From IMG/VR virus record IMGVR_UViG_3300040971_000013: a DNA stretch of 58,793 bases. The stretch is one strand, 5' to 3'. How positions within the stretch are numbered: position 1 is the stretch's first letter; each line of letters opens with the position of its first letter. Made by a program: the position numbers and the translations under genes. Below the pieces are notes generated by a model. That model did no database searches, was not told the origin of the DNA, and saw only the letters and a list, made by a program, of their open reading frames with translations. This stretch comes from an uncultured virus (IMG/VR IMGVR_UViG_3300040971_000013). Taxonomy: Duplodnaviria; Heunggongvirae; Uroviricota; Caudoviricetes. Positions 1 to 58,793 of the stretch are shown piece by piece.

Positions 1-360
1 GCTGATCCAAAAATGTTTTTGATTGAACAGATTCTGAAAGGCGATAAAGGCGACGGTATTCCAAATGTTAGATCTGCTGCTGATTCGTTTGTTGTTGGAA
101 AAAGACAGCTTCCAGTAACAGCAAAGTTCATTCGAGAATTCCTAGAGATGGGAACTGCTGCTTTTACTACTGCAGAATATGATCGTTACCGCGACAATAA
201 GAAGCTGATTGATCTTTCAGAGATCCCTGATAAATATGAACAGCAGATAATTGAAGCATACAAGTCAGCAAAACCAAATACCAACAAGATGGATCTCATG
301 AAGTATTTTTGTGCAACAGATTTGAAACAGTGCTTAGAGAAGATATCTGAATTTTACTAA
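1..360 (+). CDS. rnh: RNase H / 5'-3' exonuclease (T4 Rnh-like), 5' part outside window
   Basis: ILKGDKGDGIPNV helix-hairpin motif and 'N.KLIDLSEIP' typical of T4-type RNase H. Confidence 0.9.
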   Translation, partial: ADPKMFLIEQILKGDKGDGIPNVRSAADSFVVGKRQLPVTAKFIREFLEMGTAAFTTAEYDRYRDNKKLIDLSEIPDKYEQQIIEAYKSAKPNTNKMDLMKYFCATDLKQCLEKISEFY

Positions 361-372
361 AAGGAACAAACC

Positions 373-1449
373 ATGGCCTACACATTACTGGAAGTGATTG
401 AAAATCCAAGACGGATCAACAATATCGGCAGAGATACACTCTTCGACTATTTAGAAGAAGCGTCTAAAGATCAGGAACGATTTACAGCATTCATGAAGAT
501 GCTAGATGAATTTGTTCCATGGGCTTATTCTGGTATCATGTTGGCTGCTTCTGATATCTATAGTCTAAAAGCTTTGTTTGTTGATGAAATTAAAAACGCT
601 GGAAAAGTCAAATATGATCATGGGTCTGTCGGATTACTTCCAGCAATCAAAATGATCTATACATATTATGAGACTGGGTCTATTGTAAATGAAGTGCGTC
701 GAGCACAGATCATGACATATGCTGAATCGACTCTAGCTTCAGATGATCATAGATTCTTTATCCGGATGATCAAACAAGATGTTTCTAAAAAGGTTATGAA
801 AGCTCTGAAACAATTTAAAGAAGATGGTTTGATGCAGCCGAGATATGCTGAATATTTCAAGTTCTCTTATGAGAAGCCAGTTCTGTGTGATCCTGCTTCA
901 GATTTTTCATATTTCATTCCAGTGTCCAATCTATCAGCAAAAGTAAAGTGTGAGAATGTACTATATGAGATGGATGGAACTGTCTCTTCATATAATCTGA
1001 ATACTATCTATTCTGAACTGCGTAAAAACGGAATCAACACTTTTGCTTTGCCGATTCGGTGTTTTATCTATTTTGATGGTGATGAGGCGGTTGCGTTTCA
1101 GACTCCACAAAAAATGTACTATCTCAAAAAATGTATCTCGTCTGCTGCTATCTCATTAGCAGATGTTATTGCAAAGAATCCTACTCATATTCTTGACTGT
1201 GATATTGTTACTGGAGAAATCAAAGGGTGTGCTTCAAAGGAAAATAAAGAACTTGTAGAACGTACTTTAGAAGTGAAGTCTTCATCCGTGTTAGCAATAC
1301 CAGTTCAGAATAACATCTACAGGATGCTACAGTGCGTTCTAAAGGATGATAGCTTGATTACTATATCAACATACACCGGATTCGAGAAAGCTCCTGGAAA
1401 GAAAATTAAAGTCATTGAACATAATCAGGTATTCTATCTGTTAGAATAG
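373..1449 (+). CDS. hypothetical protein
   Basis: 358-aa ORF with AAGGA RBS; no recognised motif. Confidence 0.7.
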   Translation: MAYTLLEVIENPRRINNIGRDTLFDYLEEASKDQERFTAFMKMLDEFVPWAYSGIMLAASDIYSLKALFVDEIKNAGKVKYDHGSVGLLPAIKMIYTYYETGSIVNEVRRAQIMTYAESTLASDDHRFFIRMIKQDVSKKVMKALKQFKEDGLMQPRYAEYFKFSYEKPVLCDPASDFSYFIPVSNLSAKVKCENVLYEMDGTVSSYNLNTIYSELRKNGINTFALPIRCFIYFDGDEAVAFQTPQKMYYLKKCISSAAISLADVIAKNPTHILDCDIVTGEIKGCASKENKELVERTLEVKSSSVLAIPVQNNIYRMLQCVLKDDSLITISTYTGFEKAPGKKIKVIEHNQVFYLLE

Positions 1450-1489
1450 AATCTTCAAAAACTTTTTCTTCTGAAAAGCGTTTTTCTGA

Positions 1490-1518
1490 TTGACAGATTA
1501 ACGCTTTTTTTATATTCT
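1490..1518 (+). promoter_or_regulatory. sigma70-type early promoter
   Basis: TTGACA-N17-TATTCT. Confidence 0.75.
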
Positions 1519-1545
1519 GTTTCTACCAATTGAAACGGGGGATAA

Positions 1546-1758
1546 ATGATCTGGATAAAATCTTTTTGGATGGTTCTCATCGGATATGACTATTTTATTG
1601 TTGACGGAGAGGTCTTTGGATATTATCATAAGGCTAAACCATACTACGATAGTCTAAACGAATCACATGTTGTTATGCTCGGCTACAATATTATTATTGG
1701 CAGGACTTCAAAGGTTCATGAAAAATATAACCGGAACGGCACGTCTGTTCAATTCTAG
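1546..1758 (+). CDS. hypothetical protein
   Basis: ORF behind promoter with GGGGG RBS. Confidence 0.6.
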   Translation: MIWIKSFWMVLIGYDYFIVDGEVFGYYHKAKPYYDSLNESHVVMLGYNIIIGRTSKVHEKYNRNGTSVQF

Positions 1759-1767
1759 GAGATTCAC

Positions 1768-2802
1768 ATGTTGGCTTACACAAAAGATCTAAAAGTTTTT
1801 CGGTCTAAGGATTTCAACTATAACTTCGATATGAAGACAGGATTCACTCAACTCTGGGGAAGAACTGTTGATGAAGATCCGGAAGTTGCTCCGTTTCCTG
1901 TCATAGCCGACATAGAGATTACAGAGGTTTGTACTGGACCTGGAGTTGGATCACCTCAAGGCGGCGCTTGCAAATTTTGTTATAAATCAAATGTTCCTCA
2001 TAAAGGTTCTGTAATGTCGTTGGAGCTTGCAAAGAGTGTAATCAATAAACTGCCGAAAGAACTGACACAGATTGCATTCGGTGTTGATGCACAGTGCGAA
2101 TCCAATCCAGAATGGTATGAAATCTTTGCATATGCTCGTAGATCTGGATTCATTCCAAATGTAACTGTTGCAGATATTACAGAAGAGACCGCTGTAAAAC
2201 TTGCAAGTATGTGCGGAGCCGCTGCTGTCTCGCGTTATGTTGATAAGAACTGGTGCTATGACTCTATTGAAAAACTTACACGAAACGGTCTGAAACAGGT
2301 AAACATTCATATTCTACTCAGTTCGGAAACCCTTCCATGGGTCTATGAAACAATCGAAGATGCGAAAACAGATCCTCGTCTTGCTGGTCTAAATGCAATT
2401 GTATTCCTTTCATTGAAACAGAAAGGACGTGGCGTACACTTTAATAGAGTTTCTCAAGAGCAATACAAAGAAGTAGTAGACAAGTGCTTAGAAAAAGAAA
2501 TCAGCTTCGGTTTTGATAGCTGTGGATGTCATCGTTTCTTGGAAGCTGTTAAAGATCATAAACGATTCAAAGAATTTTCTATGATGGCAGAGCCATGCGA
2601 ATCTACAGCACAATCGGTATACGCCAACGCTCGCGGTGAAGTATTCCCATGTTCGTTTACTGAAGGAACTCCTGGATGGGAAGATGGGCTGTTCATTCCA
2701 GACTTCAAAACCTTTGATGAAATTTGGAATCATGAAAGAGTTCAAAAATTTCGGAATAATCTTCTATTGAATAAACGCCGGTGTCCAATCTATGACGTCT
2801 AA
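1768..2802 (+). CDS. radical SAM protein with C-terminal SPASM/Twitch-like domain
   Basis: C-x12-C-x2-C cluster motif (CTGPGVGSPQGGACKFC); C-terminal PCES...GEVFPCSF...CP. Confidence 0.85.
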   Translation: MLAYTKDLKVFRSKDFNYNFDMKTGFTQLWGRTVDEDPEVAPFPVIADIEITEVCTGPGVGSPQGGACKFCYKSNVPHKGSVMSLELAKSVINKLPKELTQIAFGVDAQCESNPEWYEIFAYARRSGFIPNVTVADITEETAVKLASMCGAAAVSRYVDKNWCYDSIEKLTRNGLKQVNIHILLSSETLPWVYETIEDAKTDPRLAGLNAIVFLSLKQKGRGVHFNRVSQEQYKEVVDKCLEKEISFGFDSCGCHRFLEAVKDHKRFKEFSMMAEPCESTAQSVYANARGEVFPCSFTEGTPGWEDGLFIPDFKTFDEIWNHERVQKFRNNLLLNKRRCPIYDV

Positions 2803-3031
2803 CAATTCCTTGACAGAAGAAAGTCTTGTATATAGACTACAAAAACGGGCAGAGATTCGTCGGCAGATTCCAGGTAGAAAATCGGTTCAAGAGAATAAAC
2901 CTGACAGAATTGCTGATTTGTTAGAGGAAGCAGCCAAGGAAATTCTATATCTAAAGAAGATTGCTACAGGACCTTGGAGATGTAATGTCTGTGGTAATTA
3001 TGTAACAAATGAATGCGCAGAAACGGAGTAG
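2792..3031 (+). CDS. conserved phage hypothetical protein
   Basis: LVYRL.KRAEIRRQI..RKSVQE..PDRIADLLEEAA; CxxC tail. Confidence 0.65.
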   Translation: MTSNNSLTEESLVYRLQKRAEIRRQIPGRKSVQENKPDRIADLLEEAAKEILYLKKIATGPWRCNVCGNYVTNECAETE

Positions 3032-3034
3032 ATC

Positions 3035-3469
3035 ATGAAAATTAGAACTGGATTTGTTTCTAATAGTTCGTCAAGCAGTTTTATCGTTATCAATAATTCT
3101 GGTACCAGAGTTCATCCACCGTTCTCTGACAGATTATACATCGATATGACTTCTGGAGAATATGAATTTGCATGGCAGATAGAAGATTATAATGATTTCA
3201 ATTCAAAGTTCAATTGGTGTTATATTATGGCATCATATCAAGAGGAAGAAGAAAAAGATCGTCTACATCAGATGCTGAGAGAAGCAATTGAAGAAGAACT
3301 TGGTGTTCCTGTTGAAATCAATTGGGATGCTCAATCAGAATTTGACTACTATATTGACCATGGATCTGTTGAAGATCATAATAGGGCTATGTTCGATAGT
3401 AAAGAAGAGCTAAAGCTGTTCCTCTTTGATCCAGCAAGCTACATTCATAACGACAACGATAATCATTAA
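3035..3469 (+). CDS. MKIRxGFxSNSSSSSF-family protein 1
   Basis: N-terminus MKIRTGFVSNSSSSSF. Confidence 0.8.
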   Translation: MKIRTGFVSNSSSSSFIVINNSGTRVHPPFSDRLYIDMTSGEYEFAWQIEDYNDFNSKFNWCYIMASYQEEEEKDRLHQMLREAIEEELGVPVEINWDAQSEFDYYIDHGSVEDHNRAMFDSKEELKLFLFDPASYIHNDNDNH

Positions 3470-3478
3470 GAGGAATGA

Positions 3479-3695
3479 TATGGATCTATCAGATCTAACA
3501 TACGAAGCAGGCTATCCAGCAGATATGGATAAAAGTCAACCAATATATCTGTTCAATCCAGAAACAGGTGTTCTTTCCACACAACCGTGTGTAATGTATA
3601 AAAGTAAGATATCTGGAAAGTGGACAAGATCATACCTTGAAAAAAAAAAAACAGATGCACCGAAAGGTATGACAGAATTCAATACTAGGAGATAA
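3479..3695 (+). CDS. hypothetical protein
   Basis: GAGG RBS before ATG (MDLSDL...); start approximate. Confidence 0.55.
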
Positions 3696-3698
3696 GAA

Positions 3699-4001
3699 AT
3701 GAAAATTCGAGCAGGGTTTATATCTAATTCAAGCAGTTCAAGTTTTTGTATTTTGGGTGTTGTTGCTGATCACGACCTCAACTCAGAAATCAAATGGGAT
3801 CTTCCAAAAGGGTTTGTGTATGAATATGGCATCAGTGACTATGATGGTGAATTTATTGGAATGAATCCAGAGAGTCTTGATGAGAATATGACAATCAAAC
3901 AACATAAGGAATACATTGCAAAAACTTTGTCAGAATCTTATGGTGTGGAAGTAAAATCCGAAGAAGTTAGTTGGCATTGTGACGGAGGTTATGACGGATG
4001 A
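3699..4001 (+). CDS. MKIRxGFxSNSSSSSF-family protein 2
   Basis: N-terminus MKIRAGFISNSSSSSF. Confidence 0.8.
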   Translation: MKIRAGFISNSSSSSFCILGVVADHDLNSEIKWDLPKGFVYEYGISDYDGEFIGMNPESLDENMTIKQHKEYIAKTLSESYGVEVKSEEVSWHCDGGYDG

Positions 4002-4363
4002 AGATCAGAACCGGGTTTGTAAGCAATAGTTCAAGTAGTAGTTTTATTCTACCATACAACAAAGATCTGACTGTTTCTATTACTGTTGATGATCTTATTG
4101 ATATTATAGATAACGCAGATGAATCTTATGTAAAAGAACCGTTGCATACTGTTGATGATCTCAATAAATATTTTGTTGAACAGTATGGATATAGAGATCA
4201 GACTATTGACGAACTCTTAAATGCCGATGAATATTACCAAGAAGAATATTCTAAATTGTTCGATATTATTAAATCTGGTCAGTCTGTTCTTGTTGGAACT
4301 ATTTCATATCATGAATGTGTGGCAACAGAATTACTGAAAAAGATGGGCGCTGAAATTGACTAA
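3998..4363 (+). CDS. MKIRxGFxSNSSSSSF-family protein 3
   Basis: N-terminus MKIRTGFVSNSSSSSF; ATGA overlap with previous gene. Confidence 0.8.
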   Translation: MKIRTGFVSNSSSSSFILPYNKDLTVSITVDDLIDIIDNADESYVKEPLHTVDDLNKYFVEQYGYRDQTIDELLNADEYYQEEYSKLFDIIKSGQSVLVGTISYHECVATELLKKMGAEID

Positions 4364-4670
4364 AGGAGCATTTATGATTTTGGATAAGTTAGAAAGATTA
4401 CAAGCAGAAGCAGTAAAGATTTGTGGAAGTACTGCAAATGCAAAGTATACTCTACCAGAAGATATTCTGGAGCAGATTCCACAACAGTTCAGAGAAATAT
4501 ATTCCAAGATGGATCCTTTCACATGCTGTATTACATTGAATCTCCTCAACTTCTACTTCAGAAGTATGTATGAGATGCTTAGTTCTGATGCAGATATTGA
4601 ACTATCAAGAGAGAAATTGAATTCTCTTATGGAAGAAGATTTGAAACTAATCTTCAAACAAAAAGATTGA
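4356..4670 (+). CDS. hypothetical protein
   Basis: ORF in operon; AAGGAG RBS before internal ATG. Confidence 0.6.
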   Translation: MTKGAFMILDKLERLQAEAVKICGSTANAKYTLPEDILEQIPQQFREIYSKMDPFTCCITLNLLNFYFRSMYEMLSSDADIELSREKLNSLMEEDLKLIFKQKD

Positions 4671-4702
4671 CATTTAGAAAATAATAGATAGAATCAATTC
4701 AT

Positions 4703-4810
4703 GAACAACTCGTATAGCAAAATAGGTATGCTTATGATCCTCAAGAAAGGCGCTCGAAAGAGTGGGGAAGCCGAGTACGTTGAAAGGTGCAAATCCTTTC
4801 CGAGTTGTTC
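4703..4810 (+). ncRNA. tRNA-like structured RNA of unknown function
   Basis: 10-bp closing stem GAACAACTCG/CGAGTTGTTC, D-arm-like GCA-AAATAGGTA-TGC, T-arm-like GAAAGG-TGCAAAT-CCTTTC; upstream TTGACA-N16-TAGAAT. Confidence 0.55.
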
Positions 4811-4813
4811 TCT

Positions 4814-5002
4814 ATGAATTCAAATCAAAAACAGATCATCCATGAAATCGAATGGATAAAGAATAAGATTGAAGAACTTAGACCATTGCTATTCAAAAGA
4901 CCCTCAGTTATAAAACAAATTCGAGATCTGGAACGGCAAATTGCTGAAAGAAGATATTCATTAATTTTTACTATCTATGACAAGGAGCGAGACGATGTCT
5001 GA
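4814..5002 (+). CDS. hypothetical coiled-coil protein
   Basis: ORF from ATG 4814. Confidence 0.5.
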   Translation: MNSNQKQIIHEIEWIKNKIEELRPLLFKRPSVIKQIRDLERQIAERRYSLIFTIYDKERDDV

Positions 5003-5423
5003 TGAAGTTCAAGTGTTGCTGAATCTGAAAACGAAAGAGAAGTTCACGATTGCTTCTGAAACTATTGAAAAGCTTTGGCCGACGACAGAAGATGATTTTC
5101 AGAAACTCTTTCCTGGACTGAGTTCTATCAGCAAACCATACAAGGATCCTATCGGTGATCGTCTCGCTGAATATCTTGTTACTGAAAAGAGATCTCTGGT
5201 CATTACGATGTATATGCTCCAAAAGTTTACAGGTACAGTTTTTCCAATTTCTATCAAGGACAGTGTTTACTATCCAACTATCTTTAAGTATAGATCAGAA
5301 TTGCTTGAGATTCTTGAAGCTCTCGGAATTGATAATGCTGATACAGAATATCTCGAGCGGATCATCAACTTGATTTTTATTAAGCTCACCGGTGGAATGT
5401 ATACTTCTGCTGGAACAGATTAG
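4977..5423 (+). CDS. hypothetical protein
   Basis: ORF in operon; AAGGAG before MSDEV. Confidence 0.6.
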   Translation: MTRSETMSDEVQVLLNLKTKEKFTIASETIEKLWPTTEDDFQKLFPGLSSISKPYKDPIGDRLAEYLVTEKRSLVITMYMLQKFTGTVFPISIKDSVYYPTIFKYRSELLEILEALGIDNADTEYLERIINLIFIKLTGGMYTSAGTD

Positions 5424-5555
5424 AGGGATATACTATGGAACTAACAATTCGGATAAATGGAAAAGTCATTCGTCAAAAAGCAATTCAGACATCAAAAGGA
5501 TATAAATGGGATCTGCCTGGATTTGTTATTGATCGTGAGCTACAGGAGAAGGAAC

Positions 5556-5930
5556 GTGACATCGATCGGAATACTGAGAAAGGTTCTTGATGAAGCAGAG
5601 AAAAGCACTGTCTATCCTCACCGAGTTGGAGCAATTGTCTTTCGTGGAAAAAGGATATTGGGCTTTGGTCATAACTCCAATTCGTTGTGTAGCCTTCATC
5701 CAAAGTATGTACGATACAATGAATCTGTCCATGCTGAACAAGCTGCAATATCTTCGCTTGATTGGTCGAAACTTCGAGGAGCTTCTATTCTTGTCATACG
5801 TCTCACTCGTAGAGGTAAACTTGCTATGAGTAAACCATGTGCAATGTGTCAGGCTTTAATTGAACATGTTAAGATCAAGAAAGTGTATTATTCTAATTCT
5901 TACGGTGAAATTGTTATGGAGAAACTATGA
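5556..5930 (+). CDS. zinc-dependent CMP/dCMP-type deaminase
   Basis: HAE...PCxxC motif; GTG start after AGGAG. Confidence 0.85.
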   Translation: MTSIGILRKVLDEAEKSTVYPHRVGAIVFRGKRILGFGHNSNSLCSLHPKYVRYNESVHAEQAAISSLDWSKLRGASILVIRLTRRGKLAMSKPCAMCQALIEHVKIKKVYYSNSYGEIVMEKL

Positions 5931-6115
5931 AAGTTGTTGCTTTAGTATTTGATTTTCTATTGTATATTGTTCTTGGTTTATTTATGCTTATCATCTGTCC
6001 GCTGATTGGAATGTTTGCCGGGGCGGCGCTGGGTTTTAAAGAATCCTTCAAATATTTTACTGATGGATATTTTATAATTCAGGATAAGGTAGTATATAAA
6101 AATGAAACTGAATGA
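5927..6115 (+). CDS. small membrane protein
   Basis: hydrophobic helix; ATGA overlap. Confidence 0.6.
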   Translation: MKVVALVFDFLLYIVLGLFMLIICPLIGMFAGAALGFKESFKYFTDGYFIIQDKVVYKNETE

Positions 6116-6518
6116 TATTTTAAGTTCTTGTACGAAAAGAGAGTTCATGGATTGCTATCGGAAATGCTATCCACATACTAATGATTATGTTCTACAGAAA
6201 ATTGCTAAAGTCTTTGAAGAACTTGAATTCTTAGAAGAATCTGATTCAGAATTCAAGTTGAAGATTGCAACAATTTCATCAGACACAACAACCGCATACA
6301 TGGTCTATGGATATACCAATGAAGATGTCTATGGAGATATGAATGTAGAAGGCGAAGACTGGAACAGCTGGCTTGGATCTGAATGTATAGTAGACCGATC
6401 AGTTTGTTCTGAACTTGAATTTGCTGTACATTGTGTAAATGAAATGACTTTCTTTGGATTTACTCCTGAAGAAGTTCAAAAGAAAGTTGCTGAAATGAAA
6501 GCGGATCCCGAATTCTAA
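6102..6518 (+). CDS. hypothetical protein
   Basis: W..WLG...HC..EMTFFGF motif. Confidence 0.65.
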   Translation: MKLNDILSSCTKREFMDCYRKCYPHTNDYVLQKIAKVFEELEFLEESDSEFKLKIATISSDTTTAYMVYGYTNEDVYGDMNVEGEDWNSWLGSECIVDRSVCSELEFAVHCVNEMTFFGFTPEEVQKKVAEMKADPEF

Positions 6519-6542
6519 ACCCTTTAACCACTGGAGTCTATC

Positions 6543-7013
6543 ATGCGAATTTTTGGAAACATCATCTGGCATCTGTTTTGTTTTGGTTGGTTGACATCTT
6601 TGATTTCTGTTCTGTTTGGAGCTCTATTTTCTATTACTGGATTTCTAACACCGATTGGACTGGGATTAATTCAGTACGCAAAATTTACATTAGCTCCTTT
6701 TAGCTATTCTATGCTATCAAAGAAAGAACTACGTCCAGTAACTCATCAGACTGGTTTTATCTGGAAACTACTATCAGTTATTGGATTTATTCTATATGCT
6801 CCGTTTGGTATTGCTTTGGTGATTCTCGGAGTCTTTCAAGCAATCGTATTGATTTGTACTATTATTGGTATTCCGATGGCTATTCCATATATCAAGAGTC
6901 TTGGTACTCTGTTTAATCCTATCGGAAAGGTCTGTGTTCCAAGAGTTGTAGCTACAGCAGTTAAAGCTCGGAATGATGCGATGGTTGTAGAAAAATATAT
7001 TGGGACTGTGTAA
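6543..7013 (+). CDS. YccF-family inner membrane protein
   Basis: GNIIW..FGW and TIIGIP.A....K.....F.PIGK repeats characteristic of YccF. Confidence 0.85.
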   Translation: MRIFGNIIWHLFCFGWLTSLISVLFGALFSITGFLTPIGLGLIQYAKFTLAPFSYSMLSKKELRPVTHQTGFIWKLLSVIGFILYAPFGIALVILGVFQAIVLICTIIGIPMAIPYIKSLGTLFNPIGKVCVPRVVATAVKARNDAMVVEKYIGTV

Positions 7014-7021
7014 ACTACTTG

Positions 7022-7083
7022 TTGACAATACTCCTTGGTTGAGTTATTCTAAACTCAATTGAACAACATAAACCAAGGAGTTT
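7022..7083 (+). promoter_or_regulatory. early promoter embedded in RBS-sequestering stem-loop (PeSL-like), copy 1
   Basis: TTGACA-N17-TATTCT; ACTCCTTGGTT/AACCAAGGAGT inverted repeat; 54 bp identical to 11440-11493. Confidence 0.85.
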
Positions 7084-7088
7084 ACAAA

Positions 7089-7259
7089 ATGTCTAATACA
7101 ATCAAGTTCAAGAAAGGCGATGAAGTAAAGTTCTTTGAGCACGGCAGTTCAATTCCAGTCTATGGAAAGATACTCTCTGTTGGAAAAGTAAACTATAAAA
7201 TCATCAGTTCTGACGGGTTGATATATTTCATCCCTCCAAGATTACTAAATTTTGATTGA
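7089..7259 (+). CDS. small SH3-like hypothetical protein
   Basis: AAGGAG RBS; FKKGDEVKF..G....GKI. Confidence 0.6.
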   Translation: MSNTIKFKKGDEVKFFEHGSSIPVYGKILSVGKVNYKIISSDGLIYFIPPRLLNFD

Positions 7260-7353
7260 TAAATAATGTATCAGGAACAATGAGCTAACAGCCATCCCGG
7301 ACCTTGAAACCGGTGTCAAGAAGTAACTTGATGTTCCAATTGTTCTTTGAAAT

Positions 7354-7432
7354 CTCCCTCTCGCCTAACTTGGTTATGGCTCTCGGTTTGGAGCCGAGTA
7401 TAATGCTTGTTCGAATCAAGCGGGGGAGACCA
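7354..7432 (+). tRNA. tRNA-Pro(TGG)
   Basis: cloverleaf; CTCGG-TTTGGAG-CCGAG anticodon arm; TTCGAAT T loop; CCA end. Confidence 0.9.
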
Positions 7433-7435
7433 TAT

Positions 7436-7513
7436 GTCCTCGTAGTCCAACTGGTAGGAGACAAGAGATTCAAGATCTCTACAGTGTCTGTTCGAATCAG
7501 ACCGGGGATACCA
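7436..7513 (+). tRNA. tRNA-Leu(CAA) with short variable loop
   Basis: AGAGA-TTCAAGA-TCTCT arm; TTCGAAT; CCA end. Confidence 0.85.
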
Positions 7514-7532
7514 TGAAACAAGGAAACTAATA

Positions 7533-7682
7533 ATGAAAACTGTATGGGTTGTAATAGAAAGTGATCGAGGAATGGGTGAGTCTGTCCTAGGTGTCTATAT
7601 ATCAAAAGACAAAGCTTTTAAACTTGCTGCTGAATCTTCTCACTATTATGTGACTGAATCAGAACTTGATGAAGATGAATAG
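7533..7682 (+). CDS. small hypothetical protein inside tRNA array
   Basis: 49-aa ORF MKTVWVVIE...; AAGGA RBS. Confidence 0.55.
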   Translation: MKTVWVVIESDRGMGESVLGVYISKDKAFKLAAESSHYYVTESELDEDE

Positions 7683-7689
7683 AACATTA

Positions 7690-7761
7690 GCCGATATAGT
7701 TCAGTGGTAGAACGCTTGTTTTGTAATCAAGATGTCGGGAGTTCAAATCTCTCTATCGGCT
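7690..7761 (+). tRNA. tRNA-Thr(TGT)
   Basis: GCCGATA/TATCGGC acceptor stem; TTTGTAA loop; GTTCAAATC; no encoded CCA. Confidence 0.9.
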
Positions 7762-7773
7762 CAAATAAATTTT

Positions 7774-7857
7774 GCTCTCGTGGTGGAACGGGATACACGC
7801 TGGTCTTAGAAACCAGTGCCTTCGGGATTGTAGGTTCAAATCCTACCGGGAGTACCA
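7774..7857 (+). tRNA. tRNA-Leu(TAG)
   Basis: CTGGT-CTTAGAA-ACCAG; long variable arm; CCA end. Confidence 0.92.
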
Positions 7858-7858
7858 T

Positions 7859-7981
7859 GTTTGGTTCGTCTAATAATCTGTCTGAATTGCGCAATAAATG
7901 ACAGATAAGACTCCATTTTAAATATGGAAATACAGGACAATAGATTATGCATGATCATTGAGCGCCCTGTACCAAATACCA
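7859..7981 (+). ncRNA. enlarged tRNA-like RNA (TAA anticodon) with hairpins inserted in D and T loops
   Basis: GTTTGGT/ACCAAAT acceptor + ACCA; GTCT/AGAC D stem; TCCAT-TTTAAAT-ATGGA anticodon arm; ACAGG/CCTGT T stem. Confidence 0.7.
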
Positions 7982-7985
7982 TTTT

Positions 7986-8061
7986 GTGTCTGAACCCAAA
8001 TAGCGAGGGCACTGGCCGTGACCCAGTTGGCTAGTGGGAGCGTTACCCACCGGACACTCCA
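7986..8061 (+). tRNA. atypical tRNA-His(GTG)
   Basis: ACTGG-CCGTGAC-CCAGT arm; GTGGG-AGCGTTA-CCCAC T arm; CCA end. Confidence 0.75.
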
Positions 8062-8063
8062 AT

Positions 8064-8175
8064 TTTTGACCACTCTTAGCGGAGGAGCGTAGGATAAGGC
8101 GGATTGTCTTGCGGTACTTATCAATTACGTCACATCATCCAAGAGTAAGCAGACATGAGGGATGATTGGTCAAAA
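8064..8175 (+). ncRNA. candidate pseudoknotted structured RNA
   Basis: TTTTGACCA/TGGTCAAAA closing stem; ATCATCC/GGATGAT stem; ACTCTT/AAGAGT pseudoknot. Confidence 0.5.
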
Positions 8176-8181
8176 TATCTA

Positions 8182-8210
8182 TTGACAGTTTATCTTAACT
8201 TAGATATTCT
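8182..8210 (+). promoter_or_regulatory. sigma70-type promoter upstream of tRNA(CAT)
   Basis: TTGACA-N17-TATTCT. Confidence 0.75.
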
Positions 8211-8230
8211 ATTCTCATCTGAAACCATAT

Positions 8231-8306
8231 TGCCGTATAGTTCAATTGGTAGAATCCCCGGCTCATAACCGGACAGTTCCAGATTCGAGTTCTGGTGCGG
8301 CAACCA
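8231..8306 (+). tRNA. tRNA with CAT anticodon (Met or Ile2)
   Basis: CCGG-CTCATAA-CCGG arm; TGCCGTA/TGCGGCA acceptor; CCA end. Confidence 0.9.
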
Positions 8307-8505
8307 AACCACGGAGTTTCAAATGAAACCATCTTATTACAAAACAGCTCGCCAAATTTCCACATCTCTTTTTGTTAAGATCATTTTCTATTCTGAAGAA
8401 ACTAATATGTTCTTTTGTGAAGTTCCTACCGATAATACATATACAACATATAATGAACACTGGTTGAGAGCAGATGAACTGTCTGACTTTTGTTTATAGG
8501 AGCGG

Positions 8506-8748
8506 TTGATGAATATTCTAAAAGCATCTTTTGAGTTTGTAGTATTGCTTTGTAAAAATCTGTTCATGTATTTGCTGCTTGGAACATTGTTTATATGTAG
8601 TCTTGCAGCTATTGTTGTAATAGTACATATGATCATGTATTACTTTTTTCCATATGATGTTGTTAAGCTTTTTGCTTCTATTGTCGGAGTGTTTGTTTAT
8701 CTGATTGTGTTTTGTACTGTTGTACAATTCAGAGAAAGGAGAGGTTAA
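8506..8748 (+). CDS. membrane protein
   Basis: two hydrophobic helices; AGGAG RBS. Confidence 0.6.
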   Translation: MMNILKASFEFVVLLCKNLFMYLLLGTLFICSLAAIVVIVHMIMYYFFPYDVVKLFASIVGVFVYLIVFCTVVQFRERRG

Positions 8749-9116
8749 TGTCATATTCTATCAAAATTGAATACACTACTGGTGATTCTTTCAGTTCAGC
8801 TGAAACTTCAACTATTCTTGAAGGAACTTGGACTAATATAAAAATCATAAAAAGAAATCTTCTACGCATTCAGAATCATTACAAGAAGTTCATTGAATTT
8901 AACCAGCAGAATATCAAAGAATGGTTGAAAGATATGCCAGAAGGTTGTGTCTATAAAGGAGTTGAGAAATATCCAGACAAATATTGTTTGTCTTTAGAAC
9001 TGCTGACAGACAATGGTGATCCTTGGGTGTTTTTTCCATATTGGTGTGGATATTTTGAATCATTGCATTCTGCTGAAATCATATATGTTGGTACAGATAC
9101 AAGGATTGAATTCTGA
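8748..9116 (+). CDS. hypothetical protein
   Basis: MSYSIKIEYTTGDSF...WCGYFE.L.SAEI; GGAGAGG RBS. Confidence 0.65.
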   Translation: MSYSIKIEYTTGDSFSSAETSTILEGTWTNIKIIKRNLLRIQNHYKKFIEFNQQNIKEWLKDMPEGCVYKGVEKYPDKYCLSLELLTDNGDPWVFFPYWCGYFESLHSAEIIYVGTDTRIEF

Positions 9117-9319
9117 TGAAAATAATTAAACATGGATCGCATTGTTATGATGGCACAGGATGGTTTACATGTCCATTCTGGAAACTGATTAATACAGAAA
9201 ATCAATTTGAAAGTAGATGTATGTTATTTGGTGGATCTGAAGGCGTAAAGAAGAATGCAAGCGAATCGTTGGTGATCTGCAATAAAGTTTATGGATCTCA
9301 CTATGAAGGAGCAGTATGA
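9116..9319 (+). CDS. small Cys-rich protein
   Basis: ORF coupled to neighbours. Confidence 0.55.
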   Translation: MKIIKHGSHCYDGTGWFTCPFWKLINTENQFESRCMLFGGSEGVKKNASESLVICNKVYGSHYEGAV

Positions 9320-9564
9320 AAGCTGAAAGATGCACTGACTATTGGATTTGTAACTGGTGTAGAGAAGAGATGGAAGAATCTCCGGATTTTGCTATTTATT
9401 TCAACAAAACAAATATGATGGCCCATGGAATAGGCGTAAACTTTTGTGATGACTTTCATTTTTGTTCAGACGCATGCATGATTGAATTTTTCAAGAATGC
9501 TCTAGAACGCGGACAGACGATTGCAAAGTTTGGAGATGAATTGAATCTTCAAGGCTATGTATAG
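9316..9564 (+). CDS. small zinc-binding protein
   Basis: CxxC...HFCSDAC. Confidence 0.6.
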   Translation: MKAERCTDYWICNWCREEMEESPDFAIYFNKTNMMAHGIGVNFCDDFHFCSDACMIEFFKNALERGQTIAKFGDELNLQGYV

Positions 9565-9573
9565 GAGATCTAT

Positions 9574-10002
9574 ATGCCTCTAATAGAAAACTGTCCGATG
9601 GAATTTGTTGTTAGTGGAACGCATAGACTCCAACCAAAGAATGCTGTTCTAATTCAAATAACAGATCCAGGATATATCAGACCAGTTCCATATTATAAGG
9701 ATCAATTTGTCAAAGTATTCCATTATGAATTCCATGATATAGATGATTCTTATAAGGATCTAGAACTGATTCCGTTCAATACAGAAATGGCATATGAGAT
9801 TCTTTCTATTATGGAATTCTGCCTCTATAAAAACTATGATCTGATTGTTCATTGTCATGCTGGTCTCTGTAGATCAGGAGCAATTGCAGAAGTAGGAATC
9901 ATGATGGGCTTTGAAGAAGTTCATGATAATAGAATGCCAAATGTATTAGTCAAAACAATGTTACTAAAAGAATTGGGGTGGTCTTATGAATCAGAATGTT
10001 GA
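9574..10002 (+). CDS. tyrosine/dual-specificity-type phosphatase
   Basis: VHCHAGLCRS (CX5R) loop; F.DID upstream. Confidence 0.85.
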   Translation: MPLIENCPMEFVVSGTHRLQPKNAVLIQITDPGYIRPVPYYKDQFVKVFHYEFHDIDDSYKDLELIPFNTEMAYEILSIMEFCLYKNYDLIVHCHAGLCRSGAIAEVGIMMGFEEVHDNRMPNVLVKTMLLKELGWSYESEC

Positions 10003-10237
10003 GAAATATGTCAATAGTCTTTCTCCGATGGTGATTGCTGATATTGTTATTTCATATGAAGGTTGTATGTATAGGAACTGGTGCACTCATGAAGGGACAG
10101 AATATGTTGTACATACTAAGAAGCTTCTAGAATTTTTGAAACTTGAGATTACTAATTCTCGAAGATTACATTATTCTGCAGAACTAGTAAGCGAATGCTA
10201 TCGATATTTAGCCCTTAAATATATTATAGAAAATTGA
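9986..10237 (+). CDS. hypothetical protein
   Basis: ORF in operon. Confidence 0.5.
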   Translation: MNQNVEKYVNSLSPMVIADIVISYEGCMYRNWCTHEGTEYVVHTKKLLEFLKLEITNSRRLHYSAELVSECYRYLALKYIIEN

Positions 10238-10250
10238 AATAGGAGTATCT

Positions 10251-11426
10251 ATGGCTTATCTTTATGTGTTGTTGATGTTTATTCTTTTACCGTTTCGAAT
10301 GGTTCTGAGTTTTATTACTCAGTTTTTCTGGTTTCCAACGTTCAAGCTAAACAAACAGCTTGACAACTTTGTAGTAACTGATGCTGATTATGCTAATATT
10401 ATAGAAAAGGCTAATAAAAATATTGAAGACGTTGGTGATGGTGGTGACGGTGCTAAGTTTCTGTCCTTCTATCATTTTGCTTCTCGTATTGATCCAGAGA
10501 ATGTTCCGCCGATTGATCATATGTATCGGTTCTATTATAAAGACAAAACATTTATGCGGCACTTTAATTTTGAAGACAATAAAGGTGGATCTAACTTCTC
10601 CGGTGATATGATGGCTGGAGTCATATTTGCTAGAGCAATCGATCTGATTCATGGTATTGATACTAAAGCTAAAGAATTTGCTCGGATCGTTAAGAACATC
10701 TCTCTCAAAGGGTTGCCTTTTACGTGTTTGCATCCTCATGGTGATCCGATTGAACGGGGATACATCTGGCCGTTATGGGGTGACGGCGCGGATGTTCTAA
10801 AGTGTGTGTCCATGCTAGATCTAGCAATTGCATCTGGTAAGCAGGCTGGAGAACCACAATATCAACTGATTCTACTTAAGTATCTAATCTTGATTACGAA
10901 TTTCCCTTTGTATATCTGGTCATATGATTCTGCTTTTCAGACTGACAAAGCGTATCTGACAAAGTGGTTTGGTCCTCATTCACGGTTTATGTATTTTACT
11001 AGTGGTTATATGACTACTGGTGCATGGTACTATAAGCTGGCAATGAAAAGATCATTTAAGAAATACGGTAAGATTGTTCCAGATATTGCTTATCTATATA
11101 AGTATGTATTTCCAAATGAAAAGGTTGATGTATCCCATGCCAACTATCTCGTAGATGATTATGTTAAGAACGGTAAAGGCACAGCGGTATATAATGGTCC
11201 TAAAGCTACAGTAACACATGTCGAGAACTGGTTGCTATGGTTATTCAAGAAAGAACCTTATAAAGTAGAACGTGCGACGATGGTTCTAGAAGCAAAGTAT
11301 AGATTTGAAACTTCTATATGGGAACGGGATCCATTCAAATTCAAAACGGGCGATCAGAATAGTAAACGTGCTAATTGTTTGGATATGATGCTAACGACTG
11401 CTCTTTCCCGAAAAATAAACAAATAA
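10251..11426 (+). CDS. hypothetical protein with N-terminal membrane segment
   Basis: 391-aa ORF; AGGAG RBS. Confidence 0.7.
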   Translation: MAYLYVLLMFILLPFRMVLSFITQFFWFPTFKLNKQLDNFVVTDADYANIIEKANKNIEDVGDGGDGAKFLSFYHFASRIDPENVPPIDHMYRFYYKDKTFMRHFNFEDNKGGSNFSGDMMAGVIFARAIDLIHGIDTKAKEFARIVKNISLKGLPFTCLHPHGDPIERGYIWPLWGDGADVLKCVSMLDLAIASGKQAGEPQYQLILLKYLILITNFPLYIWSYDSAFQTDKAYLTKWFGPHSRFMYFTSGYMTTGAWYYKLAMKRSFKKYGKIVPDIAYLYKYVFPNEKVDVSHANYLVDDYVKNGKGTAVYNGPKATVTHVENWLLWLFKKEPYKVERATMVLEAKYRFETSIWERDPFKFKTGDQNSKRANCLDMMLTTALSRKINK

Positions 11427-11431
11427 ACTGA

Positions 11432-11493
11432 TTGACAGAACTCCTTGGTTGAGTTATTCTAAACTCAATTGAACAACATAAACCAAGGAGTTT
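11432..11493 (+). promoter_or_regulatory. early promoter stem-loop cassette (PeSL-like), copy 2
   Basis: TTGACA-N17-TATTCT; 54-bp core identical to 7030-7083. Confidence 0.85.
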
Positions 11494-11497
11494 GAAA

Positions 11498-11818
11498 ATG
11501 GGTAAGTACGATCATCAGGGTTCATTTACATTCTGGGGAAATCGGATCTTCGAACTTCCAGAAGGTCTCGGACTCAATGTCAATTATAGTATGTACTCTC
11601 CTCAAGTAGAATACATTTCTATTGATGAACTTGGAATAGTGTGTGATGATATCGAGACTCAAGTCGATCCAAGGGAATTCACACGGATAGAGGAAGTCAT
11701 CAAACCTCTTAAACACCCTTTGCATGAAAGCAATGTTTTGATTGAGTTCTTTTCTCTGATAACAGAACTTCAGATCGAAGCATGGGAAGATTTTCAATCA
11801 AAAAGGAAGGCAATCTAA
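11498..11818 (+). CDS. hypothetical protein
   Basis: ATG after cassette RBS. Confidence 0.6.
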   Translation: MGKYDHQGSFTFWGNRIFELPEGLGLNVNYSMYSPQVEYISIDELGIVCDDIETQVDPREFTRIEEVIKPLKHPLHESNVLIEFFSLITELQIEAWEDFQSKRKAI

Positions 11819-12090
11819 TGGCTACTTTTACTTATGCTGATATGATTAATTCGGCTACTATGTTGGAACTTTTTACTTTGATAGAAAATGGGCCTTCTTT
11901 GACTAACAAGATAGATGAATTCTTTTTCGTCTATATTGATGGTCATTATGATGTTGCTCCAATGCACTATCCGATGCAATCTCTTTGTAAAGTTCTTGAA
12001 AATAAAACAACTATTGACGAAATTGTTGAGTTGTACGGACTGGAGATGGTCGATCTGATTCGGTTCATGTGCGGAGATTGTCTATTTTGA
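11818..12090 (+). CDS. hypothetical protein
   Basis: TAATG coupling. Confidence 0.55.
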   Translation: MATFTYADMINSATMLELFTLIENGPSLTNKIDEFFFVYIDGHYDVAPMHYPMQSLCKVLENKTTIDEIVELYGLEMVDLIRFMCGDCLF

Positions 12091-12271
12091 TAAATAGATA
12101 TCAGAGGTATACACATGGAACCAAAAGTTTTAGAAAAATTGCAGATTTGTGATATTCATTCAAAAGAACATACTGAACTAATGATCAGAATTGTCGAGTT
12201 GCTTAGTTCTATTGATACACAAATCAAAGGCTTGGAAGAATCTATAACTGCTGCTCATAAGAGGATCGAGA

Positions 12272-12475
12272 ATGGAAATCAGGTGCACTGAATGTAATGT
12301 TCATCTCGGAGAAATCACTGGGAAGATCCGTTTGTCTATTACTAACTATATCTGTTCAAACTGTCTTAAGAAACTAAAAGCAATAAACTCTTTGAAGAAC
12401 GCGTACACAGGATCGCACTCTATGGATTATGGAGATCTCTTCGGTGGAATGTTTGGCGATAAATTTAGACGTTGA
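12272..12475 (+). CDS. zinc-ribbon protein
   Basis: two CxxC motifs. Confidence 0.6.
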   Translation: MEIRCTECNVHLGEITGKIRLSITNYICSNCLKKLKAINSLKNAYTGSHSMDYGDLFGGMFGDKFRR

Positions 12476-12500
12476 CAGATCCGAATCGTTTGGGTATATT
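12472..12500 (+). promoter_or_regulatory. sigma70-type early promoter
   Basis: TTGACA-N17-TATATT with short inverted repeat around -10. Confidence 0.7.
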
Positions 12501-12521
12501 GATCCCAACAAAGGAGCTTAT

Positions 12522-12836
12522 ATGAAAAAGATCAAGACTATTATCATCTCATGTCTGTTGGTTGTTTGTCTTCAGACATCGGCGTTTGCATGGGGAGCGT
12601 TGGAGCAAGGCATCTTATGGGGCGTCGGCGGGACTATTGTAACTCAGCAATTGCTTCGTCCTCAGGTTGTTCATGTTCATCCGGCATATCAATACAATCA
12701 ATCCTATTTCCCATACACCCGGAGATACGTTGAACCGTATCATGCTCCTCGTCCCATAGAACCAATCTACAGGGAGACTGAAGCATATGATCCTGCTTGT
12801 GGTTGCTATAAGCGGGTCTTCGTAAGAATTAACTAA
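12522..12836 (+). CDS. secreted hypothetical protein
   Basis: signal peptide ending AFA; AAGGAG RBS. Confidence 0.65.
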   Translation: MKKIKTIIISCLLVVCLQTSAFAWGALEQGILWGVGGTIVTQQLLRPQVVHVHPAYQYNQSYFPYTRRYVEPYHAPRPIEPIYRETEAYDPACGCYKRVFVRIN

Positions 12837-12860
12837 AACAATACTATCTGGAGGCATTTA

Positions 12861-13121
12861 GTGGATATTCTTTGTCCTTATTGTAATGCGGACGCTGATC
12901 AGATTTTGATTACTGCATTAGATAAAGAAGCGTGCTGGTGTGATGAATATGGTGTTTACTATAAGAAAGTTCTGAATGCTACTCCAGAAGAAATGGATCT
13001 TGCTATCTACTCAAGGAACTATTGTTTCAAGTGTTGCGTCTGTGGATCTCTTCTACAACATTCATATGTAAACCATCATTATATCCATGAACGTGAGCGG
13101 AATCAAGGTAAAGCAGCATGA
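12861..13121 (+). CDS. zinc-finger hypothetical protein
   Basis: CPYC...CCVC; GGAGG RBS, GTG start. Confidence 0.55.
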   Translation: MDILCPYCNADADQILITALDKEACWCDEYGVYYKKVLNATPEEMDLAIYSRNYCFKCCVCGSLLQHSYVNHHYIHERERNQGKAA

Positions 13122-13363
13122 TCAAAAGATACTGGTATGAAATCATTACTCCTCTTGGAACATTTAAGTCAGATGCTGCAATGTATACAGAAGAAACATT
13201 GGAAAGAGCTAAAAAGTATATAACTGGTGTATGTCAAGATGTTGCAAATCCAAACTTGTCTTCTTCACATTGGTTCATTATAAACAAAGATCGAGTATAC
13301 TTTCCTGATACTATTCTTGCTAACAGTATCATTAAAATTAAAACTGGAGTCAAGTGGTGGTAA
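13118..13363 (+). CDS. hypothetical protein
   Basis: ATGA overlap. Confidence 0.55.
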   Translation: MIKRYWYEIITPLGTFKSDAAMYTEETLERAKKYITGVCQDVANPNLSSSHWFIINKDRVYFPDTILANSIIKIKTGVKWW

Positions 13364-13375
13364 TAATGGAAACTT

Positions 13376-14080
13376 ATGTACGCTAATCACAAACCAAAGA
13401 ACCGATATAAACGACCGAAACTGAATAAGACTTTTCTATTTTTGTTTGTTTTCGTTGTATTGTCATTAGGATATTTCCATGTTTTGACTGATGATCTAGT
13501 AAAGAAGCACAAAGCTGGAGTAGAAACGGCATATGAATCAGGATATGAACAGGCTGTAGAAGAATATAAGAATGATTATAGAATGGCTCATGAGATCATG
13601 ACAGCTTTCTATGAGCATACTGATAATTCTTTCAATCAATATGTCCTATCTGAAAACAGAATACGAAAGATCATTGCTTTTTCTAATCCATCTCTAGACG
13701 AGAAAGTCATACAAGAATATATTGTTGCTATCAATAAATGGTCTAGGCACTATGAACTTTCTCCGATCTTTGTTGCAGCAGTGATTCATAAAGAATCAAA
13801 TTTCAAAAAGAATGCTGTCTCAAAGATCGGATGTCGAGGACCTCTACAAGTATATCCAAAATTCCATAAAGAAAAACTGAAAGAGATCGGAATCAAATCA
13901 AAAGATCTTCATGATATAGATCATGGTATTCATATTGGCACTATGATCCTCAAAGAATATCTAATGCAATGTGACTATGATTACCGAGCAGCTCTGACAA
14001 AATTTGGTGGGTTCGTCAATTCTGATTCTACTGACTATGTAAACGGAGTCTTTGAGGTTGCTATCTCTGCCTATAAATAA
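13376..14080 (+). CDS. membrane-anchored lytic transglycosylase (SLT)
   Basis: AVIHKESNF..NAVS..GC.GPLQV; N-terminal TM helix. Confidence 0.9.
   Translation: MYANHKPKNRYKRPKLNKTFLFLFVFVVLSLGYFHVLTDDLVKKHKAGVETAYESGYEQAVEEYKNDYRMAHEIMTAFYEHTDNSFNQYVLSENRIRKIIAFSNPSLDEKVIQEYIVAINKWSRHYELSPIFVAAVIHKESNFKKNAVSKIGCRGPLQVYPKFHKEKLKEIGIKSKDLHDIDHGIHIGTMILKEYLMQCDYDYRAALTKFGGFVNSDSTDYVNGVFEVAISAYK
14072..14079 (+). promoter_or_regulatory. T4-type late promoter
   Basis: TATAAATA directly upstream of endolysin. Confidence 0.75.
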
Positions 14081-14099
14081 TTATATAGGAGAATAGCTC

Positions 14100-14666
14100 A
14101 TGGCACAATATGAAAAGATTATTCCTTTTGTACTGAGATATGAAGGGATCGACACTGTAACAGATGACAAGCATGACAAGGGCGGAAAGACCAAATACGG
14201 CATCTCTCTGAAATATGCTCAGCAATCAAAACATAAAAGAATTCTAGACAAAGACAAGAACGGTATTATCGATGGAAAAGACATTGAGCTTTTAGAACTT
14301 GATGACGCTCTTGCCCTCTACAAGTTAGATTTCTGGGATGTTGCTCGTCTTGATCAGTTATCGTCCAATAAAAAAGCATTTGTCTTTTTTGATATGATAG
14401 TCAACTCAGGTCTACGAAATGCTACTGGAGTTCTACAGAGAGCTCTACAAGATCTTGGTCATTCTATTACAGTTGATATGTCTTTTGGACCAAAGACGTT
14501 TGCACATCTAGAAGAAGCTGATGAAAATCGGTTGATTGCAAAATTCCTAGAACTTCGAGAACGGTTCTTTAGACGTATTGTTGAAAGAGATCCTACTCAG
14601 AAAAGATTCATCAATGGATGGCTAAATAGACTAGATTGGATTCGTCGAGATATCAACAAAGTTTAG
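14100..14666 (+). CDS. endolysin, GH108 with peptidoglycan-binding domain
   Basis: EG...D..DKGGKTKYGIS; FD..VNSG; F..GWLNR. Confidence 0.92.
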   Translation: MAQYEKIIPFVLRYEGIDTVTDDKHDKGGKTKYGISLKYAQQSKHKRILDKDKNGIIDGKDIELLELDDALALYKLDFWDVARLDQLSSNKKAFVFFDMIVNSGLRNATGVLQRALQDLGHSITVDMSFGPKTFAHLEEADENRLIAKFLELRERFFRRIVERDPTQKRFINGWLNRLDWIRRDINKV

Positions 14667-14674
14667 GAGACACT

Positions 14675-15082
14675 ATGAATTTTCTAAACTTTGAGATGAT
14701 GTATCAGATCATCATCATCAATCTCTCTGTTGGATTTGTTTCTGTTATATTGTTTTCACTATACAGAAATAGATCCAACATTAATTTCTCTCAGATTCTA
14801 ATGAGGGAAAATCGAATCTCCAAGGTTGGTGTCGGATTCATTTTTGTGATGCTGTTAGTGGTTTATCAGACTCTTACTGATAAGGAAATTGACGGATCAT
14901 TGGTTCAATTACTTATGGTCATATTCGGAGCTGAGATTACTGGTAAGTGGGTTGATACAAGATCCTCATCTAATGACTTCTTTGATTCAGGATATGGTAA
15001 TACTCGTAAAAGAAATCGACGTCCTTTAGATGACACTAGAAAGCATTCTGAAATGGATGTAGACGATATAAACAGTTTATAA
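14675..15082 (+). CDS. putative holin
   Basis: 2-3 TM segments, charged C-terminus, next to endolysin. Confidence 0.55.
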   Translation: MNFLNFEMMYQIIIINLSVGFVSVILFSLYRNRSNINFSQILMRENRISKVGVGFIFVMLLVVYQTLTDKEIDGSLVQLLMVIFGAEITGKWVDTRSSSNDFFDSGYGNTRKRNRRPLDDTRKHSEMDVDDINSL

Positions 15083-15091
15083 GGAATAGAC

Positions 15092-15997
15092 ATGTCTTTT
15101 AGAACAATAATCAATTCTTATATCAGTCAAATCAATGCAGGTAAAAGCAGATATGAGTCAATGTCTCATGTATCTCCAAGCTCTACTATTGCAGCTGTTA
15201 ATCTTATTTTGAATAATGCTGCTAATGCTATTGAATCTGGAATAGATTCAATGTTTGACGATCCAGATATTACATCAGGAAGCAAATTAAACTTCTTGAT
15301 TCTTAATGGATATTCTGAAGCATTCAAAGAAGCTGAAAGCTGGCATGTTGGTCCTGATAATTTTACTCTAGAACCAAACTATTATCAATGTAGAGGATTG
15401 TTCTATAGATTAGCTGATATTGGAACAGCTGGTAGATATCTTTCTAATTATTCATATGCTGTATCAAATTGTGTACAGATTATGGCTAATTTCCAAGATA
15501 TGTATAATATTTTTGTCATGCCTCCAGAAGGAGTTTCCAAATTAGATGAATTCTGGTTGGTCTATGCTGCGGATTTCAATACACAAATGATATCTGCTAT
15601 AGATATATTTGATACATTAAAAAATGACTTTTTGTCTATTCCCGGATTAGTTAATTCATATAAAGAACTGGCCGAGGCTGTCAATATGTCTATTGCTATC
15701 GGTAATACGTTTATTGAAAGTATCAACAAAGAAGCTTCTTCCGGTACTATCTTGTCTCAGTCATTTGCAAATATAGGATCTTCTTTCGTTCTATATAATA
15801 ATTCTATCCAACAGATCTATAATATTCATATTCAGTCTATCACAGAAAATCAAAATTCAAAAAACTATCCGCCTGATACTTACAATACTAATCTAAAGCG
15901 GATTCAGAAAGCAAAGATTCTGAACTTTGCTTTGTTCTTCAATATCTCTACGTCTATACATAATAGTATTTCAAATCTCATTTCTAAATATAGCTAA
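15092..15997 (+). CDS. hypothetical protein
   Basis: 301-aa ORF with RBS. Confidence 0.65.
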   Translation: MSFRTIINSYISQINAGKSRYESMSHVSPSSTIAAVNLILNNAANAIESGIDSMFDDPDITSGSKLNFLILNGYSEAFKEAESWHVGPDNFTLEPNYYQCRGLFYRLADIGTAGRYLSNYSYAVSNCVQIMANFQDMYNIFVMPPEGVSKLDEFWLVYAADFNTQMISAIDIFDTLKNDFLSIPGLVNSYKELAEAVNMSIAIGNTFIESINKEASSGTILSQSFANIGSSFVLYNNSIQQIYNIHIQSITENQNSKNYPPDTYNTNLKRIQKAKILNFALFFNISTSIHNSISNLISKYS

Positions 15998-16003
15998 TAA
16001 TGA

Positions 16004-16032
16004 TTGACAGATGATTAGATCTGTTGTAGTCT
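16004..16032 (+). promoter_or_regulatory. sigma70-type early promoter
   Basis: TTGACA-N17-TAGTCT. Confidence 0.65.
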
Positions 16033-16058
16033 AAACAAATCAAATAAACGGAGGCAAA

Positions 16059-16646
16059 ATGTTTATATTTGTAGACTGTGAAACTCTCGGTAAGAAAGAA
16101 GCATCTATTATTCTTTCTATCGGACTGATTGCTTGCCCAGACGACTATACTATGAAATCTTTCAAAGATGCAGTATATGATGGTCTCTATATTACTCTGT
16201 CTAAAAAAGAACAATATGATCTCGGGCGGACTGTTGACCAAAGTACTCTAGATTGGTGGGACAAACAAGGATCTGAAGCAAAGAACGTATTAAATCCAAC
16301 TAAGACTCTACCGTTGAAGAATTTCAACCAGACAGTTTGGAGCTATCTAAATTCAAAAGGTTTCAATAAAAAGACAGCAAAGATCTGGTCTCGGGGAATG
16401 ATTGACGCTAAATGGTGGCATCATCTTTATGACTATACTCTCCCACAGGTTGACACAAAAGCAATGAATCCCTTTGACTTTTGGATGTGGCGGGATACAC
16501 GAACCGCTCTAGAACTCGTACATGGTGATCCAAATGGACAGCCTATGAATGTTCTAGTCAAAAAAGACGAATTCATCAAACACAATGCGCTTCATGATGC
16601 TGCTCTAGATTGCTGGAGAATGTATCTTGGTGACGCTCCTTTCTAG
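16059..16646 (+). CDS. dexA: DEDDh 3'-5' exonuclease (DexA-like)
   Basis: VDCETLG, T..WW.KQ, RDTRT, HNALHDA. Confidence 0.85.
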   Translation: MFIFVDCETLGKKEASIILSIGLIACPDDYTMKSFKDAVYDGLYITLSKKEQYDLGRTVDQSTLDWWDKQGSEAKNVLNPTKTLPLKNFNQTVWSYLNSKGFNKKTAKIWSRGMIDAKWWHHLYDYTLPQVDTKAMNPFDFWMWRDTRTALELVHGDPNGQPMNVLVKKDEFIKHNALHDAALDCWRMYLGDAPF

Positions 16647-16657
16647 GAGGCCTTTCT

Positions 16658-18400
16658 ATGATTCATGTGATTATTCCTGCGGCTGGCCTTGGTACTCGGA
16701 TGGCTCCTCTGTCATCTGGACTATCCAAAGCTCTAATTCCAGTAAACGGTAAACCCATCATATCTTGGATAGTAAATGAACTGTCTAAATATGATGATCA
16801 GATTGGTTCTATTAATATAATTGAATCTAAACTTGAAGACATTAGTCAATACTTTGACAATATTCAGACTAATGGAATTGCTTCTAAGATCCGGTGTATT
16901 CAACAGGATCCTGCTTTCGGTGGACCTCTTGGGGCTATCTATTCTGCTATTACAGAACTGAATCTAAAAGATGATGATTCAGTTCTTGTCTGGCTTGGTG
17001 ATACTATCTTTGTTGATAGCGAGTTTGATTTTGATAAAGAATCTTTTGTTGTAGTAGACAAGCCAGTAAAGGACACTGAAAGATGGTGCGTTGCATCATT
17101 GTGTCCTGCTGCTCCTTGGATGATAGAAGAACTATTTGATAAAGTCAAGTTTGAAGATATGTATGATCAGAACGAGCTCTATTATCCATTGATCGGAATA
17201 TACTATTTCAAGAATGCTCTAGACTTTTTCAATGCATGTCTTTTTACTATTGAAAACAAAAATGGAAAAATCGGAAACGAATATCAGATTGCTCCATGTA
17301 TCAACAAGTATGCATACGACAAACAAGTAGTAGTCTGTCATGCTGAAGATCGTTGGTATGATTGCGGTGAATTAGATACTTACTATAAATCTTGTGCCCG
17401 GTTATTGAATCTCTCAGCAAGGGAACAGACACTGATTTCTATTGATATTGATAAGCAATGCATTGAAAAAGAATCTAACCCAATGTCTAATAATTATATT
17501 ACAAATTGCTATAAGCTTGATGCTGAAGTATCTTGGTTCAATGCTGCATCTGGATATCAACAAGCATTTGTTCCAACAGTATTAGATCATTCTGTTGATA
17601 AAAGTATTTCCATTCCAAAGATTTGCTCTTATATCATGACATATGAGCCAGGCAAAACAATGTCAGATATGTGGGTCTATGAAAAGATTTCTTCGTCTGC
17701 ATGGAAATCTATTCTAACAAAACTGATTAATACTATTCAGACAGTATTCCATCAGAATGATAATGAATCTGATGATATCTATAAGAATATTGTAAAAGAA
17801 TCTGATAGAAGAAAGTATTTACACGATTTAGAAACAAGACTACATCAAAGAGTACTAGATATTAATGATAATCATGTTAAAATTTCCGATGAAGAATTAG
17901 AACTGATTAAAAAATGGATATCTAAGACTATAGAAAGATTACGGCTTACAAACAATGTAAAGAATGTTATTGTTCAAGGATCTTGTGGTCGTCTTGTTCA
18001 TGGTGATATGCATCTTGGCAATATTCTATATGATGGATTGTCTGGGAAGATTACATTAATTGATCCAAGAGATGCTGCTGGTGAATTGGTTGACAAAAGA
18101 TATGATTATGCAAAACTAATGCAAAGTCTATTTACTGGCTATCATTCTATTATGGATAATATGTATAAAGTTCAAAATGATACTATTGTATTTGATTTGC
18201 GAACACAAGCAATAATGTCTGATAGTATGTGGGTATTGAAACAAAAAATGTCTAACGATGAGTACTATGCATGTCAAATGCTTTCTGTCTTATTGCTGTT
18301 AACTTGTATACCGTTTCATACGGATAACCCACAGCGACAGAAAGCATTCTACATGCGATCAATTGATCTGATGCGTTCTAATGCATATATGTTTCTCTAG
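16658..18400 (+). CDS. sugar-phosphate nucleotidyltransferase fused to aminoglycoside-phosphotransferase-like kinase
   Basis: IPAAGLGTRM.P...K.LIPVNGKP; C-terminal HGDMHLGNI...IDPR...YDYAKL. Confidence 0.88.
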   Translation: MIHVIIPAAGLGTRMAPLSSGLSKALIPVNGKPIISWIVNELSKYDDQIGSINIIESKLEDISQYFDNIQTNGIASKIRCIQQDPAFGGPLGAIYSAITELNLKDDDSVLVWLGDTIFVDSEFDFDKESFVVVDKPVKDTERWCVASLCPAAPWMIEELFDKVKFEDMYDQNELYYPLIGIYYFKNALDFFNACLFTIENKNGKIGNEYQIAPCINKYAYDKQVVVCHAEDRWYDCGELDTYYKSCARLLNLSAREQTLISIDIDKQCIEKESNPMSNNYITNCYKLDAEVSWFNAASGYQQAFVPTVLDHSVDKSISIPKICSYIMTYEPGKTMSDMWVYEKISSSAWKSILTKLINTIQTVFHQNDNESDDIYKNIVKESDRRKYLHDLETRLHQRVLDINDNHVKISDEELELIKKWISKTIERLRLTNNVKNVIVQGSCGRLVHGDMHLGNILYDGLSGKITLIDPRDAAGELVDKRYDYAKLMQSLFTGYHSIMDNMYKVQNDTIVFDLRTQAIMSDSMWVLKQKMSNDEYYACQMLSVLLLLTCIPFHTDNPQRQKAFYMRSIDLMRSNAYMFL

Positions 18401-19137
18401 ACACCTTCATTGATATAAGCAATTGTGAGGTCTCGAACAATTCCTGATCTCACAATATCATCAACACCGAATTCTGTGATACCGATATCATCGATTTCAT
18501 AACGGTCAACAATGTCAATGAATTGTTCTAAACCTGATACTTTAATGTCTCTCTGAGCAAGGTCTCCACAAAAGATCATTTTTGTATTCTGTCCAATACG
18601 TGTAGACAAACATTTGATTTCAGAAAAGTCTAATTGCTGCGCTTCATCAACAATGACAATGGTATTTTCGAAGTTTCGTCCACGCATTGTTTCCATGGGT
18701 TCTAGAATGATTTTAGGGCGTTCGCCGTGCATCCATGTATTGACAACGTTTGATCCGGCGAATTGTTTAGCATATGTTAACATCTGTTGAATCCAAGGAA
18801 GCATTTTTTCGTAGATGTCTCCAGGGAAGAAACCCATTGTTTTACCAGTTGGAACAGCAGCTCGACAGAGGACAAGGCGTTCAAAGTTACCTAGAGCAAG
18901 TTGTTGAATTGCATAGCCGATAGCAAGAAATGTTTTACCTGCACCCGGTGCTCCCTGACCGACAATAATAGTATCTTTACGTAATGATTTTAGAAATAGA
19001 AGTTGATTTTCAGTCTGTGGAGTAATAGATATTTGAAAGCGAGGTTCTGATGATAGAAATTTTTCATGAGATTTACGTTTCTTTGATTTGTCGGATTCAC
19101 GCACACATTCTAGAGTTTCAGCCTTTTTTCTACCCAT
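18397..19137 (-). CDS. phoH: PhoH-like ATPase
   Basis: GAPGAGKT, MRGRNF, IVDEAQ, GD..Q.D, DIVRS. Confidence 0.95.
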   Translation of the reverse strand: MGRKKAETLECVRESDKSKKRKSHEKFLSSEPRFQISITPQTENQLLFLKSLRKDTIIVGQGAPGAGKTFLAIGYAIQQLALGNFERLVLCRAAVPTGKTMGFFPGDIYEKMLPWIQQMLTYAKQFAGSNVVNTWMHGERPKIILEPMETMRGRNFENTIVIVDEAQQLDFSEIKCLSTRIGQNTKMIFCGDLAQRDIKVSGLEQFIDIVDRYEIDDIGITEFGVDDIVRSGIVRDLTIAYINEGV

Positions 19138-19161
19138 TTGATTTCCTTAATGATATTTTAG

Positions 19162-19190
19162 TTGACATATAGAGCCAACTTGATTATATT
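19162..19190 (+). promoter_or_regulatory. sigma70-type promoter
   Basis: TTGACA-N17-TATATT. Confidence 0.7.
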
Positions 19191-19220
19191 TATTAATCAT
19201 CAAAACAAAAGGAGCCTTTA

Positions 19221-19541
19221 ATGAATCAAGTAGTATTAATGAAAATGACCAACGGTGAAGAAGTTCTAGCAACTGTTGTAGCTGCGACTGGCGAGACCGT
19301 ATCTGTTACTCACCCAATGTGTATTATGCCGAATCCCGATCAGCCTGGTGCTCTGATGATCTTTCCCTGGTCTGTTGTAACTGTTGATCGGAATAAGACT
19401 GTTGAAGTTACAGTTAATCGGTCAGCGATGGTTTTTATTGTTGACGAAATTCCAGCCAACATTGAAAAGTTTTACCGTGAACAGACGTCTGGAATTATTA
19501 TGGATTCCAGTTCTATGAATAACACCAAACTAATTCTCTAG
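19221..19541 (+). CDS. conserved T4-like Sm-fold protein
   Basis: LMKMTNGEEVLA...P...PW...Y....SGI pattern. Confidence 0.65.
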   Translation: MNQVVLMKMTNGEEVLATVVAATGETVSVTHPMCIMPNPDQPGALMIFPWSVVTVDRNKTVEVTVNRSAMVFIVDEIPANIEKFYREQTSGIIMDSSSMNNTKLIL

Positions 19542-19551
19542 GAGTATATCA

Positions 19552-19845
19552 ATGGCAAAACAGAAAAAAGTTAAAGTAGAATGGGGTGGAATGCCTACTT
19601 CTGATGGTGATCTAAAGGTCATCAAAGCTTCTATCGATGGTACTTTTGATATTGTAAAAGATATCGAGAACGCAAAGGATGATCTGACTGATTATTTCAA
19701 AGAACTACATGAAAAGTTTGGAATGCCGCGTCGTGTATTCAACTTTCTTGTGCGGACTAACTACAAAGGTAATGCGTCTGAAGTAATTGATAAGAACTCT
19801 GAACTTGAAGAAGCATATGATGCACTGCAGAAGGTAGTTCTTTAA
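19552..19845 (+). CDS. dsbA: dsDNA-binding protein (T4 DsbA-like)
   Basis: FN.LV..YK motif; synteny dsbA-33-59-32. Confidence 0.7.
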   Translation: MAKQKKVKVEWGGMPTSDGDLKVIKASIDGTFDIVKDIENAKDDLTDYFKELHEKFGMPRRVFNFLVRTNYKGNASEVIDKNSELEEAYDALQKVVL

Positions 19846-20120
19846 TGAATATGACACTATCTGAGATTCAGAAGAATTCTGCGCAGCTAGATAGTGAAGA
19901 TCTACAACTTTATGTTACGAATGCTGTGCAATCTGGAGAGTGTGAATCTTATTTCGAAGCTCTCCAGAACTATATGGAAGAAAATGATATTGAAGATACC
20001 AACATCAAAAAATATCTTTCTCCAGCTCTATACGATATTCTATTTAAGGAATGCGCTAATAAAGGCGTTCTAACAGAGAAGTTGAATGATATTAGTATAG
20101 ATGAGTTTATGGATGACTGA
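19845..20120 (+). CDS. 33: late transcription co-activator gp33
   Basis: Y.EA...Y.EENDIE....K.LSP.L; synteny. Confidence 0.75.
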   Translation: MNMTLSEIQKNSAQLDSEDLQLYVTNAVQSGECESYFEALQNYMEENDIEDTNIKKYLSPALYDILFKECANKGVLTEKLNDISIDEFMDD

Positions 20121-20706
20121 TCAGCTTCTACAAGATCCGTTCACACTGTTTAAGAAATATGTTGCTGTAAAAGCTCATTTTACATCTGAGTTTCTCTATC
20201 ATAACTATGGTGGTAACATACGCATTACTACCAAAGCATTCTATAAAAGGAAGGACCGAGTTCTTTTTGAGTATCTTGCGAAGACTCTAACTAAAAATGA
20301 AACGGTTCCTTACTTTGTTGCTCAGATAGTATATTCTAATAACATGTATATAGCGGATCTTTTAGAATCGGTTGAGAAGTCAAATCGGATATACGATGAA
20401 TGGCTTGATCGGATGATGAATATTCGGACAAACTTTAAACGTGACTTGCAGGTGATCAAATCAGAATCATCTAAACGAGAAATGTTTAAAGTCGAAGATA
20501 CTGATGATCATCCATTCATGTTTAAACTATACATACGGAGGATCATTACACCAGAAAGTTATTGCTTGCTTAATGATGCTATTGGACAATTGGATATGGA
20601 TCATCATGACGGACTTGTGACTACCAACAATTTCAAAATGAAAAAATACCGATACTTTTTGAAAATAGACTCAGCAGAAGTAAAAGAAATGATGAGATTG
20701 ACTTGA
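20101..20706 (+). CDS. 59: helicase loader gp59
   Basis: YVAVKAHF...Y.G...F.KRKDR..FE.L. Confidence 0.88.
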   Translation: MSLWMTDQLLQDPFTLFKKYVAVKAHFTSEFLYHNYGGNIRITTKAFYKRKDRVLFEYLAKTLTKNETVPYFVAQIVYSNNMYIADLLESVEKSNRIYDEWLDRMMNIRTNFKRDLQVIKSESSKREMFKVEDTDDHPFMFKLYIRRIITPESYCLLNDAIGQLDMDHHDGLVTTNNFKMKKYRYFLKIDSAEVKEMMRLT

Positions 20707-20718
20707 TTTAGAACACCG

Positions 20719-20726
20719 TATAAATA
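20719..20726 (+). promoter_or_regulatory. T4-type late promoter upstream of gene 32
   Basis: TATAAATA. Confidence 0.7.
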
Positions 20727-20801
20727 GATCTATCAATGGGCAAAACATTAAACCGAAGAGCGAAATGCCAAGGTACCTACGTATAGCCCGGGAGTGATAA
20801 T

Positions 20802-21364
20802 ATGTCATTTGCAGCGTTTAAAAAGAAAAGAAATGCGACCGAGATCCTTGAGAAGATGCAGAAGCCAGCTAAATCTTATGAGAAATCTGAGTTTTACTAT
20901 CCTGTCATCGACAAAGAAAAGGGTACTGCCTCCGCTATTATTCGTTTCCTTCCTGGAAAGAATACCGACCTTCCCTATGTAACAGTTTATTCTCACCGTT
21001 TTAAAGGCGATGACAATCGTTGGATGTTTGTTGATCTGTGTGCTACTACCATCGGTAAAGAATGTGGTGTTTGTGCTGCTAACAAGATTCTATGGGAATC
21101 TGAACAGGAGGCAAAGCGCAAGATTGCATCTGCACGGAAACGTGATCGCAAGTATATCTTCAACGTTTTGATTGTACAGGATTCCATGCAGCCAGAGCTT
21201 GAAGGAACCGTTCAGCCGTATGCTTGTGGACAGACCATCTTTGATCTGATTACTTCTGCTATGAAACCTGAGTTCGAAGGCGAAGAACTAAAGGATCCTT
21301 TTGATATTGATGAAGGCAACAACTTCATGCTTCGTATTCGTCGTGATCCTGCTAAGAACAACCA
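20802..21364 (+). CDS. 32: single-stranded DNA-binding protein gp32 (truncated by gap)
   Basis: AIIRFLP, H.F...C.TTIG..C.VC zinc site, PFD..EG.NF.L. Confidence 0.93.
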
Positions 21365-21464
21365 NNNNNNNNNNNNNNNNNNNNNNNNNNNNNNNNNNNN
21401 NNNNNNNNNNNNNNNNNNNNNNNNNNNNNNNNNNNNNNNNNNNNNNNNNNNNNNNNNNNNNNNN
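21365..21464. other. assembly gap (100 N)
   Basis: run of N. Confidence 1.
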
Positions 21465-23113
21465 GTTTCATTTGCTTGTTGTGTTTTCAATCCAGCAACC
21501 ATGTCTTTGTATGTATACGGCTTTAATGATTCTACAAGTTTCTTTTTACTATCCTGGTCTAACAATTCAAAAGGTTTTGTTTGAACTTGTGGTTTAGTTC
21601 CTGGAACATCAATCGGATCATATATTGTTTGTTTTTTTGTTGGTGGAGCTTCCAGTTTCATCGGCTCTTCTTTAGGCGTTATAACCTTCTTTACCCAATC
21701 TGGAAGAATCTCATATAGTTTATCAAATACTTTTTTAAATAAATCTGTCACCGGTTTGATAAAGAATTCTTGTATAGTATCAGTGATAGTAGTAAAAGCG
21801 TTCTTAAATGGTGAAATGATATTGTCGAATGTCAAAGATGAAAGAGATTCAAACCCTGATGTAATAGGAGCAATTACAGATTCATGAAAGAGATTCTTCA
21901 AAAATGTATATGCTTCGACAGCAGGATCTGATACATATTGCTTAAACAATCCTTGAAGATATGAATAACCTTCTATTACTGGATTCACAATATACTTCAT
22001 TGCTAAACCAGATACATATTCGTATCCTTCCTGAGTCTTCGTGATAAACCATTCATATCCATCAGAGATCTTCTGAACTGAATATTCATACCCATCTGAT
22101 ACAAACTGCTTGAAGCCTTCATATCCTTCAATAGCCCAATCCTTCATAGAATTCCAAGCTTCTGCTGTTTTCTCTGAAAGATAGTTGAATCCTTCTACTG
22201 CTTTTAGTTTTATATTGTCAAAAGCTTCAAAAACAAAATCTTTCACTGCGATGATCTGGTCTTCGAATTTCTTATAGACATAACTAAGGCCTGATAGAAT
22301 AAGCATTCCTAGAGGAACAAGAAGCATTCCTTTCAAGAGCATTAGAACACCCTTGGAGAATACACCCATAAATCCTTTGGTGAATTTCCCAAAGAAACTT
22401 GTAGAGCCAGATAGACCTGCTGCAGCATCTGCGCCTGCACGAACTCGTTCTATTCTGTTTCCAGTAGTTGTGATATCGCCGTCTCGAACAATTGGAGATT
22501 CTCGTTCTTCTATCTGAGATTGTCCTTCTTCTTGAGCGTCTCGAATAGCAGAGAAAACTGATTCAGCAACTTCTGTCTGTAACTTCTCTGCTCTTTCTCT
22601 TTTAGTCTTTCGATTCTCCATGAAGTTAGAAGCAAAGTCTCCTATACGAGTTGACAAATAACTAAAGATCGGAGGCATATCAGTAAAGACGGTTGACAGT
22701 ACACCAGTTACATCACCGATTCTTTTGACAAATTGATTGCCCATCCGATCAAAAATAGACGTTGCTGATTTCATTGAATCTATAGCAGAATTGTATGCAG
22801 CAAGAGCAACTTCTTTTTCTTTGTCTGTAGCAAATACTGAATCTTTGATAGCTGTCTTGATATACTCAAATGATTTAATCTGATCCGCTCGTTCTGACAT
22901 AGAAGATCTTGAAGCTTCCTGTAACTGGTCAGCTATATTCGTCATGATAACATTGAAAGCAGCAGAGTTCCGTTTTAGATCTCCTGCAACTAACTTCTGT
23001 GACTCACGAATCCGTAACTCAACAGACTTCATTGAGTTACCAGCTTTCTCTCGTTCTATAGCTTCCTGTATAGTTGTTTCACCATTGTTGTTTTCTGGTC
23101 TTGGTAGTGCCAT
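21465..23113 (-). CDS. tape-measure-like protein (3' end lost in gap)
   Basis: helical, periodic aromatic repeats, hydrophobic segment; follows frameshifted chaperone-like gene. Confidence 0.6.
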
Positions 23114-23137
23114 TTTAATATCCTTTTATCCGGTACA

Positions 23138-23302
23138 CTAAGTGTCATCTTTATCAGATTGTATCAAGCCAACTAATAGTTCCAATTCAAAGGGGATTAG
23201 ATCATATAAATCTGAATACGAAATTCCCCTATATTTGTTTATAGAATATAGTAGCTTGTATTGGTCTAATAAACTTACCCCAGCGTACCTACTTCGAAAA
23301 AA
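23138..23302 (-). CDS. -1 frameshift extension of gp51-like protein
   Basis: no plausible start of its own after T TTT TTC slippery site; YSDLYDLIPFELEL motif. Confidence 0.6.
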   Translation of the reverse strand, partial: FFRSRYAGVSLLDQYKLLYSINKYRGISYSDLYDLIPFELELLVGLIQSDKDDT

Positions 23303-24009
23303 CTTTCTACACCTCTGTAATCCAGTTCTTCTTCCACATGACACTTCGGACATTTGATCTTGACTTTTAGAACAGCGTCTGGCATCTGCGAGAAAAAGTC
23401 TTTAAAACGTTTCAGAGCATCTTCTGGCAGAGCAAGAACCCATTCATAGATCTCATCATCAGAGAAATCAGTATATACTTCATCTTCCTGATAGACAGAA
23501 TCAATACTATATGCATAAAGCCTCATATTGTATTCTATTTCATCTGTAGAGTGTTTCTTAGCCTTACGAATAGTTGCAATCGATGGATATATCAATTTCA
23601 TTTTGATAGATTCATCTACATCAACTAGAGTATTCTGAGTGACACCCTCAATCTTAACATCATTCAGATCAATTGGTACTGTGAATTTCGTTCCACATTT
23701 TGTTCCATCTTCTAATAGATTATTACAGAGTAAAGCTGCAGAGGTGATAGATCCTTTTGAGATTCCGATAATAGCAATGAATGCAATTACAAGATCTGGC
23801 ATTGCAAGTTGATCTATACGAATAGAATCATCATCAATGCAATTACTAATCATCTGTATAATAGAATCTTCAATGTCTTCTGATCCGCCAGCTTCTTTTG
23901 CTAGTAATAGAGCCTTCTCTTCTTTCAGAGTGATCGCTCGAATTCTAACAGTCTTTCCCAATATAGGAAGATCACATTTAGTCGTTGGTAACGTAACTTT
24001 AGGTAACAC
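23275..24009 (-). CDS. baseplate hub assembly protein (gp51/gp26-like)
   Basis: LPK..LP...IR..T.KEEK.LL.A; CPKC...G..SFF. Confidence 0.85.
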   Translation of the reverse strand: MLPKVTLPTTKCDLPILGKTVRIRAITLKEEKALLLAKEAGGSEDIEDSIIQMISNCIDDDSIRIDQLAMPDLVIAFIAIIGISKGSITSAALLCNNLLEDGTKCGTKFTVPIDLNDVKIEGVTQNTLVDVDESIKMKLIYPSIATIRKAKKHSTDEIEYNMRLYAYSIDSVYQEDEVYTDFSDDEIYEWVLALPEDALKRFKDFFSQMPDAVLKVKIKCPKCHVEEELDYRGVESFFEVGTLG

Positions 24010-24591
24010 CTATGCCTCCAATTTTCTTGTATAAAGTAGTTTGTATTGTCTATAGTTAACTGATGCTGAAAAGGTCTGGACTTCTGTTGCTTCATTATGA
24101 GACAGTTGCAATCCGCCGTATGAAATCAGATTGCAGTAGTTGAACTCATGCATTAGAACTTGATTGTTTGCCTTGTCATACTCAGACACATTGATATCTA
24201 CTACGGTATCGTTAGGGTACGCGTATGCTCGAGTCTGTTGATTATAGATTGCAGCGCCCCAGTTATGAAATGAATCATATTCCTGTCCAGTATTATATAC
24301 AGTCAAATCAAGCTGTCCAAAATCAGCTGAAATGGTTGCATGAGTCTGAGTGCTTGGAATTTGTTTAGTATTGAAATTCACAGTTGGCAGAGCAACTGTA
24401 TTGATCAGCATCCCAATATTAGAATCAAAGATATTCCGCGTTTTGACTCCTACTGGAACGATTCTGATGATATACTTATTGCCAAACAAGAATCCACGTT
24501 TCAGTTCATTGTTTATTGATTCCATCCGGAAGATTTGGATTACTTCCGGACTAAATCTTGAATTGCTTAAATATGCTGTATTGTAATACAT
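24010..24591 (-). CDS. baseplate tail-tube initiator gp54-like
   Basis: tube-fold pattern (LP......F..W...I...Y...I.V..YD); synteny. Confidence 0.6.
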   Translation of the reverse strand: MYYNTAYLSNSRFSPEVIQIFRMESINNELKRGFLFGNKYIIRIVPVGVKTRNIFDSNIGMLINTVALPTVNFNTKQIPSTQTHATISADFGQLDLTVYNTGQEYDSFHNWGAAIYNQQTRAYAYPNDTVVDINVSEYDKANNQVLMHEFNYCNLISYGGLQLSHNEATEVQTFSASVNYRQYKLLYTRKLEA

Positions 24592-24594
24592 AGA

Positions 24595-25146
24595 CTAACC
24601 TCTGTTTCTATCTTTCCATACTGAAGTAGCAGTTGCCTTGTGAAAGTGAGCTAATGGAAGTTCAATTACGTTAATCCATTCATTCATCGGTACTTCAATC
24701 AATTTTGTTCTCATATGCGAAAAAAGGTATCTTTTAAAGCAGTGCTTCCATCTTGAATGAGATAATCCAAGAAGCTTCTTATAAGATATAGTAATATTAT
24801 TTATACTACGACCAGATACAAGTTTTTGAAAGGGGACAAGTTGTTCTAATAGATAGTGTCGTTCTTTGATCGGAAGATAGTGAAAGTTCAGACCATAAAA
24901 TCCACCAGGAGCAGCATCAACCAAAATGATACATGGGTTAGAATCCCAGTACGGTAATTTATCTTTAGTCTTTGCATCATAGACCATTAGATACATTCTA
25001 CCGACCTTTGGTTTAGAAACCTGTTTGACGTTCGGCATTTCATTCTTAATCTTATTGAACAACCAGTTCATGGATCTACGAGCATTTCTTGATACTGTAG
25101 ATTTAGTAATCCCACCAAGGACTTCTTTTGCATATTGATTTATCAT
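24595..25146 (-). CDS. 2: DNA end protector gp2
   Basis: YDAKTKDKLPYWD.NP, GLNFHYLP, KRYL. Confidence 0.92.
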   Translation of the reverse strand: MINQYAKEVLGGITKSTVSRNARRSMNWLFNKIKNEMPNVKQVSKPKVGRMYLMVYDAKTKDKLPYWDSNPCIILVDAAPGGFYGLNFHYLPIKERHYLLEQLVPFQKLVSGRSINNITISYKKLLGLSHSRWKHCFKRYLFSHMRTKLIEVPMNEWINVIELPLAHFHKATATSVWKDRNRG

Positions 25147-25658
25147 TTCTTTTTACCTTTAGCTTTAAATAGATGTCTCTCAGTAACTACACAGAATTCA
25201 AATCCTCTCATCTGACAATACTTTTTAGCAGCTTCCCACTTAGCTTGGTTAACCATATATGTTTTCATCTGTTCTTTGAATTTTGCTTTTGCTTTTTCTG
25301 TTAGCAATCGTTTGACGACTGGTGTAATAGTCTGAGCAAATGGTTTGATCTCTACTAAGAATTTCTTTATGGTACCATCCTTCTGTCTAACAGCAATAAA
25401 GAAGTCGATGAAATACCGGTGTTGTTTGTTATCTATAGGAGATATGTACGGAATGACAACTTCTTCTGATGCATATTGAACAATAGCTGGATTCTCATCA
25501 CACCATTGAATGAATTTTCGTTCCCATGAAGATCTATAGACAATGGATGTAGGATTGCCCATATACTTAGACGGATTCTTCGGACGATAGTATCCCTGAT
25601 GATATCGGCTCTTTCGGGATATCGTCGGTTTTTTTGTAGTACTATTGATATGACTCAT
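25143..25658 (-). CDS. 4: head completion nuclease gp4
   Basis: PKNP.KY.G, YRSSWE, HRYF.DF, EIKP, N.AKW.AA. Confidence 0.93.
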   Translation of the reverse strand: MSHINSTTKKPTISRKSRYHQGYYRPKNPSKYMGNPTSIVYRSSWERKFIQWCDENPAIVQYASEEVVIPYISPIDNKQHRYFIDFFIAVRQKDGTIKKFLVEIKPFAQTITPVVKRLLTEKAKAKFKEQMKTYMVNQAKWEAAKKYCQMRGFEFCVVTERHLFKAKGKKK

Positions 25659-25684
25659 GTATATATTTATTGATCTTGAAACCG

Positions 25685-25784
25685 NNNNNNNNNNNNNNNN
25701 NNNNNNNNNNNNNNNNNNNNNNNNNNNNNNNNNNNNNNNNNNNNNNNNNNNNNNNNNNNNNNNNNNNNNNNNNNNNNNNNNNNN
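25685..25784. other. assembly gap (100 N)
   Basis: run of N. Confidence 1.
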
Positions 25785-25961
25785 TTTTTATGGAAACCTT
25801 CTATAGAAACTAACTGAAAGGAGCGAAGCTAAATCTTTCTGCTGAGGGTCTACCGAAGCAGATGTCCCGAAGGGACAGATCTCATAGAATTTTATTAAAT
25901 CACATAAGTGAATACCTAAAGTAGACGGCTGAAGGGTTTAGCTAAAACTTAGCAGTCTTTA

Positions 25962-26466
25962 AATTTATTTAGACGAGATAGAAAGTATATCTATCAGCTT
26001 ATAGTTAATTAAAAGTATATCTATCAGCCTATAGTTATATTGACGAACTTCTAATCAATAGATGATTTTCAATTTTTATTCTAATTGATCATTCTCCGGT
26101 TCCCTCCGAATGATACCGTCACTAGTTCCTAGTGACAATGGTTTTTAATGGATCCTTTAAATTCTATTCTAAATACCTTTATTGATCCTTATTTCTAGAT
26201 CCAAAACCAATAAATTTATTTCTAAGTGGTTCAATTTATTTAGACGAGATAGAAAGTACATCTATCAGCATATAGTTGATATTGACGAACTTCTAATCAA
26301 TAGATGATTTTCAATTTTTATTCTAAATACCTTTATTGATCGTTATTTCTAGATCCAAAACCAAGGATGTCAATTTCTAAATGGTTAAATTTATTCTAAT
26401 CTCATTCTCCGGTTCCCTCCGAATGACCGTCGCCAGTTCCTGGCTCCGATATTTTTATGGTTCCTT
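25962..26466. repeat. non-coding region of duplicated, shuffled modules (A-B-C-A-C-B)
   Basis: near-identical blocks, e.g. TTTATTTAGACGAGATAGAAAGTA x2, CATTCTCCGGTTCCCTCCGAATGA x2, TTATTTCTAGATCCAAAACCAA x2. Confidence 0.85.
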
Positions 26467-26504
26467 GATTACTATTCTTGAATTATGTCAACCCAACTAG
26501 AAGT

Positions 26505-27650
26505 CTAAAGACTTTCTAGCTTGAGGTCTCCAATGAGACCTGATTCTTGCTTCACCGGAACCCGTGTTCCTCCACAAGCAAACAACGCCGTTGCCGCGTC
26601 TTTGATATTTATGGCTGCGTTCAAGTCTCTATCAATCGACAGACCACAGTTTTCGCAATGGTAGGTTCTCTCACTAAGAGACAAATCTTTCTTGACGAAA
26701 CCGCACGCAGAACAAGTTTTACTTGAAGGATAGAACCTACCAACTTCAACTAGTTCTTTGACTTTATGTTTTAGTTTCATTTTGAATGAGAACCATGGAA
26801 GCTGTTGAATAGATGGTGCCAAACAATGATTTTTCTTCATTCCTTGAATGTTTAGATTTTCCATTGAAACAACATCGTAACTCTTGGCTATCGAGCTAAC
26901 ATAGTTGTTTATTAGATCATCTTTTATTCTTGAGATTTTTCTATATTGTTTTGCAACCTTTATTCTAGCTTTATTTCTGTTATTTGATCCTTTTTGTTTT
27001 CTAGTAAATGATCTTTGAAGTTTCTTTAGTTTCGTTGTTTCTTGTTCTAGTTTTGGTAGTTCGAAGACTTCACCATCACTAGTGATAGCAAAGGTTTTTA
27101 TACCAAGATCAATACCGACTACTGATTTGTAATCTATGGTAGGTACCGGTACATCTTGTTCACATAAGATAGAAACGAACCATTGATCCACATCGAGGGA
27201 AATTACCAAAGATTTAGCTTTGCCTGATAGTTTTCTATGATTGACTATTTTTATCCAACCAATCTTCGGCAATTTAACTTTGTTGCCACGGATATTAAAA
27301 TGTTGTGGTACAGAGAAAGCTTGTTTAGAACTCTTTCTTGATTTGAATTTAGGAAAACCACCAGTTTTATGTTTGAATTTATTACTAAAAGCTTTACCCA
27401 AATTTAGTGCAGATTGTTGAAGTGATTGACTGTTTACTTTCTTCAACCAATCATTATTTTCTTTTATTGGTTTTACCGCATTAGATAATGCCATACCGAA
27501 CATAAATTTCTTCTCATTTTCATATAAGGAAATTTGTTGTTCAAGGAGTTTATTATAAATAAAACGGGACGCACCACAATGTTCTATAAACAAGGATTCT
27601 TGCGTTTTGGTAGGTTTTATTCTAAACTTATATGAAATATATCTAATCAT
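26505..27650 (-). CDS. tnpB: RNA-guided endonuclease TnpB
   Basis: GIDLG, MENL, CSACG/CENCG zinc finger, DRDLNAAINI all intact. Confidence 0.96.
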   Translation of the reverse strand: MIRYISYKFRIKPTKTQESLFIEHCGASRFIYNKLLEQQISLYENEKKFMFGMALSNAVKPIKENNDWLKKVNSQSLQQSALNLGKAFSNKFKHKTGGFPKFKSRKSSKQAFSVPQHFNIRGNKVKLPKIGWIKIVNHRKLSGKAKSLVISLDVDQWFVSILCEQDVPVPTIDYKSVVGIDLGIKTFAITSDGEVFELPKLEQETTKLKKLQRSFTRKQKGSNNRNKARIKVAKQYRKISRIKDDLINNYVSSIAKSYDVVSMENLNIQGMKKNHCLAPSIQQLPWFSFKMKLKHKVKELVEVGRFYPSSKTCSACGFVKKDLSLSERTYHCENCGLSIDRDLNAAINIKDAATALFACGGTRVPVKQESGLIGDLKLESL

Positions 27651-27709
27651 ATATCTATTTATATGTTTTGAAATTTCACTCTCACAAAATCAAATAAGGA
27701 ATTTATATA

Positions 27710-28138
27710 ATGTTGAAGAAATCTAGTAATTCAGTACATCACTTATCAATTCATTTGATTTTTGTGGTGAAATATAGGAAGAAATTACTCATCAAATTCG
27801 GTGAAGATATGAAAAAATTGTTGTTGGAATGTTCAGACAAAAGTGATAAGTTTGATATTACTCATATAGAAGTAGATCGGGATCATGTTCATATGATGAT
27901 TGATTATATACCAACAGAATCAGTTTCGAACATCGTTAGACAGTTGAAGTCCTATAGTGTGTTTCATATATGGAGGATGCACGGAGAAATATTAGAATAT
28001 CAATTTTGGAAAGAAAAGATGTTTTGGAGCAAGTCGTATTTTGTATGTTCTGTAGGAGACTGCTCTAGAGAAACTGTTGCGAAATATATTGGATCTCAAG
28101 GTGGATTACCACAAAACAAACGCAAATTCATCTCTTGA
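27710..28138 (+). CDS. tnpA: Y1 HUH transposase TnpA
   Basis: HLIFVVKYR, DHVHM, FWSKSYF, KYI..Q. Confidence 0.95.
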   Translation: MLKKSSNSVHHLSIHLIFVVKYRKKLLIKFGEDMKKLLLECSDKSDKFDITHIEVDRDHVHMMIDYIPTESVSNIVRQLKSYSVFHIWRMHGEILEYQFWKEKMFWSKSYFVCSVGDCSRETVAKYIGSQGGLPQNKRKFIS

Positions 28139-28219
28139 GCTAAAGCAACAAGAGTTTTCTTTGCGGAAGACTATAAATAAATCATATATTGGATAAATAG
28201 ATTGATTAAGGAGAACAAT

Positions 28220-28633
28220 ATGTGGTCTATGATTTATTCATTCATGACAAAAGAACGAATTGCTATCGTTGCTCTTATCGTGTTGTGTCTTGGGCTATTT
28301 GGAACTATAAAATATAAAGAGTCTTCGTTTGAGAAGCAGATGTTAGTACAGCAAGAACGTTATGAACAGCTTCAGAAAGAATATTTTGTCGAAATGACTA
28401 ATGCACAATCTCTAAGATCCGCAATAGATGAACAGAACAAAATGATTCGAGAGTTCAACGAAGACTCTGAAGAATTTAAAGCTGAAATCGAAAAATTGAA
28501 TTCTTCACTTGCTGTCAAGAACAAAGAACTTAAAGCATTAATAAATACAACAAAGAAGTTGGTACCAGACTCAGTTAAATCTTCAGAGGATGCAATCAAA
28601 TGGCTAAGATCAAATGCACACAATTTGCGCTAA
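28220..28633 (+). CDS. i-spanin (Rz-like)
   Basis: N-terminal TM then coiled coil; overlapped by lipoprotein gene. Confidence 0.7.
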   Translation: MWSMIYSFMTKERIAIVALIVLCLGLFGTIKYKESSFEKQMLVQQERYEQLQKEYFVEMTNAQSLRSAIDEQNKMIREFNEDSEEFKAEIEKLNSSLAVKNKELKALINTTKKLVPDSVKSSEDAIKWLRSNAHNLR

Positions 28634-28887
28634 TAATTGTTTTATGTTTATTTATTTCAGGATGCACTAAATATGTTGACAGATACGTAGATCGTCCAGT
28701 CTATATAGAAGTCCCAATAATGGTGAAACCTGAAGTTGATAAAGTAGAAAAGCCTGATTTTCCGATCAACTATTTAACTGAGAGTGCGTCTCCAGCAGAA
28801 GTGGCTGAAGCATATTATAGAACTATTTTGATCTATAAAAAATACACTGAAGTATTAGAAGAAAGCTTACAGCCATTCCAAAAATAA
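28600..28887 (+). CDS. o-spanin lipoprotein (Rz1-like)
   Basis: lipobox ISG-C; Pro-rich. Confidence 0.75.
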   Translation: MAKIKCTQFALIIVLCLFISGCTKYVDRYVDRPVYIEVPIMVKPEVDKVEKPDFPINYLTESASPAEVAEAYYRTILIYKKYTEVLEESLQPFQK

Positions 28888-28905
28888 AATTAAGGAATTA
28901 TTGTC

Positions 28906-29397
28906 GTGACTGAATATAATATAGCTGAGAAGGTTGCTGCTATCAATAGCACTCTGCAATCACTCAAAGAACAACTGCCGCTGATGGCACAATCCATAAA
29001 GGAACTATCTGCTACTACAACCACGCATACAGCTATTATTGATATATTAACAAAGAATCTTGACAAACTTAGGGAAAACGTAGAACTGCTGATAGCAATG
29101 CAGCATCAAGTAAACAGTTCTACTTCGGATATAGATGATATTTTGGAAATCATAGATGCTATAAAAAAGCAGCTCACAGAGATTCAAAAGAGTTGTGATA
29201 TGAGATCTATAATGTGTCCAGCGTGTAAACCAGCCGAACTAAAAAAGACATCTTGGTTAGACTATGTAAAGATTATTCCGATAATCATTACAGTAATTAC
29301 TTTTGTTTCAACAATAGCATGGTATATCATTAAGTCACAACTGAGTGAAATGCTACCTGGATTAATCAAGCAGATTTTGAATACCATGCCGCAATAG
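28906..29397 (+). CDS. coiled-coil membrane protein
   Basis: heptads plus C-terminal TM. Confidence 0.6.
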   Translation: MTEYNIAEKVAAINSTLQSLKEQLPLMAQSIKELSATTTTHTAIIDILTKNLDKLRENVELLIAMQHQVNSSTSDIDDILEIIDAIKKQLTEIQKSCDMRSIMCPACKPAELKKTSWLDYVKIIPIIITVITFVSTIAWYIIKSQLSEMLPGLIKQILNTMPQ

Positions 29398-29405
29398 GAG
29401 AAGAA

Positions 29406-30158
29406 ATGCCGAACTATAATAGAATTTCAACATATAATGATTTTATTCTATACTGTTTAAGAAAACTTGGAGCACCAGTTATCAACATTGAGGTAGATGA
29501 TACCCAGATTGCTGATAGAGTAACTGATGCTCTACAATTTTATCTAGAAAATAACTCTGAATCAGTTCAAGAGTTTTGGTGGTTGTATACTTGTACAGAA
29601 ACAGACGTTACTAATGGTTATCTAAGCATGCCATTAGAAGTTATTGATGTTCTTGATCTTATGAAACCTCGTGGAATTAATTCTACACCAGCATTAGATG
29701 GTCTCGATGATCCTGAATATCAGTTCTGGAATGGTTATTGGCAATTTGGTGCCGGTAATGCTAATTTAGTCTATTATGAGATTACTATGCAGTATATTTC
29801 AGCTATTAGATCTGTTCTACAAGCTGAAGTTCCGTTTGCATATCGGAACAGAGAACGAAAAATCTTTCCATATAAAGCAATCACAGCTGGTAATGTTGTT
29901 GGAATTCATGGATATAAGATGATTGATCCGGAAACCGAAGATTCTATATGGGATTCTGCGTTCTTAAAGGAATATTGTACTGCTCTAATTGGGGTTCAAT
30001 GGGGACAGAACATTTCTAAGTTTGGTAATATTCCGTCTGTTGGTGGAATCACATTGAACGGAGATGCAATACATTCAAAGTATATGTCTGAAAAAGAACG
30101 TTTAGAAGAGAAGCATAAAAAAGAAAATGAATATCCTCCACAGATGTTCTGGGGTTAA
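29406..30158 (+). CDS. 13: neck protein gp13
   Basis: YCLRKLGAPVINIEV, QWG.N..KF...GG.TLNG. Confidence 0.93.
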   Translation: MPNYNRISTYNDFILYCLRKLGAPVINIEVDDTQIADRVTDALQFYLENNSESVQEFWWLYTCTETDVTNGYLSMPLEVIDVLDLMKPRGINSTPALDGLDDPEYQFWNGYWQFGAGNANLVYYEITMQYISAIRSVLQAEVPFAYRNRERKIFPYKAITAGNVVGIHGYKMIDPETEDSIWDSAFLKEYCTALIGVQWGQNISKFGNIPSVGGITLNGDAIHSKYMSEKERLEEKHKKENEYPPQMFWG

Positions 30159-30160
30159 TA

Positions 30161-30853
30161 ATGGTACTTAATCCATACTTTTTAAATTCAAGAGCTGGCC
30201 TAAATCCATATCTTAGTATCAATGGTGAGAACTATGACAATACTAATGAACAAAATGTGATGAAGTCCTTGCAGAAAGAACATATTCAAATGTTCGGTGT
30301 TGCAACTACATATATTGTCAGAACAAACAATACAGTAGACGAAGTCTTTGGTGAGACAATTGGAACAACCTTCTCTCATACGTTTCCAATTGAAATGTAT
30401 CCGTCTGACACTTCTCTGATGCAAGGGCGGGATTCTATTGCTCAGTTTGGATACAATATGGCTGATACAATTGTCCTTCATGTTTCTTTTGAACGAATTG
30501 TAGAAGAGTTTGATAAACTTGGAGTTGAAGGAAGGTCTTATCCGATTCCAGGCGATCTTATTGCTTTCAGTATTCCAGGCAATATTTTAGAAATCAAATA
30601 TGTAGAAGATAAATTACCAAGCTTTGCATTGGGAGCATATAGTCTTTACGCTCTTACTTGTCAAGTTTACGATCAAGGAACAGAAGTGTTTGATACAGGC
30701 AATGAAGATATTGATATCATTAACAGCTACAATGATACGTTGGAAATGCCATTTATGGACAATACTGATATTATTGATGAAGCAAATGAATCAGTTATAA
30801 AAGAACCGAATCTCTGGGAAAACAGTCTGACAAAGGATTTTACTAATGGCTAA
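30161..30853 (+). CDS. 14: neck protein gp14
   Basis: LNPYF, EQ...E.IQMFG, P.PGDLI, EI.YVE. Confidence 0.9.
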   Translation: MVLNPYFLNSRAGLNPYLSINGENYDNTNEQNVMKSLQKEHIQMFGVATTYIVRTNNTVDEVFGETIGTTFSHTFPIEMYPSDTSLMQGRDSIAQFGYNMADTIVLHVSFERIVEEFDKLGVEGRSYPIPGDLIAFSIPGNILEIKYVEDKLPSFALGAYSLYALTCQVYDQGTEVFDTGNEDIDIINSYNDTLEMPFMDNTDIIDEANESVIKEPNLWENSLTKDFTNG

Positions 30854-31655
30854 CATACTAATTCCAAAAGACGCACATGCATCCAGTATTAGAAATATAG
30901 CAATCATATTTGGATCTTTATTTCAAGATCTGACTATACGTCTATATGATAAGACTGGTAACATTACTGGTGCTCGTAGAAAGGTACCGCTAGCATGGTC
31001 TGCAAAACAACAATATGCTCTATGGATCGAACAGACTATGAGACTTCCAGACGGATCTATCGAAGTAGGTCGATTACTTCCAAGACTATCGTTTGAATTG
31101 AGTTCGCTTGCAAGATCAGCTGAAGAGAGTACTAATGCTGCTCTGTTCCATGTTCAGTCTGGATTGAAAACAAACTTGACAGAGGCTCGAAAGATCAGAA
31201 CTCCAGTAGCATACAAGTTTGGATTTACTCTTTCTGCTTGGTGCAAAGGTATGGATGATTCTCTGCAGATTCTCAATCAGATCTTACCTGTATTCAATCC
31301 AGAAGTATCAATCAAGATGAAAGAATCTGTTCTATTGAATATTGTTAATGATGTACGGATCATCTTGAATGGGATTACAAAAAATGATTCATATGCTGAT
31401 GGATTTGATTCAAACAGAATGATAGAATGGTCTATGGATTTTGATGTACATGCTAATATTGTCCCAACAGATCAAGAAGCACAGATCATCAATAAGACCA
31501 TTGTCAATATAAATAATACTATACCATCATTAATGGAAAAATATGTATCAGAAGGAATTGATCCTGAATTCATGAATCCTGAATTGATTGAAGATCGTAC
31601 ATATACTATTGGTGATACGATCCCAGAGGAAGATAAAATTCCCGGAGATGAATAA
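30846..31655 (+). CDS. 15: tail sheath stabiliser gp15
   Basis: FG.LF, VPL, LPRLSFE, QI..QILP.FNP. Confidence 0.9.
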   Translation: MANILIPKDAHASSIRNIAIIFGSLFQDLTIRLYDKTGNITGARRKVPLAWSAKQQYALWIEQTMRLPDGSIEVGRLLPRLSFELSSLARSAEESTNAALFHVQSGLKTNLTEARKIRTPVAYKFGFTLSAWCKGMDDSLQILNQILPVFNPEVSIKMKESVLLNIVNDVRIILNGITKNDSYADGFDSNRMIEWSMDFDVHANIVPTDQEAQIINKTIVNINNTIPSLMEKYVSEGIDPEFMNPELIEDRTYTIGDTIPEEDKIPGDE

Positions 31656-32158
31656 TGAGTACTAAGAAACAAATGAACGACCTCTTCGGAGCTCAACCTA
31701 CTATAAATTTACCAGCAACTTCTGAATATGAACTTGCTGAGGATGCTTTAGATGATGATCTAGATGATGACTATCCTAGAGCTCTTGTAATGCCTTCTAA
31801 TGCGGCATCTCCGATTACAGTATCAAATATCAACTCGGATGTAGATTATGCTAGAAGGACAATAGAGCATCTTCTAAATAGGTCTCAGCAGCTAGTTGAG
31901 ATTGCTATGACAAATGCTAATGATGGAAATGCACGAGATTCAGAAGTTGCTGCAAAGGCTATTGATACTGCTATATCAGCTGCTGAACGTCTAGTAGATC
32001 TTCATCAGAAAATCAAAGACTTGAATGGATCTTCTCAACCAGATCAACCAAACTGTGGTACTGGAAACACCTTTGTAAATAACAATATACATCTCACGAC
32101 TGCAGAACTTCTGAAATTGATGCTCGCAGAAAAGGAAGAAAAAGTTGTCTCAAATTAA
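31655..32158 (+). CDS. 16: terminase small subunit gp16
   Basis: D.DYAR...R..EV....; NNNI..TTAEL; synteny. Confidence 0.8.
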   Translation: MSTKKQMNDLFGAQPTINLPATSEYELAEDALDDDLDDDYPRALVMPSNAASPITVSNINSDVDYARRTIEHLLNRSQQLVEIAMTNANDGNARDSEVAAKAIDTAISAAERLVDLHQKIKDLNGSSQPDQPNCGTGNTFVNNNIHLTTAELLKLMLAEKEEKVVSN

Positions 32159-32342
32159 TTTAACATACGCTTTCTGTACTTGTAAGATCTGTGGTGAATC
32201 TATGCACATATCTAAATTACAGCAGCATCTTATTGAAAAACATCAAATGTACTATTCTAATTATGTTGGAACTATAAATACCGAAGAACTGGATACACCT
32301 GAAGAATGTCAAACAAAACCAAAGCGCTCAAAAAAGAAATAA
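32145..32342 (+). CDS. C2H2 zinc-finger protein
   Basis: CKICG...L..HL...H. Confidence 0.5.
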   Translation: MSQINLTYAFCTCKICGESMHISKLQQHLIEKHQMYYSNYVGTINTEELDTPEECQTKPKRSKKK

Positions 32343-32788
32343 AGAAAGAAGAGAAGCTTGTAAAAAAGATTCTCGAAACTCTTTCTAATGGAGATGTACG
32401 AGCATATAGAGGCAATCCTCTTCTAAAAAGACAGGGTGAAGTAATTGAGTTTACTGCGGCGCATGTCAAAGAATATAAGAGATGTGCTAAAGATCCTGTC
32501 TATTTTGCTGAAAGATACATCAAGATCGTTCATGTAGATAGAGGTCTTATTCCAATTGTTCTATATGACTATCAGAAAAAACTGATCCAAGCATGTCACG
32601 ATGAGAGGTTCTTGATAACGTTAGCTTGCAGGCAAAGTGGGAAATGTGTTGGTATAAATACAATAGTAACATTGAGGCATCCTGATTTATATGATGGTGC
32701 CGAATTTAACATTACTATTGGAGCATTCTATCAATGGCGAGCATTCATAAAAACGTACGAAGAACAATTGATGACTTTATCGAATTAG
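32306..32788 (+). CDS. 17: terminase large subunit N-fragment + N-intein (47 aa, 32645-32785)
   Basis: Y.GNP.LK, C..DPVYFAE.Y, LYDYQ, RQSGK followed by intein block A CVGINTIVTL. Confidence 0.9.
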   Translation: MSNKTKALKKEIKKEEKLVKKILETLSNGDVRAYRGNPLLKRQGEVIEFTAAHVKEYKRCAKDPVYFAERYIKIVHVDRGLIPIVLYDYQKKLIQACHDERFLITLACRQSGKCVGINTIVTLRHPDLYDGAEFNITIGAFYQWRAFIKTYEEQLMTLSN

Positions 32789-33843
32789 ATGAATTAGAAA
32801 AAGAATTAACAAACAAGAAAAGTAAAAAATGTAAGAAGTGCGGAGATCCTGTAGATTCGCCAATTCGTCAAGCTATGCATTGCTCGAAATGTACGTTTGA
32901 ACGTATGTCCTTTGATCAGAAATCAAAGGTAGATCCTACTTTCTTAAATGACAAGGATTTAAATATTGATTATGTAAAGTGCCCTATTTGTGGATATCTG
33001 TCTAGATCACTTCAGAGTCACATTATATATCAACATAAAGATATATCTAATAAAGATTTCAAATTAATGTATCCAGATAGTCCAATTATTTGTGAAAATG
33101 AAAGACAAATTAGAAGTGATAAGATTAGTGGAGATAAAAATCCAGCATTCGATCACGGCGGTAAATTTTCTCCATATTCAAAAAAGTACATATACTATAA
33201 CGAAGAACAGAGATTAAGCTCGTTAGCAAAGGCATCTGAAAATAGATCTTATAATACTCAGCTTGAATATTACACTAATAAAGGTCTTTCAGAACAAGAG
33301 GCTCTAGAAGCTTTATCAAAAAGACAAACCACATTTTCTCTTGATAGATGCATAGAACAATACGGCGAAGAACTTGGATATGAAAAATGGAAAGAACGAC
33401 AAGAGAAATGGCAAAACACTCTTAAATCTAAATCTGATGAAGAGATAGCAGAGATAAACAAAAAGAAGATTAGTGGTGGAAGTATTTCTAAAAGTGAAAA
33501 AGAAATTGCTGAATACGTTAAATCTATCTTTCCAGAAACAGAAACACAACTATTTTTGAAAAACAATCATAATTGTTATTTATATGATATTTGTGTTGGT
33601 AATAAAATAATAGAATATAATGGATGCTATTGGCACGCATCACCAAATAGATTTAATGCTGATGATGTAGTTAGAATAATCAATGAGTGTGCATTAACAG
33701 CACAAGAAATTTGGGATAGAGATGCTGTTAAACTGCAGGTAGCTAAAGAAAATGGATATGAAGTTTTGGTCATATGGGAAAACGAATTTCATTCCGACAA
33801 ACAAGGAATTTTGAATAAATGCATAAACTTTCTGACAACATAG
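32734..33843 (+). CDS. free-standing homing endonuclease (Vsr/DUF559-like, EDxHD-type) with zinc fingers
   Basis: YDI...IIEYNGCYWH...D..K...GY.VLVIWE; CxxC motifs. Confidence 0.85.
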   Translation: MASIHKNVRRTIDDFIELDELEKELTNKKSKKCKKCGDPVDSPIRQAMHCSKCTFERMSFDQKSKVDPTFLNDKDLNIDYVKCPICGYLSRSLQSHIIYQHKDISNKDFKLMYPDSPIICENERQIRSDKISGDKNPAFDHGGKFSPYSKKYIYYNEEQRLSSLAKASENRSYNTQLEYYTNKGLSEQEALEALSKRQTTFSLDRCIEQYGEELGYEKWKERQEKWQNTLKSKSDEEIAEINKKKISGGSISKSEKEIAEYVKSIFPETETQLFLKNNHNCYLYDICVGNKIIEYNGCYWHASPNRFNADDVVRIINECALTAQEIWDRDAVKLQVAKENGYEVLVIWENEFHSDKQGILNKCINFLTT

Positions 33844-35888
33844 AACGCAAATATACTGATGTTATAACTCTAGACGGGTTTGAAATTAAGACCGATTCTG
33901 GTTTCAAACCCGTCGTCAAAGTTATGCAAACAGTGCAATATGAAAAATGGATATTACGTACTGAATCCCTTGAACTGGAGTGTGCTGATACTCATATAGT
34001 TTTTAGAGAAGATATGACAGAGGTATTTGTTAAAGACCTAATAGTCGGTGACAAAATAGTTTGTAAGCACGGCACCGAAACTGTTGTAAGCGTCTATAAT
34101 ACATATATTTTAGAACATATGTATGATCTAGAAGTAGATGATGATAACCATAGATTCTATTCTAATGATATTCTATCCCATAATTCTACATCCACAATCT
34201 GTTTTCTATTATGGTATTTGCTTTTTAATCCAAATAAATCTATAGCGCTTTTAGCTAATAAAGGTGCTACATCAAGGATGCTCCTTGCTAGAGTACAGCT
34301 TGCATACTATAATCTTCCAAAATGGCTTCAACAGGGTATAGTAGACTGGAACAAAGGTTCCTTTTCATTGGAAAATGGCTCTAGAATCGTCGCAGCTTCT
34401 ACAAGTTCTGATTCTATTCGCGGTGATAGTTTTAGTTGTATAACAGGCGAAACTCTTATTACTGTAAAAGACTTTCTCGGTATCATTCGTAAAATTGAAA
34501 TTAAAGACGCGGCACCATATACAGAAGTTTTAACCAATAAAGGATTCAAGAAATATAATGGTCTATTGGTTACATCTAATAGAAAAGATAAACTGAAGAT
34601 TTGTTTTTCTGATAGTTCTTTTCTTAGATGCACACTAGACCATCAGGTTATGTTATTGGATGGATCATTTGTAAAAGCAGAAGATCTATCTACTAACCAT
34701 ATTCTATTCGGCTTTAAACAGATTGAAAAAATAGAGTTCTTTCAGAGTGATGAAGATGTATATGATTTAATTAATGTAGAAGAGACTGCTTCATATATTA
34801 CATCCGGTATTGTTAGTCATAACTGTATAGTATTAGACGAAATGGCGTTCATTCCAAAGAACACATATGATGATTTTTATAAATCTGTATATCCTACTAT
34901 TTCATCTGGTGCTGATACCAAATTTATTGCTGTTTCTACTCCGAATGGAATGAACCATTTCTATGATGCATGGATGAAGGCCGTTGAAAAGAAATCGCGA
35001 TTTGTTCCAATCGAAGTCAATTGGTGGGATGTTCCTGGTAGAGATGAAGCTTGGAAAGAAGAACAACTTGCAAACATGTCTGAGGAGGACTTTTCCCAAG
35101 AATATGCGAACAATTTTGTCGGGAGTTGCCATACTCTTCTCCGCCCAGACACTCTATCTAGAATAGACCGAGATTGTTTGAAACCTATTCAGTCTAGTAA
35201 ACAGACTGCGATCTTTAAAGAACCTATCTGGGGTCATAAGTATATTGCTACGGTGGATTGTGCTGATACTGGAGATGACGCGTCTACTATTTCTATTATA
35301 GACATTACACAATATCCATATGAGCAGGTCGCACGCTTCAAAGACAATAAGATCTCTCATCTATCGTTTCCACAGATCATTGTAAATTTTGCAACAAAGT
35401 ATAATATGGCTGATGTGCTTGTAGAATCTAATGATGTTGGAAAAGTAATTCTTCATATTCTGAACTATGATATCGGATATGAGAATATTGTTTCTACAAA
35501 GATCGGAGCTAGAATTGGTCTCGGACAAAGAACAACGTCCAAGACAAAGCCAATTGGATGTGCCCGTCTGAAAGATATGCTAGAGTCTGGAAAGATGATT
35601 ATTAGAGATGCTGATACGTCTACTGAATTGAAACATTTCGTTTTAGACGGACATTCTTATGCTGCTGAAGACGGATACCATGATGATCTTGTTATGGGTC
35701 TTGTGAATCTTGCTTATTATGCAAATACAAGCTCATTTAGATATCATCATGACAGTAACTTTACTGATGAATATCGAAAAGAATATGAGGGGAGCATCAT
35801 GGATATGTTGACTCCCCTCCCTATGTTCTCTGTTGATAATGAAGTAGACGAAGAAGATCTTTCATTTCTTCGTGAACTTCGAAGTTAA
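33819..35888 (+). CDS. 17: terminase large subunit C-fragment: C-intein (33819-34184) + TerL with internal mini-intein (34437-34823)
   Basis: CADTH...MYDLEV...SHN/S; CITGET...CTLDH...SHN/CIVLDE; STPNG.NHFY; HDDLVM. Confidence 0.92.
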   Translation: MHKLSDNIERKYTDVITLDGFEIKTDSGFKPVVKVMQTVQYEKWILRTESLELECADTHIVFREDMTEVFVKDLIVGDKIVCKHGTETVVSVYNTYILEHMYDLEVDDDNHRFYSNDILSHNSTSTICFLLWYLLFNPNKSIALLANKGATSRMLLARVQLAYYNLPKWLQQGIVDWNKGSFSLENGSRIVAASTSSDSIRGDSFSCITGETLITVKDFLGIIRKIEIKDAAPYTEVLTNKGFKKYNGLLVTSNRKDKLKICFSDSSFLRCTLDHQVMLLDGSFVKAEDLSTNHILFGFKQIEKIEFFQSDEDVYDLINVEETASYITSGIVSHNCIVLDEMAFIPKNTYDDFYKSVYPTISSGADTKFIAVSTPNGMNHFYDAWMKAVEKKSRFVPIEVNWWDVPGRDEAWKEEQLANMSEEDFSQEYANNFVGSCHTLLRPDTLSRIDRDCLKPIQSSKQTAIFKEPIWGHKYIATVDCADTGDDASTISIIDITQYPYEQVARFKDNKISHLSFPQIIVNFATKYNMADVLVESNDVGKVILHILNYDIGYENIVSTKIGARIGLGQRTTSKTKPIGCARLKDMLESGKMIIRDADTSTELKHFVLDGHSYAAEDGYHDDLVMGLVNLAYYANTSSFRYHHDSNFTDEYRKEYEGSIMDMLTPLPMFSVDNEVDEEDLSFLRELRS

Positions 35889-36509
35889 TTATTTTACGTA
35901 TTCTAAATCAGATCCACATGAGTCTATTTCATAATGAGCATCTAGGAAAGAAGCTTCAATATTACCAACAGATGAATCAGATCGTGTTAAACGGATTTGT
36001 ACTATTGCTGATATTCCAGTACCTACAAGTGGAATGTCTATCAATCTTGTGATCTGGTTTATAATGCCAGATGTATATGGAAACACACTGTTTTCTATTG
36101 TAGTAGAAGTACTTATATTACTACTCCAAGCTGGAACTTGTTGACCATGAGACAGTACACGATATCTAAAAGTAAAAGATCTTATAGTTGTATTAGCTTG
36201 AAACCAATGAATATGAACTCTTAAAGGTGAATCTACTTTTGCAGCATGCGGAATCTGAAAATTCAATAATACTACATCACCATCATTATCTATATTACCA
36301 GACGGAGCCATGATAACGGTTCCATCTGTAAAGTTCATTGTAATCTTTCCGGCTGGTGAATATAATCTCTGCCCGAATAGAGAAACCCTAAGATCATCAA
36401 ATGCAGTAGCAGTTCCTTCAAAAGTTAACATACCATTTGTATTGAACCGAGCTCTTTTTTGGTTTTTTCCAATATACAGCGGATAGTTTAGATCTTCAAC
36501 ATTTCTCAT
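35889..36509 (-). CDS. virion-associated beta-rich protein
   Basis: QIPH...HIHW...D.HYEID..GS; in tail operon. Confidence 0.6.
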   Translation of the reverse strand: MRNVEDLNYPLYIGKNQKRARFNTNGMLTFEGTATAFDDLRVSLFGQRLYSPAGKITMNFTDGTVIMAPSGNIDNDGDVVLLNFQIPHAAKVDSPLRVHIHWFQANTTIRSFTFRYRVLSHGQQVPAWSSNISTSTTIENSVFPYTSGIINQITRLIDIPLVGTGISAIVQIRLTRSDSSVGNIEASFLDAHYEIDSCGSDLEYVK

Positions 36510-36691
36510 ATTGTATTCTCATTAGACGTTAGCTTAGTTCCAAATCGATCAACAAGCTCCTCAGAAGAATCTGAGATAAGAACCTCGGCTTGTACAGGAT
36601 ATGAATTACCGAATTTCCAAGGAATGGTTTCTTCTGTAAAAAACACATTATCCTTTTCTACTCGGTAAACCAACGGGCATTCAATAGTCAT
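36506..36691 (-). CDS. hypothetical protein
   Basis: ATGA-coupled ORF. Confidence 0.5.
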   Translation of the reverse strand: MTIECPLVYRVEKDNVFFTEETIPWKFGNSYPVQAEVLISDSSEELVDRFGTKLTSNENTI

Positions 36692-36693
36692 AA

Positions 36694-36963
36694 TTATATT
36701 TTATTGGCGCATACAGTCATTTTCGTATTGACTGTTGGTGTAACTTTTACAGACTTTGCCTCGATTTCAATAGAATACGGCAATCTTGTAAGTGCAGATA
36801 GATCTACAGTTTCATATATCCGATAACCACCGCCAGCATTGATTTCAATTTTTACAGAACCAGTAGTCCCAGTAAAATCAAATTGATATCTATTATTGAA
36901 AGCAGCAAGACCAAATTCAAATGGTGTATTTGCTACTAGATCTTGTTCATCATGCATTCTCAT
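36694..36963 (-). CDS. hypothetical structural protein
   Basis: AAGGAG RBS. Confidence 0.55.
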   Translation of the reverse strand: MRMHDEQDLVANTPFEFGLAAFNNRYQFDFTGTTGSVKIEINAGGGYRIYETVDLSALTRLPYSIEIEAKSVKVTPTVNTKMTVCANKI

Positions 36964-36978
36964 TTCTTATTCTCCTTG

Positions 36979-37185
36979 TTATTCTGGAAAGGGATATCTA
37001 GCTTTAATCTCAGCTACTTTTTCCATCCACTTGGTATAGTCAGGGGCTTCACCATTCTTTAGTGCATCATAGTCAGCTTCGATCTTTAGAGGATCTGATT
37101 CAGATGCGTATGCAGAAGAACGGTTATTTAGTGCTTCATTACGTTTGATTTCAAGAACTTTATCTTGATTTACAGTGATTTTCAT
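36979..37185 (-). CDS. tail-fibre assembly chaperone-like protein
   Basis: R..AY..ESDPL...W...VAEIKARYP. Confidence 0.65.
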   Translation of the reverse strand: MKITVNQDKVLEIKRNEALNNRSSAYASESDPLKIEADYDALKNGEAPDYTKWMEKVAEIKARYPFPE

Positions 37186-37197
37186 GTTGTTTGCTCC

Positions 37198-37404
37198 TTA
37201 TGATCCAAAACCATGTGGTTCAGAAAAGTCTACTACCCATGCTTCTTGTGGTACATCTACAGGTAGTTCAGATGCATTGACTATAAGATATGGGGTACCT
37301 GAAGGAACATCCTTCTTTGCTGTTTCTTCTACTGATAATGCACCAGTAGATGCCATTACTGCTACATTTCCGTTTTCTTGTGGAAATAAAATTACTTTTG
37401 ACAT
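37198..37404 (-). CDS. tail-fibre-associated small protein
   Basis: A.KDVP.G.PY.IV...LP....AW. Confidence 0.65.
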   Translation of the reverse strand: MSKVILFPQENGNVAVMASTGALSVEETAKKDVPSGTPYLIVNASELPVDVPQEAWVVDFSEPHGFGS

Positions 37405-37422
37405 ATTAAGCTCCTTTTGTTT

Positions 37423-37518
37423 TTATTTATTATTCTGCATCGGGTTGATCACTCCAGTGGGGGCCATAATGGCTACCATGCCAGGGTCTTGCGGGAAGAG
37501 AATTACTTTAGTTGTCAT
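37423..37518 (-). pseudogene. truncated paralog of 37198-37404
   Basis: MTTKVILFPQDPGMVAIMAPTG vs MSKVILFPQENGNVAVMASTG, stop after 31 aa. Confidence 0.55.
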
Positions 37519-37528
37519 ATGATTGTCC

Positions 37529-37954
37529 TTATACAAACACTGAAACACATACACAACTTGAGTCATAGGCGGCGTCTGTTCCAGTTCTAGCAGCCACCCG
37601 TGCGGAACTACTTTCAGGGTTAGTGGACCACAGTAGTCCAGCATGGCGTATTGATGTGCATAAAACATTCGGGTTTGGAGGTACTACTGTTGCAAAGTTC
37701 ACAGTGTAATCACCCGTGCCTGTTTTCGTCACACTACTAACATTGCCACTCGCCCTAATAGTCGGAGGAGTAGTGGTTCCATCAAAATTCACCCATGCAC
37801 GACATTTATAATTTTCTGTTCCATCAGAGTTTTTCCAAGTATTTGAAACCATTTCTCCAGCAACCAATTCTGTGGTTGTTACACCATTAGGGCAGTTTAC
37901 TGGTCTAGTTCCAGTAGAATCAGTAATTTCGTCTACGCTTAATATACCGGGCAT
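37529..37954 (-). CDS. tail adhesin / fibre tip module
   Basis: CRAWVNFDG...NVSSVT..GTG.Y.VNF. Confidence 0.75.
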   Translation of the reverse strand: MPGILSVDEITDSTGTRPVNCPNGVTTTELVAGEMVSNTWKNSDGTENYKCRAWVNFDGTTTPPTIRASGNVSSVTKTGTGDYTVNFATVVPPNPNVLCTSIRHAGLLWSTNPESSSARVAARTGTDAAYDSSCVCVSVFV

Positions 37955-37957
37955 TGT

Positions 37958-38204
37958 TTAAACCTCTACTACAGACGCTCTTGCATCTGCTCTCTTTTGT
38001 AAGATATCTTCTGGAATGGGTTCACCAGTTTCCTGAAGTCTAATGACGTACCAATCAGTCTGAGAAAGATATGTTCTTGCTTCTTGATTGGTTCTTTCTT
38101 GTTTTTCTTTTTCTAGGTCAATTATCGGTAATTGAGAGATTTCTTGTGGTGTAAGTTCTCTCTGAGTAACGTGTCCAGTATTTAGGTCTACTTGTGTAAT
38201 CATG
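37958..38204 (-). CDS. tail-fibre chaperone-like protein
   Basis: AR.YL..TDWYVIR..ETG.PIP....R..AR; start approximate. Confidence 0.65.
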
Positions 38205-38214
38205 TTAATACTCC

Positions 38215-38847
38215 TTAATACTCCCAACTTATATTGATAGTACCAGCGTCGAACAGATCTGTGCCGTTTACTGTGGTGATGCGGATGCGGTCTAAAACAC
38301 CAGGTATCGAAACAACACCACCGCCAACCCTTGTACCCGCTCGGTTTGACATACCTACGACACTAACTGCGGCCCACATGTTAGGAGCCATGAGACACAA
38401 TGACGCAATACCAGACCGAAAGTCAGTATCTATCCCAATGCCGTCAATATTAAAACCACTTGTTGAATTTCCAGGGCCGTTAGAAGCCACTAGATTAACA
38501 GCGCCAGACTTATACCCAGTAGAGGTAAATGTTGTTGATCCTATGCGGATTTCTATTGGAGAAGCGCCATTCGTACTCACGCCATCAAACATAACAGTAA
38601 CTCTTTTAACGCCTGCTGGAATACCTACAAAATCAACAGCAGTACCAGAAGCAGCAACAGAAGCACCTAGTACAATGTTTTCATCTTTGTTTAACTTAGC
38701 GACTTCTAAACTATTCACTTGACTTACTACTGCCATAGTACCATCTACGTCTGGCAATGATACTGTTCTATTTGTATTAGTATTAGGTGGCTGGAATGTA
38801 ATAGTTCCAGTGCCAGCTGGATTTCCTTGTATTGCTATTTTTGCCAT
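38215..38847 (-). CDS. tail adhesin / fibre tip module
   Basis: NTNRT..LPD..GT; SGT.VDF.GIP..VKR; LDR.RITTVNGTD.FDAG.INI. Confidence 0.75.
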   Translation of the reverse strand: MAKIAIQGNPAGTGTITFQPPNTNTNRTVSLPDVDGTMAVVSQVNSLEVAKLNKDENIVLGASVAASGTAVDFVGIPAGVKRVTVMFDGVSTNGASPIEIRIGSTTFTSTGYKSGAVNLVASNGPGNSTSGFNIDGIGIDTDFRSGIASLCLMAPNMWAAVSVVGMSNRAGTRVGGGVVSIPGVLDRIRITTVNGTDLFDAGTINISWEY

Positions 38848-38859
38848 ATGTGTAACCTG

Positions 38860-39147
38860 TTATTCCTTTATAAATTCTTCAGCTTCATCAATAGAAGTGA
38901 ACCCTAATCTAAATAGTGGCCCATTAGGATCTTCTTTCAGTTGATATTGAGTTTTCTCTTTAGTTTCTGGATCTTCGTATACTTTGTGAGTATCATCTTC
39001 TAAGCCATCACCTATTAGTTCTATAGGATACCAGTTGTCTTTAGTATCAATTAAGTCTTGTACAAAGGATCTGGTTTGTTCTGGGAAATCTATAATAAGG
39101 TTTTCCAGATCAGCCTTTGTGTTTATGTATTTTGGGAACCCTCTCAT
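38860..39147 (-). CDS. hypothetical protein overlapping RT 3' end (tail-associated or DGR accessory)
   Basis: MRGFPKYINTKAD...LFRLGFT; AGGAG RBS; not recognisably Avd. Confidence 0.65.
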   Translation of the reverse strand: MRGFPKYINTKADLENLIIDFPEQTRSFVQDLIDTKDNWYPIELIGDGLEDDTHKVYEDPETKEKTQYQLKEDPNGPLFRLGFTSIDEAEEFIKE

Positions 39148-40144
39148 TAATTGCTCCTATTAAGTCGTTTATCAATTTCAATATATATTTATTTATATGT
39201 GTCGCCCAGGATAGCCAACCAATAGAGGAACATAATGATCCAGCACATTTTGTATAATTGAAAAATTTATTGTGTGATTGTATTTTAAATAATACTAAAC
39301 GACGAATAACTCTTCGACATGTAGAACGTCTAAGAAAAATCATATTAGAGTGATGTTTATATCCTACAAAATCTACACCAGAAGCAACTGGGATTATACA
39401 CCATTTTGAAAATTTTAACTTTATACCGCATAAAAAAGATTCTATAGAATCTTTTATTGTTTTTAGATGGCGTTTACAGTTGCTAAAAATAACAATATCA
39501 TCAGAGTATCGTATATATGGCTTTACCCTAAACGTATGCTTTATATATTGGTCCAATTCATTTAAATACAAATTACCAAACCACTGGCTTGTATAATTTC
39601 CAATAGGAATGTTACAATCTCCCGGAAAAGACCGTATTATATCTTCAATCAAAATCAAAGTATGTTTACATTTTATTTTCTTTTTTATAATGAATAAGAG
39701 AGTATCATGGTTAATAGATGGATAGAATTTACTAATATCAGTTTTCAAACAATATTTGTATTGTTTAACATATTTAGAAACCTTTTTACTTGCTTTATGA
39801 ATTCCCTTCCCTTTTCTACAAGAGTATGAATCATGAATCATCATTTTGTCCCATATTGGAATTAGAATTTGGAGGAGGGCATGTTGCACAATTCTATCTG
39901 GTGCAAAGGGTAATTTATATATTGTTCGTTCTTTTGGTATATAGATGGTTTTATTAGTATACTGAGATGTAGTATATTGACCGGATACTAAAAGTGTTTG
40001 AATTTTCTTCAAGTTTTCTTCTACATTTTTTTCAAATTCTATAACCGCAGCGCGTTTATGTTTTCCTTTAGACGCGGCTATATATGCGCTATATAAATTA
40101 TCATATTCTATTATTTTATTCCATAGATTGCCATGTCGTTTCAA
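39110..40144 (-). CDS. DGR reverse transcriptase
   Basis: PKER.I, DRIVQHA, SCRKGKG.H, LK.DI.KFY.SI, PIGNYTSQ, YIRYSDD, DFVGY; TTG start after AGGAG. Confidence 0.95.
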   Translation of the reverse strand: MKRHGNLWNKIIEYDNLYSAYIAASKGKHKRAAVIEFEKNVEENLKKIQTLLVSGQYTTSQYTNKTIYIPKERTIYKLPFAPDRIVQHALLQILIPIWDKMMIHDSYSCRKGKGIHKASKKVSKYVKQYKYCLKTDISKFYPSINHDTLLFIIKKKIKCKHTLILIEDIIRSFPGDCNIPIGNYTSQWFGNLYLNELDQYIKHTFRVKPYIRYSDDIVIFSNCKRHLKTIKDSIESFLCGIKLKFSKWCIIPVASGVDFVGYKHHSNMIFLRRSTCRRVIRRLVLFKIQSHNKFFNYTKCAGSLCSSIGWLSWATHINKYILKLINDLIGAINERVPKIHKHKG

Positions 40145-40290
40145 AAATACTCCTAAAATAGACTTAATCTGATTTTCGTATAAAACTACTAACCAGATTA
40201 AATCTTTCATAATTTCGCTGACAGACCATTAGTTTATCTGTGCAACTGGATTAAGAGCCGGCCAAAGCGGACGTTTATTCCGCCATGTAT

Positions 40291-40391
40291 CAGACGACCC
40301 ACGACAAGAGTTATTGGAATTCAAATTCAGAGGAGAATTATTCCAATTAGAAGCGCGTGAACCGCAATTCACACCATTAGACCAATCGCCG
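40291..40391 (-). repeat. DGR template repeat (TR)
   Basis: 101-nt copy of 40462-40562 with nine AAY codons; differences almost all at TR adenines. Confidence 0.95.
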
Positions 40392-40419
40392 AGAATCTAT
40401 ATACTCTCTCACCCAAATA

Positions 40420-40427
40420 TATTTATA
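40420..40427 (-). promoter_or_regulatory. T4-type late promoter upstream of TR-RT
   Basis: TATAAATA 28 nt upstream of TR. Confidence 0.7.
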
Positions 40428-40444
40428 CACACAGTATTCATTCA

Positions 40445-41569
40445 TTAGATGATTCTTGGCCCAGACGACCCACGACAAGAGCGATTGGAATTCAAAGTCA
40501 GAGGAGAATTATTCCAAGCAGAAGCGCGTGAACCGCAAGACACACCATAAGACCAAGTGCCGCCAAGGAGACACCTATACGGAGCTTGATAATGTTGCCC
40601 GCCAACTCCGCTATCATTACCGTCAAAAGCGTTTGCCCAAGCTGCAGCAGTCATTACACCACCAGTATCCCTACCCCATTGCCATAAAGCACCACAAAGA
40701 TCCTCTATTCCTTCATTAGAAATCATTCTACGGCCAGCAGTATCAACATGCCCCGTAGTAGTAACTGGATCAGCGCTACCTGTTATATTGGTACCTTGAT
40801 TACATCCTTCACTAGCAGAGAAGAATTCTTGCTGTGAAATAGTTTTCATACCCTGTCTTGCGAACCATTGTTCAAATTTATATGTATGAAAAGCTGGTGA
40901 AGAAGTTCCATCAGCAATAGTTCCATTGTTTACAGATACTAGAGTTGTGCCAGAAACAGAAGGAAGATATATATCAATCCATTTACCACATCTAGATAGT
41001 ACAGTTCCTTCCTGTCTTCCAGAACTTCTATTCATTAGATCCCATACACTTCTAGGCAGAATATCTCCAGCAACGTAACCAGATAGATCATGTCCAGCAA
41101 TAGTCCCGACAGATACGCATAGACAATGGAATCCACCAATCTTCCTAGTATTAGTTGCTGTCTGACCAGTAGGAAAGGTACTATTAGCAGACAGCAATAG
41201 AGTGGTTTGATTTTCTATAGCATACACGTAAAAGTCTTTTCCAGATCTATTAGCTGGTGTAGCAAAAGAGGCTGTATCCCAATTAGATGCTGTATTGATA
41301 TCTATGTTGTATGGGGTAATCTTTGATAGTTTACCGTTGACAATGACAAGAACCTCTGGCACGTTTAGTGTGGTTCTTGTGCCCGATGCACCACCTGCAA
41401 ACTTTTCTGATCGATCAAAGTATGACACTGAAGGACCATAAAAAGCATTTCCATTGATTGTAAATCCATTTGGAAACTCTACAGGACCAGTCTTAGCTAC
41501 ATTAGAAATTTGATCTGTGCCGACTGTACCAGATGTTACACCAGTACTTCCGTCTAATATAATAGGCAT
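40445..41569 (-). CDS. DGR target, Mtd-like C-type-lectin-fold receptor-binding protein
   Basis: RKIGGFH, WIDIYL, G.ED.CG.LWQW, GG.W..G..CGSR...W. Confidence 0.9.
   Translation of the reverse strand: MPIILDGSTGVTSGTVGTDQISNVAKTGPVEFPNGFTINGNAFYGPSVSYFDRSEKFAGGASGTRTTLNVPEVLVIVNGKLSKITPYNIDINTASNWDTASFATPANRSGKDFYVYAIENQTTLLLSANSTFPTGQTATNTRKIGGFHCLCVSVGTIAGHDLSGYVAGDILPRSVWDLMNRSSGRQEGTVLSRCGKWIDIYLPSVSGTTLVSVNNGTIADGTSSPAFHTYKFEQWFARQGMKTISQQEFFSASEGCNQGTNITGSADPVTTTGHVDTAGRRMISNEGIEDLCGALWQWGRDTGGVMTAAAWANAFDGNDSGVGGQHYQAPYRCLLGGTWSYGVSCGSRASAWNNSPLTLNSNRSCRGSSGPRII
40462..40562 (-). repeat. DGR variable repeat (VR)
   Basis: at 3' end of target gene; 9 substitutions at TR adenines, 1 at a G at the 5' edge. 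Confidence 0.95.
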
Positions 41570-41586
41570 TTATTATCTCCCAAAAT

Positions 41587-42219
41587 TTATAAAATTACCC
41601 AACGTGAACCATCAGGAATGATTACTGTAGCAGTATCATTAATAACTACAGGTCCAGTTGTCATAGCATTCTTATTAGTAGTAAGTGTGTAGTCGTGTTG
41701 AATAGTCTGTGAATTCTCATAGAATATGTCGTCTTTATTAGGTTCTACACCACCACCAGTAGCTCCGCCGCCGCCGCCAATAGCTCCCCAGACTCCGTTT
41801 GAATATCCTTCAAACGAATTCAATTCGGTATTATATCGAATTAGACCGTTAGAAGGTGTGCCGGGGCGTTGTGCTTCGGTGCCTACTGGTAATAGAGCTG
41901 CTCCTGTTTCAGAATCTTTTAGAACAGCTCGGTTCCAAATTCCTTTTTCTGCATCAGTAACAAATCTCTTAGTAGTAGTTTCTACAATGATAGAAGCAGG
42001 GTGCGTTGCAGGGTGCGTATAGTTATTGGCATTGTCTGCAACACCATTTAATTTTGTTTTATCAGCTGCACTCATAAAGCCTGCAACAGTAGTAGTTACA
42101 TCAGCATGAGCACCACCAGAAGATCCAACGTGTGAGTTGACTTCTGCTATAGTTAAATTTATTTTATCGCGCCAAAGACCTAGGGTATCACCTAGAGCGA
42201 CTGTTGGATTCGAAGGCAT
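41587..42219 (-). CDS. tail fibre proximal/adaptor protein
   Basis: YTHPATHPA, LP.GT.AQRP, IRYN....FEGY, C-terminal NAM..GP...V.IP.GSRWVIL. Confidence 0.7.
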   Translation of the reverse strand: MPSNPTVALGDTLGLWRDKINLTIAEVNSHVGSSGGAHADVTTTVAGFMSAADKTKLNGVADNANNYTHPATHPASIIVETTTKRFVTDAEKGIWNRAVLKDSETGAALLPVGTEAQRPGTPSNGLIRYNTELNSFEGYSNGVWGAIGGGGGATGGGVEPNKDDIFYENSQTIQHDYTLTTNKNAMTTGPVVINDTATVIIPDGSRWVIL

Positions 42220-42409
42220 TCTTCAACTCCTCTATTTCTTTTTGTTGAAGGTTTACATTATGTTCTAATGCACATACCCTCTGAATTAATGATTCTAATT
42301 TACTTCTTTCTTCTTTTGTTTTTAATATTGCAGCAAGACGTGCTTTTGCTTCTTCATATGCAGCACTATCAGTATTTACAATGCCGGAACCAGATCTTTC
42401 TATCTTCAT
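42188..42409 (-). CDS. small coiled-coil virion protein
   Basis: R..SG.IVNTD..AY. Confidence 0.6.
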   Translation of the reverse strand: MKIERSGSGIVNTDSAAYEEAKARLAAILKTKEERSKLESLIQRVCALEHNVNLQQKEIEELKNAFESNSRSR

Positions 42410-42421
42410 CTTATATCCTTG

Positions 42422-42443
42422 TGGAGGGTCTTAAGACCCTCCA
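42422..42443. terminator. palindromic hairpin after large structural gene
   Basis: TGGAGGGTC-TTAA-GACCCTCCA. Confidence 0.55.
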
Positions 42444-42444
42444 T

Positions 42445-45400
42445 TTAAACTGTAGCAATTGCTCTGAGATTCTTTACTCTTGGAACGTCTACTTTGTTCC
42501 GAGATTTCAAATCAATTTTTATTGCGAAAGACTTGAATTCTGTATCAACATCAATCTCAGGATAGTATGAGTATTCAACAAATGAATTCTGAGTATCAAT
42601 ATTGTTATTTATACTATTACGTTTCATCTTTCGCCAAATAATAGTATCATCCAATAGAAGAGAAGAAACCGTTTTCAAAGAATGAATTTTTTCCCATACA
42701 ATAGACAAATCAGACGGAGTATTCAGAGATATAGCAGATGTTCTTGATCTCCAGATATATCCAAGATATGTTACATATGAGCCAGATGCGTAGTTTGTTG
42801 CGGTCCATGCCGGGCAATTGATATTCGCTGTTGAACTTATCGGAAGAATTAGAATCGCAGTATAATCAGTTGAGATCCCATCATACAATGTCTGAGTGAG
42901 ATCACCATTTTGAATTGCAGCAAATTCATCAGGATTTCCAACAGATCTCAAAAAGATCTTTCTCGTATCTGCATCGTATCCTGTTACAATTACCTGAGAC
43001 TTCGGTTCAAGATTCTTAGATACATTATTATAGTAAAACACTTGACATGTTTGCCCGTCTAGTTTTTCTCCAGCAGAGATATCGATACCAAGACCCACAG
43101 TAGCCTGCGTAACATAGATCGGTTGATAATCTGTAGTTCTAAAGAAGATATCAGCATCAGAGAATCCAGGAGCAATCATATCAAGAATTACTCTGATATC
43201 ATTAGCAGGATTTGCTAGTACAAGATTATTAGATACATATGTTCCAGCGTTATAGATATAAATTGGATCAGAAGAATCCTTTACAAGATTCTTAACAAAG
43301 ATACCATATACCTGTTCAGTATCAATCTGAGGAGAAACATTTGTATCTTCAGTTGACATCACAACTTTAATAGAGAACGGAACAGGATTACCAGATCCAA
43401 TAGCAAAGATAGTTTTCAATGTTCTATTGAAAATATCAGATCTGTTATCGTACTCGGTCCATGTAGCGTCAGAACTCCATTTATAGAACAACTTCGCAGT
43501 CGTTTTTGTTGGAGTAAAGATATTTGCTACAAGAGTTTGCATAGCAACTTCATATTCTTCAGCCTGTAAAGGAAGATCAAATACAGTCTCAGAATTAACA
43601 GATGTAGAAAATACACATTTATTAATTTTGAATTTGATATCTGATAGTTGTTCTGCAGTCCATGTTCTTGCGTTCTGTGAAGAAAACAACGATCCAAGAA
43701 CAGGTTGTTCCGCAATTCCGATGCCAGTAATAAGATCAGCTTTTCCAAGTGTAGAAGTATAAATATTATACTTATATGAAGGTGTAATTACAACAAAAGC
43801 GTATTCTTTATTTCCTTCAAGAAACAATGGTTCACCGAATTTAAAATTGGTCGGTACGTTTACTCCGATATTAACTTCAGAAGGCTGTTTTTGTACATTG
43901 GAAAAGTTCAGCATTCTTTCTGATGGATATCCGTTTTCACATTCAACAACAAAAATATCTACCGGGATATTACTGTCTTTACTTTGGAAGAATATATCAA
44001 TAGAATCAATGTATACTCCATTTTCATCTTCAACAAAAAATGACTGAGCAAGTGGATCATAACTCCAGGTAGAAGATACAGAAGATGTAGTTGTTGTGAC
44101 TGGCACCCACTGACGTACATATGTCTGAGTCACATCATTCCAAATGGTTTTTCCTCTGGCTGTATAAAATGCTGATCCAGAAGAAGTTTTATTTGTATCA
44201 ACAAATTCTACAAGTTTAGTTCCAACCGGCACGTTAGCTGGAACAGTAAAAGTCCCTGAAATAGTACCGTTCACCCCAGGAGTATCATTTGATACAGTTA
44301 AAGGTTTTCCGTCTAAATAAGCATCAAGTTTAATACCTGGACGAAAGCCAGTAGCAGTATAATTTACAACTCTTTGACGCATAAACTGATCTTCTGATTC
44401 TCTAGCAACAGAAGAAGATGCAGTTAGAGCAAACCCAGCATTTTGAAACGTTGTAGACTGTGAAGTTACTACTGTCCCCATCGTCTGACGTGCAATAACA
44501 GCGTTAGCAGACCAAGATCTGAACTGGGACGGGGGTCTTGGTGTTTCAACAAAATTCTGTTTTACAATAATGTTTCCAAGGTTATTTACCCATGTGTCTA
44601 TAGATGGAGATAGTTTCAATGAACCATTCCAAGTATAAAACAATAACTTCTGAATATTCATGTACTCAGATGCATATTTGTTTTCTGCAAAAGTAGAAAC
44701 GGTATAAGGAAGCGTAATAGTTACATCATTCTTCTTAGTATTCAAACTTGCAACTGAGTTATATGTTAGATCCAAATTCTGTGCTTCAAACTGACACCGA
44801 ATAGACTGTTCTGCAGAATCGATAGTACAGTCATACTCATCATTAGTAAAATCTGAATTATCAAAAGTCTCAAAATTATCTGTGAAGATTCCAGACTTAT
44901 ATCTGTTCATTCCATTTTCATCAAGAATCATCATGTTAACAGCTGATTGTTCTAAGAGGTTCAATGAAACAACTTCTTCAACGTTCTTAAGACGCGTATT
45001 GATTCTATCGATAGCAGACATAGTATAACGAGGATTCTCAATTAGAGTCACAATAGATTCATCTCTAAGAGAGTTCACATATGCTTTGGATGATATCATT
45101 CCGATAGCAAGAGCGTTAGATGGAATGTTTGGTAATTGTGGATTCTCAGATGGGATCCCAGGAGATGCACCAAACACACCATTTTTATCAACCCAGATAT
45201 AGTCAGTACGAGGCAGATATATGTTTGCAGTGAATTCAAGCTCTGTTCTGTGAGCAGGATACAGCATCCCAGTTGAATTCAAGGTCGTGCTTTTTACTCT
45301 GAAATCAAGACAATCCCGCAGCACATATGACAATCCAGATGCAGACTTATAGATCGGAATGATTGAATAGATATCAGGAACATCTGATAAAAATGTAGCA

Positions 45401-47451
45401 TTACCAACAGTCACATATGAATTAGCAACAAACGGTCCTTGACCAATGTGATTATAATATCTAAAAGTTATTGTATAAGCAGTATTTCCAAGAGGAGTAT
45501 TTTTATACGTACTTGGAAGTGCACTGAAACCAGAAACAACGCCAGCTCCATAAGTAAAGTCAGTCTGCCCATTGAAGAAAACCAGTTCGTCTTTAAGATC
45601 AGCTGGAGTATTTACAGTGGTATTAGATGTCTGTACTACTGAAATAATATCAATAATATCTTCTTGGTTCAATGTGATAAAATCAACGGTGCTTCCGATT
45701 GTAGCAGAGATAGTACCATTAGCTGCGACCTTTGTACGAATACCCATCAAATCTCTCTGAATTCGAAGAACTACTGTATAAGAAGTAGCATTCTCAATTG
45801 ATGCACCAGTAATAGTTGCAATCGAAACTGAACCAGAGTTGTTCGGAGTCAAAGACAAATTGTTGATATTCAGATGAACACCGGTAGAAGTGTTATAAAC
45901 AGAAACCAATCCTACAAATGTTGGAAAATCAATAGTAGTATCAGCCTCAGTTAAATTGATTGTATTACCAGAAACCTCTGATGTAGCTACATAAGAACGT
46001 GTAGATTCATATTCAATTTCACCAGAAACAATTTCTTTAACTTTAGAATATGTTGAATTAATAATCGGAACAGAAGACCCAGCAACAAACGTAGCAGATC
46101 CAACGGTTCCTAGGAACAGATTGATATATAATAGTCCAGGATTTGCTTTGGATCTGATAGACTTAGCACCAGAGAATGCGTTCTGAATAGCAGATGTATT
46201 CCGTAGATATACAAATACGCTATTACCGGATTTATAGATATTAATAATCCGGCATTCACCAAGAACAGATCCCGTTCCGTTGATACCAGTCATGATTTCT
46301 ACCACTTCTTGTTTCTGATAGTCTGGAACACCTTTACCAGAGATTCCACCAGTAACATCATCAATCAGTGCTAGCGTATATGCAGCATCTGGAATATAAG
46401 AAGAGATATGCGCTTTATTCAGAAAGGTCCGAGGTTTGTTGATCTCAATTTCTTTAGACGCAATATTGTTGACTCTGTATCCCTGAATATATCCAAGGCC
46501 AGGCTGAACTTCTGCTATAAACTTAGACAGATCAGTATCATGTTCACGAAGATAGATCTTCCAAGGATTAACAGCATATGAACCAGATTCTTCAAATGTT
46601 CTCTGAGCAAGAGTATCCATTAGATCAGAATTAGGATCAGATGATTGTTCTAAGGACAGTACGTCACCAGTAATAATAATTTGCGGCAAATAATTACTAA
46701 GCATCTCAGGGGTGATCTCGACGTCACCATCTTTATATCCAAACAGTTCTACATTTATCTGGTATCTGTCAGCACCCGGAGCATTATAGTTATAAGATCC
46801 AGCAGCAGGGTCATTAAGAGATGAGTCTGTTTCAGATGTTACATATTTACGTTCGATCATGTAGCCGATATGATAAGTATCAGTATCAAGTACGTTTACA
46901 CCAATAGAGATATTTTGTGGTTCAACAAAACAGAAATATCCGTCGATGAAAAGAATTCCTTCACCAGAAGCAGCAACAAACGCATTAGACAACGTACCAG
47001 ATTCCATGATAAAATTCATAGAAGTATCAGCTTGGTCTACAAAAGTTTCACCATCTACAATTTCTGCGCCCATATATGAAAACAGAATATACCGAGATTC
47101 ATTAGAAAGGCCGGTAACGATAATTGGCTGATTTGATGTAGAGCCAATATATACGTTACCAACAAGATTTGCTGGTGTAATAGCAGCTCCATCAGCATTA
47201 AGCAGTTTAATCTGTAAAGATGGTTGATTATAAGATGTAGAAATTCGGGCTCCTTTTACAACAGACCCATCTTTAAATACATATCCACCCAAAGACGCTA
47301 GCTGATTCTGTAGTAAAGTCTGAGACTGAGTAAGTTCACGAGCCTGTACACCCTTAGAAGGGTTATACATGATTCTTACATAATTTTTAGAAACATCAAA
47401 ATCATCATAATAGGGAGATTCGCTCCCTACATGCTTATATGGATTAGTCAT
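42445..47451 (-). CDS. large baseplate/virion structural protein (DUF4815-like)
   Basis: PYYDDFD..KNY, QARELTQ.Q, APGADR, RTFEESG.Y, DPLAQSF, P.VKNLRAIA. Confidence 0.85.
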   Translation of the reverse strand: MTNPYKHVGSESPYYDDFDVSKNYVRIMYNPSKGVQARELTQSQTLLQNQLASLGGYVFKDGSVVKGARISTSYNQPSLQIKLLNADGAAITPANLVGNVYIGSTSNQPIIVTGLSNESRYILFSYMGAEIVDGETFVDQADTSMNFIMESGTLSNAFVAASGEGILFIDGYFCFVEPQNISIGVNVLDTDTYHIGYMIERKYVTSETDSSLNDPAAGSYNYNAPGADRYQINVELFGYKDGDVEITPEMLSNYLPQIIITGDVLSLEQSSDPNSDLMDTLAQRTFEESGSYAVNPWKIYLREHDTDLSKFIAEVQPGLGYIQGYRVNNIASKEIEINKPRTFLNKAHISSYIPDAAYTLALIDDVTGGISGKGVPDYQKQEVVEIMTGINGTGSVLGECRIINIYKSGNSVFVYLRNTSAIQNAFSGAKSIRSKANPGLLYINLFLGTVGSATFVAGSSVPIINSTYSKVKEIVSGEIEYESTRSYVATSEVSGNTINLTEADTTIDFPTFVGLVSVYNTSTGVHLNINNLSLTPNNSGSVSIATITGASIENATSYTVVLRIQRDLMGIRTKVAANGTISATIGSTVDFITLNQEDIIDIISVVQTSNTTVNTPADLKDELVFFNGQTDFTYGAGVVSGFSALPSTYKNTPLGNTAYTITFRYYNHIGQGPFVANSYVTVGNATFLSDVPDIYSIIPIYKSASGLSYVLRDCLDFRVKSTTLNSTGMLYPAHRTELEFTANIYLPRTDYIWVDKNGVFGASPGIPSENPQLPNIPSNALAIGMISSKAYVNSLRDESIVTLIENPRYTMSAIDRINTRLKNVEEVVSLNLLEQSAVNMMILDENGMNRYKSGIFTDNFETFDNSDFTNDEYDCTIDSAEQSIRCQFEAQNLDLTYNSVASLNTKKNDVTITLPYTVSTFAENKYASEYMNIQKLLFYTWNGSLKLSPSIDTWVNNLGNIIVKQNFVETPRPPSQFRSWSANAVIARQTMGTVVTSQSTTFQNAGFALTASSSVARESEDQFMRQRVVNYTATGFRPGIKLDAYLDGKPLTVSNDTPGVNGTISGTFTVPANVPVGTKLVEFVDTNKTSSGSAFYTARGKTIWNDVTQTYVRQWVPVTTTTSSVSSTWSYDPLAQSFFVEDENGVYIDSIDIFFQSKDSNIPVDIFVVECENGYPSERMLNFSNVQKQPSEVNIGVNVPTNFKFGEPLFLEGNKEYAFVVITPSYKYNIYTSTLGKADLITGIGIAEQPVLGSLFSSQNARTWTAEQLSDIKFKINKCVFSTSVNSETVFDLPLQAEEYEVAMQTLVANIFTPTKTTAKLFYKWSSDATWTEYDNRSDIFNRTLKTIFAIGSGNPVPFSIKVVMSTEDTNVSPQIDTEQVYGIFVKNLVKDSSDPIYIYNAGTYVSNNLVLANPANDIRVILDMIAPGFSDADIFFRTTDYQPIYVTQATVGLGIDISAGEKLDGQTCQVFYYNNVSKNLEPKSQVIVTGYDADTRKIFLRSVGNPDEFAAIQNGDLTQTLYDGISTDYTAILILPISSTANINCPAWTATNYASGSYVTYLGYIWRSRTSAISLNTPSDLSIVWEKIHSLKTVSSLLLDDTIIWRKMKRNSINNNIDTQNSFVEYSYYPEIDVDTEFKSFAIKIDLKSRNKVDVPRVKNLRAIATV

Positions 47452-47460
47452 TAAACTCTC

Positions 47461-48294
47461 CTAGAATACCAAAATCAAATTAACTGTTTCAGACTGTCCA
47501 ACTTCTCTATATACACGTCTTTTATTATCAAGATACACTAATTCACCAGAAGTTGTATTGAACCCGACTGCGGAATATTTATCACCAGCAATAAAAGCAT
47601 TAGAATTGTCTTTTGGGTCGTATAAAAGTCCAACCTGACGGAATGCAATATCGTATGGGATTTCTGGTGTTTCATCTGCAAAGGTTAGAGCAACAAGAAT
47701 TCTATGAGCTCCTAATATTCTATTAGCAAAAACATCACCAAAGTTGAACTGTTCTGATGTTAATGTGCCGCCGGGATATTCACCACGAATACTATAAGGA
47801 ACCGGCATCCATGCATCTAGTAATAGGCCAGCGTTGATCATTGCAATTGGAAGATCATATAGATATTTCCATGTATACCCATCAGCAGTAACAACAGAAG
47901 CTCCACGAGTAGCAGGTTCCTGAGAAGTTAATCCAAGACCTGCTCCGATACACTGAAATACCATGTTACTAGAAGTCAAACAAAAATAATTAGTCGCACG
48001 TTCAGCTGCTTCAACAGTTAGATCTAATGGAGCAAAAGTTGTTCCAGCAGCCCAGTTGATACGTGGAACCATTACAGCTAGATTAGACGGAGTAATACGC
48101 TTGATACCGATGATAGCGGATCGAAACGCATTTTCGTCGTTCATCGAATCTGTTGGTGTCGGTGGGATATTTTCATTTTCCCATTCAGCCGTTTTAGATA
48201 GCGCAACATATACGTTGGACGATCCATTTAGAACGGCATTTATAAAGTGTTCTGTATTTAGAACAGAAATATCGGATTTAAGAATAGCAGCCAT
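47461..48294 (-). CDS. 8: baseplate wedge gp8
   Basis: PPTP.D, PR.NW..G, DGY.WKYLY, FRQVGL..DP. Confidence 0.85.
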   Translation of the reverse strand: MAAILKSDISVLNTEHFINAVLNGSSNVYVALSKTAEWENENIPPTPTDSMNDENAFRSAIIGIKRITPSNLAVMVPRINWAAGTTFAPLDLTVEAAERATNYFCLTSSNMVFQCIGAGLGLTSQEPATRGASVVTADGYTWKYLYDLPIAMINAGLLLDAWMPVPYSIRGEYPGGTLTSEQFNFGDVFANRILGAHRILVALTFADETPEIPYDIAFRQVGLLYDPKDNSNAFIAGDKYSAVGFNTTSGELVYLDNKRRVYREVGQSETVNLILVF

Positions 48295-48303
48295 GTTGTT
48301 CTC

Positions 48304-50019
48304 CTACGGCATATACTTGTTAAGTTTAATATTATTTATATAAAGTTTTTTGTTAAGAGGTACTCTATATGATTGTACCTGGTTATAGGATCTACGTCTC
48401 AATGATAGAAATTCAATAAAAGATCCTGAAGGAATTACAGAAGTAAAATATAATTTATTTCCAACAAGAACCATTTTATTCCACCAACAGTATCCATTCA
48501 CAAACGGAATAGAATGATATTTTTTCAAGTGTTGTTCTGAAATAGTAAAATAATTTGTTGTTAGATGAGTCGTATTAGTTGTAAATTCATATCTTGTATT
48601 AACCACAGACAAAGGATTTACAATAGATGCAACCTGTCCTGTATATGCTCCGCCGACTAATGTATACTGTGAAGCGGTTCTTGTCATATCTTTAGCAGCA
48701 ATTTTCATTCCATTAATAAAGATTCCTGGAACTACTGAATTGTATTCTTCAGCTTTAATCGGAATGATATTACCAGATTGGATAGTACGTTCAAAGTATT
48801 CCTTTTCAGCATCAGTGCGCCAAACTGTCAATAGATCATTACTATTAACGGTAGATGGCAGTTCTAATGTGTTCCAATCTATATTGTGAATATAATTACC
48901 AGATGAATCAAAGATCATAAAAGATGACAAATTAGAAGATCTTGCAAAGTGTTGAACTTGTAGATCCTCAAATTTAGTAGATAGTAAATATGATTCGTTT
49001 GATAGGGATGTATCTATTGATTCTCTTAGTTTACCTTGAACTTGCATTTCCAAATCAATATTAGTATCAACAATGAAAGAAGTAGACAGTTCCATCGTCT
49101 GAATGAATTTTAAATACCACATTCTGAAGAAATCAACAGCTGGAACGCCCATGATGAACTTGGAAATATCTTCAGTAACAGTTCCAAAGATCTTCAGGCC
49201 AGCAGGATGAATCAACCGGGTCACCGGATCAATATATTCAGAAATCGGAATCTCAGATGATAGAACATATGAAAAGTCCTGATAATAATATGAATCTTGA
49301 ATTACCATATCAGAATCAAGTAATCCAGAAGTACCGTCATAGTATCCTGGACCAACTTCTACAACGGAAATAGTCAGAGTGTCTTCATCTGGTTCTACTC
49401 CAAACTCAGTAAAAGTCAGAACAATCTCTTCATCTGGAACAAATTGTCCTACTACGTTTGTAATTACAATTGCTAATTTTGGTAGAAGATCTCCAGTAAA
49501 CATAAAAGGCTGCACGTCTTTTACTGTTCCAGATGCACCAGAATCAGAACCAACTAATCTATATCTAATATACTTAGACAGATCTCCGTATTCTGTAAAT
49601 TCAACTGGAATAATATATGTAGGTTGAATCCATCGCCCATCAGAAGTCTTTAACATCTGATCTTTGGGATATGAAATTCGTACTCTTGCATCGTAAAAAA
49701 CATTGAAAAAATATTCATATGATGCAACCGATCCTTTCGCACGATACATCATTGAAATATTCTTTAACAGTATTCTGAGCTCCGCGGTCAGTACTTCTGG
49801 AAACCCTTGCATTAACTCAGAATTCAACATTAACAGATAGTCTTCTTCAGCAGTATCAATATCCTGATTTTCAACAAGCTTATCTATAATATGACCTGCT
49901 TGTTCATCTTGTTCTAAATGTTCTACAAAAGCTTTAAAGAATTCTAAAAGTTTCGGTGCATATTCTTTATAGAACGACGGAAAAGCTCGTTCGTGCATTA
50001 AATTAAACATATCACTCAT
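48304..50019 (-). CDS. 7: baseplate wedge gp7-like
   Basis: Y.AKGS..S..YFF, LK.SDG.W, IQDSYYYQDFSYV, HPAG...FG. Confidence 0.8.
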   Translation of the reverse strand: MSDMFNLMHERAFPSFYKEYAPKLLEFFKAFVEHLEQDEQAGHIIDKLVENQDIDTAEEDYLLMLNSELMQGFPEVLTAELRILLKNISMMYRAKGSVASYEYFFNVFYDARVRISYPKDQMLKTSDGRWIQPTYIIPVEFTEYGDLSKYIRYRLVGSDSGASGTVKDVQPFMFTGDLLPKLAIVITNVVGQFVPDEEIVLTFTEFGVEPDEDTLTISVVEVGPGYYDGTSGLLDSDMVIQDSYYYQDFSYVLSSEIPISEYIDPVTRLIHPAGLKIFGTVTEDISKFIMGVPAVDFFRMWYLKFIQTMELSTSFIVDTNIDLEMQVQGKLRESIDTSLSNESYLLSTKFEDLQVQHFARSSNLSSFMIFDSSGNYIHNIDWNTLELPSTVNSNDLLTVWRTDAEKEYFERTIQSGNIIPIKAEEYNSVVPGIFINGMKIAAKDMTRTASQYTLVGGAYTGQVASIVNPLSVVNTRYEFTTNTTHLTTNYFTISEQHLKKYHSIPFVNGYCWWNKMVLVGNKLYFTSVIPSGSFIEFLSLRRRSYNQVQSYRVPLNKKLYINNIKLNKYMP

Positions 50020-50027
50020 ATTAGTTC

Positions 50028-51752
50028 CTATTTTATATCAGTAAGAAATACGTTATGAGAATCTAATCCTAATATAATATTCTTGCTTGAATTGATATCT
50101 AGCGAATCTGGAACAGCCGATACTTTGATTGATGTATTTGCTGGTGCATTAAAATTGAAGCTCTCCAGACTGATTCTACCAGTTGTATAATTGACTGTTC
50201 CAACTTCTGATGTAGTAAGTCCATTATTATAAATCAGTTTACCGTTTAGATCATATATGTAATGAGGAGTGGACGAACCAACAGCAACCCATGTTCCAAT
50301 TACTACTGACCCTGGTTTCAGTTTATTATTGAAAAAGAATACATGAGAAGTAGTAGTATTAAATAACGGAGTCACAAATTGTTTGATAGATGTTTCAGTT
50401 GCAACAGATGCAATAGAAGGATCTACGTTAGTTACAACAGAAAGCATCTGAGAGTTCTTATATCCTGTTCCAAAGTTCTCAACTTCATTGTTGAAATATC
50501 TGATAACTGCATCTGATATCTTGTTAGTCAATTCAGACCGTAGAAGATTTGTTTTATATGGATGCCAGTTGATATTTAGAACAATATCGATCTTAATGAT
50601 AGACGGATCCACAATTTCAAGTCCAATACAAGGAATATTCTTTTTTGCTATAGAAACAAGGATATCTTCCTTTTGAAAATCTGTTAGAATATCAATGTCT
50701 TTTGGCTTGATTGAAATAAAGACTCTTCCGTACTGTGGTGGAACATTTTCTTCACCACCCCAAACAGCAATAGACTGGATCCAGTCACCATACAGAGATT
50801 TGATAGCAACAGCGTAATCTTGAGCAGTCACATTTCGGTTCTGTCGCTGATACATCTTTGGAGCAAGGAACTTTACAGATTCATCAGGTTCTTTGTTAGA
50901 TCCGATGAGCTCGCGTTCTACCTGTGTAATAGATATATCAGAATATGAGATTGGTCCAATATTATAAGATAGACCATACTTAATGATATTGTTTGCTTCT
51001 GCTCCAGATGTTACAAGATACTTAATAGAAACATAGTTGTTTGGTTCAAGCTTCTTTCCTAGTACTCCGTCGCCAAACTGAATTTCTATATTACCGTCAT
51101 AAGATTCTTGCATAAAATATACTAAAGAATCAGGGCCGATACCAACGATATCATCAGCAAAAGCAAAAGTGGTTGATGTAATTGCAGAAGAAGTGTCCTT
51201 TACAGCTACTCTGATATACTTTGTATCTACTTGAGCATTAGACAGTAAATATTTTGTAGTATAGTTCAGATCTTGTGTATAGAATTCTTCAGCAAATGTT
51301 CCTTCTACAACCGATACATCTGCATACCAGAATCCATCAGTTCCAAGATAGAAATATGCATTGTCTAAAGAACTGAACCGATACGAAGACGTTCCATCAG
51401 TTGCAGTAAAAACGGTATTAGCCGGAACAAAATTTGATGTAGTAACATTTACTTCAGGGTTCTTTACTTTCAAACGAATCTTATTACGTGCAGCACAATA
51501 TTGATACGGCATATATCCTAAAGACTTTGCACGAGAAACAATATTTGCTCTTTGTTGTGCAGAATCTAAAAAGCATTCGTTAATACTAAAATTAGCGTAT
51601 CGTAGTAAATAATGAGAAGTATATGCAAGAGCATCAATCAACGTTACAATAGCCGGAGCTGTAAAATTGATATCTTTAAATTCATTTTTAGCAGCAAGTA
51701 CTTCTACTATATTCTGTTTTAAGCCTTCAAAAGTAACATTAGTTGTATTCAT
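50028..51752 (-). CDS. 6: baseplate wedge gp6
   Basis: FLDSAQ.R, FGDG..GK, Q.R.VTA.DY, WGGEEN.PP.YG.VFISIKP. Confidence 0.93.
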   Translation of the reverse strand: MNTTNVTFEGLKQNIVEVLAAKNEFKDINFTAPAIVTLIDALAYTSHYLLRYANFSINECFLDSAQQRANIVSRAKSLGYMPYQYCAARNKIRLKVKNPEVNVTTSNFVPANTVFTATDGTSSYRFSSLDNAYFYLGTDGFWYADVSVVEGTFAEEFYTQDLNYTTKYLLSNAQVDTKYIRVAVKDTSSAITSTTFAFADDIVGIGPDSLVYFMQESYDGNIEIQFGDGVLGKKLEPNNYVSIKYLVTSGAEANNIIKYGLSYNIGPISYSDISITQVERELIGSNKEPDESVKFLAPKMYQRQNRNVTAQDYAVAIKSLYGDWIQSIAVWGGEENVPPQYGRVFISIKPKDIDILTDFQKEDILVSIAKKNIPCIGLEIVDPSIIKIDIVLNINWHPYKTNLLRSELTNKISDAVIRYFNNEVENFGTGYKNSQMLSVVTNVDPSIASVATETSIKQFVTPLFNTTTSHVFFFNNKLKPGSVVIGTWVAVGSSTPHYIYDLNGKLIYNNGLTTSEVGTVNYTTGRISLESFNFNAPANTSIKVSAVPDSLDINSSKNIILGLDSHNVFLTDIK

Positions 51753-51760
51753 TAGTTCTC

Positions 51761-52159
51761 CTATCTAACCCGGTTGATAACATAAACAAATGTATCAGTC
51801 TGAGATAGATCCAAAATTTCGTATATCATTTCAATTTTTACTTCACCACGATCTAGAGCATCAACAGAATCAAAAAAGATTTTTAGATCAAGCAATCTAA
51901 TTCGTGGTTCATAGTTCTTTATCAGATTCTCTGCTTCAGTTTTGACAACAGACAGAAAGAACGGATCATTTGGTTTGAATAACAAATCAGCAAAATATGA
52001 TCCAATCTCTGGATGCCATTTTCGATCATAATACCGAGTCTTAAATAACAGTGCTAAAGACTGCTTGATAGATTCAGTATTTTTCTTTTTGACAATATCA
52101 CCAGTCAGTTCATTTTGTCTGAATAGTATATCAAAATCAGAATATATTTCTCTTTTCAT
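51761..52159 (-). CDS. 25: baseplate wedge gp25
   Basis: YSD.D..F, SIKQS, P..GS, I.NYEPR. Confidence 0.9.
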   Translation of the reverse strand: MKREIYSDFDILFRQNELTGDIVKKKNTESIKQSLALLFKTRYYDRKWHPEIGSYFADLLFKPNDPFFLSVVKTEAENLIKNYEPRIRLLDLKIFFDSVDALDRGEVKIEMIYEILDLSQTDTFVYVINRVR

Positions 52160-52167
52160 AATTCTAT

Positions 52168-52452
52168 TTATCCTACCATTACATCAGAAGATCCAGATCC
52201 TGTTGAATCACCGTTAGAAAGCGTTGTTCCAACTGTTACTATTGGAGATCCATTTACTAAAACAGATGAATTGCCTATCACACAGTTCTCTTTAGAATGG
52301 TCACAATCGCATTTATGATAGCCCCAAAGATCTCCAACTTTTGCTGGTGGTAGTCCATTTATCAGAACATTGCTATTAGCTCCGATATTAGTAATTGGAC
52401 AGCACTTACATGCTCCAGTTGATGTATCTCCAAGACGGCAAACTCCGGGCAT
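52168..52452 (-). CDS. PAAR spike-tip protein (gp5.4-like)
   Basis: RLGD, S.V.ING.P.A.VGD, GSS.V. Confidence 0.88.
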   Translation of the reverse strand: MPGVCRLGDTSTGACKCCPITNIGANSNVLINGLPPAKVGDLWGYHKCDCDHSKENCVIGNSSVLVNGSPIVTVGTTLSNGDSTGSGSSDVMVG

Positions 52453-52501
52453 ATAGACCTCCAAAATAGAAAAGGCAAGACATTGCTGCCTCGCCCATTG
52501 T

Positions 52502-52509
52502 TATTTATA
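52502..52509 (-). promoter_or_regulatory. T4-type late promoter for baseplate operon
   Basis: TATAAATA upstream of PAAR gene. Confidence 0.7.
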
Positions 52510-52522
52510 TGGAAAGAAATGA

Positions 52523-53059
52523 TTACATTGACTGAAGCATTCGTTTCCAGACGTTCATAAATTCATCATACAATTCATCTACAGTCTTTCGTACACCGTC
52601 ACGATCAATCTCAATGATTTGTTTATTGAAGCAAATCTCGTCCTTTTTGAAAGCATCTAGAAACAATTCTTGCTCCTTTTGCATATTACTAGCATCGATA
52701 GATTTGCCATCATCAACGATCAGAGAGAAATCATTTACTTTTAATAGAACAAGAACCGTATCAAGACGTGCTCTGGGTAGAATAGGAATAAACGAGGGAG
52801 TATATCCACGATATAGAGGAGCATATACCCATTCACCGAGATGTAGACGATCAAAGATGACATTAGATTTTCTTGCTGACATCATATTAAACCATGTAGA
52901 AAAGTAATGCATCTGATAAAGAGATTCAGAATCTCCTAGAACCTTTAGTTTTTCTGGTTTAGATGAATGTACTACAGGCCAAGGAAAAGCTTCGGACCGA
53001 AGTTTCTGAATGAACGTGGATTTACCAATGTTGTCGATTCCTTCAATGATGATAGCCAT
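52523..53059 (-). CDS. deoxynucleotide monophosphate kinase
   Basis: IEGIDNIGKST, FDR.H.GE.VY..LYR. Confidence 0.85.
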   Translation of the reverse strand: MAIIIEGIDNIGKSTFIQKLRSEAFPWPVVHSSKPEKLKVLGDSESLYQMHYFSTWFNMMSARKSNVIFDRLHLGEWVYAPLYRGYTPSFIPILPRARLDTVLVLLKVNDFSLIVDDGKSIDASNMQKEQELFLDAFKKDEICFNKQIIEIDRDGVRKTVDELYDEFMNVWKRMLQSM

Positions 53060-53060
53060 T

Positions 53061-53993
53061 TTATCCCCTTAACCAAGTTGTATATTTCTGAAGTAGTTCT
53101 GGGCTATATGCTAGATTTGCTGCACTTCCATGTAGACGCAAAGCAGCTTCAAATCCAAGAAGCGATTCATATTCTTCAAGTGTAGGACAGTAGTAATCAG
53201 TAGAATTCATATCTGGAGTTTCTGTTTCATCTGCTTTACTAATCTTATCAGCCATATCAAAATGACGTTCATAAAGATGTAAAGAATTTGCCATAAGTGT
53301 ATAAGATCCACATTCTAGACCTGGGTAAATTGCAGACAATTCTCGCCATACTAATTTCTGAATATGACAGAACTGGAAGACATCATTGCAGTATCCAAGA
53401 ACAATATCACAAGATCTCATATGAACAGTCATATAAAGAACATCTTCACGGATCATAAACTGAATGGATGTAGTACAAGGAAAATCTTTTGTTGGGAATC
53501 GCTTGTGGTGGATAGAATTAATATTGATGATAGCCTGTCGAGAATCTTTGTCTTCTTTCAGTTTTTCTACTACATATTGGAACTGATTTTTTTCAAAGTA
53601 ATCTGGACGAGCGTCAGTAAAATATGGAACAACTGAACCCATCCGATTGAAGATATAATGTCCATAGTTAGAATTCAACGTTCCGTCTGGATTACGAATA
53701 GAATCCCAAAACTTTGCATAATGAGCAATCGTATTGGCACCGATTCGAGACTGATCTCCAGATAGATACCAACACAATTCAGCAACTAAGTACTTTAGAG
53801 AGATCTTTCGATCTGGTGTCCATACAACACTATCATGGATATCGTCAACTTCCACTACGGCATTAATGCATTCATGGATCTTCTGTCCTCTGGGGGAACA
53901 AATAAAATCTGGGTCATCCTTTAAAATTACAATTGCTGTTTCAAATGCTTCGGTCGCATTTCTACCCCTGACATGAATTCCTGGTTGTTTCAA
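53061..53993 (-). CDS. thymidylate-synthase-family, dCMP-modifying enzyme (gp42-like)
   Basis: NSNYG, DSRQA, D.PCT, MRSCD..LG..ND, SLHLYERHF. Confidence 0.85.
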   Translation of the reverse strand: MKQPGIHVRGRNATEAFETAIVILKDDPDFICSPRGQKIHECINAVVEVDDIHDSVVWTPDRKISLKYLVAELCWYLSGDQSRIGANTIAHYAKFWDSIRNPDGTLNSNYGHYIFNRMGSVVPYFTDARPDYFEKNQFQYVVEKLKEDKDSRQAIININSIHHKRFPTKDFPCTTSIQFMIREDVLYMTVHMRSCDIVLGYCNDVFQFCHIQKLVWRELSAIYPGLECGSYTLMANSLHLYERHFDMADKISKADETETPDMNSTDYYCPTLEEYESLLGFEAALRLHGSAANLAYSPELLQKYTTWLRG

Positions 53994-54047
53994 GCTTGCC
54001 TCCTGAATATTGTTTATCTGTTTTTGTAAAATCTTTGGGCGTTACTG

Positions 54048-55889
54048 TCAATCAAATCTTAGATCGTAGCCCAGAGCATTCTTGATGAACTCGTTGAAAT
54101 ACTTACTAATATCTGGAATGCCTTCAAAGTGTTCTTTCAATACATAGATTCCATCATGTAGCATTAGACCAATACCGTTTCGAGTACTCTTCAACGATAG
54201 ATTTCCATACTTTGGTACTGGGACTGATGCCATTTTTTCGAGAATAATGACTTCTAGAGCCTGATACATATGAGCTAATTTCTTGCCAAGAGATGTTCCA
54301 CGTTCAAGTTTCATCTTAGCACCAAGGGCGTTCTCGAAATATGTTCCAGTCTCAGTCTTTACTTTATGATTATCTATATACCATTTGACGATTCCACGGA
54401 AATCTGCAATAAGATCTTGGAAGTCTTTATTGTCTGCTAACCGTTCTGGAATATCTATCATAGTATAGCCGGAAGTCGTGACAGCAACGGTCTGTGGGCA
54501 TTTCTTACGAGCATCAAACCCAATAAAATTAGCATTATAGTTAGCACCATAAGCAACAGCGATCAGATTAGTTTTAACATAATCTTCTGTCACAGTTGGA
54601 TCAAGCTCAGACAAATTAGAATGGAGCTTCTTTCGAAATCCATGTGGATCATCTACGTAATTGGTGATATGATCCATCGAACCGGTGTAGTTATTGTTCT
54701 TTGCATAATTATAAACAATAGAATAGACTGATGAAGCAATGTCAATTTCAGTATATTTAGAAAGGAGGTTCTTACGAATTGCTTTTGGAAGCATCTGCAG
54801 AGACGGTCCTGATTGATAGAGCCTTCCGTGCTGAGATCTATGATATTCGAGCTTAATACTATTGTTAGTCTTGAAAGCCTCATACTTAATTAGTTCAAGA
54901 GTCGCGATTACATGTAAGTTATTTGATTCATTAGCAATTAAATCTTCAATGTTCGATAGATCAAGCTGAGCGGTGTGTTCAAAAACAGTATTTTTCTGTT
55001 TTGTTAACCATGGAGTACCTAAAGCGATCTCATAAAACTCAGATTTGAATTCTTCGTATGAATATACTTTGATAGTACAGTCGTCAAAAAGTTCTTTAGC
55101 TGTTGGAGAAGCAGGCTTTTCTTTTTCTGGAAACGAATAAAGAGAATAAAATTCTTCAATAATCTTCGGAAGTATTTCATTTTTATATTCTTTATTCCAC
55201 ATAACATATGGATGACCTTTTTGTTTGGAGAAATGAGCAATTGCAGAGGAAACATTTCCTTTAGTATATTCTTTTCCGTTATATACTAAGACAGGGACAT
55301 CTTTTTTATTTGAAAAATGTCCTGGGTTAGAAATTTCTGATGAATATTCAGCAACTGCAGTATAATGTTTTCTAAGATCTAATTTGATATATTTAGTATC
55401 ATCTAAATCAACATTCAACAATAGATCCAGTGCTTCTTGTGTGAATCTGTATTCTGGAAGTTTATTCTGGGGGCAGTTTTTATAGAAAAAATATCCACGC
55501 TGAGCATGAATTATAAAAGGACTTAAATAAGATGAAGGCTTGTCTTCTTTTGTCAAACGTGTAATTCCAGCGCCCCAGCCGAGAAATACGTCTCTATCAA
55601 ATCTGTAGAACCTGCTCAATATATAAGGAGATACAGCAAATTGTTCATACATTGATATATTAGATGCACGAAGATAATGATATATTGTTGTTAGCGTTGC
55701 AGCAGCAATAAGTTTATCATATACAGTTTTATTAAAGGATGTATCGGTTGAAAAAGTGTGATCTGGGTTGTCAACACCAGAAAAAACAGGATGGTTAAGA
55801 ATTTTGTCAGCAATAAAAAGTTCCGCTGAAAGATCATTCTCTTCTATTGCTGATAAATGATTGGCTAGTTGTTTTCGGGAAATATGCAT
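54048..55889 (-). CDS. family-A polymerase-like protein
   Basis: GRLY...LQ.LP...R, EIDI.S, K......YG, Q..E, HDG. Confidence 0.65.
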   Translation of the reverse strand: MHISRKQLANHLSAIEENDLSAELFIADKILNHPVFSGVDNPDHTFSTDTSFNKTVYDKLIAAATLTTIYHYLRASNISMYEQFAVSPYILSRFYRFDRDVFLGWGAGITRLTKEDKPSSYLSPFIIHAQRGYFFYKNCPQNKLPEYRFTQEALDLLLNVDLDDTKYIKLDLRKHYTAVAEYSSEISNPGHFSNKKDVPVLVYNGKEYTKGNVSSAIAHFSKQKGHPYVMWNKEYKNEILPKIIEEFYSLYSFPEKEKPASPTAKELFDDCTIKVYSYEEFKSEFYEIALGTPWLTKQKNTVFEHTAQLDLSNIEDLIANESNNLHVIATLELIKYEAFKTNNSIKLEYHRSQHGRLYQSGPSLQMLPKAIRKNLLSKYTEIDIASSVYSIVYNYAKNNNYTGSMDHITNYVDDPHGFRKKLHSNLSELDPTVTEDYVKTNLIAVAYGANYNANFIGFDARKKCPQTVAVTTSGYTMIDIPERLADNKDFQDLIADFRGIVKWYIDNHKVKTETGTYFENALGAKMKLERGTSLGKKLAHMYQALEVIILEKMASVPVPKYGNLSLKSTRNGIGLMLHDGIYVLKEHFEGIPDISKYFNEFIKNALGYDLRFD

Positions 55890-56105
55890 ATGACTCCTAA
55901 TTCCACAAGATTTAATATATTTATAACATTTCTAAAAGTCTGTCAATAGGCAATTCAGTCAAGGTTGATATTTGTTCCATTAGACAGAATAAAGATACAT
56001 ATATCAACCATCTTCGTTTTGTCAATCGGTTTTGATGCATCCGTCCAATTTCAATACTTTACAGTCATATATATTTGGTTTTGGAGGGACATAATATAAA
56101 ATAAT

Positions 56106-56166
56106 AGAATCAGGTCTCATTGGAGACCTCAAGCTAGAAAGTCTTTAGACTTCTAGTTGGGTTGAC
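56106..56166 (+). mobile_element. orphan 61-bp copy of the IS605 right end
   Basis: exact reverse complement of 26487-26547. Confidence 0.9.
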
Positions 56167-56171
56167 TCAGG

Positions 56172-56179
56172 TATAAATA
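56172..56179 (+). promoter_or_regulatory. T4-type late promoter
   Basis: TATAAATA before gp48. Confidence 0.7.
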
Positions 56180-56199
56180 TACAAAAACCAGGCGGGATT

Positions 56200-57078
56200 A
56201 TGAATACTACTCCAAAATATGCTATACCGATATCTCCAAAGATATCTTCGTTGTTTTCAGACACCACCGCTGTTGCATATACTAAGTTGACTGCAATGAC
56301 TATTCTTGGTGCTGGTGCTTCTGCATCTACTACAACCAATGGCTCTTGGCAGCTTCCGTTACCTACAGCACTTGATTATAACAGCGACTATAATTGGTCA
56401 GCTGAAGAACTGGGTCATATTGCAAGTAAACTTATGACAGCTCTAAAGACTTCTTATGATTCTGCTACATCAGCATATTCTGCGTCTGCTGCAGAAGGTA
56501 AAGGATTAGTCCGCAGAATGATCGATACTAATGCAGCTATGATAGACGGCTTTATGGATGGCGCTCAGGGCGTCGGTGATATGATGATGAACGATATTGC
56601 ACGAAAGGCTATGTCTGGCATCTCACAGTTGCTGACTGGTGGTGGAGCTCTAGCAAAAGAATACTACAAGCGTCAAGGCAAGACGTATAATCCCAATGAA
56701 CAATTATACTTTGACGGGGTTTCACTTAGAGAATTTTCTCTTCCGTTTGAGATCACTCCTCTATCTGAATCAGAATCATCTAAATTTTCATCTATGATAT
56801 ACGATCTTCGTCAAGCAGCTGCTCCGAGATATGATTCAGACAAATACTATTTTACATATCCAGATTTCTTTACTGTTGGTATATATGTCGGCGGAACATT
56901 GATTGTAGAACGCGGCCCTTGTGCTATCACGTCTTTGAATGTTAATATGGCACCAGAAGGATCGATCATGTGGAGATCTGACAATAAGCCAGTTTCATAT
57001 TCATTGGATCTTACATTCAAAGAAACTACTGTTGCTACGAAAGAATATGAAGCTAAGACTAGGCTTCTTGGTGTTTAG
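56200..57078 (+). CDS. 48: baseplate tail-tube cap gp48
   Basis: LP.P...Y.W, NPN...F.G..LR.F.F...P.S..ES, L.F.E. Confidence 0.8.
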   Translation: MNTTPKYAIPISPKISSLFSDTTAVAYTKLTAMTILGAGASASTTTNGSWQLPLPTALDYNSDYNWSAEELGHIASKLMTALKTSYDSATSAYSASAAEGKGLVRRMIDTNAAMIDGFMDGAQGVGDMMMNDIARKAMSGISQLLTGGGALAKEYYKRQGKTYNPNEQLYFDGVSLREFSLPFEITPLSESESSKFSSMIYDLRQAAAPRYDSDKYYFTYPDFFTVGIYVGGTLIVERGPCAITSLNVNMAPEGSIMWRSDNKPVSYSLDLTFKETTVATKEYEAKTRLLGV

Positions 57079-57086
57079 GAGAAATC

Positions 57087-57563
57087 ATGCTATCACTATT
57101 TGACAAAGTTGTTTTTGATGGAACTACTATTACAGATATCTCTCAGAAGTTTGTAATTACTAATATTGCTTCTTATAATACAAGAAATATTTTCTTTGAT
57201 CATATTATCAATGGATGGAAAGCACCTGAAGAACTAGCATACGACTTCTATGGATCTTGTGATGATGTCTGGTTGGTCCTTGGAATCAATAAAGTCTGCA
57301 ATCCAGTAACTGATTGGCTATTGAAAGATGCCGAAGTACGGAAGTTAGCAATTAAGAAATATGGATCTGCTAACTTGGGTAATACACACCATTGGGAGAA
57401 AGATGGTATCATCTATCGTAATGCTATCACTGGTGGAACTGCAGTAACAAATCTTGATTATGAAAATGATCGTAATGAAGCAAAAAGAAAAGTAAAAATT
57501 ATTTATCCTGAACTTGTTAGTACTATAAAGACCGAGATTAAAAACTATTTCAACAGAGCATAA
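57087..57563 (+). CDS. 53: baseplate wedge gp53
   Basis: PE.LA..FYG...W.VL..N...P..DW, HHWE, NE.KR.VKI. Confidence 0.88.
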   Translation: MLSLFDKVVFDGTTITDISQKFVITNIASYNTRNIFFDHIINGWKAPEELAYDFYGSCDDVWLVLGINKVCNPVTDWLLKDAEVRKLAIKKYGSANLGNTHHWEKDGIIYRNAITGGTAVTNLDYENDRNEAKRKVKIIYPELVSTIKTEIKNYFNRA

Positions 57564-57564
57564 T

Positions 57565-58793
57565 ATGGATTTTATCAGAAACAAATCACACTCATTATCA
57601 GTACTAAAGATTAAAAGTATTGCTGACGGGAAAGAAGAATCAGAATTTGATCTTCGGTTTATCTTTGACGAACTGAATCTGTTTCACGACATTGATAACA
57701 TTGTAACGTCAGGATATGTCACGATTAAGGAACAAGGAAATCTTATAGTATCTTGTCCAATTCAGGGAAAAGAAATTATAGAAATTAAATTCAAGTCTGA
57801 TTTTGAATCCGAAGAAGGTGAAGATCCTTGGGTTAAGAGAGAATACCATCGAGTCTTCTTTGTATATGCAGTAGACGGGCTTCAAGAGTCTGGAGATAAA
57901 CGGTCATACACAATTCGATTCACTGATGCTCTAGGGATGATTAACAGTGATATGAGACTGTCTATCAAATACGATGATAAAGCAGAAGATATTATTGAAA
58001 AGATCGGCAACGAGATCATCAATAAGAAAGAACTCTACAATAAATGGATCAAGAATACATATAGTGGTACCAGAGACGTTTTAATGCTCCAGAAGGATGT
58101 AGAATCTGAGCACAACATTATCTTTACCGTTCCAAACTGGAAACCATTGAAGCTAATCAACTATATTACTAAGAAGGCTGTTTCAGTCGACCAGCCTAAC
58201 ACCGAGAAGTTTGCTGATTGTTTGTTCTTTCAGAGTGTTACTGGATTTTATAAATTTACATCCTACAAACATATGATGACTGAGACTAATAAAGATAAGA
58301 AACGGAAGTTTGTTCGATACCCTGCTAATATTACTCAGACTATTACTGACAAATATGTGGTAGAGAATTTCTCATTTACTGATTTGTTCAATAGTCAGAT
58401 TCAGAAAGGCGGCATGCTTGGCCATACTACTTTCACTGTAGACCTTGGGAACAAAGAATACATCAGTTCACCAGTACCTTATGAAGATGTCTTTGAAGCA
58501 ATCAAATCTTATTACGGATCTAATCAAATTCTAAAAGAATATACATCAGTTGAAATGTCTCCAGATAGTTCTCATGGTATTCATGTTTTCAATATCAATA
58601 CAGACGATGCAAATGATTCTAATAGACTAGACTTTGTATATCCTGCAGTTGTTAAAGGCATTCCAATGGAAGCTCATATGAGATCGTTGAAGATCTTTGT
58701 TGAAATGAATGGAGCATCTGACTTAGATATTGGAACCGCAGTAGATCTTGACTTTAAACCGCATCCAAACGCAGAAAAACATGGTGGAGATAT
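57565..58793 (+). CDS. baseplate hub gp27-like protein (runs off window; absent from ORF track)
   Basis: ATG 57565: MDFIRNKSHSLS...SG.V.I.E..NL...PIQGKE.I.I.F; synteny 48-53-hub. Confidence 0.7.
   Translation, partial: MDFIRNKSHSLSVLKIKSIADGKEESEFDLRFIFDELNLFHDIDNIVTSGYVTIKEQGNLIVSCPIQGKEIIEIKFKSDFESEEGEDPWVKREYHRVFFVYAVDGLQESGDKRSYTIRFTDALGMINSDMRLSIKYDDKAEDIIEKIGNEIINKKELYNKWIKNTYSGTRDVLMLQKDVESEHNIIFTVPNWKPLKLINYITKKAVSVDQPNTEKFADCLFFQSVTGFYKFTSYKHMMTETNKDKKRKFVRYPANITQTITDKYVVENFSFTDLFNSQIQKGGMLGHTTFTVDLGNKEYISSPVPYEDVFEAIKSYYGSNQILKEYTSVEMSPDSSHGIHVFNINTDDANDSNRLDFVYPAVVKGIPMEAHMRSLKIFVEMNGASDLDIGTAVDLDFKPHPNAEKHGGD

Follow-up and report, generated by a model that had tools for sequence, protein, structure and literature searches.

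Introduction

Known radical SAM maturases act on short ribosomal peptides or on one of a few dedicated proteins, such as sulfatases, QhpC and HxsA. A full SPASM domain, found in enzymes with two auxiliary clusters, is marked by the seven-cysteine motif CX9-15GX4C ... CX2CX5CX3C ... C. The sulfatase motif for anSME is (C/S)-x-(P/A)-x-R, and BtrN carries out a two-electron oxidation of an alcohol. Short conserved peptides also occur in the glycyl-radical loop, R-V-x-G-[FYW] with an invariant Gly, and in the internal proteins of phage T4, which share a capsid-targeting N-terminal peptide of ~10 aa that is cut after (L/I)-x-E by the prohead protease. In the bacterial HXS antiphage system, the radical SAM enzymes HxsB and HxsC mature the protein HxsA; the system also includes HxsD, and its target is the His-Xaa-Ser repeats of a single periplasmic effector (PMC13128918).

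Here we analyse a window of 58,793 nucleotides (the whole stretch of DNA under study) from an uncultured virus, which family-library matches identify as a T4-like myovirus. The original prediction for this DNA, made from its letters alone, proposed a phage-encoded system in which a radical SAM enzyme acts on a peptide shared by three neighbouring proteins. The term phage-encoded is right in that the window is a T4-like myovirus, but contigs of bacteria and archaea carry the module too. In the reading that we consider likely, a single radical SAM maturase acts on many client proteins by modifying a portable tag at their N-termini; at this locus the clients are P1, P2 and P3. The co-occurrence of tag and enzyme, the tag anatomy, the enzyme fold class and the predicted interface were observed or computed here. 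No description of an enzyme-tag module was found in keyword searches of the open literature, which covered mostly abstracts; strings of the tag sequence had no match there, and shorter strings appeared only in unrelated papers.

Results

An N-terminal tag shared by unrelated proteins

Three forward-strand ORFs, P1 (3035..3469, 144 aa), P2 (3699..4001, 100 aa) and P3 (3998..4363, 121 aa), begin with a near-identical 16-aa peptide containing five consecutive serines, as originally noted and as the translations and a six-frame scan bear out. The peptide follows the pattern MKIR[TA]GF[VI]SNSSSSSF, reading MKIRTGFVSNSSSSSF in P1 (3035..3082) and P3 (3998..4045) and MKIRAGFISNSSSSSF in P2 (3699..3746), and in the whole window the scan places it at the start of an ORF only at 3035, 3699 and 3998. 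The P1 and P3 tags are identical in 16/16 residues even though 9/16 codons differ synonymously and just 35/48 nt are the same; the tag is therefore conserved as protein and not as DNA, and this synonymous turnover led us to reject an mRNA-level reading. The P2 tag has two residue differences from each of the others.

Across the wider family the tag can be written as M-K-[IVT]-R-x-[GD]-F-V-[ST]-N-S-S-S-S-S-F, 16 residues long. It begins at residue 1, with the motif exactly 8 residues past the start codon, in 559/564 cases. Its most conserved positions are N10, S11 and S12: with residues 1-8 alone as the anchor, all 29 clear variants outside the strict pattern retain N10 and S11, and 28 retain S12 as well. 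At position 6, 82% of tags have Gly and 11% have Asp, a variation for which we rejected a glycyl-radical reading; the Arg-Gly spacing also differs from that of the glycyl-radical loop, and the locus does not belong to the glycyl-radical enzyme/activase class. At none of the tag positions 1-16 (466 tags) does Glu rank with the five commonest residues, which led us to reject capsid targeting, and for want of a hydrophobic stretch suited to export we rejected a signal peptide. Positions 17-18 are hydrophobic and lead into the first beta-strand of the body.

Beyond the tag, the proteins diverge into unrelated bodies, just as had been read from the letters, and all three proteins are acidic (pI 4.31-4.48). 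Past residue 18 the three bodies have no significant BLASTP match to each other (E 0.21 to 3.6), and their iterated HMMs define three disjoint families of 30, 45 and 39 members with zero overlap. Between these families hhalign gives probabilities of 8.5, 2.1 and 0.1%; against the P1 alignment (A1), both P2 and P3 align over the tag alone, in 24 and 22 columns respectively. P1 joins the tag to a 'GExEFGW / YIDHQS / DNDNH' family body, P2 to a body with a GGYDG end like that of RB16p106, which forms its own HMM family, and P3 to a third unrelated body. No family in Pfam, NCBIfam, PHROGs or PADLOC names P1-P3; phrog_7397, which has no assigned function, matches via the tag only (E 8.7e-7 for P3). 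More generally, tagged proteins are 45-390 aa long (median 134) and the tag is carried by at least 146-158 unrelated body families, counted as sequence components. None of 120 tagged-protein family representatives reaches a Pfam cut-off, and phrog_7397 is the sole match for 5/30 representatives.

For the P1 family 882 representatives fall within E<=1e-3, 339 of them also within E<=1e-10, and alignment A1 holds further invariant polar residues (F45, W47, H109 and D142) as well as the motifs YIDHQS and DNDNH. P1 is the one body that was modelled, and its AF2 fold is confident (pLDDT 87.5) except at residues 1-11, where pLDDT is below 50; the tag is thus predicted to be flexible or disordered in P1 alone. 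The fold has no PDB match at Foldseek E<=0.001, and in BFVD it matches uncharacterised phage proteins only. A wide VIA-align search gave a best Z of 3.0, the P1 profile against PDB sequences a best E of 0.062, and ESM Atlas look-ups scores of at most 0.89 with every match a 'hypothetical protein'. Fused forms of P1 were absent at E<=0.001 among longer proteins (253-2000 aa), which is weak evidence. A word-based homologue search with P3 returned 3 close relatives only.

A twitch-like radical SAM enzyme

Upstream of the tagged genes, on the same strand, lies a 344-aa protein (1768..2802; phrog_7293, E 1.2e-98) with both the three-cysteine motif and the partial TIM barrel that define the radical SAM superfamily. 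The motif, C55-x12-C68-x2-C71 (1930..1980), has the non-canonical first spacing reported in the original prediction, and its three cysteines are invariant in alignment A3. The length of this spacing varies in the family, the RB16 enzyme having C-x7-C-x2-C. Pfam PF04055 did not match the window enzyme at E<=1, and matched a relative at 2.9e-4, below the family cut-off.

The AF2 model of the enzyme (pLDDT 92.1) has 168 Foldseek matches in the PDB at E<=0.001, and those listed are radical SAM enzymes. CteB, SuiB, DesII, anSME and SkfB are the top matches, with E values of 1.1e-9 (5why), 1.1e-8 (5v1t) and 1.8e-7 (6efn) in the group of CteB, SuiB-SuiA and SkfB, and of 1.6e-7 (4k39) and 2.4e-7 (4k36) for anSME structures. 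The family profile matches SkfB (6.6e-6) and, in the twitch region (profile residues 270-330), BtrN (8.6e-4).

The expected SPASM/twitch-like tail is present: Pfam SPASM scores 23.9 bits over residues 277-331 (cut-off 21.5), and there is a single four-cysteine auxiliary site. Its residues C252, C277, C295 and C339 (2521..2784) are conserved in 56/56 homologues and invariant in alignment A2. C277-x12-G290-x4-C295 forms the CX9-15GX4C hairpin of twitch domains, which together with C252 and C339 would supply the ligands of one auxiliary cluster. Despite the Pfam score, the domain is not a full SPASM with two auxiliary clusters: only four cysteines are conserved, and the window enzyme, which ends in ...RRCPIYDV, lacks the CX2CX5CX3C block. 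A distant enzyme clade (L031, L036, L052 and others) keeps the full CxxCx5CxxxC block. The NCBIfam model N_Twi_rSAM scores 13.2 bits against a cut-off of 170, and the enzyme therefore falls outside that curated subfamily. By sequence it belongs with the twitch-like enzymes of a SPASM/twitch clade (phrog_7293) that is mostly viral and has not been curated.

Apart from SPASM the enzyme has no Pfam match at E<=1, and no PqqD-like domain. Its N-terminus (residues 2-30) is modelled as four short strands, one of them at 27-30. Within this region and just after it, G25 is invariant, conservation in A2 is 90% or more for G31, D37 and P38, and W30 does not vary in A3, the narrower alignment used for locus scans in place of A2, which was too diverse. 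PADLOC gave no match for the enzyme, with a library from 2023 that may lack HXS.

Tag and enzyme co-occur in both directions

The association of tag and enzyme expected by the original prediction is found from either side, in dereplicated groups and in whole-genome searches. Scans took up to 80 best loci each, so that the counts are not a census. Starting from the tag, an enzyme homologue lies within 10 kb in 54/71 viral loci (42/57 dereplicated groups) and in 34/41 bacterial or archaeal loci (31/37 groups). Starting from the enzyme, 65 of the 80 best viral loci (61/72 groups) contain 1-12 tagged ORFs, all on the strand of the enzyme.

Whole-contig searches accounted for part of the remainder. 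Fourteen of the 17 tag contigs with no nearby enzyme were searched whole; the enzyme was found elsewhere in 5, including 3/3 that are at least 90% complete, and the other 9 are all incomplete, one being estimated at 79%. Similarly, 5 of the 15 enzyme loci with no nearby tag were searched whole, and tags were found elsewhere in 3, including 2/2 near-complete contigs. The missing partner was thus present in all 5 near-complete contigs checked.

Six cultured phages carry both tag and enzyme. RB16, Miro, CfP1, phiEap-3 and Rpl1 each have the enzyme and two tagged ORFs ~20-24 kb away, and Vibrio phage D479 has the enzyme and four tagged ORFs within the 21-kb stretch read. Since enzyme and tagged genes are ~20 kb apart in cultured T4-like phages, the module need not form an operon. 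The association is in line with a small negative control: the tag is found in 0/5 gp2-bearing myoviruses that lack the enzyme (four T4-type, one Ackermannviridae), and T4 itself has neither.

The pairing persists between enzyme clades that are just 25-30% identical, and the tag is also present outside T4-type phages. The bacterial and archaeal form is often a bare gene pair, a 120-126-aa tagged protein followed by the enzyme. In the first 74 sources, tagged proteins and the enzyme were the only genes shared by more than 13 loci, and no protease, exporter/transporter or other extra gene was conserved near the module. Tags beside twitch-like enzymes have G6/S9 in 249/280 distinct cases, whereas those beside full-SPASM enzymes have T9 in 56/57 and D6 in 45/57; in sequence, tag variants thus track the enzyme clade, a covariation that is confounded by shared ancestry.

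The tag is predicted to enter the enzyme barrel

Co-folding of the enzyme with a tagged partner scored 0.76 (runs 0.76, 0.74 and 0.77), as opposed to 0.00 for the best of 3 controls; the score is a model confidence and no measurement, and its mark was calibrated on 116/157 solved complexes and 2/215 mismatched pairs that reach it, unlike which our runs used their own alignments plus SAM and two clusters. At least 81% of contacts are common to the runs, and partner pLDDT is at least 68. The interface comprises only partner residues 1-19, so that it was exactly the shared peptide that the models placed on and in the enzyme, and the earlier reading of this peptide as a recognition or modification site is supported.

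The lowest-error contacts pair tag residues 1-7 with enzyme residues 24-30, 34 and 37. They fall in a putative docking strand and N-terminus cap formed by enzyme residues 24-38 (KTGFTQLWGRTVDED; 1837..1881), as suggested by co-fold and conservation. The other tag residues, up to 19, touch the barrel at 101-105, 129-133, 177-181, 246-251 and 295-297, the last of these segments adjoining an auxiliary-cluster ligand. Among the 48 interface residues are 15 of the 27 invariant enzyme columns (Fisher p 9e-8), an enrichment tempered by the fact that invariant residues would line the barrel with any substrate. Part of the co-fold score may also reflect likeness to known structures, because solved radical SAM-peptide complexes exist (SuiB-SuiA, 5v1t; anSME-peptide, 4k39).

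Comparison with described systems

The closest structural relatives, CteB, SuiB-SuiA and SkfB-SkfA, are leader-guided maturases of the same fold class as the window enzyme and its best Foldseek matches. A likeness predicted by co-fold is that a conserved N-terminal segment of the substrate would bind as an extra strand, with the residues after it reaching into the barrel; in addition, several putative substrates of one enzyme are encoded nearby. However, the window enzyme has only four short strands (residues 2-30) in place of a PqqD-like recognition domain; the clients are proteins of 45-390 aa, of which the P1 body folds confidently, and not short precursors; handle and presumed site both lie in the conserved part, starting at residue 1, and it is the bodies that vary instead of a short core; and the module has no conserved protease or exporter nearby. 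Two marks of the leader-guided RiPP maturases are thus absent here, the PqqD-like element and a short precursor whose leader is removed by a co-encoded protease or exporter.

A second structural neighbour, anSME, has whole proteins as substrates and alters a serine that lies in a short motif close to their N-terminus, and its auxiliary cluster I presumably has the same cysteine pattern as the window enzyme. It differs in having two auxiliary clusters, where the window enzyme has cysteines for one. The enzyme is not an anSME: the tag lacks P/A-x-R after any serine, and the NCBIfam model did not match the window enzyme at E<=1 and gave a relative 15.3 bits against a cut-off of 441. BtrN resembles the window enzyme in its single auxiliary cluster in a truncated SPASM domain and in the twitch-region profile match, and its chemistry is of the type that we propose for the tag serine; its substrate, in contrast, is a small-molecule aminocyclitol, and the Foldseek match is weak (TM 0.26).

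HXS shares with the present module the theme of radical SAM maturation of a protein effector, N-terminal processing and a setting of phage-bacterium conflict. Here, unlike in HXS, one enzyme goes with a single N-terminal NSS-centred tag and many clients, mostly in phage genomes; the module has just a single radical SAM gene, P1-P3 are free of His-x-Ser repeats, and it does not belong to HXS. The hypervariable loci of T4 internal proteins likewise consist of small proteins with only a short N-terminal peptide in common, in T4-type phages. Yet the peptide is another one and has no (L/I)xE site, and our tag is linked to a radical SAM enzyme and occurs also outside T4-type phages and on bacterial contigs; the tags are Glu-poor and T4 lacks them, so that they are not the T4 capsid-targeting sequence.

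Discussion

Proposed mechanism

From these observations we infer a covalent modification of the tag, together with its site, chemistry and biological role. The enzyme would be a radical SAM maturase with one auxiliary iron-sulfur cluster and the tagged proteins would be its substrates. Tag residues 1-7 may act like a leader, adding a beta-strand to the small N-terminal sheet of the enzyme at residues 24-30, while a pocket at residues 29-30 and 34-38 would cap Met1; such a pocket would account for the tag always starting at residue 1. The rest of the tag would sit in the partial TIM barrel close to the auxiliary-cluster ligand C295, where the 5'-deoxyadenosyl radical would abstract a hydrogen at N10, S11 or S12, all three of them invariant. 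As to the product, the anSME-like change of -2 Da suggested originally is a guess. Conversion of serine to formylglycine by an anSME/BtrN-type two-electron oxidation (-2 Da) is a tentative first choice, an intramolecular cross-link with F7 or F16 (also -2 Da) is possible though somewhat doubtful, and epimerisation seems unlikely; the remaining probability goes to something else. One enzyme would in this way serve a shifting repertoire of small acidic phage proteins, unrelated to each other yet all in need of one modification, and these are probably host-takeover or counter-defence factors.

Co-occurrence and co-fold would equally fit a tag that binds the enzyme and stays chemically unchanged, the tagged proteins being interchangeable adaptors that bring other targets, or switches of the enzyme. 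The most confident contacts are indeed those by which tag residues 1-7 pair as a strand with enzyme residues 24-30, and not those of the serine run; the many unrelated bodies found in one genome would be in keeping with adaptors that confer specificity. We nevertheless find binding without chemistry rather improbable: N10, S11 and S12 are the best-conserved tag positions, tag residues up to 19 reach the barrel and the surroundings of C295 in the co-fold model, an adaptor would obstruct the very active site it is meant to serve, and in every structural relative it is the bound peptide that the enzyme acts on.

The serine-rich N-terminus might instead be part of a ligand site, for example a phosphate or nucleotide loop, of a fast-evolving superfamily whose link to the enzyme is metabolic, the enzyme making a small molecule for the tagged proteins to bind or process. 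The invariant polar residues of the P1 family (F45, W47, H109, D142) are typical of a binding or catalytic site, the hydrophobic positions 17-18 continue into the first strand of the body, and enzyme and tagged genes can be 20 kb apart. On the other hand, the 146-158 body components include window families that lack detectable homology, so that a shared pocket built with the body is unlikely; P1 residues 1-11 are predicted to be disordered alone, the co-fold puts the tag in the enzyme, and the fixed distance to Met1 (559/564) is hard to square with a loop in a fold. We give this reading little credence, and still less to a third, by which the tag is a sorting, packaging or stability signal independent of the enzyme, serving for instance capsid targeting as in the T4 internal proteins, injection or defence against N-end degradation, and the co-occurrence comes from a common location in the hypervariable early parts of related phage genomes. 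Sets of small and varied proteins with one peptide in common at the extreme N-terminus do recall the T4 internal-protein loci, but the pairing spans enzyme clades 25-30% identical as well as bacterial and archaeal contigs, often as bare two-gene pairs, tag variants follow the enzyme clade, and the tag has neither Glu for an (L/I)xE rule nor a hydrophobic stretch for export.

Implications of a proposed tag-and-modify system

The recurrence of the enzyme-plus-tag pairing in many phages and some bacteria points to a previously undescribed protein-modification system. Hundreds of unrelated and mostly viral proteins, often 3-12 per genome, appear to share one enzyme through a universal N-terminal tag. 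This would for the first time open a large part of phage 'dark matter' to functional study, and it predicts a new post-translational modification centred on the invariant Asn-Ser-Ser. Our broadest proposal, to which we give slightly less than an even chance, is that of a widespread viral 'tag-and-modify' system: a compact radical SAM enzyme would put one covalent modification, such as a formylglycine aldehyde or a cross-link at N-S-S, on a tag grafted to well over 100 unrelated families of small acidic proteins and so arm or mature a fast-changing host-takeover or counter-defence arsenal, while in bacteria minimal two-gene versions would lie in defence islands or mobile islands. Were this correct, enzyme-directed protein maturation would gain a new class, and there would be a new tag-enzyme pair that can be encoded genetically. 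The formylglycine-generating enzyme has already given rise to a labelling tool, the aldehyde tag, and the short tag with its compact 344-aa enzyme could likewise become a tool for site-specific protein labelling. A direct test is within reach, as the enzyme and two clients are present in E. coli phages that are in culture (RB16 and relatives).

Gene layout and local variation

The genes had been described as tightly coupled. This is so for P2 and P3, which overlap by 4 nt, and for the enzyme, a 79-aa ORF with a CxxC knuckle (2792..3031) and P1, but not for P1 and P2, which are separated by 229 nt containing part of a small ORF (3426..3695). These two extra forward-strand ORFs are lineage-specific and no conserved part of the module: by tblastn against 192 loci, the 79-aa ORF is found only in L003 and L082, which are one contig, and partially in L086, and the spacer ORF only in a sister contig. 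A further lineage-specific forward ORF of 104 aa (4356..4670) overlaps the end of P3, lacks the tag and has no match in the family libraries, Pfam included.

At the DNA level, nothing close to the region turned up in 50,697 phage records except for one 128-nt stretch. A promoter/terminator scan gave 23 sites, not above the 19.0 +/- 4.4 of shuffled sequences. In one low-depth wastewater contig (n=1), 2798 is joined to 3025 and the 79-aa ORF is absent, and in contigs of three sequencing runs 3469-3645 is swapped for 26 other letters. Four wastewater runs labelled RNA-Seq, which are probably DNA, yield only short contigs of relatives.

Gene order and the shared N-terminus

Judged by its gene content, the window comes from a T4-like myovirus and covers part of its genome; it encodes an RNase H C-terminal domain (1-360), a dCMP deaminase (5457-5930), PhoH, a helicase loader, a baseplate hub, a tail tube, a gp2-like end protector and head-closure genes, and carries five tRNAs (Pro-TGG, Leu-CAA, Thr-TGT, Leu-TAG and Met-CAT) in one cluster at 7354-8306. 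The radical SAM enzyme and its clients (the proteins that carry the serine-rich N-terminal tag) sit within one series of genes on the plus strand: orf70 (1546-1758), the enzyme gene (1768-2802), orf79 (2792-3031), the first client, P1 (3035-3469), a small ORF in the P1-P2 spacer (3426-3695), P2 (3699-4001), P3 (3998-4363) and orf104 (4356-4670). The small ORFs around this module were found in a sister contig only.

The original prediction of three ORFs with a near-identical N-terminus, unrelated bodies and an acidic composition is borne out. P1 begins with MKIRTGFVSNSSSSSF, P2 with MKIRAGFISNSSSSSF and P3 with MKIRTGFVSNSSSSSF, and these are the sole such N-termini in all six frames of the window. 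Past residue 18 the three bodies are unrelated as far as sequence methods reach: BLASTP saw no relatedness beyond this residue (E 0.21-3.6), profile-versus-sequence comparison of the clients gave alignments limited to 22-24 tag columns, iterated HMMs built on the bodies only returned three disjoint families of 30, 45 and 39 members, and hhalign among these families gave probabilities of 8.5, 2.1 and 0.1%. All three proteins have a pI of 4.3-4.5. The tags of P1 and P3 are identical at 16 of 16 residues, yet 9 of their 16 codons differ synonymously, and the tag is, by this codon evidence, conserved at the protein level. Neither recent duplication nor an element acting in DNA or RNA accounts for these synonymous differences.

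Across 466 distinct tagged proteins the profile reads M1, K2 (98%), R4 (97%), G6 (82%; Asp in 11%), F7 (97%), V8 (95%), S9 (83%; Thr in 16%), N10, S11, S12, S13 (93%), S14 (86%), S15 (98%) and F16 (94%), followed by two hydrophobic residues; the motif starts exactly 8 residues past the start codon in 559 of 564 occurrences. Because the strict pattern had imposed N10 and S12, we repeated the survey with an anchor on residues 1-8 alone. The 29 clear variants found outside the strict pattern keep N10 and S11 in every case and S12 in 28, and positions 13-16 tolerate C, Q, E, G, V, T, A, M, D or N; the core of the tag is therefore N-S-S. The proteins that carry it are small and acidic (median 134 aa, range 45-390; median pI 4.69). 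Their bodies form 146 components among 464 proteins; with genome contigs included, the figures rise to 158 among 548. None of 120 representatives reached a Pfam cut-off.

A twitch-like radical SAM enzyme

The 344-aa enzyme does contain the unusual cluster motif noted earlier, as C55-x12-C68-x2-C71; the first spacing differs among relatives, being C-x7-C in phage RB16. Four further cysteines, C252, C277, C295 and C339, are kept in 56 of 56 homologues and include a C-x12-G-x4-C hairpin. The tail, described beforehand as SPASM/Twitch-like, can now be read as twitch-like with Cys ligands for one auxiliary cluster, since the window's clade stops directly after C339 and is devoid of the CX2CX5CX3C block. 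The full SPASM block is retained in a clade at 25-30% identity.

At the sequence level the window enzyme has the traits expected of twitch-domain radical SAM proteins. Its only Pfam match is SPASM, PHROGs assigns it to phrog_7293 (function unknown), and no curated NCBIfam family came near its cut-off. The AF2 model (pLDDT 92.1) has CteB, SuiB, DesII, anSME and SkfB as its nearest structures, and the family profile matches SkfB and BtrN. On sequence and modelled structure, the enzyme belongs to an undescribed family of radical SAM enzymes of the type that matures peptides or proteins. It is not a full SPASM member, and its system belongs neither to HXS nor to the glycyl-radical systems.

Three viral loci show the match to the enzyme gene as two separate segments (L020, 6613-8675; L021, 6345-8581; L006, 3470-4633). 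The gap between them is about 160 nt in L006 and about 1.0-1.1 kb in the other two loci, which suggests an intron, a homing-endonuclease insertion or a frameshift. In Vibrio phage D479 the gene directly next to that of the enzyme encodes a homing endonuclease.

Tag and enzyme occur together

The tag scan of IMG/VR found more than 639 stretches, from which 71 loci were taken. These contain same-strand arrays of up to 10 tagged ORFs each, and the co-occurrence expected from the original prediction holds generally: an enzyme homologue lies within 10 kb in 54 of the 71 loci (42 of 57 after dereplication). Of the 17 tag contigs without a nearby enzyme, 14 were searched over their full length; the enzyme was found elsewhere on five of them, including all three that are at least 90% complete, and was absent from the other nine, which are 11-79% complete.

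The association also holds from the enzyme's side. A relative is encoded by 283 IMG/VR stretches, and among the best 80 of these, used as loci, 65 carry 1-12 tagged ORFs, all on the enzyme's strand (61 of 72 dereplicated loci carry tagged ORFs). Five of the 15 loci without a nearby tag were searched as whole contigs. Tags turned up elsewhere on three of these, among them the two near-complete contigs, which have 3 and 5 tagged ORFs. In the first 74 sources, the tagged proteins and the enzyme were the only genes common to more than 13 loci.

Cultured phages and cellular genomes show the same pairing. The enzyme is present in 172 GenBank phage records, mainly T4-like phages of Klebsiella, Enterobacter, Cronobacter, Citrobacter and Escherichia. 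RB16, Miro, CfP1, phiEap-3 and Rpl1 each have two tagged ORFs 20-24 kb from the enzyme on the same strand (in RB16 the annotated hypothetical proteins RB16p106 and RB16p111, the enzyme being RB16p156), and Vibrio phage D479 has the enzyme with four tagged ORFs within 21 kb around it. The tag was found in none of five gp2-bearing myoviruses that lack the enzyme (T4, Aeromonas Asfd_1, Salmonella P46FS4, Acinetobacter Kimel and Nitratidesulfovibrio SRB7757). On bacterial and archaeal genome contigs the enzyme accompanies 34 of 41 tag loci, or 36 counting end fragments; Lachnospiraceae often have a bare pair in which the enzyme comes after a tagged protein of 120-126 aa.

Tag variants track the enzyme clade: where the neighbouring enzyme is twitch-like, 249 of 280 distinct tags are G6/S9, and where it is full-SPASM, T9 occurs in 56 and D6 in 45 of 57 tags. 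This pattern, uncorrected for shared ancestry, fits co-adaptation.

One Lachnospiraceae MAG contig (L178, 6569-11848) carries a 124-aa tagged protein and a full-SPASM enzyme, with a Pycsar-type 2TM effector (PycTM; Pfam 6e-10, PADLOC 4.2e-39), a 480-aa protein and an IrrE-like peptidase just upstream and an HTH gene after the pair. In Dorea acetigenes (L189) the pair adjoins a phage-type integrase. The setting of these two pairs is a mobile or defence island.

Predicted contact of tag and enzyme

We co-folded the enzyme (alignment A3, the narrower of its family) with P1 (alignment A1, the P1 family), SAM and two clusters. This co-fold of enzyme and peptide, proposed at the outset, scored 0.76 (runs 0.76, 0.74 and 0.77) against 0.00 for the best of three controls, the score being a model confidence, not a measurement, to which likeness to solved radical SAM-peptide complexes may add. 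In calibration, 116 of 157 solved complexes scored this high, as did 2 of 215 mismatched pairs, in a setup that differs from ours in the alignments and ligands. At least 81% of contacts are common to the runs, with a partner pLDDT of at least 68.

On the P1 side the interface consists of residues 1-19 only. Confidence is highest for contacts between residues 1-7 of the tag and residues 24-30, 34 and 37 of the enzyme, which in the co-fold supply a strand from a small N-terminal sheet and enclose Met1 like a cap. The remaining interface lines the barrel (enzyme residues 101-105, 129-133, 149-153, 177-181, 209-214, 246-251, 270-275 and 295-297), and 15 of the 27 invariant enzyme columns fall within the 48 interface residues (p 9e-8).

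A proposed tag-reading maturase

The most likely reading is that the tag is read by a radical SAM maturase acting on N-S-S. One enzyme would bind the first seven tag residues by strand addition, the free N-terminus would serve as a ruler, and the invariant N-S-S segment would be modified inside the barrel. Three other explanations fit less well: that the tag is a docking handle with no chemistry, that it contributes to a shared binding site for a small molecule made by the enzyme, or that it is a sorting signal unrelated to the enzyme. All three are harder to reconcile with the conservation pattern of the tag, the disorder of the free tag, the way it is predicted to thread into the barrel and the wide spread of the tag-enzyme pairing. 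The tag is not a T4 capsid-targeting sequence.

As to the chemistry of the proposed maturase, our first guess is a two-electron oxidation of serine like that of anSME or BtrN, because the enzyme has a single auxiliary cluster and the target is all serine; a cross-link involving F7 or F16 and an epimerisation are live alternatives. The system would work like leader-guided SPASM/twitch maturases. Unlike RiPP systems, it has no PqqD-like element, short precursor, protease or exporter; unlike anSME, it has a tag without the (C/S)xPxR motif and an enzyme with one auxiliary site and no match to the family model. Our literature searches of open-access full text and bioRxiv, judged by titles and abstracts, found neither the tag nor the module described, and public annotations label the clients hypothetical. 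This widespread module is entirely uncharacterised, and E. coli phage RB16 offers a system in which to test it.

The client proteins

Since the clients are many, small, acidic and fast-evolving, and are encoded among early or nucleotide-metabolism genes, their role may be that of host-takeover or counter-defence factors. The P1 family is large: a library clustered at 50% identity contains 882 of its representatives at E<=1e-3. Besides the tag, its invariant residues are F45, W47, I107, H109 and D142 (alignment A1) and its body motifs are GExEFGW, YIDHQS and a C-terminal DNDNH; these look like a metal- or ligand-binding site. The AF2 model of P1 is confident (pLDDT 87.5), with residues 1-11 below 50, and structure comparisons gave no recognisable fold relative. 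Longer proteins (253-2000 aa) searched with P1 yielded no fused form at E<=0.001.

P2 ends in ...HCDGGYDG and the RB16 tagged protein RB16p106 (L074, 1081-1548) in ...CGGGYDG; the two make up a putative second client family with a conserved extreme C-terminus. Residues 50-115 of P3 match a Type I restriction specificity subunit weakly in PADLOC (PDLC03071, E 1e-4, 19.5 bits), and a Pfam search of P3 gave nothing; the match could be a hint of HsdS helical-region mimicry, or chance.

Related contigs and source of the window

The enzyme of the sister phage contig (G001, the source of locus L003) is 80% identical to the window's. Besides its array, this contig has three tagged ORFs that lie 23-38 kb farther upstream, at 58494-59000 and 73299. 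Two of the three encode Cys-rich proteins of 127 aa beginning ...SSSFICxxC; further clients of the window's phage may lie outside the window.

In relatives from wastewater runs orf79 is skipped (2798-3025; one contig, depth 4), and in contigs of three such runs the P1-P2 spacer ORF (3468-3646) is replaced by 26 other letters. Several wastewater contigs match the window only at the 35 nt that code for the tag (3035-3069) and differ in their flanks, which would fit a community with many different tagged genes.

The structural gene region contains two 100-N runs of masked or withheld sequence (21365-21464 and 25685-25784). The second adjoins an IS200/IS605-like pair at 26505-28138, among head-closure and tail genes. 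The minus strand of this pair encodes a transposase-like protein of 381 aa (phrog_506, E 5.4e-114), and the plus strand has an ORF of 142 aa (phrog_2577, E 4.2e-34). Among 30 sampled matches of the gp2-like end protector (24595-25146), the closest is from a phage of the sulfate reducer Nitratidesulfovibrio (37.9% identity). The full window DNA was recovered only in runs labelled hydrocarbon metagenome. An anaerobic host is possible and would be in keeping with an enzyme that is sensitive to oxygen.

What the first reader, a model, noticed from the sequence alone, without database searches (positions are those of the whole stretch)
7859..7981. 123-nt tRNA with extra hairpins grafted into both D and T loops
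Seen: one base after the CCA of tRNA-Leu(TAG) begins a full cloverleaf. It has acceptor GTTTGGT/ACCAAAT + ACCA, D stem GTCT/AGAC, anticodon arm TCCAT-TTTAAAT-ATGGA (TAA) and T stem ACAGG/CCTGT. The D loop carries a TCTGTC/GACAGA hairpin, and the 7-nt T loop is replaced by 29 nt folding CAAT-GATTA/TGATC-ATTG. The conserved GG and TTC elbow residues are missing. Preserved stems plus structured insertions argue against simple decay. Inference: a non-canonical tRNA mimic (decoy for anticodon nucleases or a synthetase, or an elbow-replaced tRNA) or a tRNA with non-canonical introns. Standard tRNA scanners would probably miss it.
Basis: partly seen in the sequence, partly recalled or inferred. Interest (0 to 1): 0.8.

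Follow-up and report, generated by a model that had tools for sequence, protein, structure and literature searches.

The report
Orphan tRNA look-alike with two extended arms
A phage tRNA gene cluster holds one 123-base gene that folds like a leucine tRNA but has long hairpins where the tRNA corner should be; it is real and not chance, but close relatives lack it and no second copy was found, so its function is open.

Summary
Window 7859-7981 (+) begins one base after the CCA of tRNA-Leu(TAG). The D arm is extended by a 7-bp helix and the T arm by 4+5 bp. ARAGORN and Rfam do not call it. A strict scan for this architecture finds only this site in the window and none in 117 shuffled windows.

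It shares G1·U72 + A73 + CCA with the phage's two Leu tRNAs only, so it looks Leu-tRNA-derived.

It is an orphan. The one related contig (94-100% identical flanks) has a 78-nt tRNA(TAG) in its place. Contigs from other runs join across it. Pattern, BLAST and covariance-model searches found no homologue. Covariation therefore cannot be tested.

Best reading (0.45): a co-transcribed, tRNA-style processed tRNA-like RNA that cannot decode normally. Main rival (0.35): a recently disabled tRNA-Leu(UAA) gene. The intron reading is rejected. The closest known kind is T4 RNAC/RNAD.

The parts
7859..7981 (+). 123-nt tRNA-like gene (whole element, G1 to CCA)
   Evidence: Sequence. The MFE fold equals the cloverleaf with two extended arms. 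It is the only hit of the strict architecture scan, with 0 hits in 117 shuffles. Self-match of model R1 is 157.5 bits and there is no other match in the window.
7859..7865 (+). Acceptor stem 5' strand GTTTGGT; pairs with 7971-7977 ACCAAAT (G1·U72), followed by A7978 (discriminator) and CCA 7979-7981
   Evidence: G1·U72 + A73 + CCA is shared only with Leu(CAA) and Leu(TAG) of this cluster.
7868..7911 (+). Extended D arm: stem GTCT/AGAC (7868-7871/7908-7911), internal loop AATA/A, helix ATCTGTC/GACAGAT (7876-7882/7900-7906), 17-nt apical loop 7883-7899 holding the palindrome ATTGCGCAAT (7886-7895)
   Evidence: pair probabilities 0.74-0.99. The hairpin is more stable than 99.2% of shuffles. The palindrome is unique in the window.
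7912..7928 (+). Anticodon arm TCCAT-TTTAAAT-ATGGA; anticodon TAA at 7919-7921, U33, A37; no base between the D stem and this stem
   Evidence: probabilities 0.90-1.0.
7932..7970 (+). Extended T arm: stem ACAGG/CCTGT (7932-7936/7966-7970), internal loop A/AGCGC, helix CAAT/ATTG (7938-7941/7957-7960), bulged A7942, helix GATTA/TGATC with one U·G (7943-7947/7952-7956), loop TGCA
   Evidence: probabilities 0.70-1.0. The extension alone is not significant against shuffles (p about 0.2).
7774..7857 (+). tRNA-Leu(TAG), long variable arm, ends ACCA. Together with the element it forms the 7773-7976 cassette that differs from the relative.
   Evidence: (56 bits).
7022..7050 (+). Sigma-70-like promoter TTGACA-17-TATTCT. 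It is the likely start of the transcript that carries tRNA-Pro to the element and beyond. No terminator-like site lies in 6900-8700.
   Evidence: consensus scan only; 4 sites found against 5.8 expected, so this is weak.
7986..8064 (+). Neighbouring second tRNA look-alike, conserved in relatives: acceptor GTGTCTG/CGGACAC + TCCA, D arm CCC/GGG, anticodon loop CCGTGAC (GTG, C33), T arm GTGGG-AGCGTTA-CCCAC. It has no GG and no TTC either.
   Evidence: ARAGORN calls it only in -mt mode (mtRNA-His) and Rfam does not call it. It has 1 change against L001, G-C to G·U. It is covered by relatives' contigs in the four laid runs.

Best explanation
The element is a lineage-specific gene for a tRNA-like RNA derived from a leucine-type tRNA, sitting as one unit in the tRNA operon of a T4-type phage.

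Inferred mechanism:
1. It is transcribed with the neighbouring tRNAs from the promoter-like site at 7022-7050.
2. The 7-bp acceptor stem stacked on the 5-bp T stem, plus the encoded ACCA, makes it a substrate for the host's tRNA end-processing. RNase P would cut before G7859, which at the same time frees the 3' end of tRNA-Leu(TAG) one base upstream. The 3' end would be trimmed back to the CCA.
3. The product keeps a normal acceptor stem and anticodon stem-loop (UAA). Its D and T arms run on as helices, so the D-loop/T-loop corner ('elbow') does not exist. The ribosome, RNase P's specificity domain and LeuRS all contact that corner.
4. It is therefore unlikely to be charged or to decode. It more likely acts, if it acts at all, as a non-translating tRNA mimic that offers an acceptor end and/or a U/A-rich anticodon loop to some tRNA-binding factor.

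Shown: the sequence, the fold prediction, non-chance, position, the Leu-type end features, and absence from relatives.

Inferred: transcription, processing, stability and any function.
For: - The fold is the MFE and all helices are robust. There are 37 predicted pairs with only two G·U and no mismatch.
- The architecture is not expected by chance: it is the only hit in the window, with 0 hits in 117 shuffled windows and 0 doubly or singly expanded strict hits in 275 kb of other fetched loci, where 64 ordinary tRNAs were found.
- It fills a tRNA slot exactly, 1 nt after a CCA and 4 nt before the next tRNA-like cloverleaf, on the same strand, with no terminator between.
- G1·U72 + A73 + CCA is shared with Leu(CAA) and Leu(TAG) but not with Pro, Thr or Met. 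The Leu anticodon UAA completes CAA and UAG. TTA is 20% of Leu codons in 28 long ORFs.
- Both expansions fall in the two loops and extend the arms without touching any stem. One extension pair is U·G, which is a pair in RNA but a mismatch in DNA.
- A second cloverleaf without GG/TTC lies next to it and is conserved in relatives. This phage group therefore keeps at least one elbow-less tRNA look-alike.
- Precedent of kind: T4 rnaD (119 nt) starts 1 nt after tRNA-Arg and rnaC (139 nt) follows. Both are expressed and of unknown function (PMC9697503, passages seen).
- The elbow is contacted by the ribosome A, P and E sites, RNase P, RNase Z and LeuRS (PMC4810234, passages seen).
Against: - No homologue was found anywhere, so there is no covariation and no conservation.
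- The only related contig (flanks 94-100% identical) has a 78-nt tRNA(TAG) instead of the 7773-7976 cassette.
- Contigs of two other runs join across the element: X10 7772->7977; X6 7819->7984 with 40 letters of a tRNA-Leu 3' half between. These were laid at 80% likeness with sides of 39 and 32.
- The element is thus dispensable and recent in this lineage.
- No RNA data exist for it.
- The energy z-score is only -2.4 and the reverse strand folds as well.
- The T extension alone is not better than shuffles.
- In the context of the precursor, the predicted acceptor stem probability drops to about 0.3.
- Without the elbow, RNase P recognition should be weaker (PMC4810234).
Confidence: 0.45

Rival explanations
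1. It is a dead gene: a class-I-shaped tRNA-Leu(UAA) gene that was recently disabled by two palindromic insertions, one in each loop. It may still be transcribed but does nothing and will decay.
For: - It is absent from the related contig and from contigs that join across the site.
- No homologue was found in any search.
- The conserved GG and TTC are missing.
- Both inserts contain DNA palindromes (ATTGCGCAAT, ATGCAT), as template-switch or palindrome insertions would.
Against: - Two independent insertions both landing in the two short loops, with all 21 core pairs, U33, A37 and ACCA untouched, is unlikely without selection. Recency could explain the intact stems.
- The helix GATTA/TGATC has a U·G, so it is not a perfect DNA palindrome.
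- The inserts are not copies of anything else in the window.
Confidence: 0.35
2. It is a working tRNA-Leu(UAA) that is charged and decodes UUA/UUG despite the enlarged arms.
For: - The acceptor stem, A73, CCA and a regular anticodon arm are intact.
- The G1·U72 + A73 signature matches the phage's Leu tRNAs.
- TTA and TTG make up 37% of Leu codons, and the phage's other tRNAs read A-ending codons.
Against: - There is no elbow, which the ribosome's three sites and LeuRS contact (PMC4810234).
- About 11-bp and about 9-bp helices would project from the corner.
- There is no base 26 and the variable region is 3 nt.
- The Rfam tRNA model gives no hit at E<=10.
- Relatives do without it.
Confidence: 0.08
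3. It is a tRNA gene with two non-canonical introns that are spliced out to give a normal tRNA.
For: Only the position of the extra sequence in the loops.
Against: - Removal of the hairpins leaves loops of 5 and 6 nt without GG or TTC (read).
- There is no bulge-helix-bulge geometry.
- The inserts are too short for self-splicing introns and none was called by Rfam.
- The setting is a bacterial-type phage.
- ARAGORN with introns allowed does not find it.
Confidence: 0.03
4. It is a chance fold of spacer DNA or an assembly artefact.
For: The energy z-score is modest and the reverse strand folds equally well.
Against: - 0 of 117 shuffled windows give such a site.
- The fit into a tRNA slot is exact and it carries ACCA.
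- All sampled words of 7690-8310 are held by the contigs of four runs of one sample. Those are the same sample, so they are not independent of the window.
Confidence: 0.02

Closest known systems
Phage T4 small stable RNAs RNAC (species 1, rnaC, 139 nt) and RNAD (species 2, rnaD, 119 nt)
   Same: - They are non-tRNA RNAs of 119-139 nt encoded inside a T4-type phage tRNA cluster on the tRNA strand. rnaD begins one base after tRNA-Arg, as the element begins one base after tRNA-Leu.
- Their function is unknown (PMC9697503, passage).
- rnaC folds with a closing stem next to a T-arm.
   Different: - There is no sequence or model similarity: no BLAST hit and no R1 hit in the T4 region.
- T4 rnaC keeps a canonical T arm (GGUUCGAAUCC), and neither T4 RNA shows a full four-arm cloverleaf with a 7-nt anticodon loop in the MFE.
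- The element keeps the whole cloverleaf but has no canonical T or D loop.
- The T4 RNAs are expressed. The element was not found in the one related contig or in contigs of two runs that join across its site.
Canonical bacterial and phage tRNA-Leu
   Same: Leu anticodon (UAA), A73, encoded CCA, 7-bp acceptor, 5-bp anticodon and T stems, U33, A37; G1·U72 as in this phage's Leu tRNAs.
   Different: - No long variable arm (3 nt).
- No G18G19 and no T54-Psi55-C56.
- D and T 'loops' of 36 and 29 nt that form helices.
- Not scored by the Rfam tRNA model or ARAGORN.
Viral tRNA-like structures (for example TYMV TLS) and other tRNA mimics
   Same: It is a virus-encoded RNA that imitates part of a tRNA.
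   Different: Known viral mimics go to lengths to reproduce the elbow while changing the rest (PMC4810234, passages). This one does the opposite: it keeps the cloverleaf stems and anticodon loop and gives up the elbow. No Rfam tRNA-like or Y-RNA-like family matched at E<=10.
Elbow-less metazoan mitochondrial tRNAs
   Same: The canonical D-loop/T-loop interaction is lacking. The neighbouring 7986-8064 cloverleaf is recognised only by ARAGORN's mitochondrial mode.
   Different: Mitochondrial tRNAs are shrunken (arms lost) and work with co-adapted ribosomes and enzymes (PMC4810234). Here the arms are enlarged and the host is a bacterium.

Membership tests
tRNA (Rfam RF00005 / ARAGORN definition) | Four-arm cloverleaf with 7-bp acceptor, 7-nt anticodon loop, U33, purine 37 | tested here: met
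tRNA (Rfam RF00005 / ARAGORN definition) | Conserved elbow residues: G18G19 in an 8-11-nt D loop and T54-Psi55-C56 in a 7-nt T loop | tested here: not met
   The D 'loop' is 36 nt without GG and the T 'loop' is 29 nt without TTC.
tRNA (Rfam RF00005 / ARAGORN definition) | Reaches the family's score (29 bits) or is called by a tRNA finder | tested here: not met
   No tRNA-model hit on 7859-7981 even at E<=10. ARAGORN does not call it in default, -ps, -i, -ps60 or -mt modes.
Bacterial tRNA-Leu (class II) | Long variable arm | tested here: not met
   The variable region is AAT, 3 nt. The phage's own Leu(CAA) also lacks a long arm.
Bacterial tRNA-Leu (class II) | A73 discriminator and Leu anticodon | tested here: met
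   A7978; TAA at 7919-7921. That A73 is the main LeuRS identity element is recalled, not tested.
Bacterial tRNA-Leu (class II) | Aminoacylation by LeuRS | not testable with these tools
   Needs an enzyme assay.
T4 RNAC/RNAD-type small stable RNAs of phage tRNA clusters | Encoded within the tRNA cluster, same strand, abutting a tRNA | tested here: met
T4 RNAC/RNAD-type small stable RNAs of phage tRNA clusters | Sequence or structure homology to T4 rnaC or rnaD | tested here: not met
   No BLAST hit to T4-type phages over more than 35 nt. Model R1 gives no hit in the T4 tRNA region.
T4 RNAC/RNAD-type small stable RNAs of phage tRNA clusters | Accumulates as a stable processed RNA | not testable with these tools
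   No RNA run holds the element. The runs laid carry relatives that lack it.
Intron-containing tRNA (archaeal bulge-helix-bulge type or group I) | Splice motif at the insert borders and a canonical tRNA after removal | tested here: not met
   By inspection there are no 3-nt/4-bp/3-nt motifs, and the residual loops are 5 and 6 nt without GG/TTC. No intron family in Rfam. ARAGORN -i is negative.
tRNA pseudogene | Loss of conserved residues and no conservation in relatives | tested here: met
tRNA pseudogene | Degraded stems (mismatches accumulating) | tested here: not met
   All 21 core pairs and 16 extension pairs are standard or G·U.

The most novel reading that the evidence does not exclude
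The element is a functional 'elbow-replaced' tRNA-Leu(UAA) mimic made by a phage. It would be a stable, RNase P-processed RNA that keeps a genuine acceptor end and anticodon stem-loop. Its D and T arms continue as helices, possibly tied by the GCGC (7889-7892) / GCGC (7962-7965) contact, so that it stays out of the ribosome and away from LeuRS. It would serve as bait for a host factor that attacks or senses tRNA anticodon loops or 3' ends. Together with the conserved elbow-less His-like cloverleaf next to it, it would define a class of phage tRNA look-alikes built on the opposite principle to known viral tRNA mimics.
Probability: 0.15. Interest if true: 0.75.

Novelty: new variant of a known kind. 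Interest (0 to 1): 0.42.

Why it matters
Phage tRNA clusters have been known for decades to carry extra small RNAs whose function is still unknown (T4 RNAC and RNAD). Phage tRNAs are now being linked to escape from tRNA-cutting defences.

An RNA that keeps every tRNA stem, the anticodon loop and the CCA end but swaps the elbow for two helices would be a clean natural experiment. It would show which tRNA-binding machines need the elbow. If functional, it would be a new way for a virus to imitate a tRNA.

As it stands it is a single sequence without relatives. Its value is as a well-defined candidate for a simple bench test, and as a reminder that standard scanners miss such genes.

Tried and rejected
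1. Homologue searches that found nothing usable:
   - Exact 26-mer and 17-mer of the element in IMG/VR: 0 loci, and 6 loci without tRNAs.
   - Acceptor-anchored gapped patterns in IMG/VR: 81 and 98 loci. The 179 of these loci held were checked; they contained 0 tRNAs and 0 BLAST similarity, so they are chance matches.
   - 21-mer in GTDB genomes: 2 chance hits, one a coding region and one a hairpin.
   - BLAST of the 123 nt against GenBank phages: 6 hits of 24-35 nt with E>=0.3.
   - The T-arm 20-mer of the adjacent tRNA-Leu(TAG) in IMG/VR: 101 loci, none with the element or the full tRNA.
   - Model R1: 0 hits in the relative's 141-kb record, and 0 in 100 loci (99 of the 101 T-arm loci plus the T4 tRNA region; L296 and L301 were left out).

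It returned only the already known contig and one GC-rich chance hit.

3. No whole genome is held for the window. Earlier-findings look-ups returned nothing.

4. Depth over 7892-7965 is zero in the four laid runs. By itself this is no evidence; only the joints across the site are used.

5. The runs listed as RNA are probably DNA according to the tool and carry relatives without the element, so they say nothing about expression.

6. Repeat or mobile-hairpin idea: the inserts have no other copy in the window, and nothing like them lies near the TnpB gene.

7. ORFs overlapping the element (7704-7901 +, 7836-8012 -, 7945-8124 -) have no Pfam family.

8. The element is not a derivative of the relative's 78-nt tRNA(TAG). 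By eye the anticodon loops are alike (TTTAGAA against TTTAAAT), but no stem is similar.

9. The GCGC/GCGC D-T contact has a chance expectation of roughly 0.1 by my estimate. It is kept only as an idea.

10. Literature searches found no description of a phage tRNA-like RNA with both arms extended. Only the CC-licensed PMC and bioRxiv library was searched.

Full report
**What is there**

ARAGORN places tRNA-Leu(TAG) at 7774-7857 with its CCA. T7858 is the only spacer, and G7859 opens a 7-bp acceptor stem (GTTTGGT / ACCAAAT, first pair G·U) that closes at 7977 and is followed by ACCA.

Inside lie these features:
- a 4-bp D stem
- a 5-bp anticodon stem with the 7-nt loop TTTAAAT (anticodon TAA, U33, A37)
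- a 3-nt variable region
- a 5-bp T stem

In place of an 8-11-nt D loop there are 36 nt that form a 7-bp helix (ATCTGTC/GACAGAT) with a 17-nt apical loop. In place of the 7-nt T loop there are 29 nt that form CAAT/ATTG plus GATTA/TGATC. Neither loop contains the GG or TTC of the tRNA elbow.

The unconstrained minimum-energy fold is this very structure (-28.1 kcal/mol, z -2.39). With the element folded alone, 36 of the 37 pairs have a probability of 0.7 or more; the innermost acceptor pair is 0.47. ARAGORN in five settings and the Rfam tRNA model at E<=10 do not report it.

**Is it more than chance?**

- A script looked for the same architecture: all stems fully paired, NCCA tail, U33, purine 37, D and T loops of 4-45 nt. 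It finds this one site in both strands of the 58.8-kb window.
- The same script finds none in 117 dinucleotide-preserving shuffles of the whole window.
- The criteria were written after seeing the element, so the test is generous to it. The exact fit into a tRNA slot is independent of that.
- The D extension alone is more stable than 99.2% of shuffles. The T extension alone is not remarkable.
- The reverse strand folds as well. The strand is assigned from the ACCA end, the anticodon-loop features and the cluster orientation.

**Setting**

The window is part of a T4-type myophage:
- T4 RNase H C-terminal domain
- T4-type large terminase, with GenBank phage terminases as best tblastn matches at 36-48% identity
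- gp6-like baseplate proteins, a reverse transcriptase with an Mtd-like protein, and a TnpB gene

GC is about 36%. No whole genome is held.

The tRNA cluster reads Pro(TGG), Leu(CAA), a 49-aa ORF, Thr(TGT), Leu(TAG), the element, a second look-alike at 7986-8064, about 105 nt of structured sequence, a promoter-like site, then Met(CAT). Promoter-like TTGACA-17-TATTCT sites lie at 7022-7050 and 8182-8210, and there is no terminator-like site in 6900-8700 (a consensus scan only). Co-transcription with the tRNAs is therefore the natural reading, but it is inferred.

**Leu-type features**

The element shares G1·U72, A73 and an encoded CCA with Leu(CAA) and Leu(TAG) of this cluster. Pro has C1-G72, Thr has G1-C72 and Met has T1-A72. 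The relative's tRNA(TAG) also has G1·U72 and A73.

Its anticodon UAA completes the Leu set CAA and UAG. TTA is 20%, CTA 21% and TTG 17% of Leu codons in 28 long ORFs. This points to descent from, or tuning to, the same leucine-tRNA convention. I could not show paralogy to any gene here, because the stems are unlike.

**Relatives lack it**

- One IMG/VR contig of 141 kb (G001/L001) encodes a 70%-identical homologue of the 391-aa neighbour gene. It matches the cluster at 94-100% DNA identity on both sides.
- In that contig, window 7773-7976 (tRNA-Leu(TAG) plus the element) is replaced by a single 78-nt class-I-shaped tRNA(TAG). Homology resumes at the shared ACCA-TTT.
- Contigs of four public runs were laid on 7300-8400 at 80% likeness. 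One contig of X10 joins 7772 to 7977. One contig of X6 joins 7819 to 7984 with 40 letters that read like the 3' half of a tRNA-Leu. The tool warns that such joints at low likeness can come from other organisms; the sides were 39 and 32 letters.
- So at least one relative, and probably three, have no element. One of them seems to have the long-armed tRNA-Leu(TAG) directly before the downstream conserved sequence.
- The cluster is an indel hot spot in general. Relatives carry a tRNA-Asn insertion and show presence or absence of the 49-aa ORF.
- The hexamer TACCAT stands at both borders of the 124-nt extra segment. That fits recombination between tRNA 3' ends.

**No homologue found**

- Exact patterns from the element in IMG/VR gave 0 loci, and 6 loci without tRNAs.
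- Acceptor-anchored gapped patterns gave 81 and 98 loci. Among the 179 of them checked there were 0 tRNAs and 0 similarity.
- A 21-mer in GTDB genomes gave 2 chance hits.
- BLAST against GenBank phages gave only 24-35-nt hits at E>=0.3.
- The T-arm of the adjacent tRNA-Leu gave 101 loci, none with the element.
- A covariance model of the element matched only itself in the window (157.5 bits). It found nothing in the relative's record, in 99 tRNA-cluster loci or in the T4 tRNA region.
- The large collections could only be searched by exact words, so a homologue at 80% identity would mostly be missed there.

**What it most likely is**

The acceptor/T-stem stack with ACCA is what tRNA end-processing needs. 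I therefore expect RNase P to cut before G7859, which also releases tRNA-Leu(TAG), and exonucleases to trim to the CCA. That minihelix substrates are cleaved is recalled from the older literature, not seen here.

The elbow is contacted by the ribosome in the A, P and E sites, by RNase P, by RNase Z and by LeuRS (PMC4810234, passages). With both arms running on as helices, normal charging and decoding are unlikely.

- Best reading (0.45): a tRNA-derived, structurally maintained, non-decoding tRNA-like RNA.
- Main rival (0.35): a recently disabled tRNA-Leu(UAA) gene.

For selection:
- Both expansions sit in the two loops and leave all 21 core pairs, U33, A37 and ACCA intact.
- One extension pair is a U·G.
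- The neighbouring 7986-8064 cloverleaf, also without GG/TTC, is conserved in relatives.

For decay:
- It is absent from relatives.
- It has no homologues.
- The inserts contain DNA palindromes.

The intron reading is rejected, because removal leaves 5- and 6-nt loops without the conserved residues and there is no splice motif. A working decoder gets 0.08 and chance 0.02.

**Comparison with what is known**

The closest kind is the pair of small stable RNAs of phage T4. rnaD (119 nt) starts one base after tRNA-Arg and rnaC (139 nt) follows. Both are expressed late and still of unknown function (PMC9697503, passages). There is no homology. T4 rnaC keeps a canonical T arm, whereas the element keeps the cloverleaf and drops both canonical loops.

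Known viral tRNA mimics preserve the elbow and alter the rest (PMC4810234). This element does the reverse. I file it as a new variant of a known kind (an extra tRNA-like RNA gene in a phage tRNA cluster), not as a tRNA and not as a member of the T4 RNA families.

**Verdict**

This is a real, non-random, unusual tRNA look-alike. It is a single orphan sequence that its nearest relatives lack, without expression or covariation evidence. It deserves moderate interest and is cheap to test.

Noticed in passing
window 7986-8064 (+): A second tRNA look-alike lies 4 nt after the element. It has acceptor GTGTCTG/CGGACAC then TCCA, D arm CCC-AAATAGCGA-GGG, anticodon loop CCGTGAC (GTG, with C33), and T arm GTGGG-AGCGTTA-CCCAC. 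It has no GG/TTC and no G-1/C73 of tRNA-His. Only ARAGORN's mitochondrial mode calls it; Rfam does not. Unlike the element it is conserved: it shows 1 change against L001, G-C to G·U, and relatives' contigs in four runs cover it.
   Followed up: partly
MFE is -31.1 kcal/mol, z -1.9. It shows 5 differences against L001. It may be a further small RNA of the cluster, placed like T4 rnaC after rnaD.
   Followed up: partly
window 7436-7513; L001 3771-3848: Two 78-nt tRNAs carry Leu anticodons (CAA in the window, TAG in the relative) but have no long variable arm. Both have G1·U72 and A73. The window's Leu(CAA) scores 48.9 bits with two non-standard D-stem pairs. Class-I-shaped 'Leu' tRNAs are unusual for bacteria and phages.
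   Followed up: no
window 7432-7436 and 7513-7690: The cluster is an indel hot spot. Relatives (L001, X5) carry a tRNA-Asn(GTT) of 77 extra letters between Pro and Leu(CAA). L001, X5 and X10 lack the 49-aa ORF 7533-7682 (phrog_3002; weak DUF7336), with 11 letters in its place.
   Followed up: partly
window 7022-7050 and 8182-8210: Two identical promoter-like sites, TTGACA-17-TATTCT, lie one before the small ORF and first tRNA sub-cluster and one before tRNA-Met. This gives a two-sub-cluster layout.
   Followed up: no
window 33819-35888; 39110-41569; 26505-27650: The large terminase has a weak intein-splicing match (27.2 bits, below Pfam's cut-off) between its N- and C-terminal domains. A reverse transcriptase sits next to an Mtd-like protein, as in a diversity-generating retroelement. 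There is also a TnpB (OrfB_IS605) gene.
   Followed up: no
L248 431-517 (+), IMG/VR contig: An 87-nt cloverleaf has a 19-nt D loop, a normal 7-nt T loop and anticodon loop CTGTTAA. It was found by the relaxed scan with one mismatch allowed. L231 699-780 has a 14-nt D loop. These are mildly expanded tRNAs in other phages.
   Followed up: no
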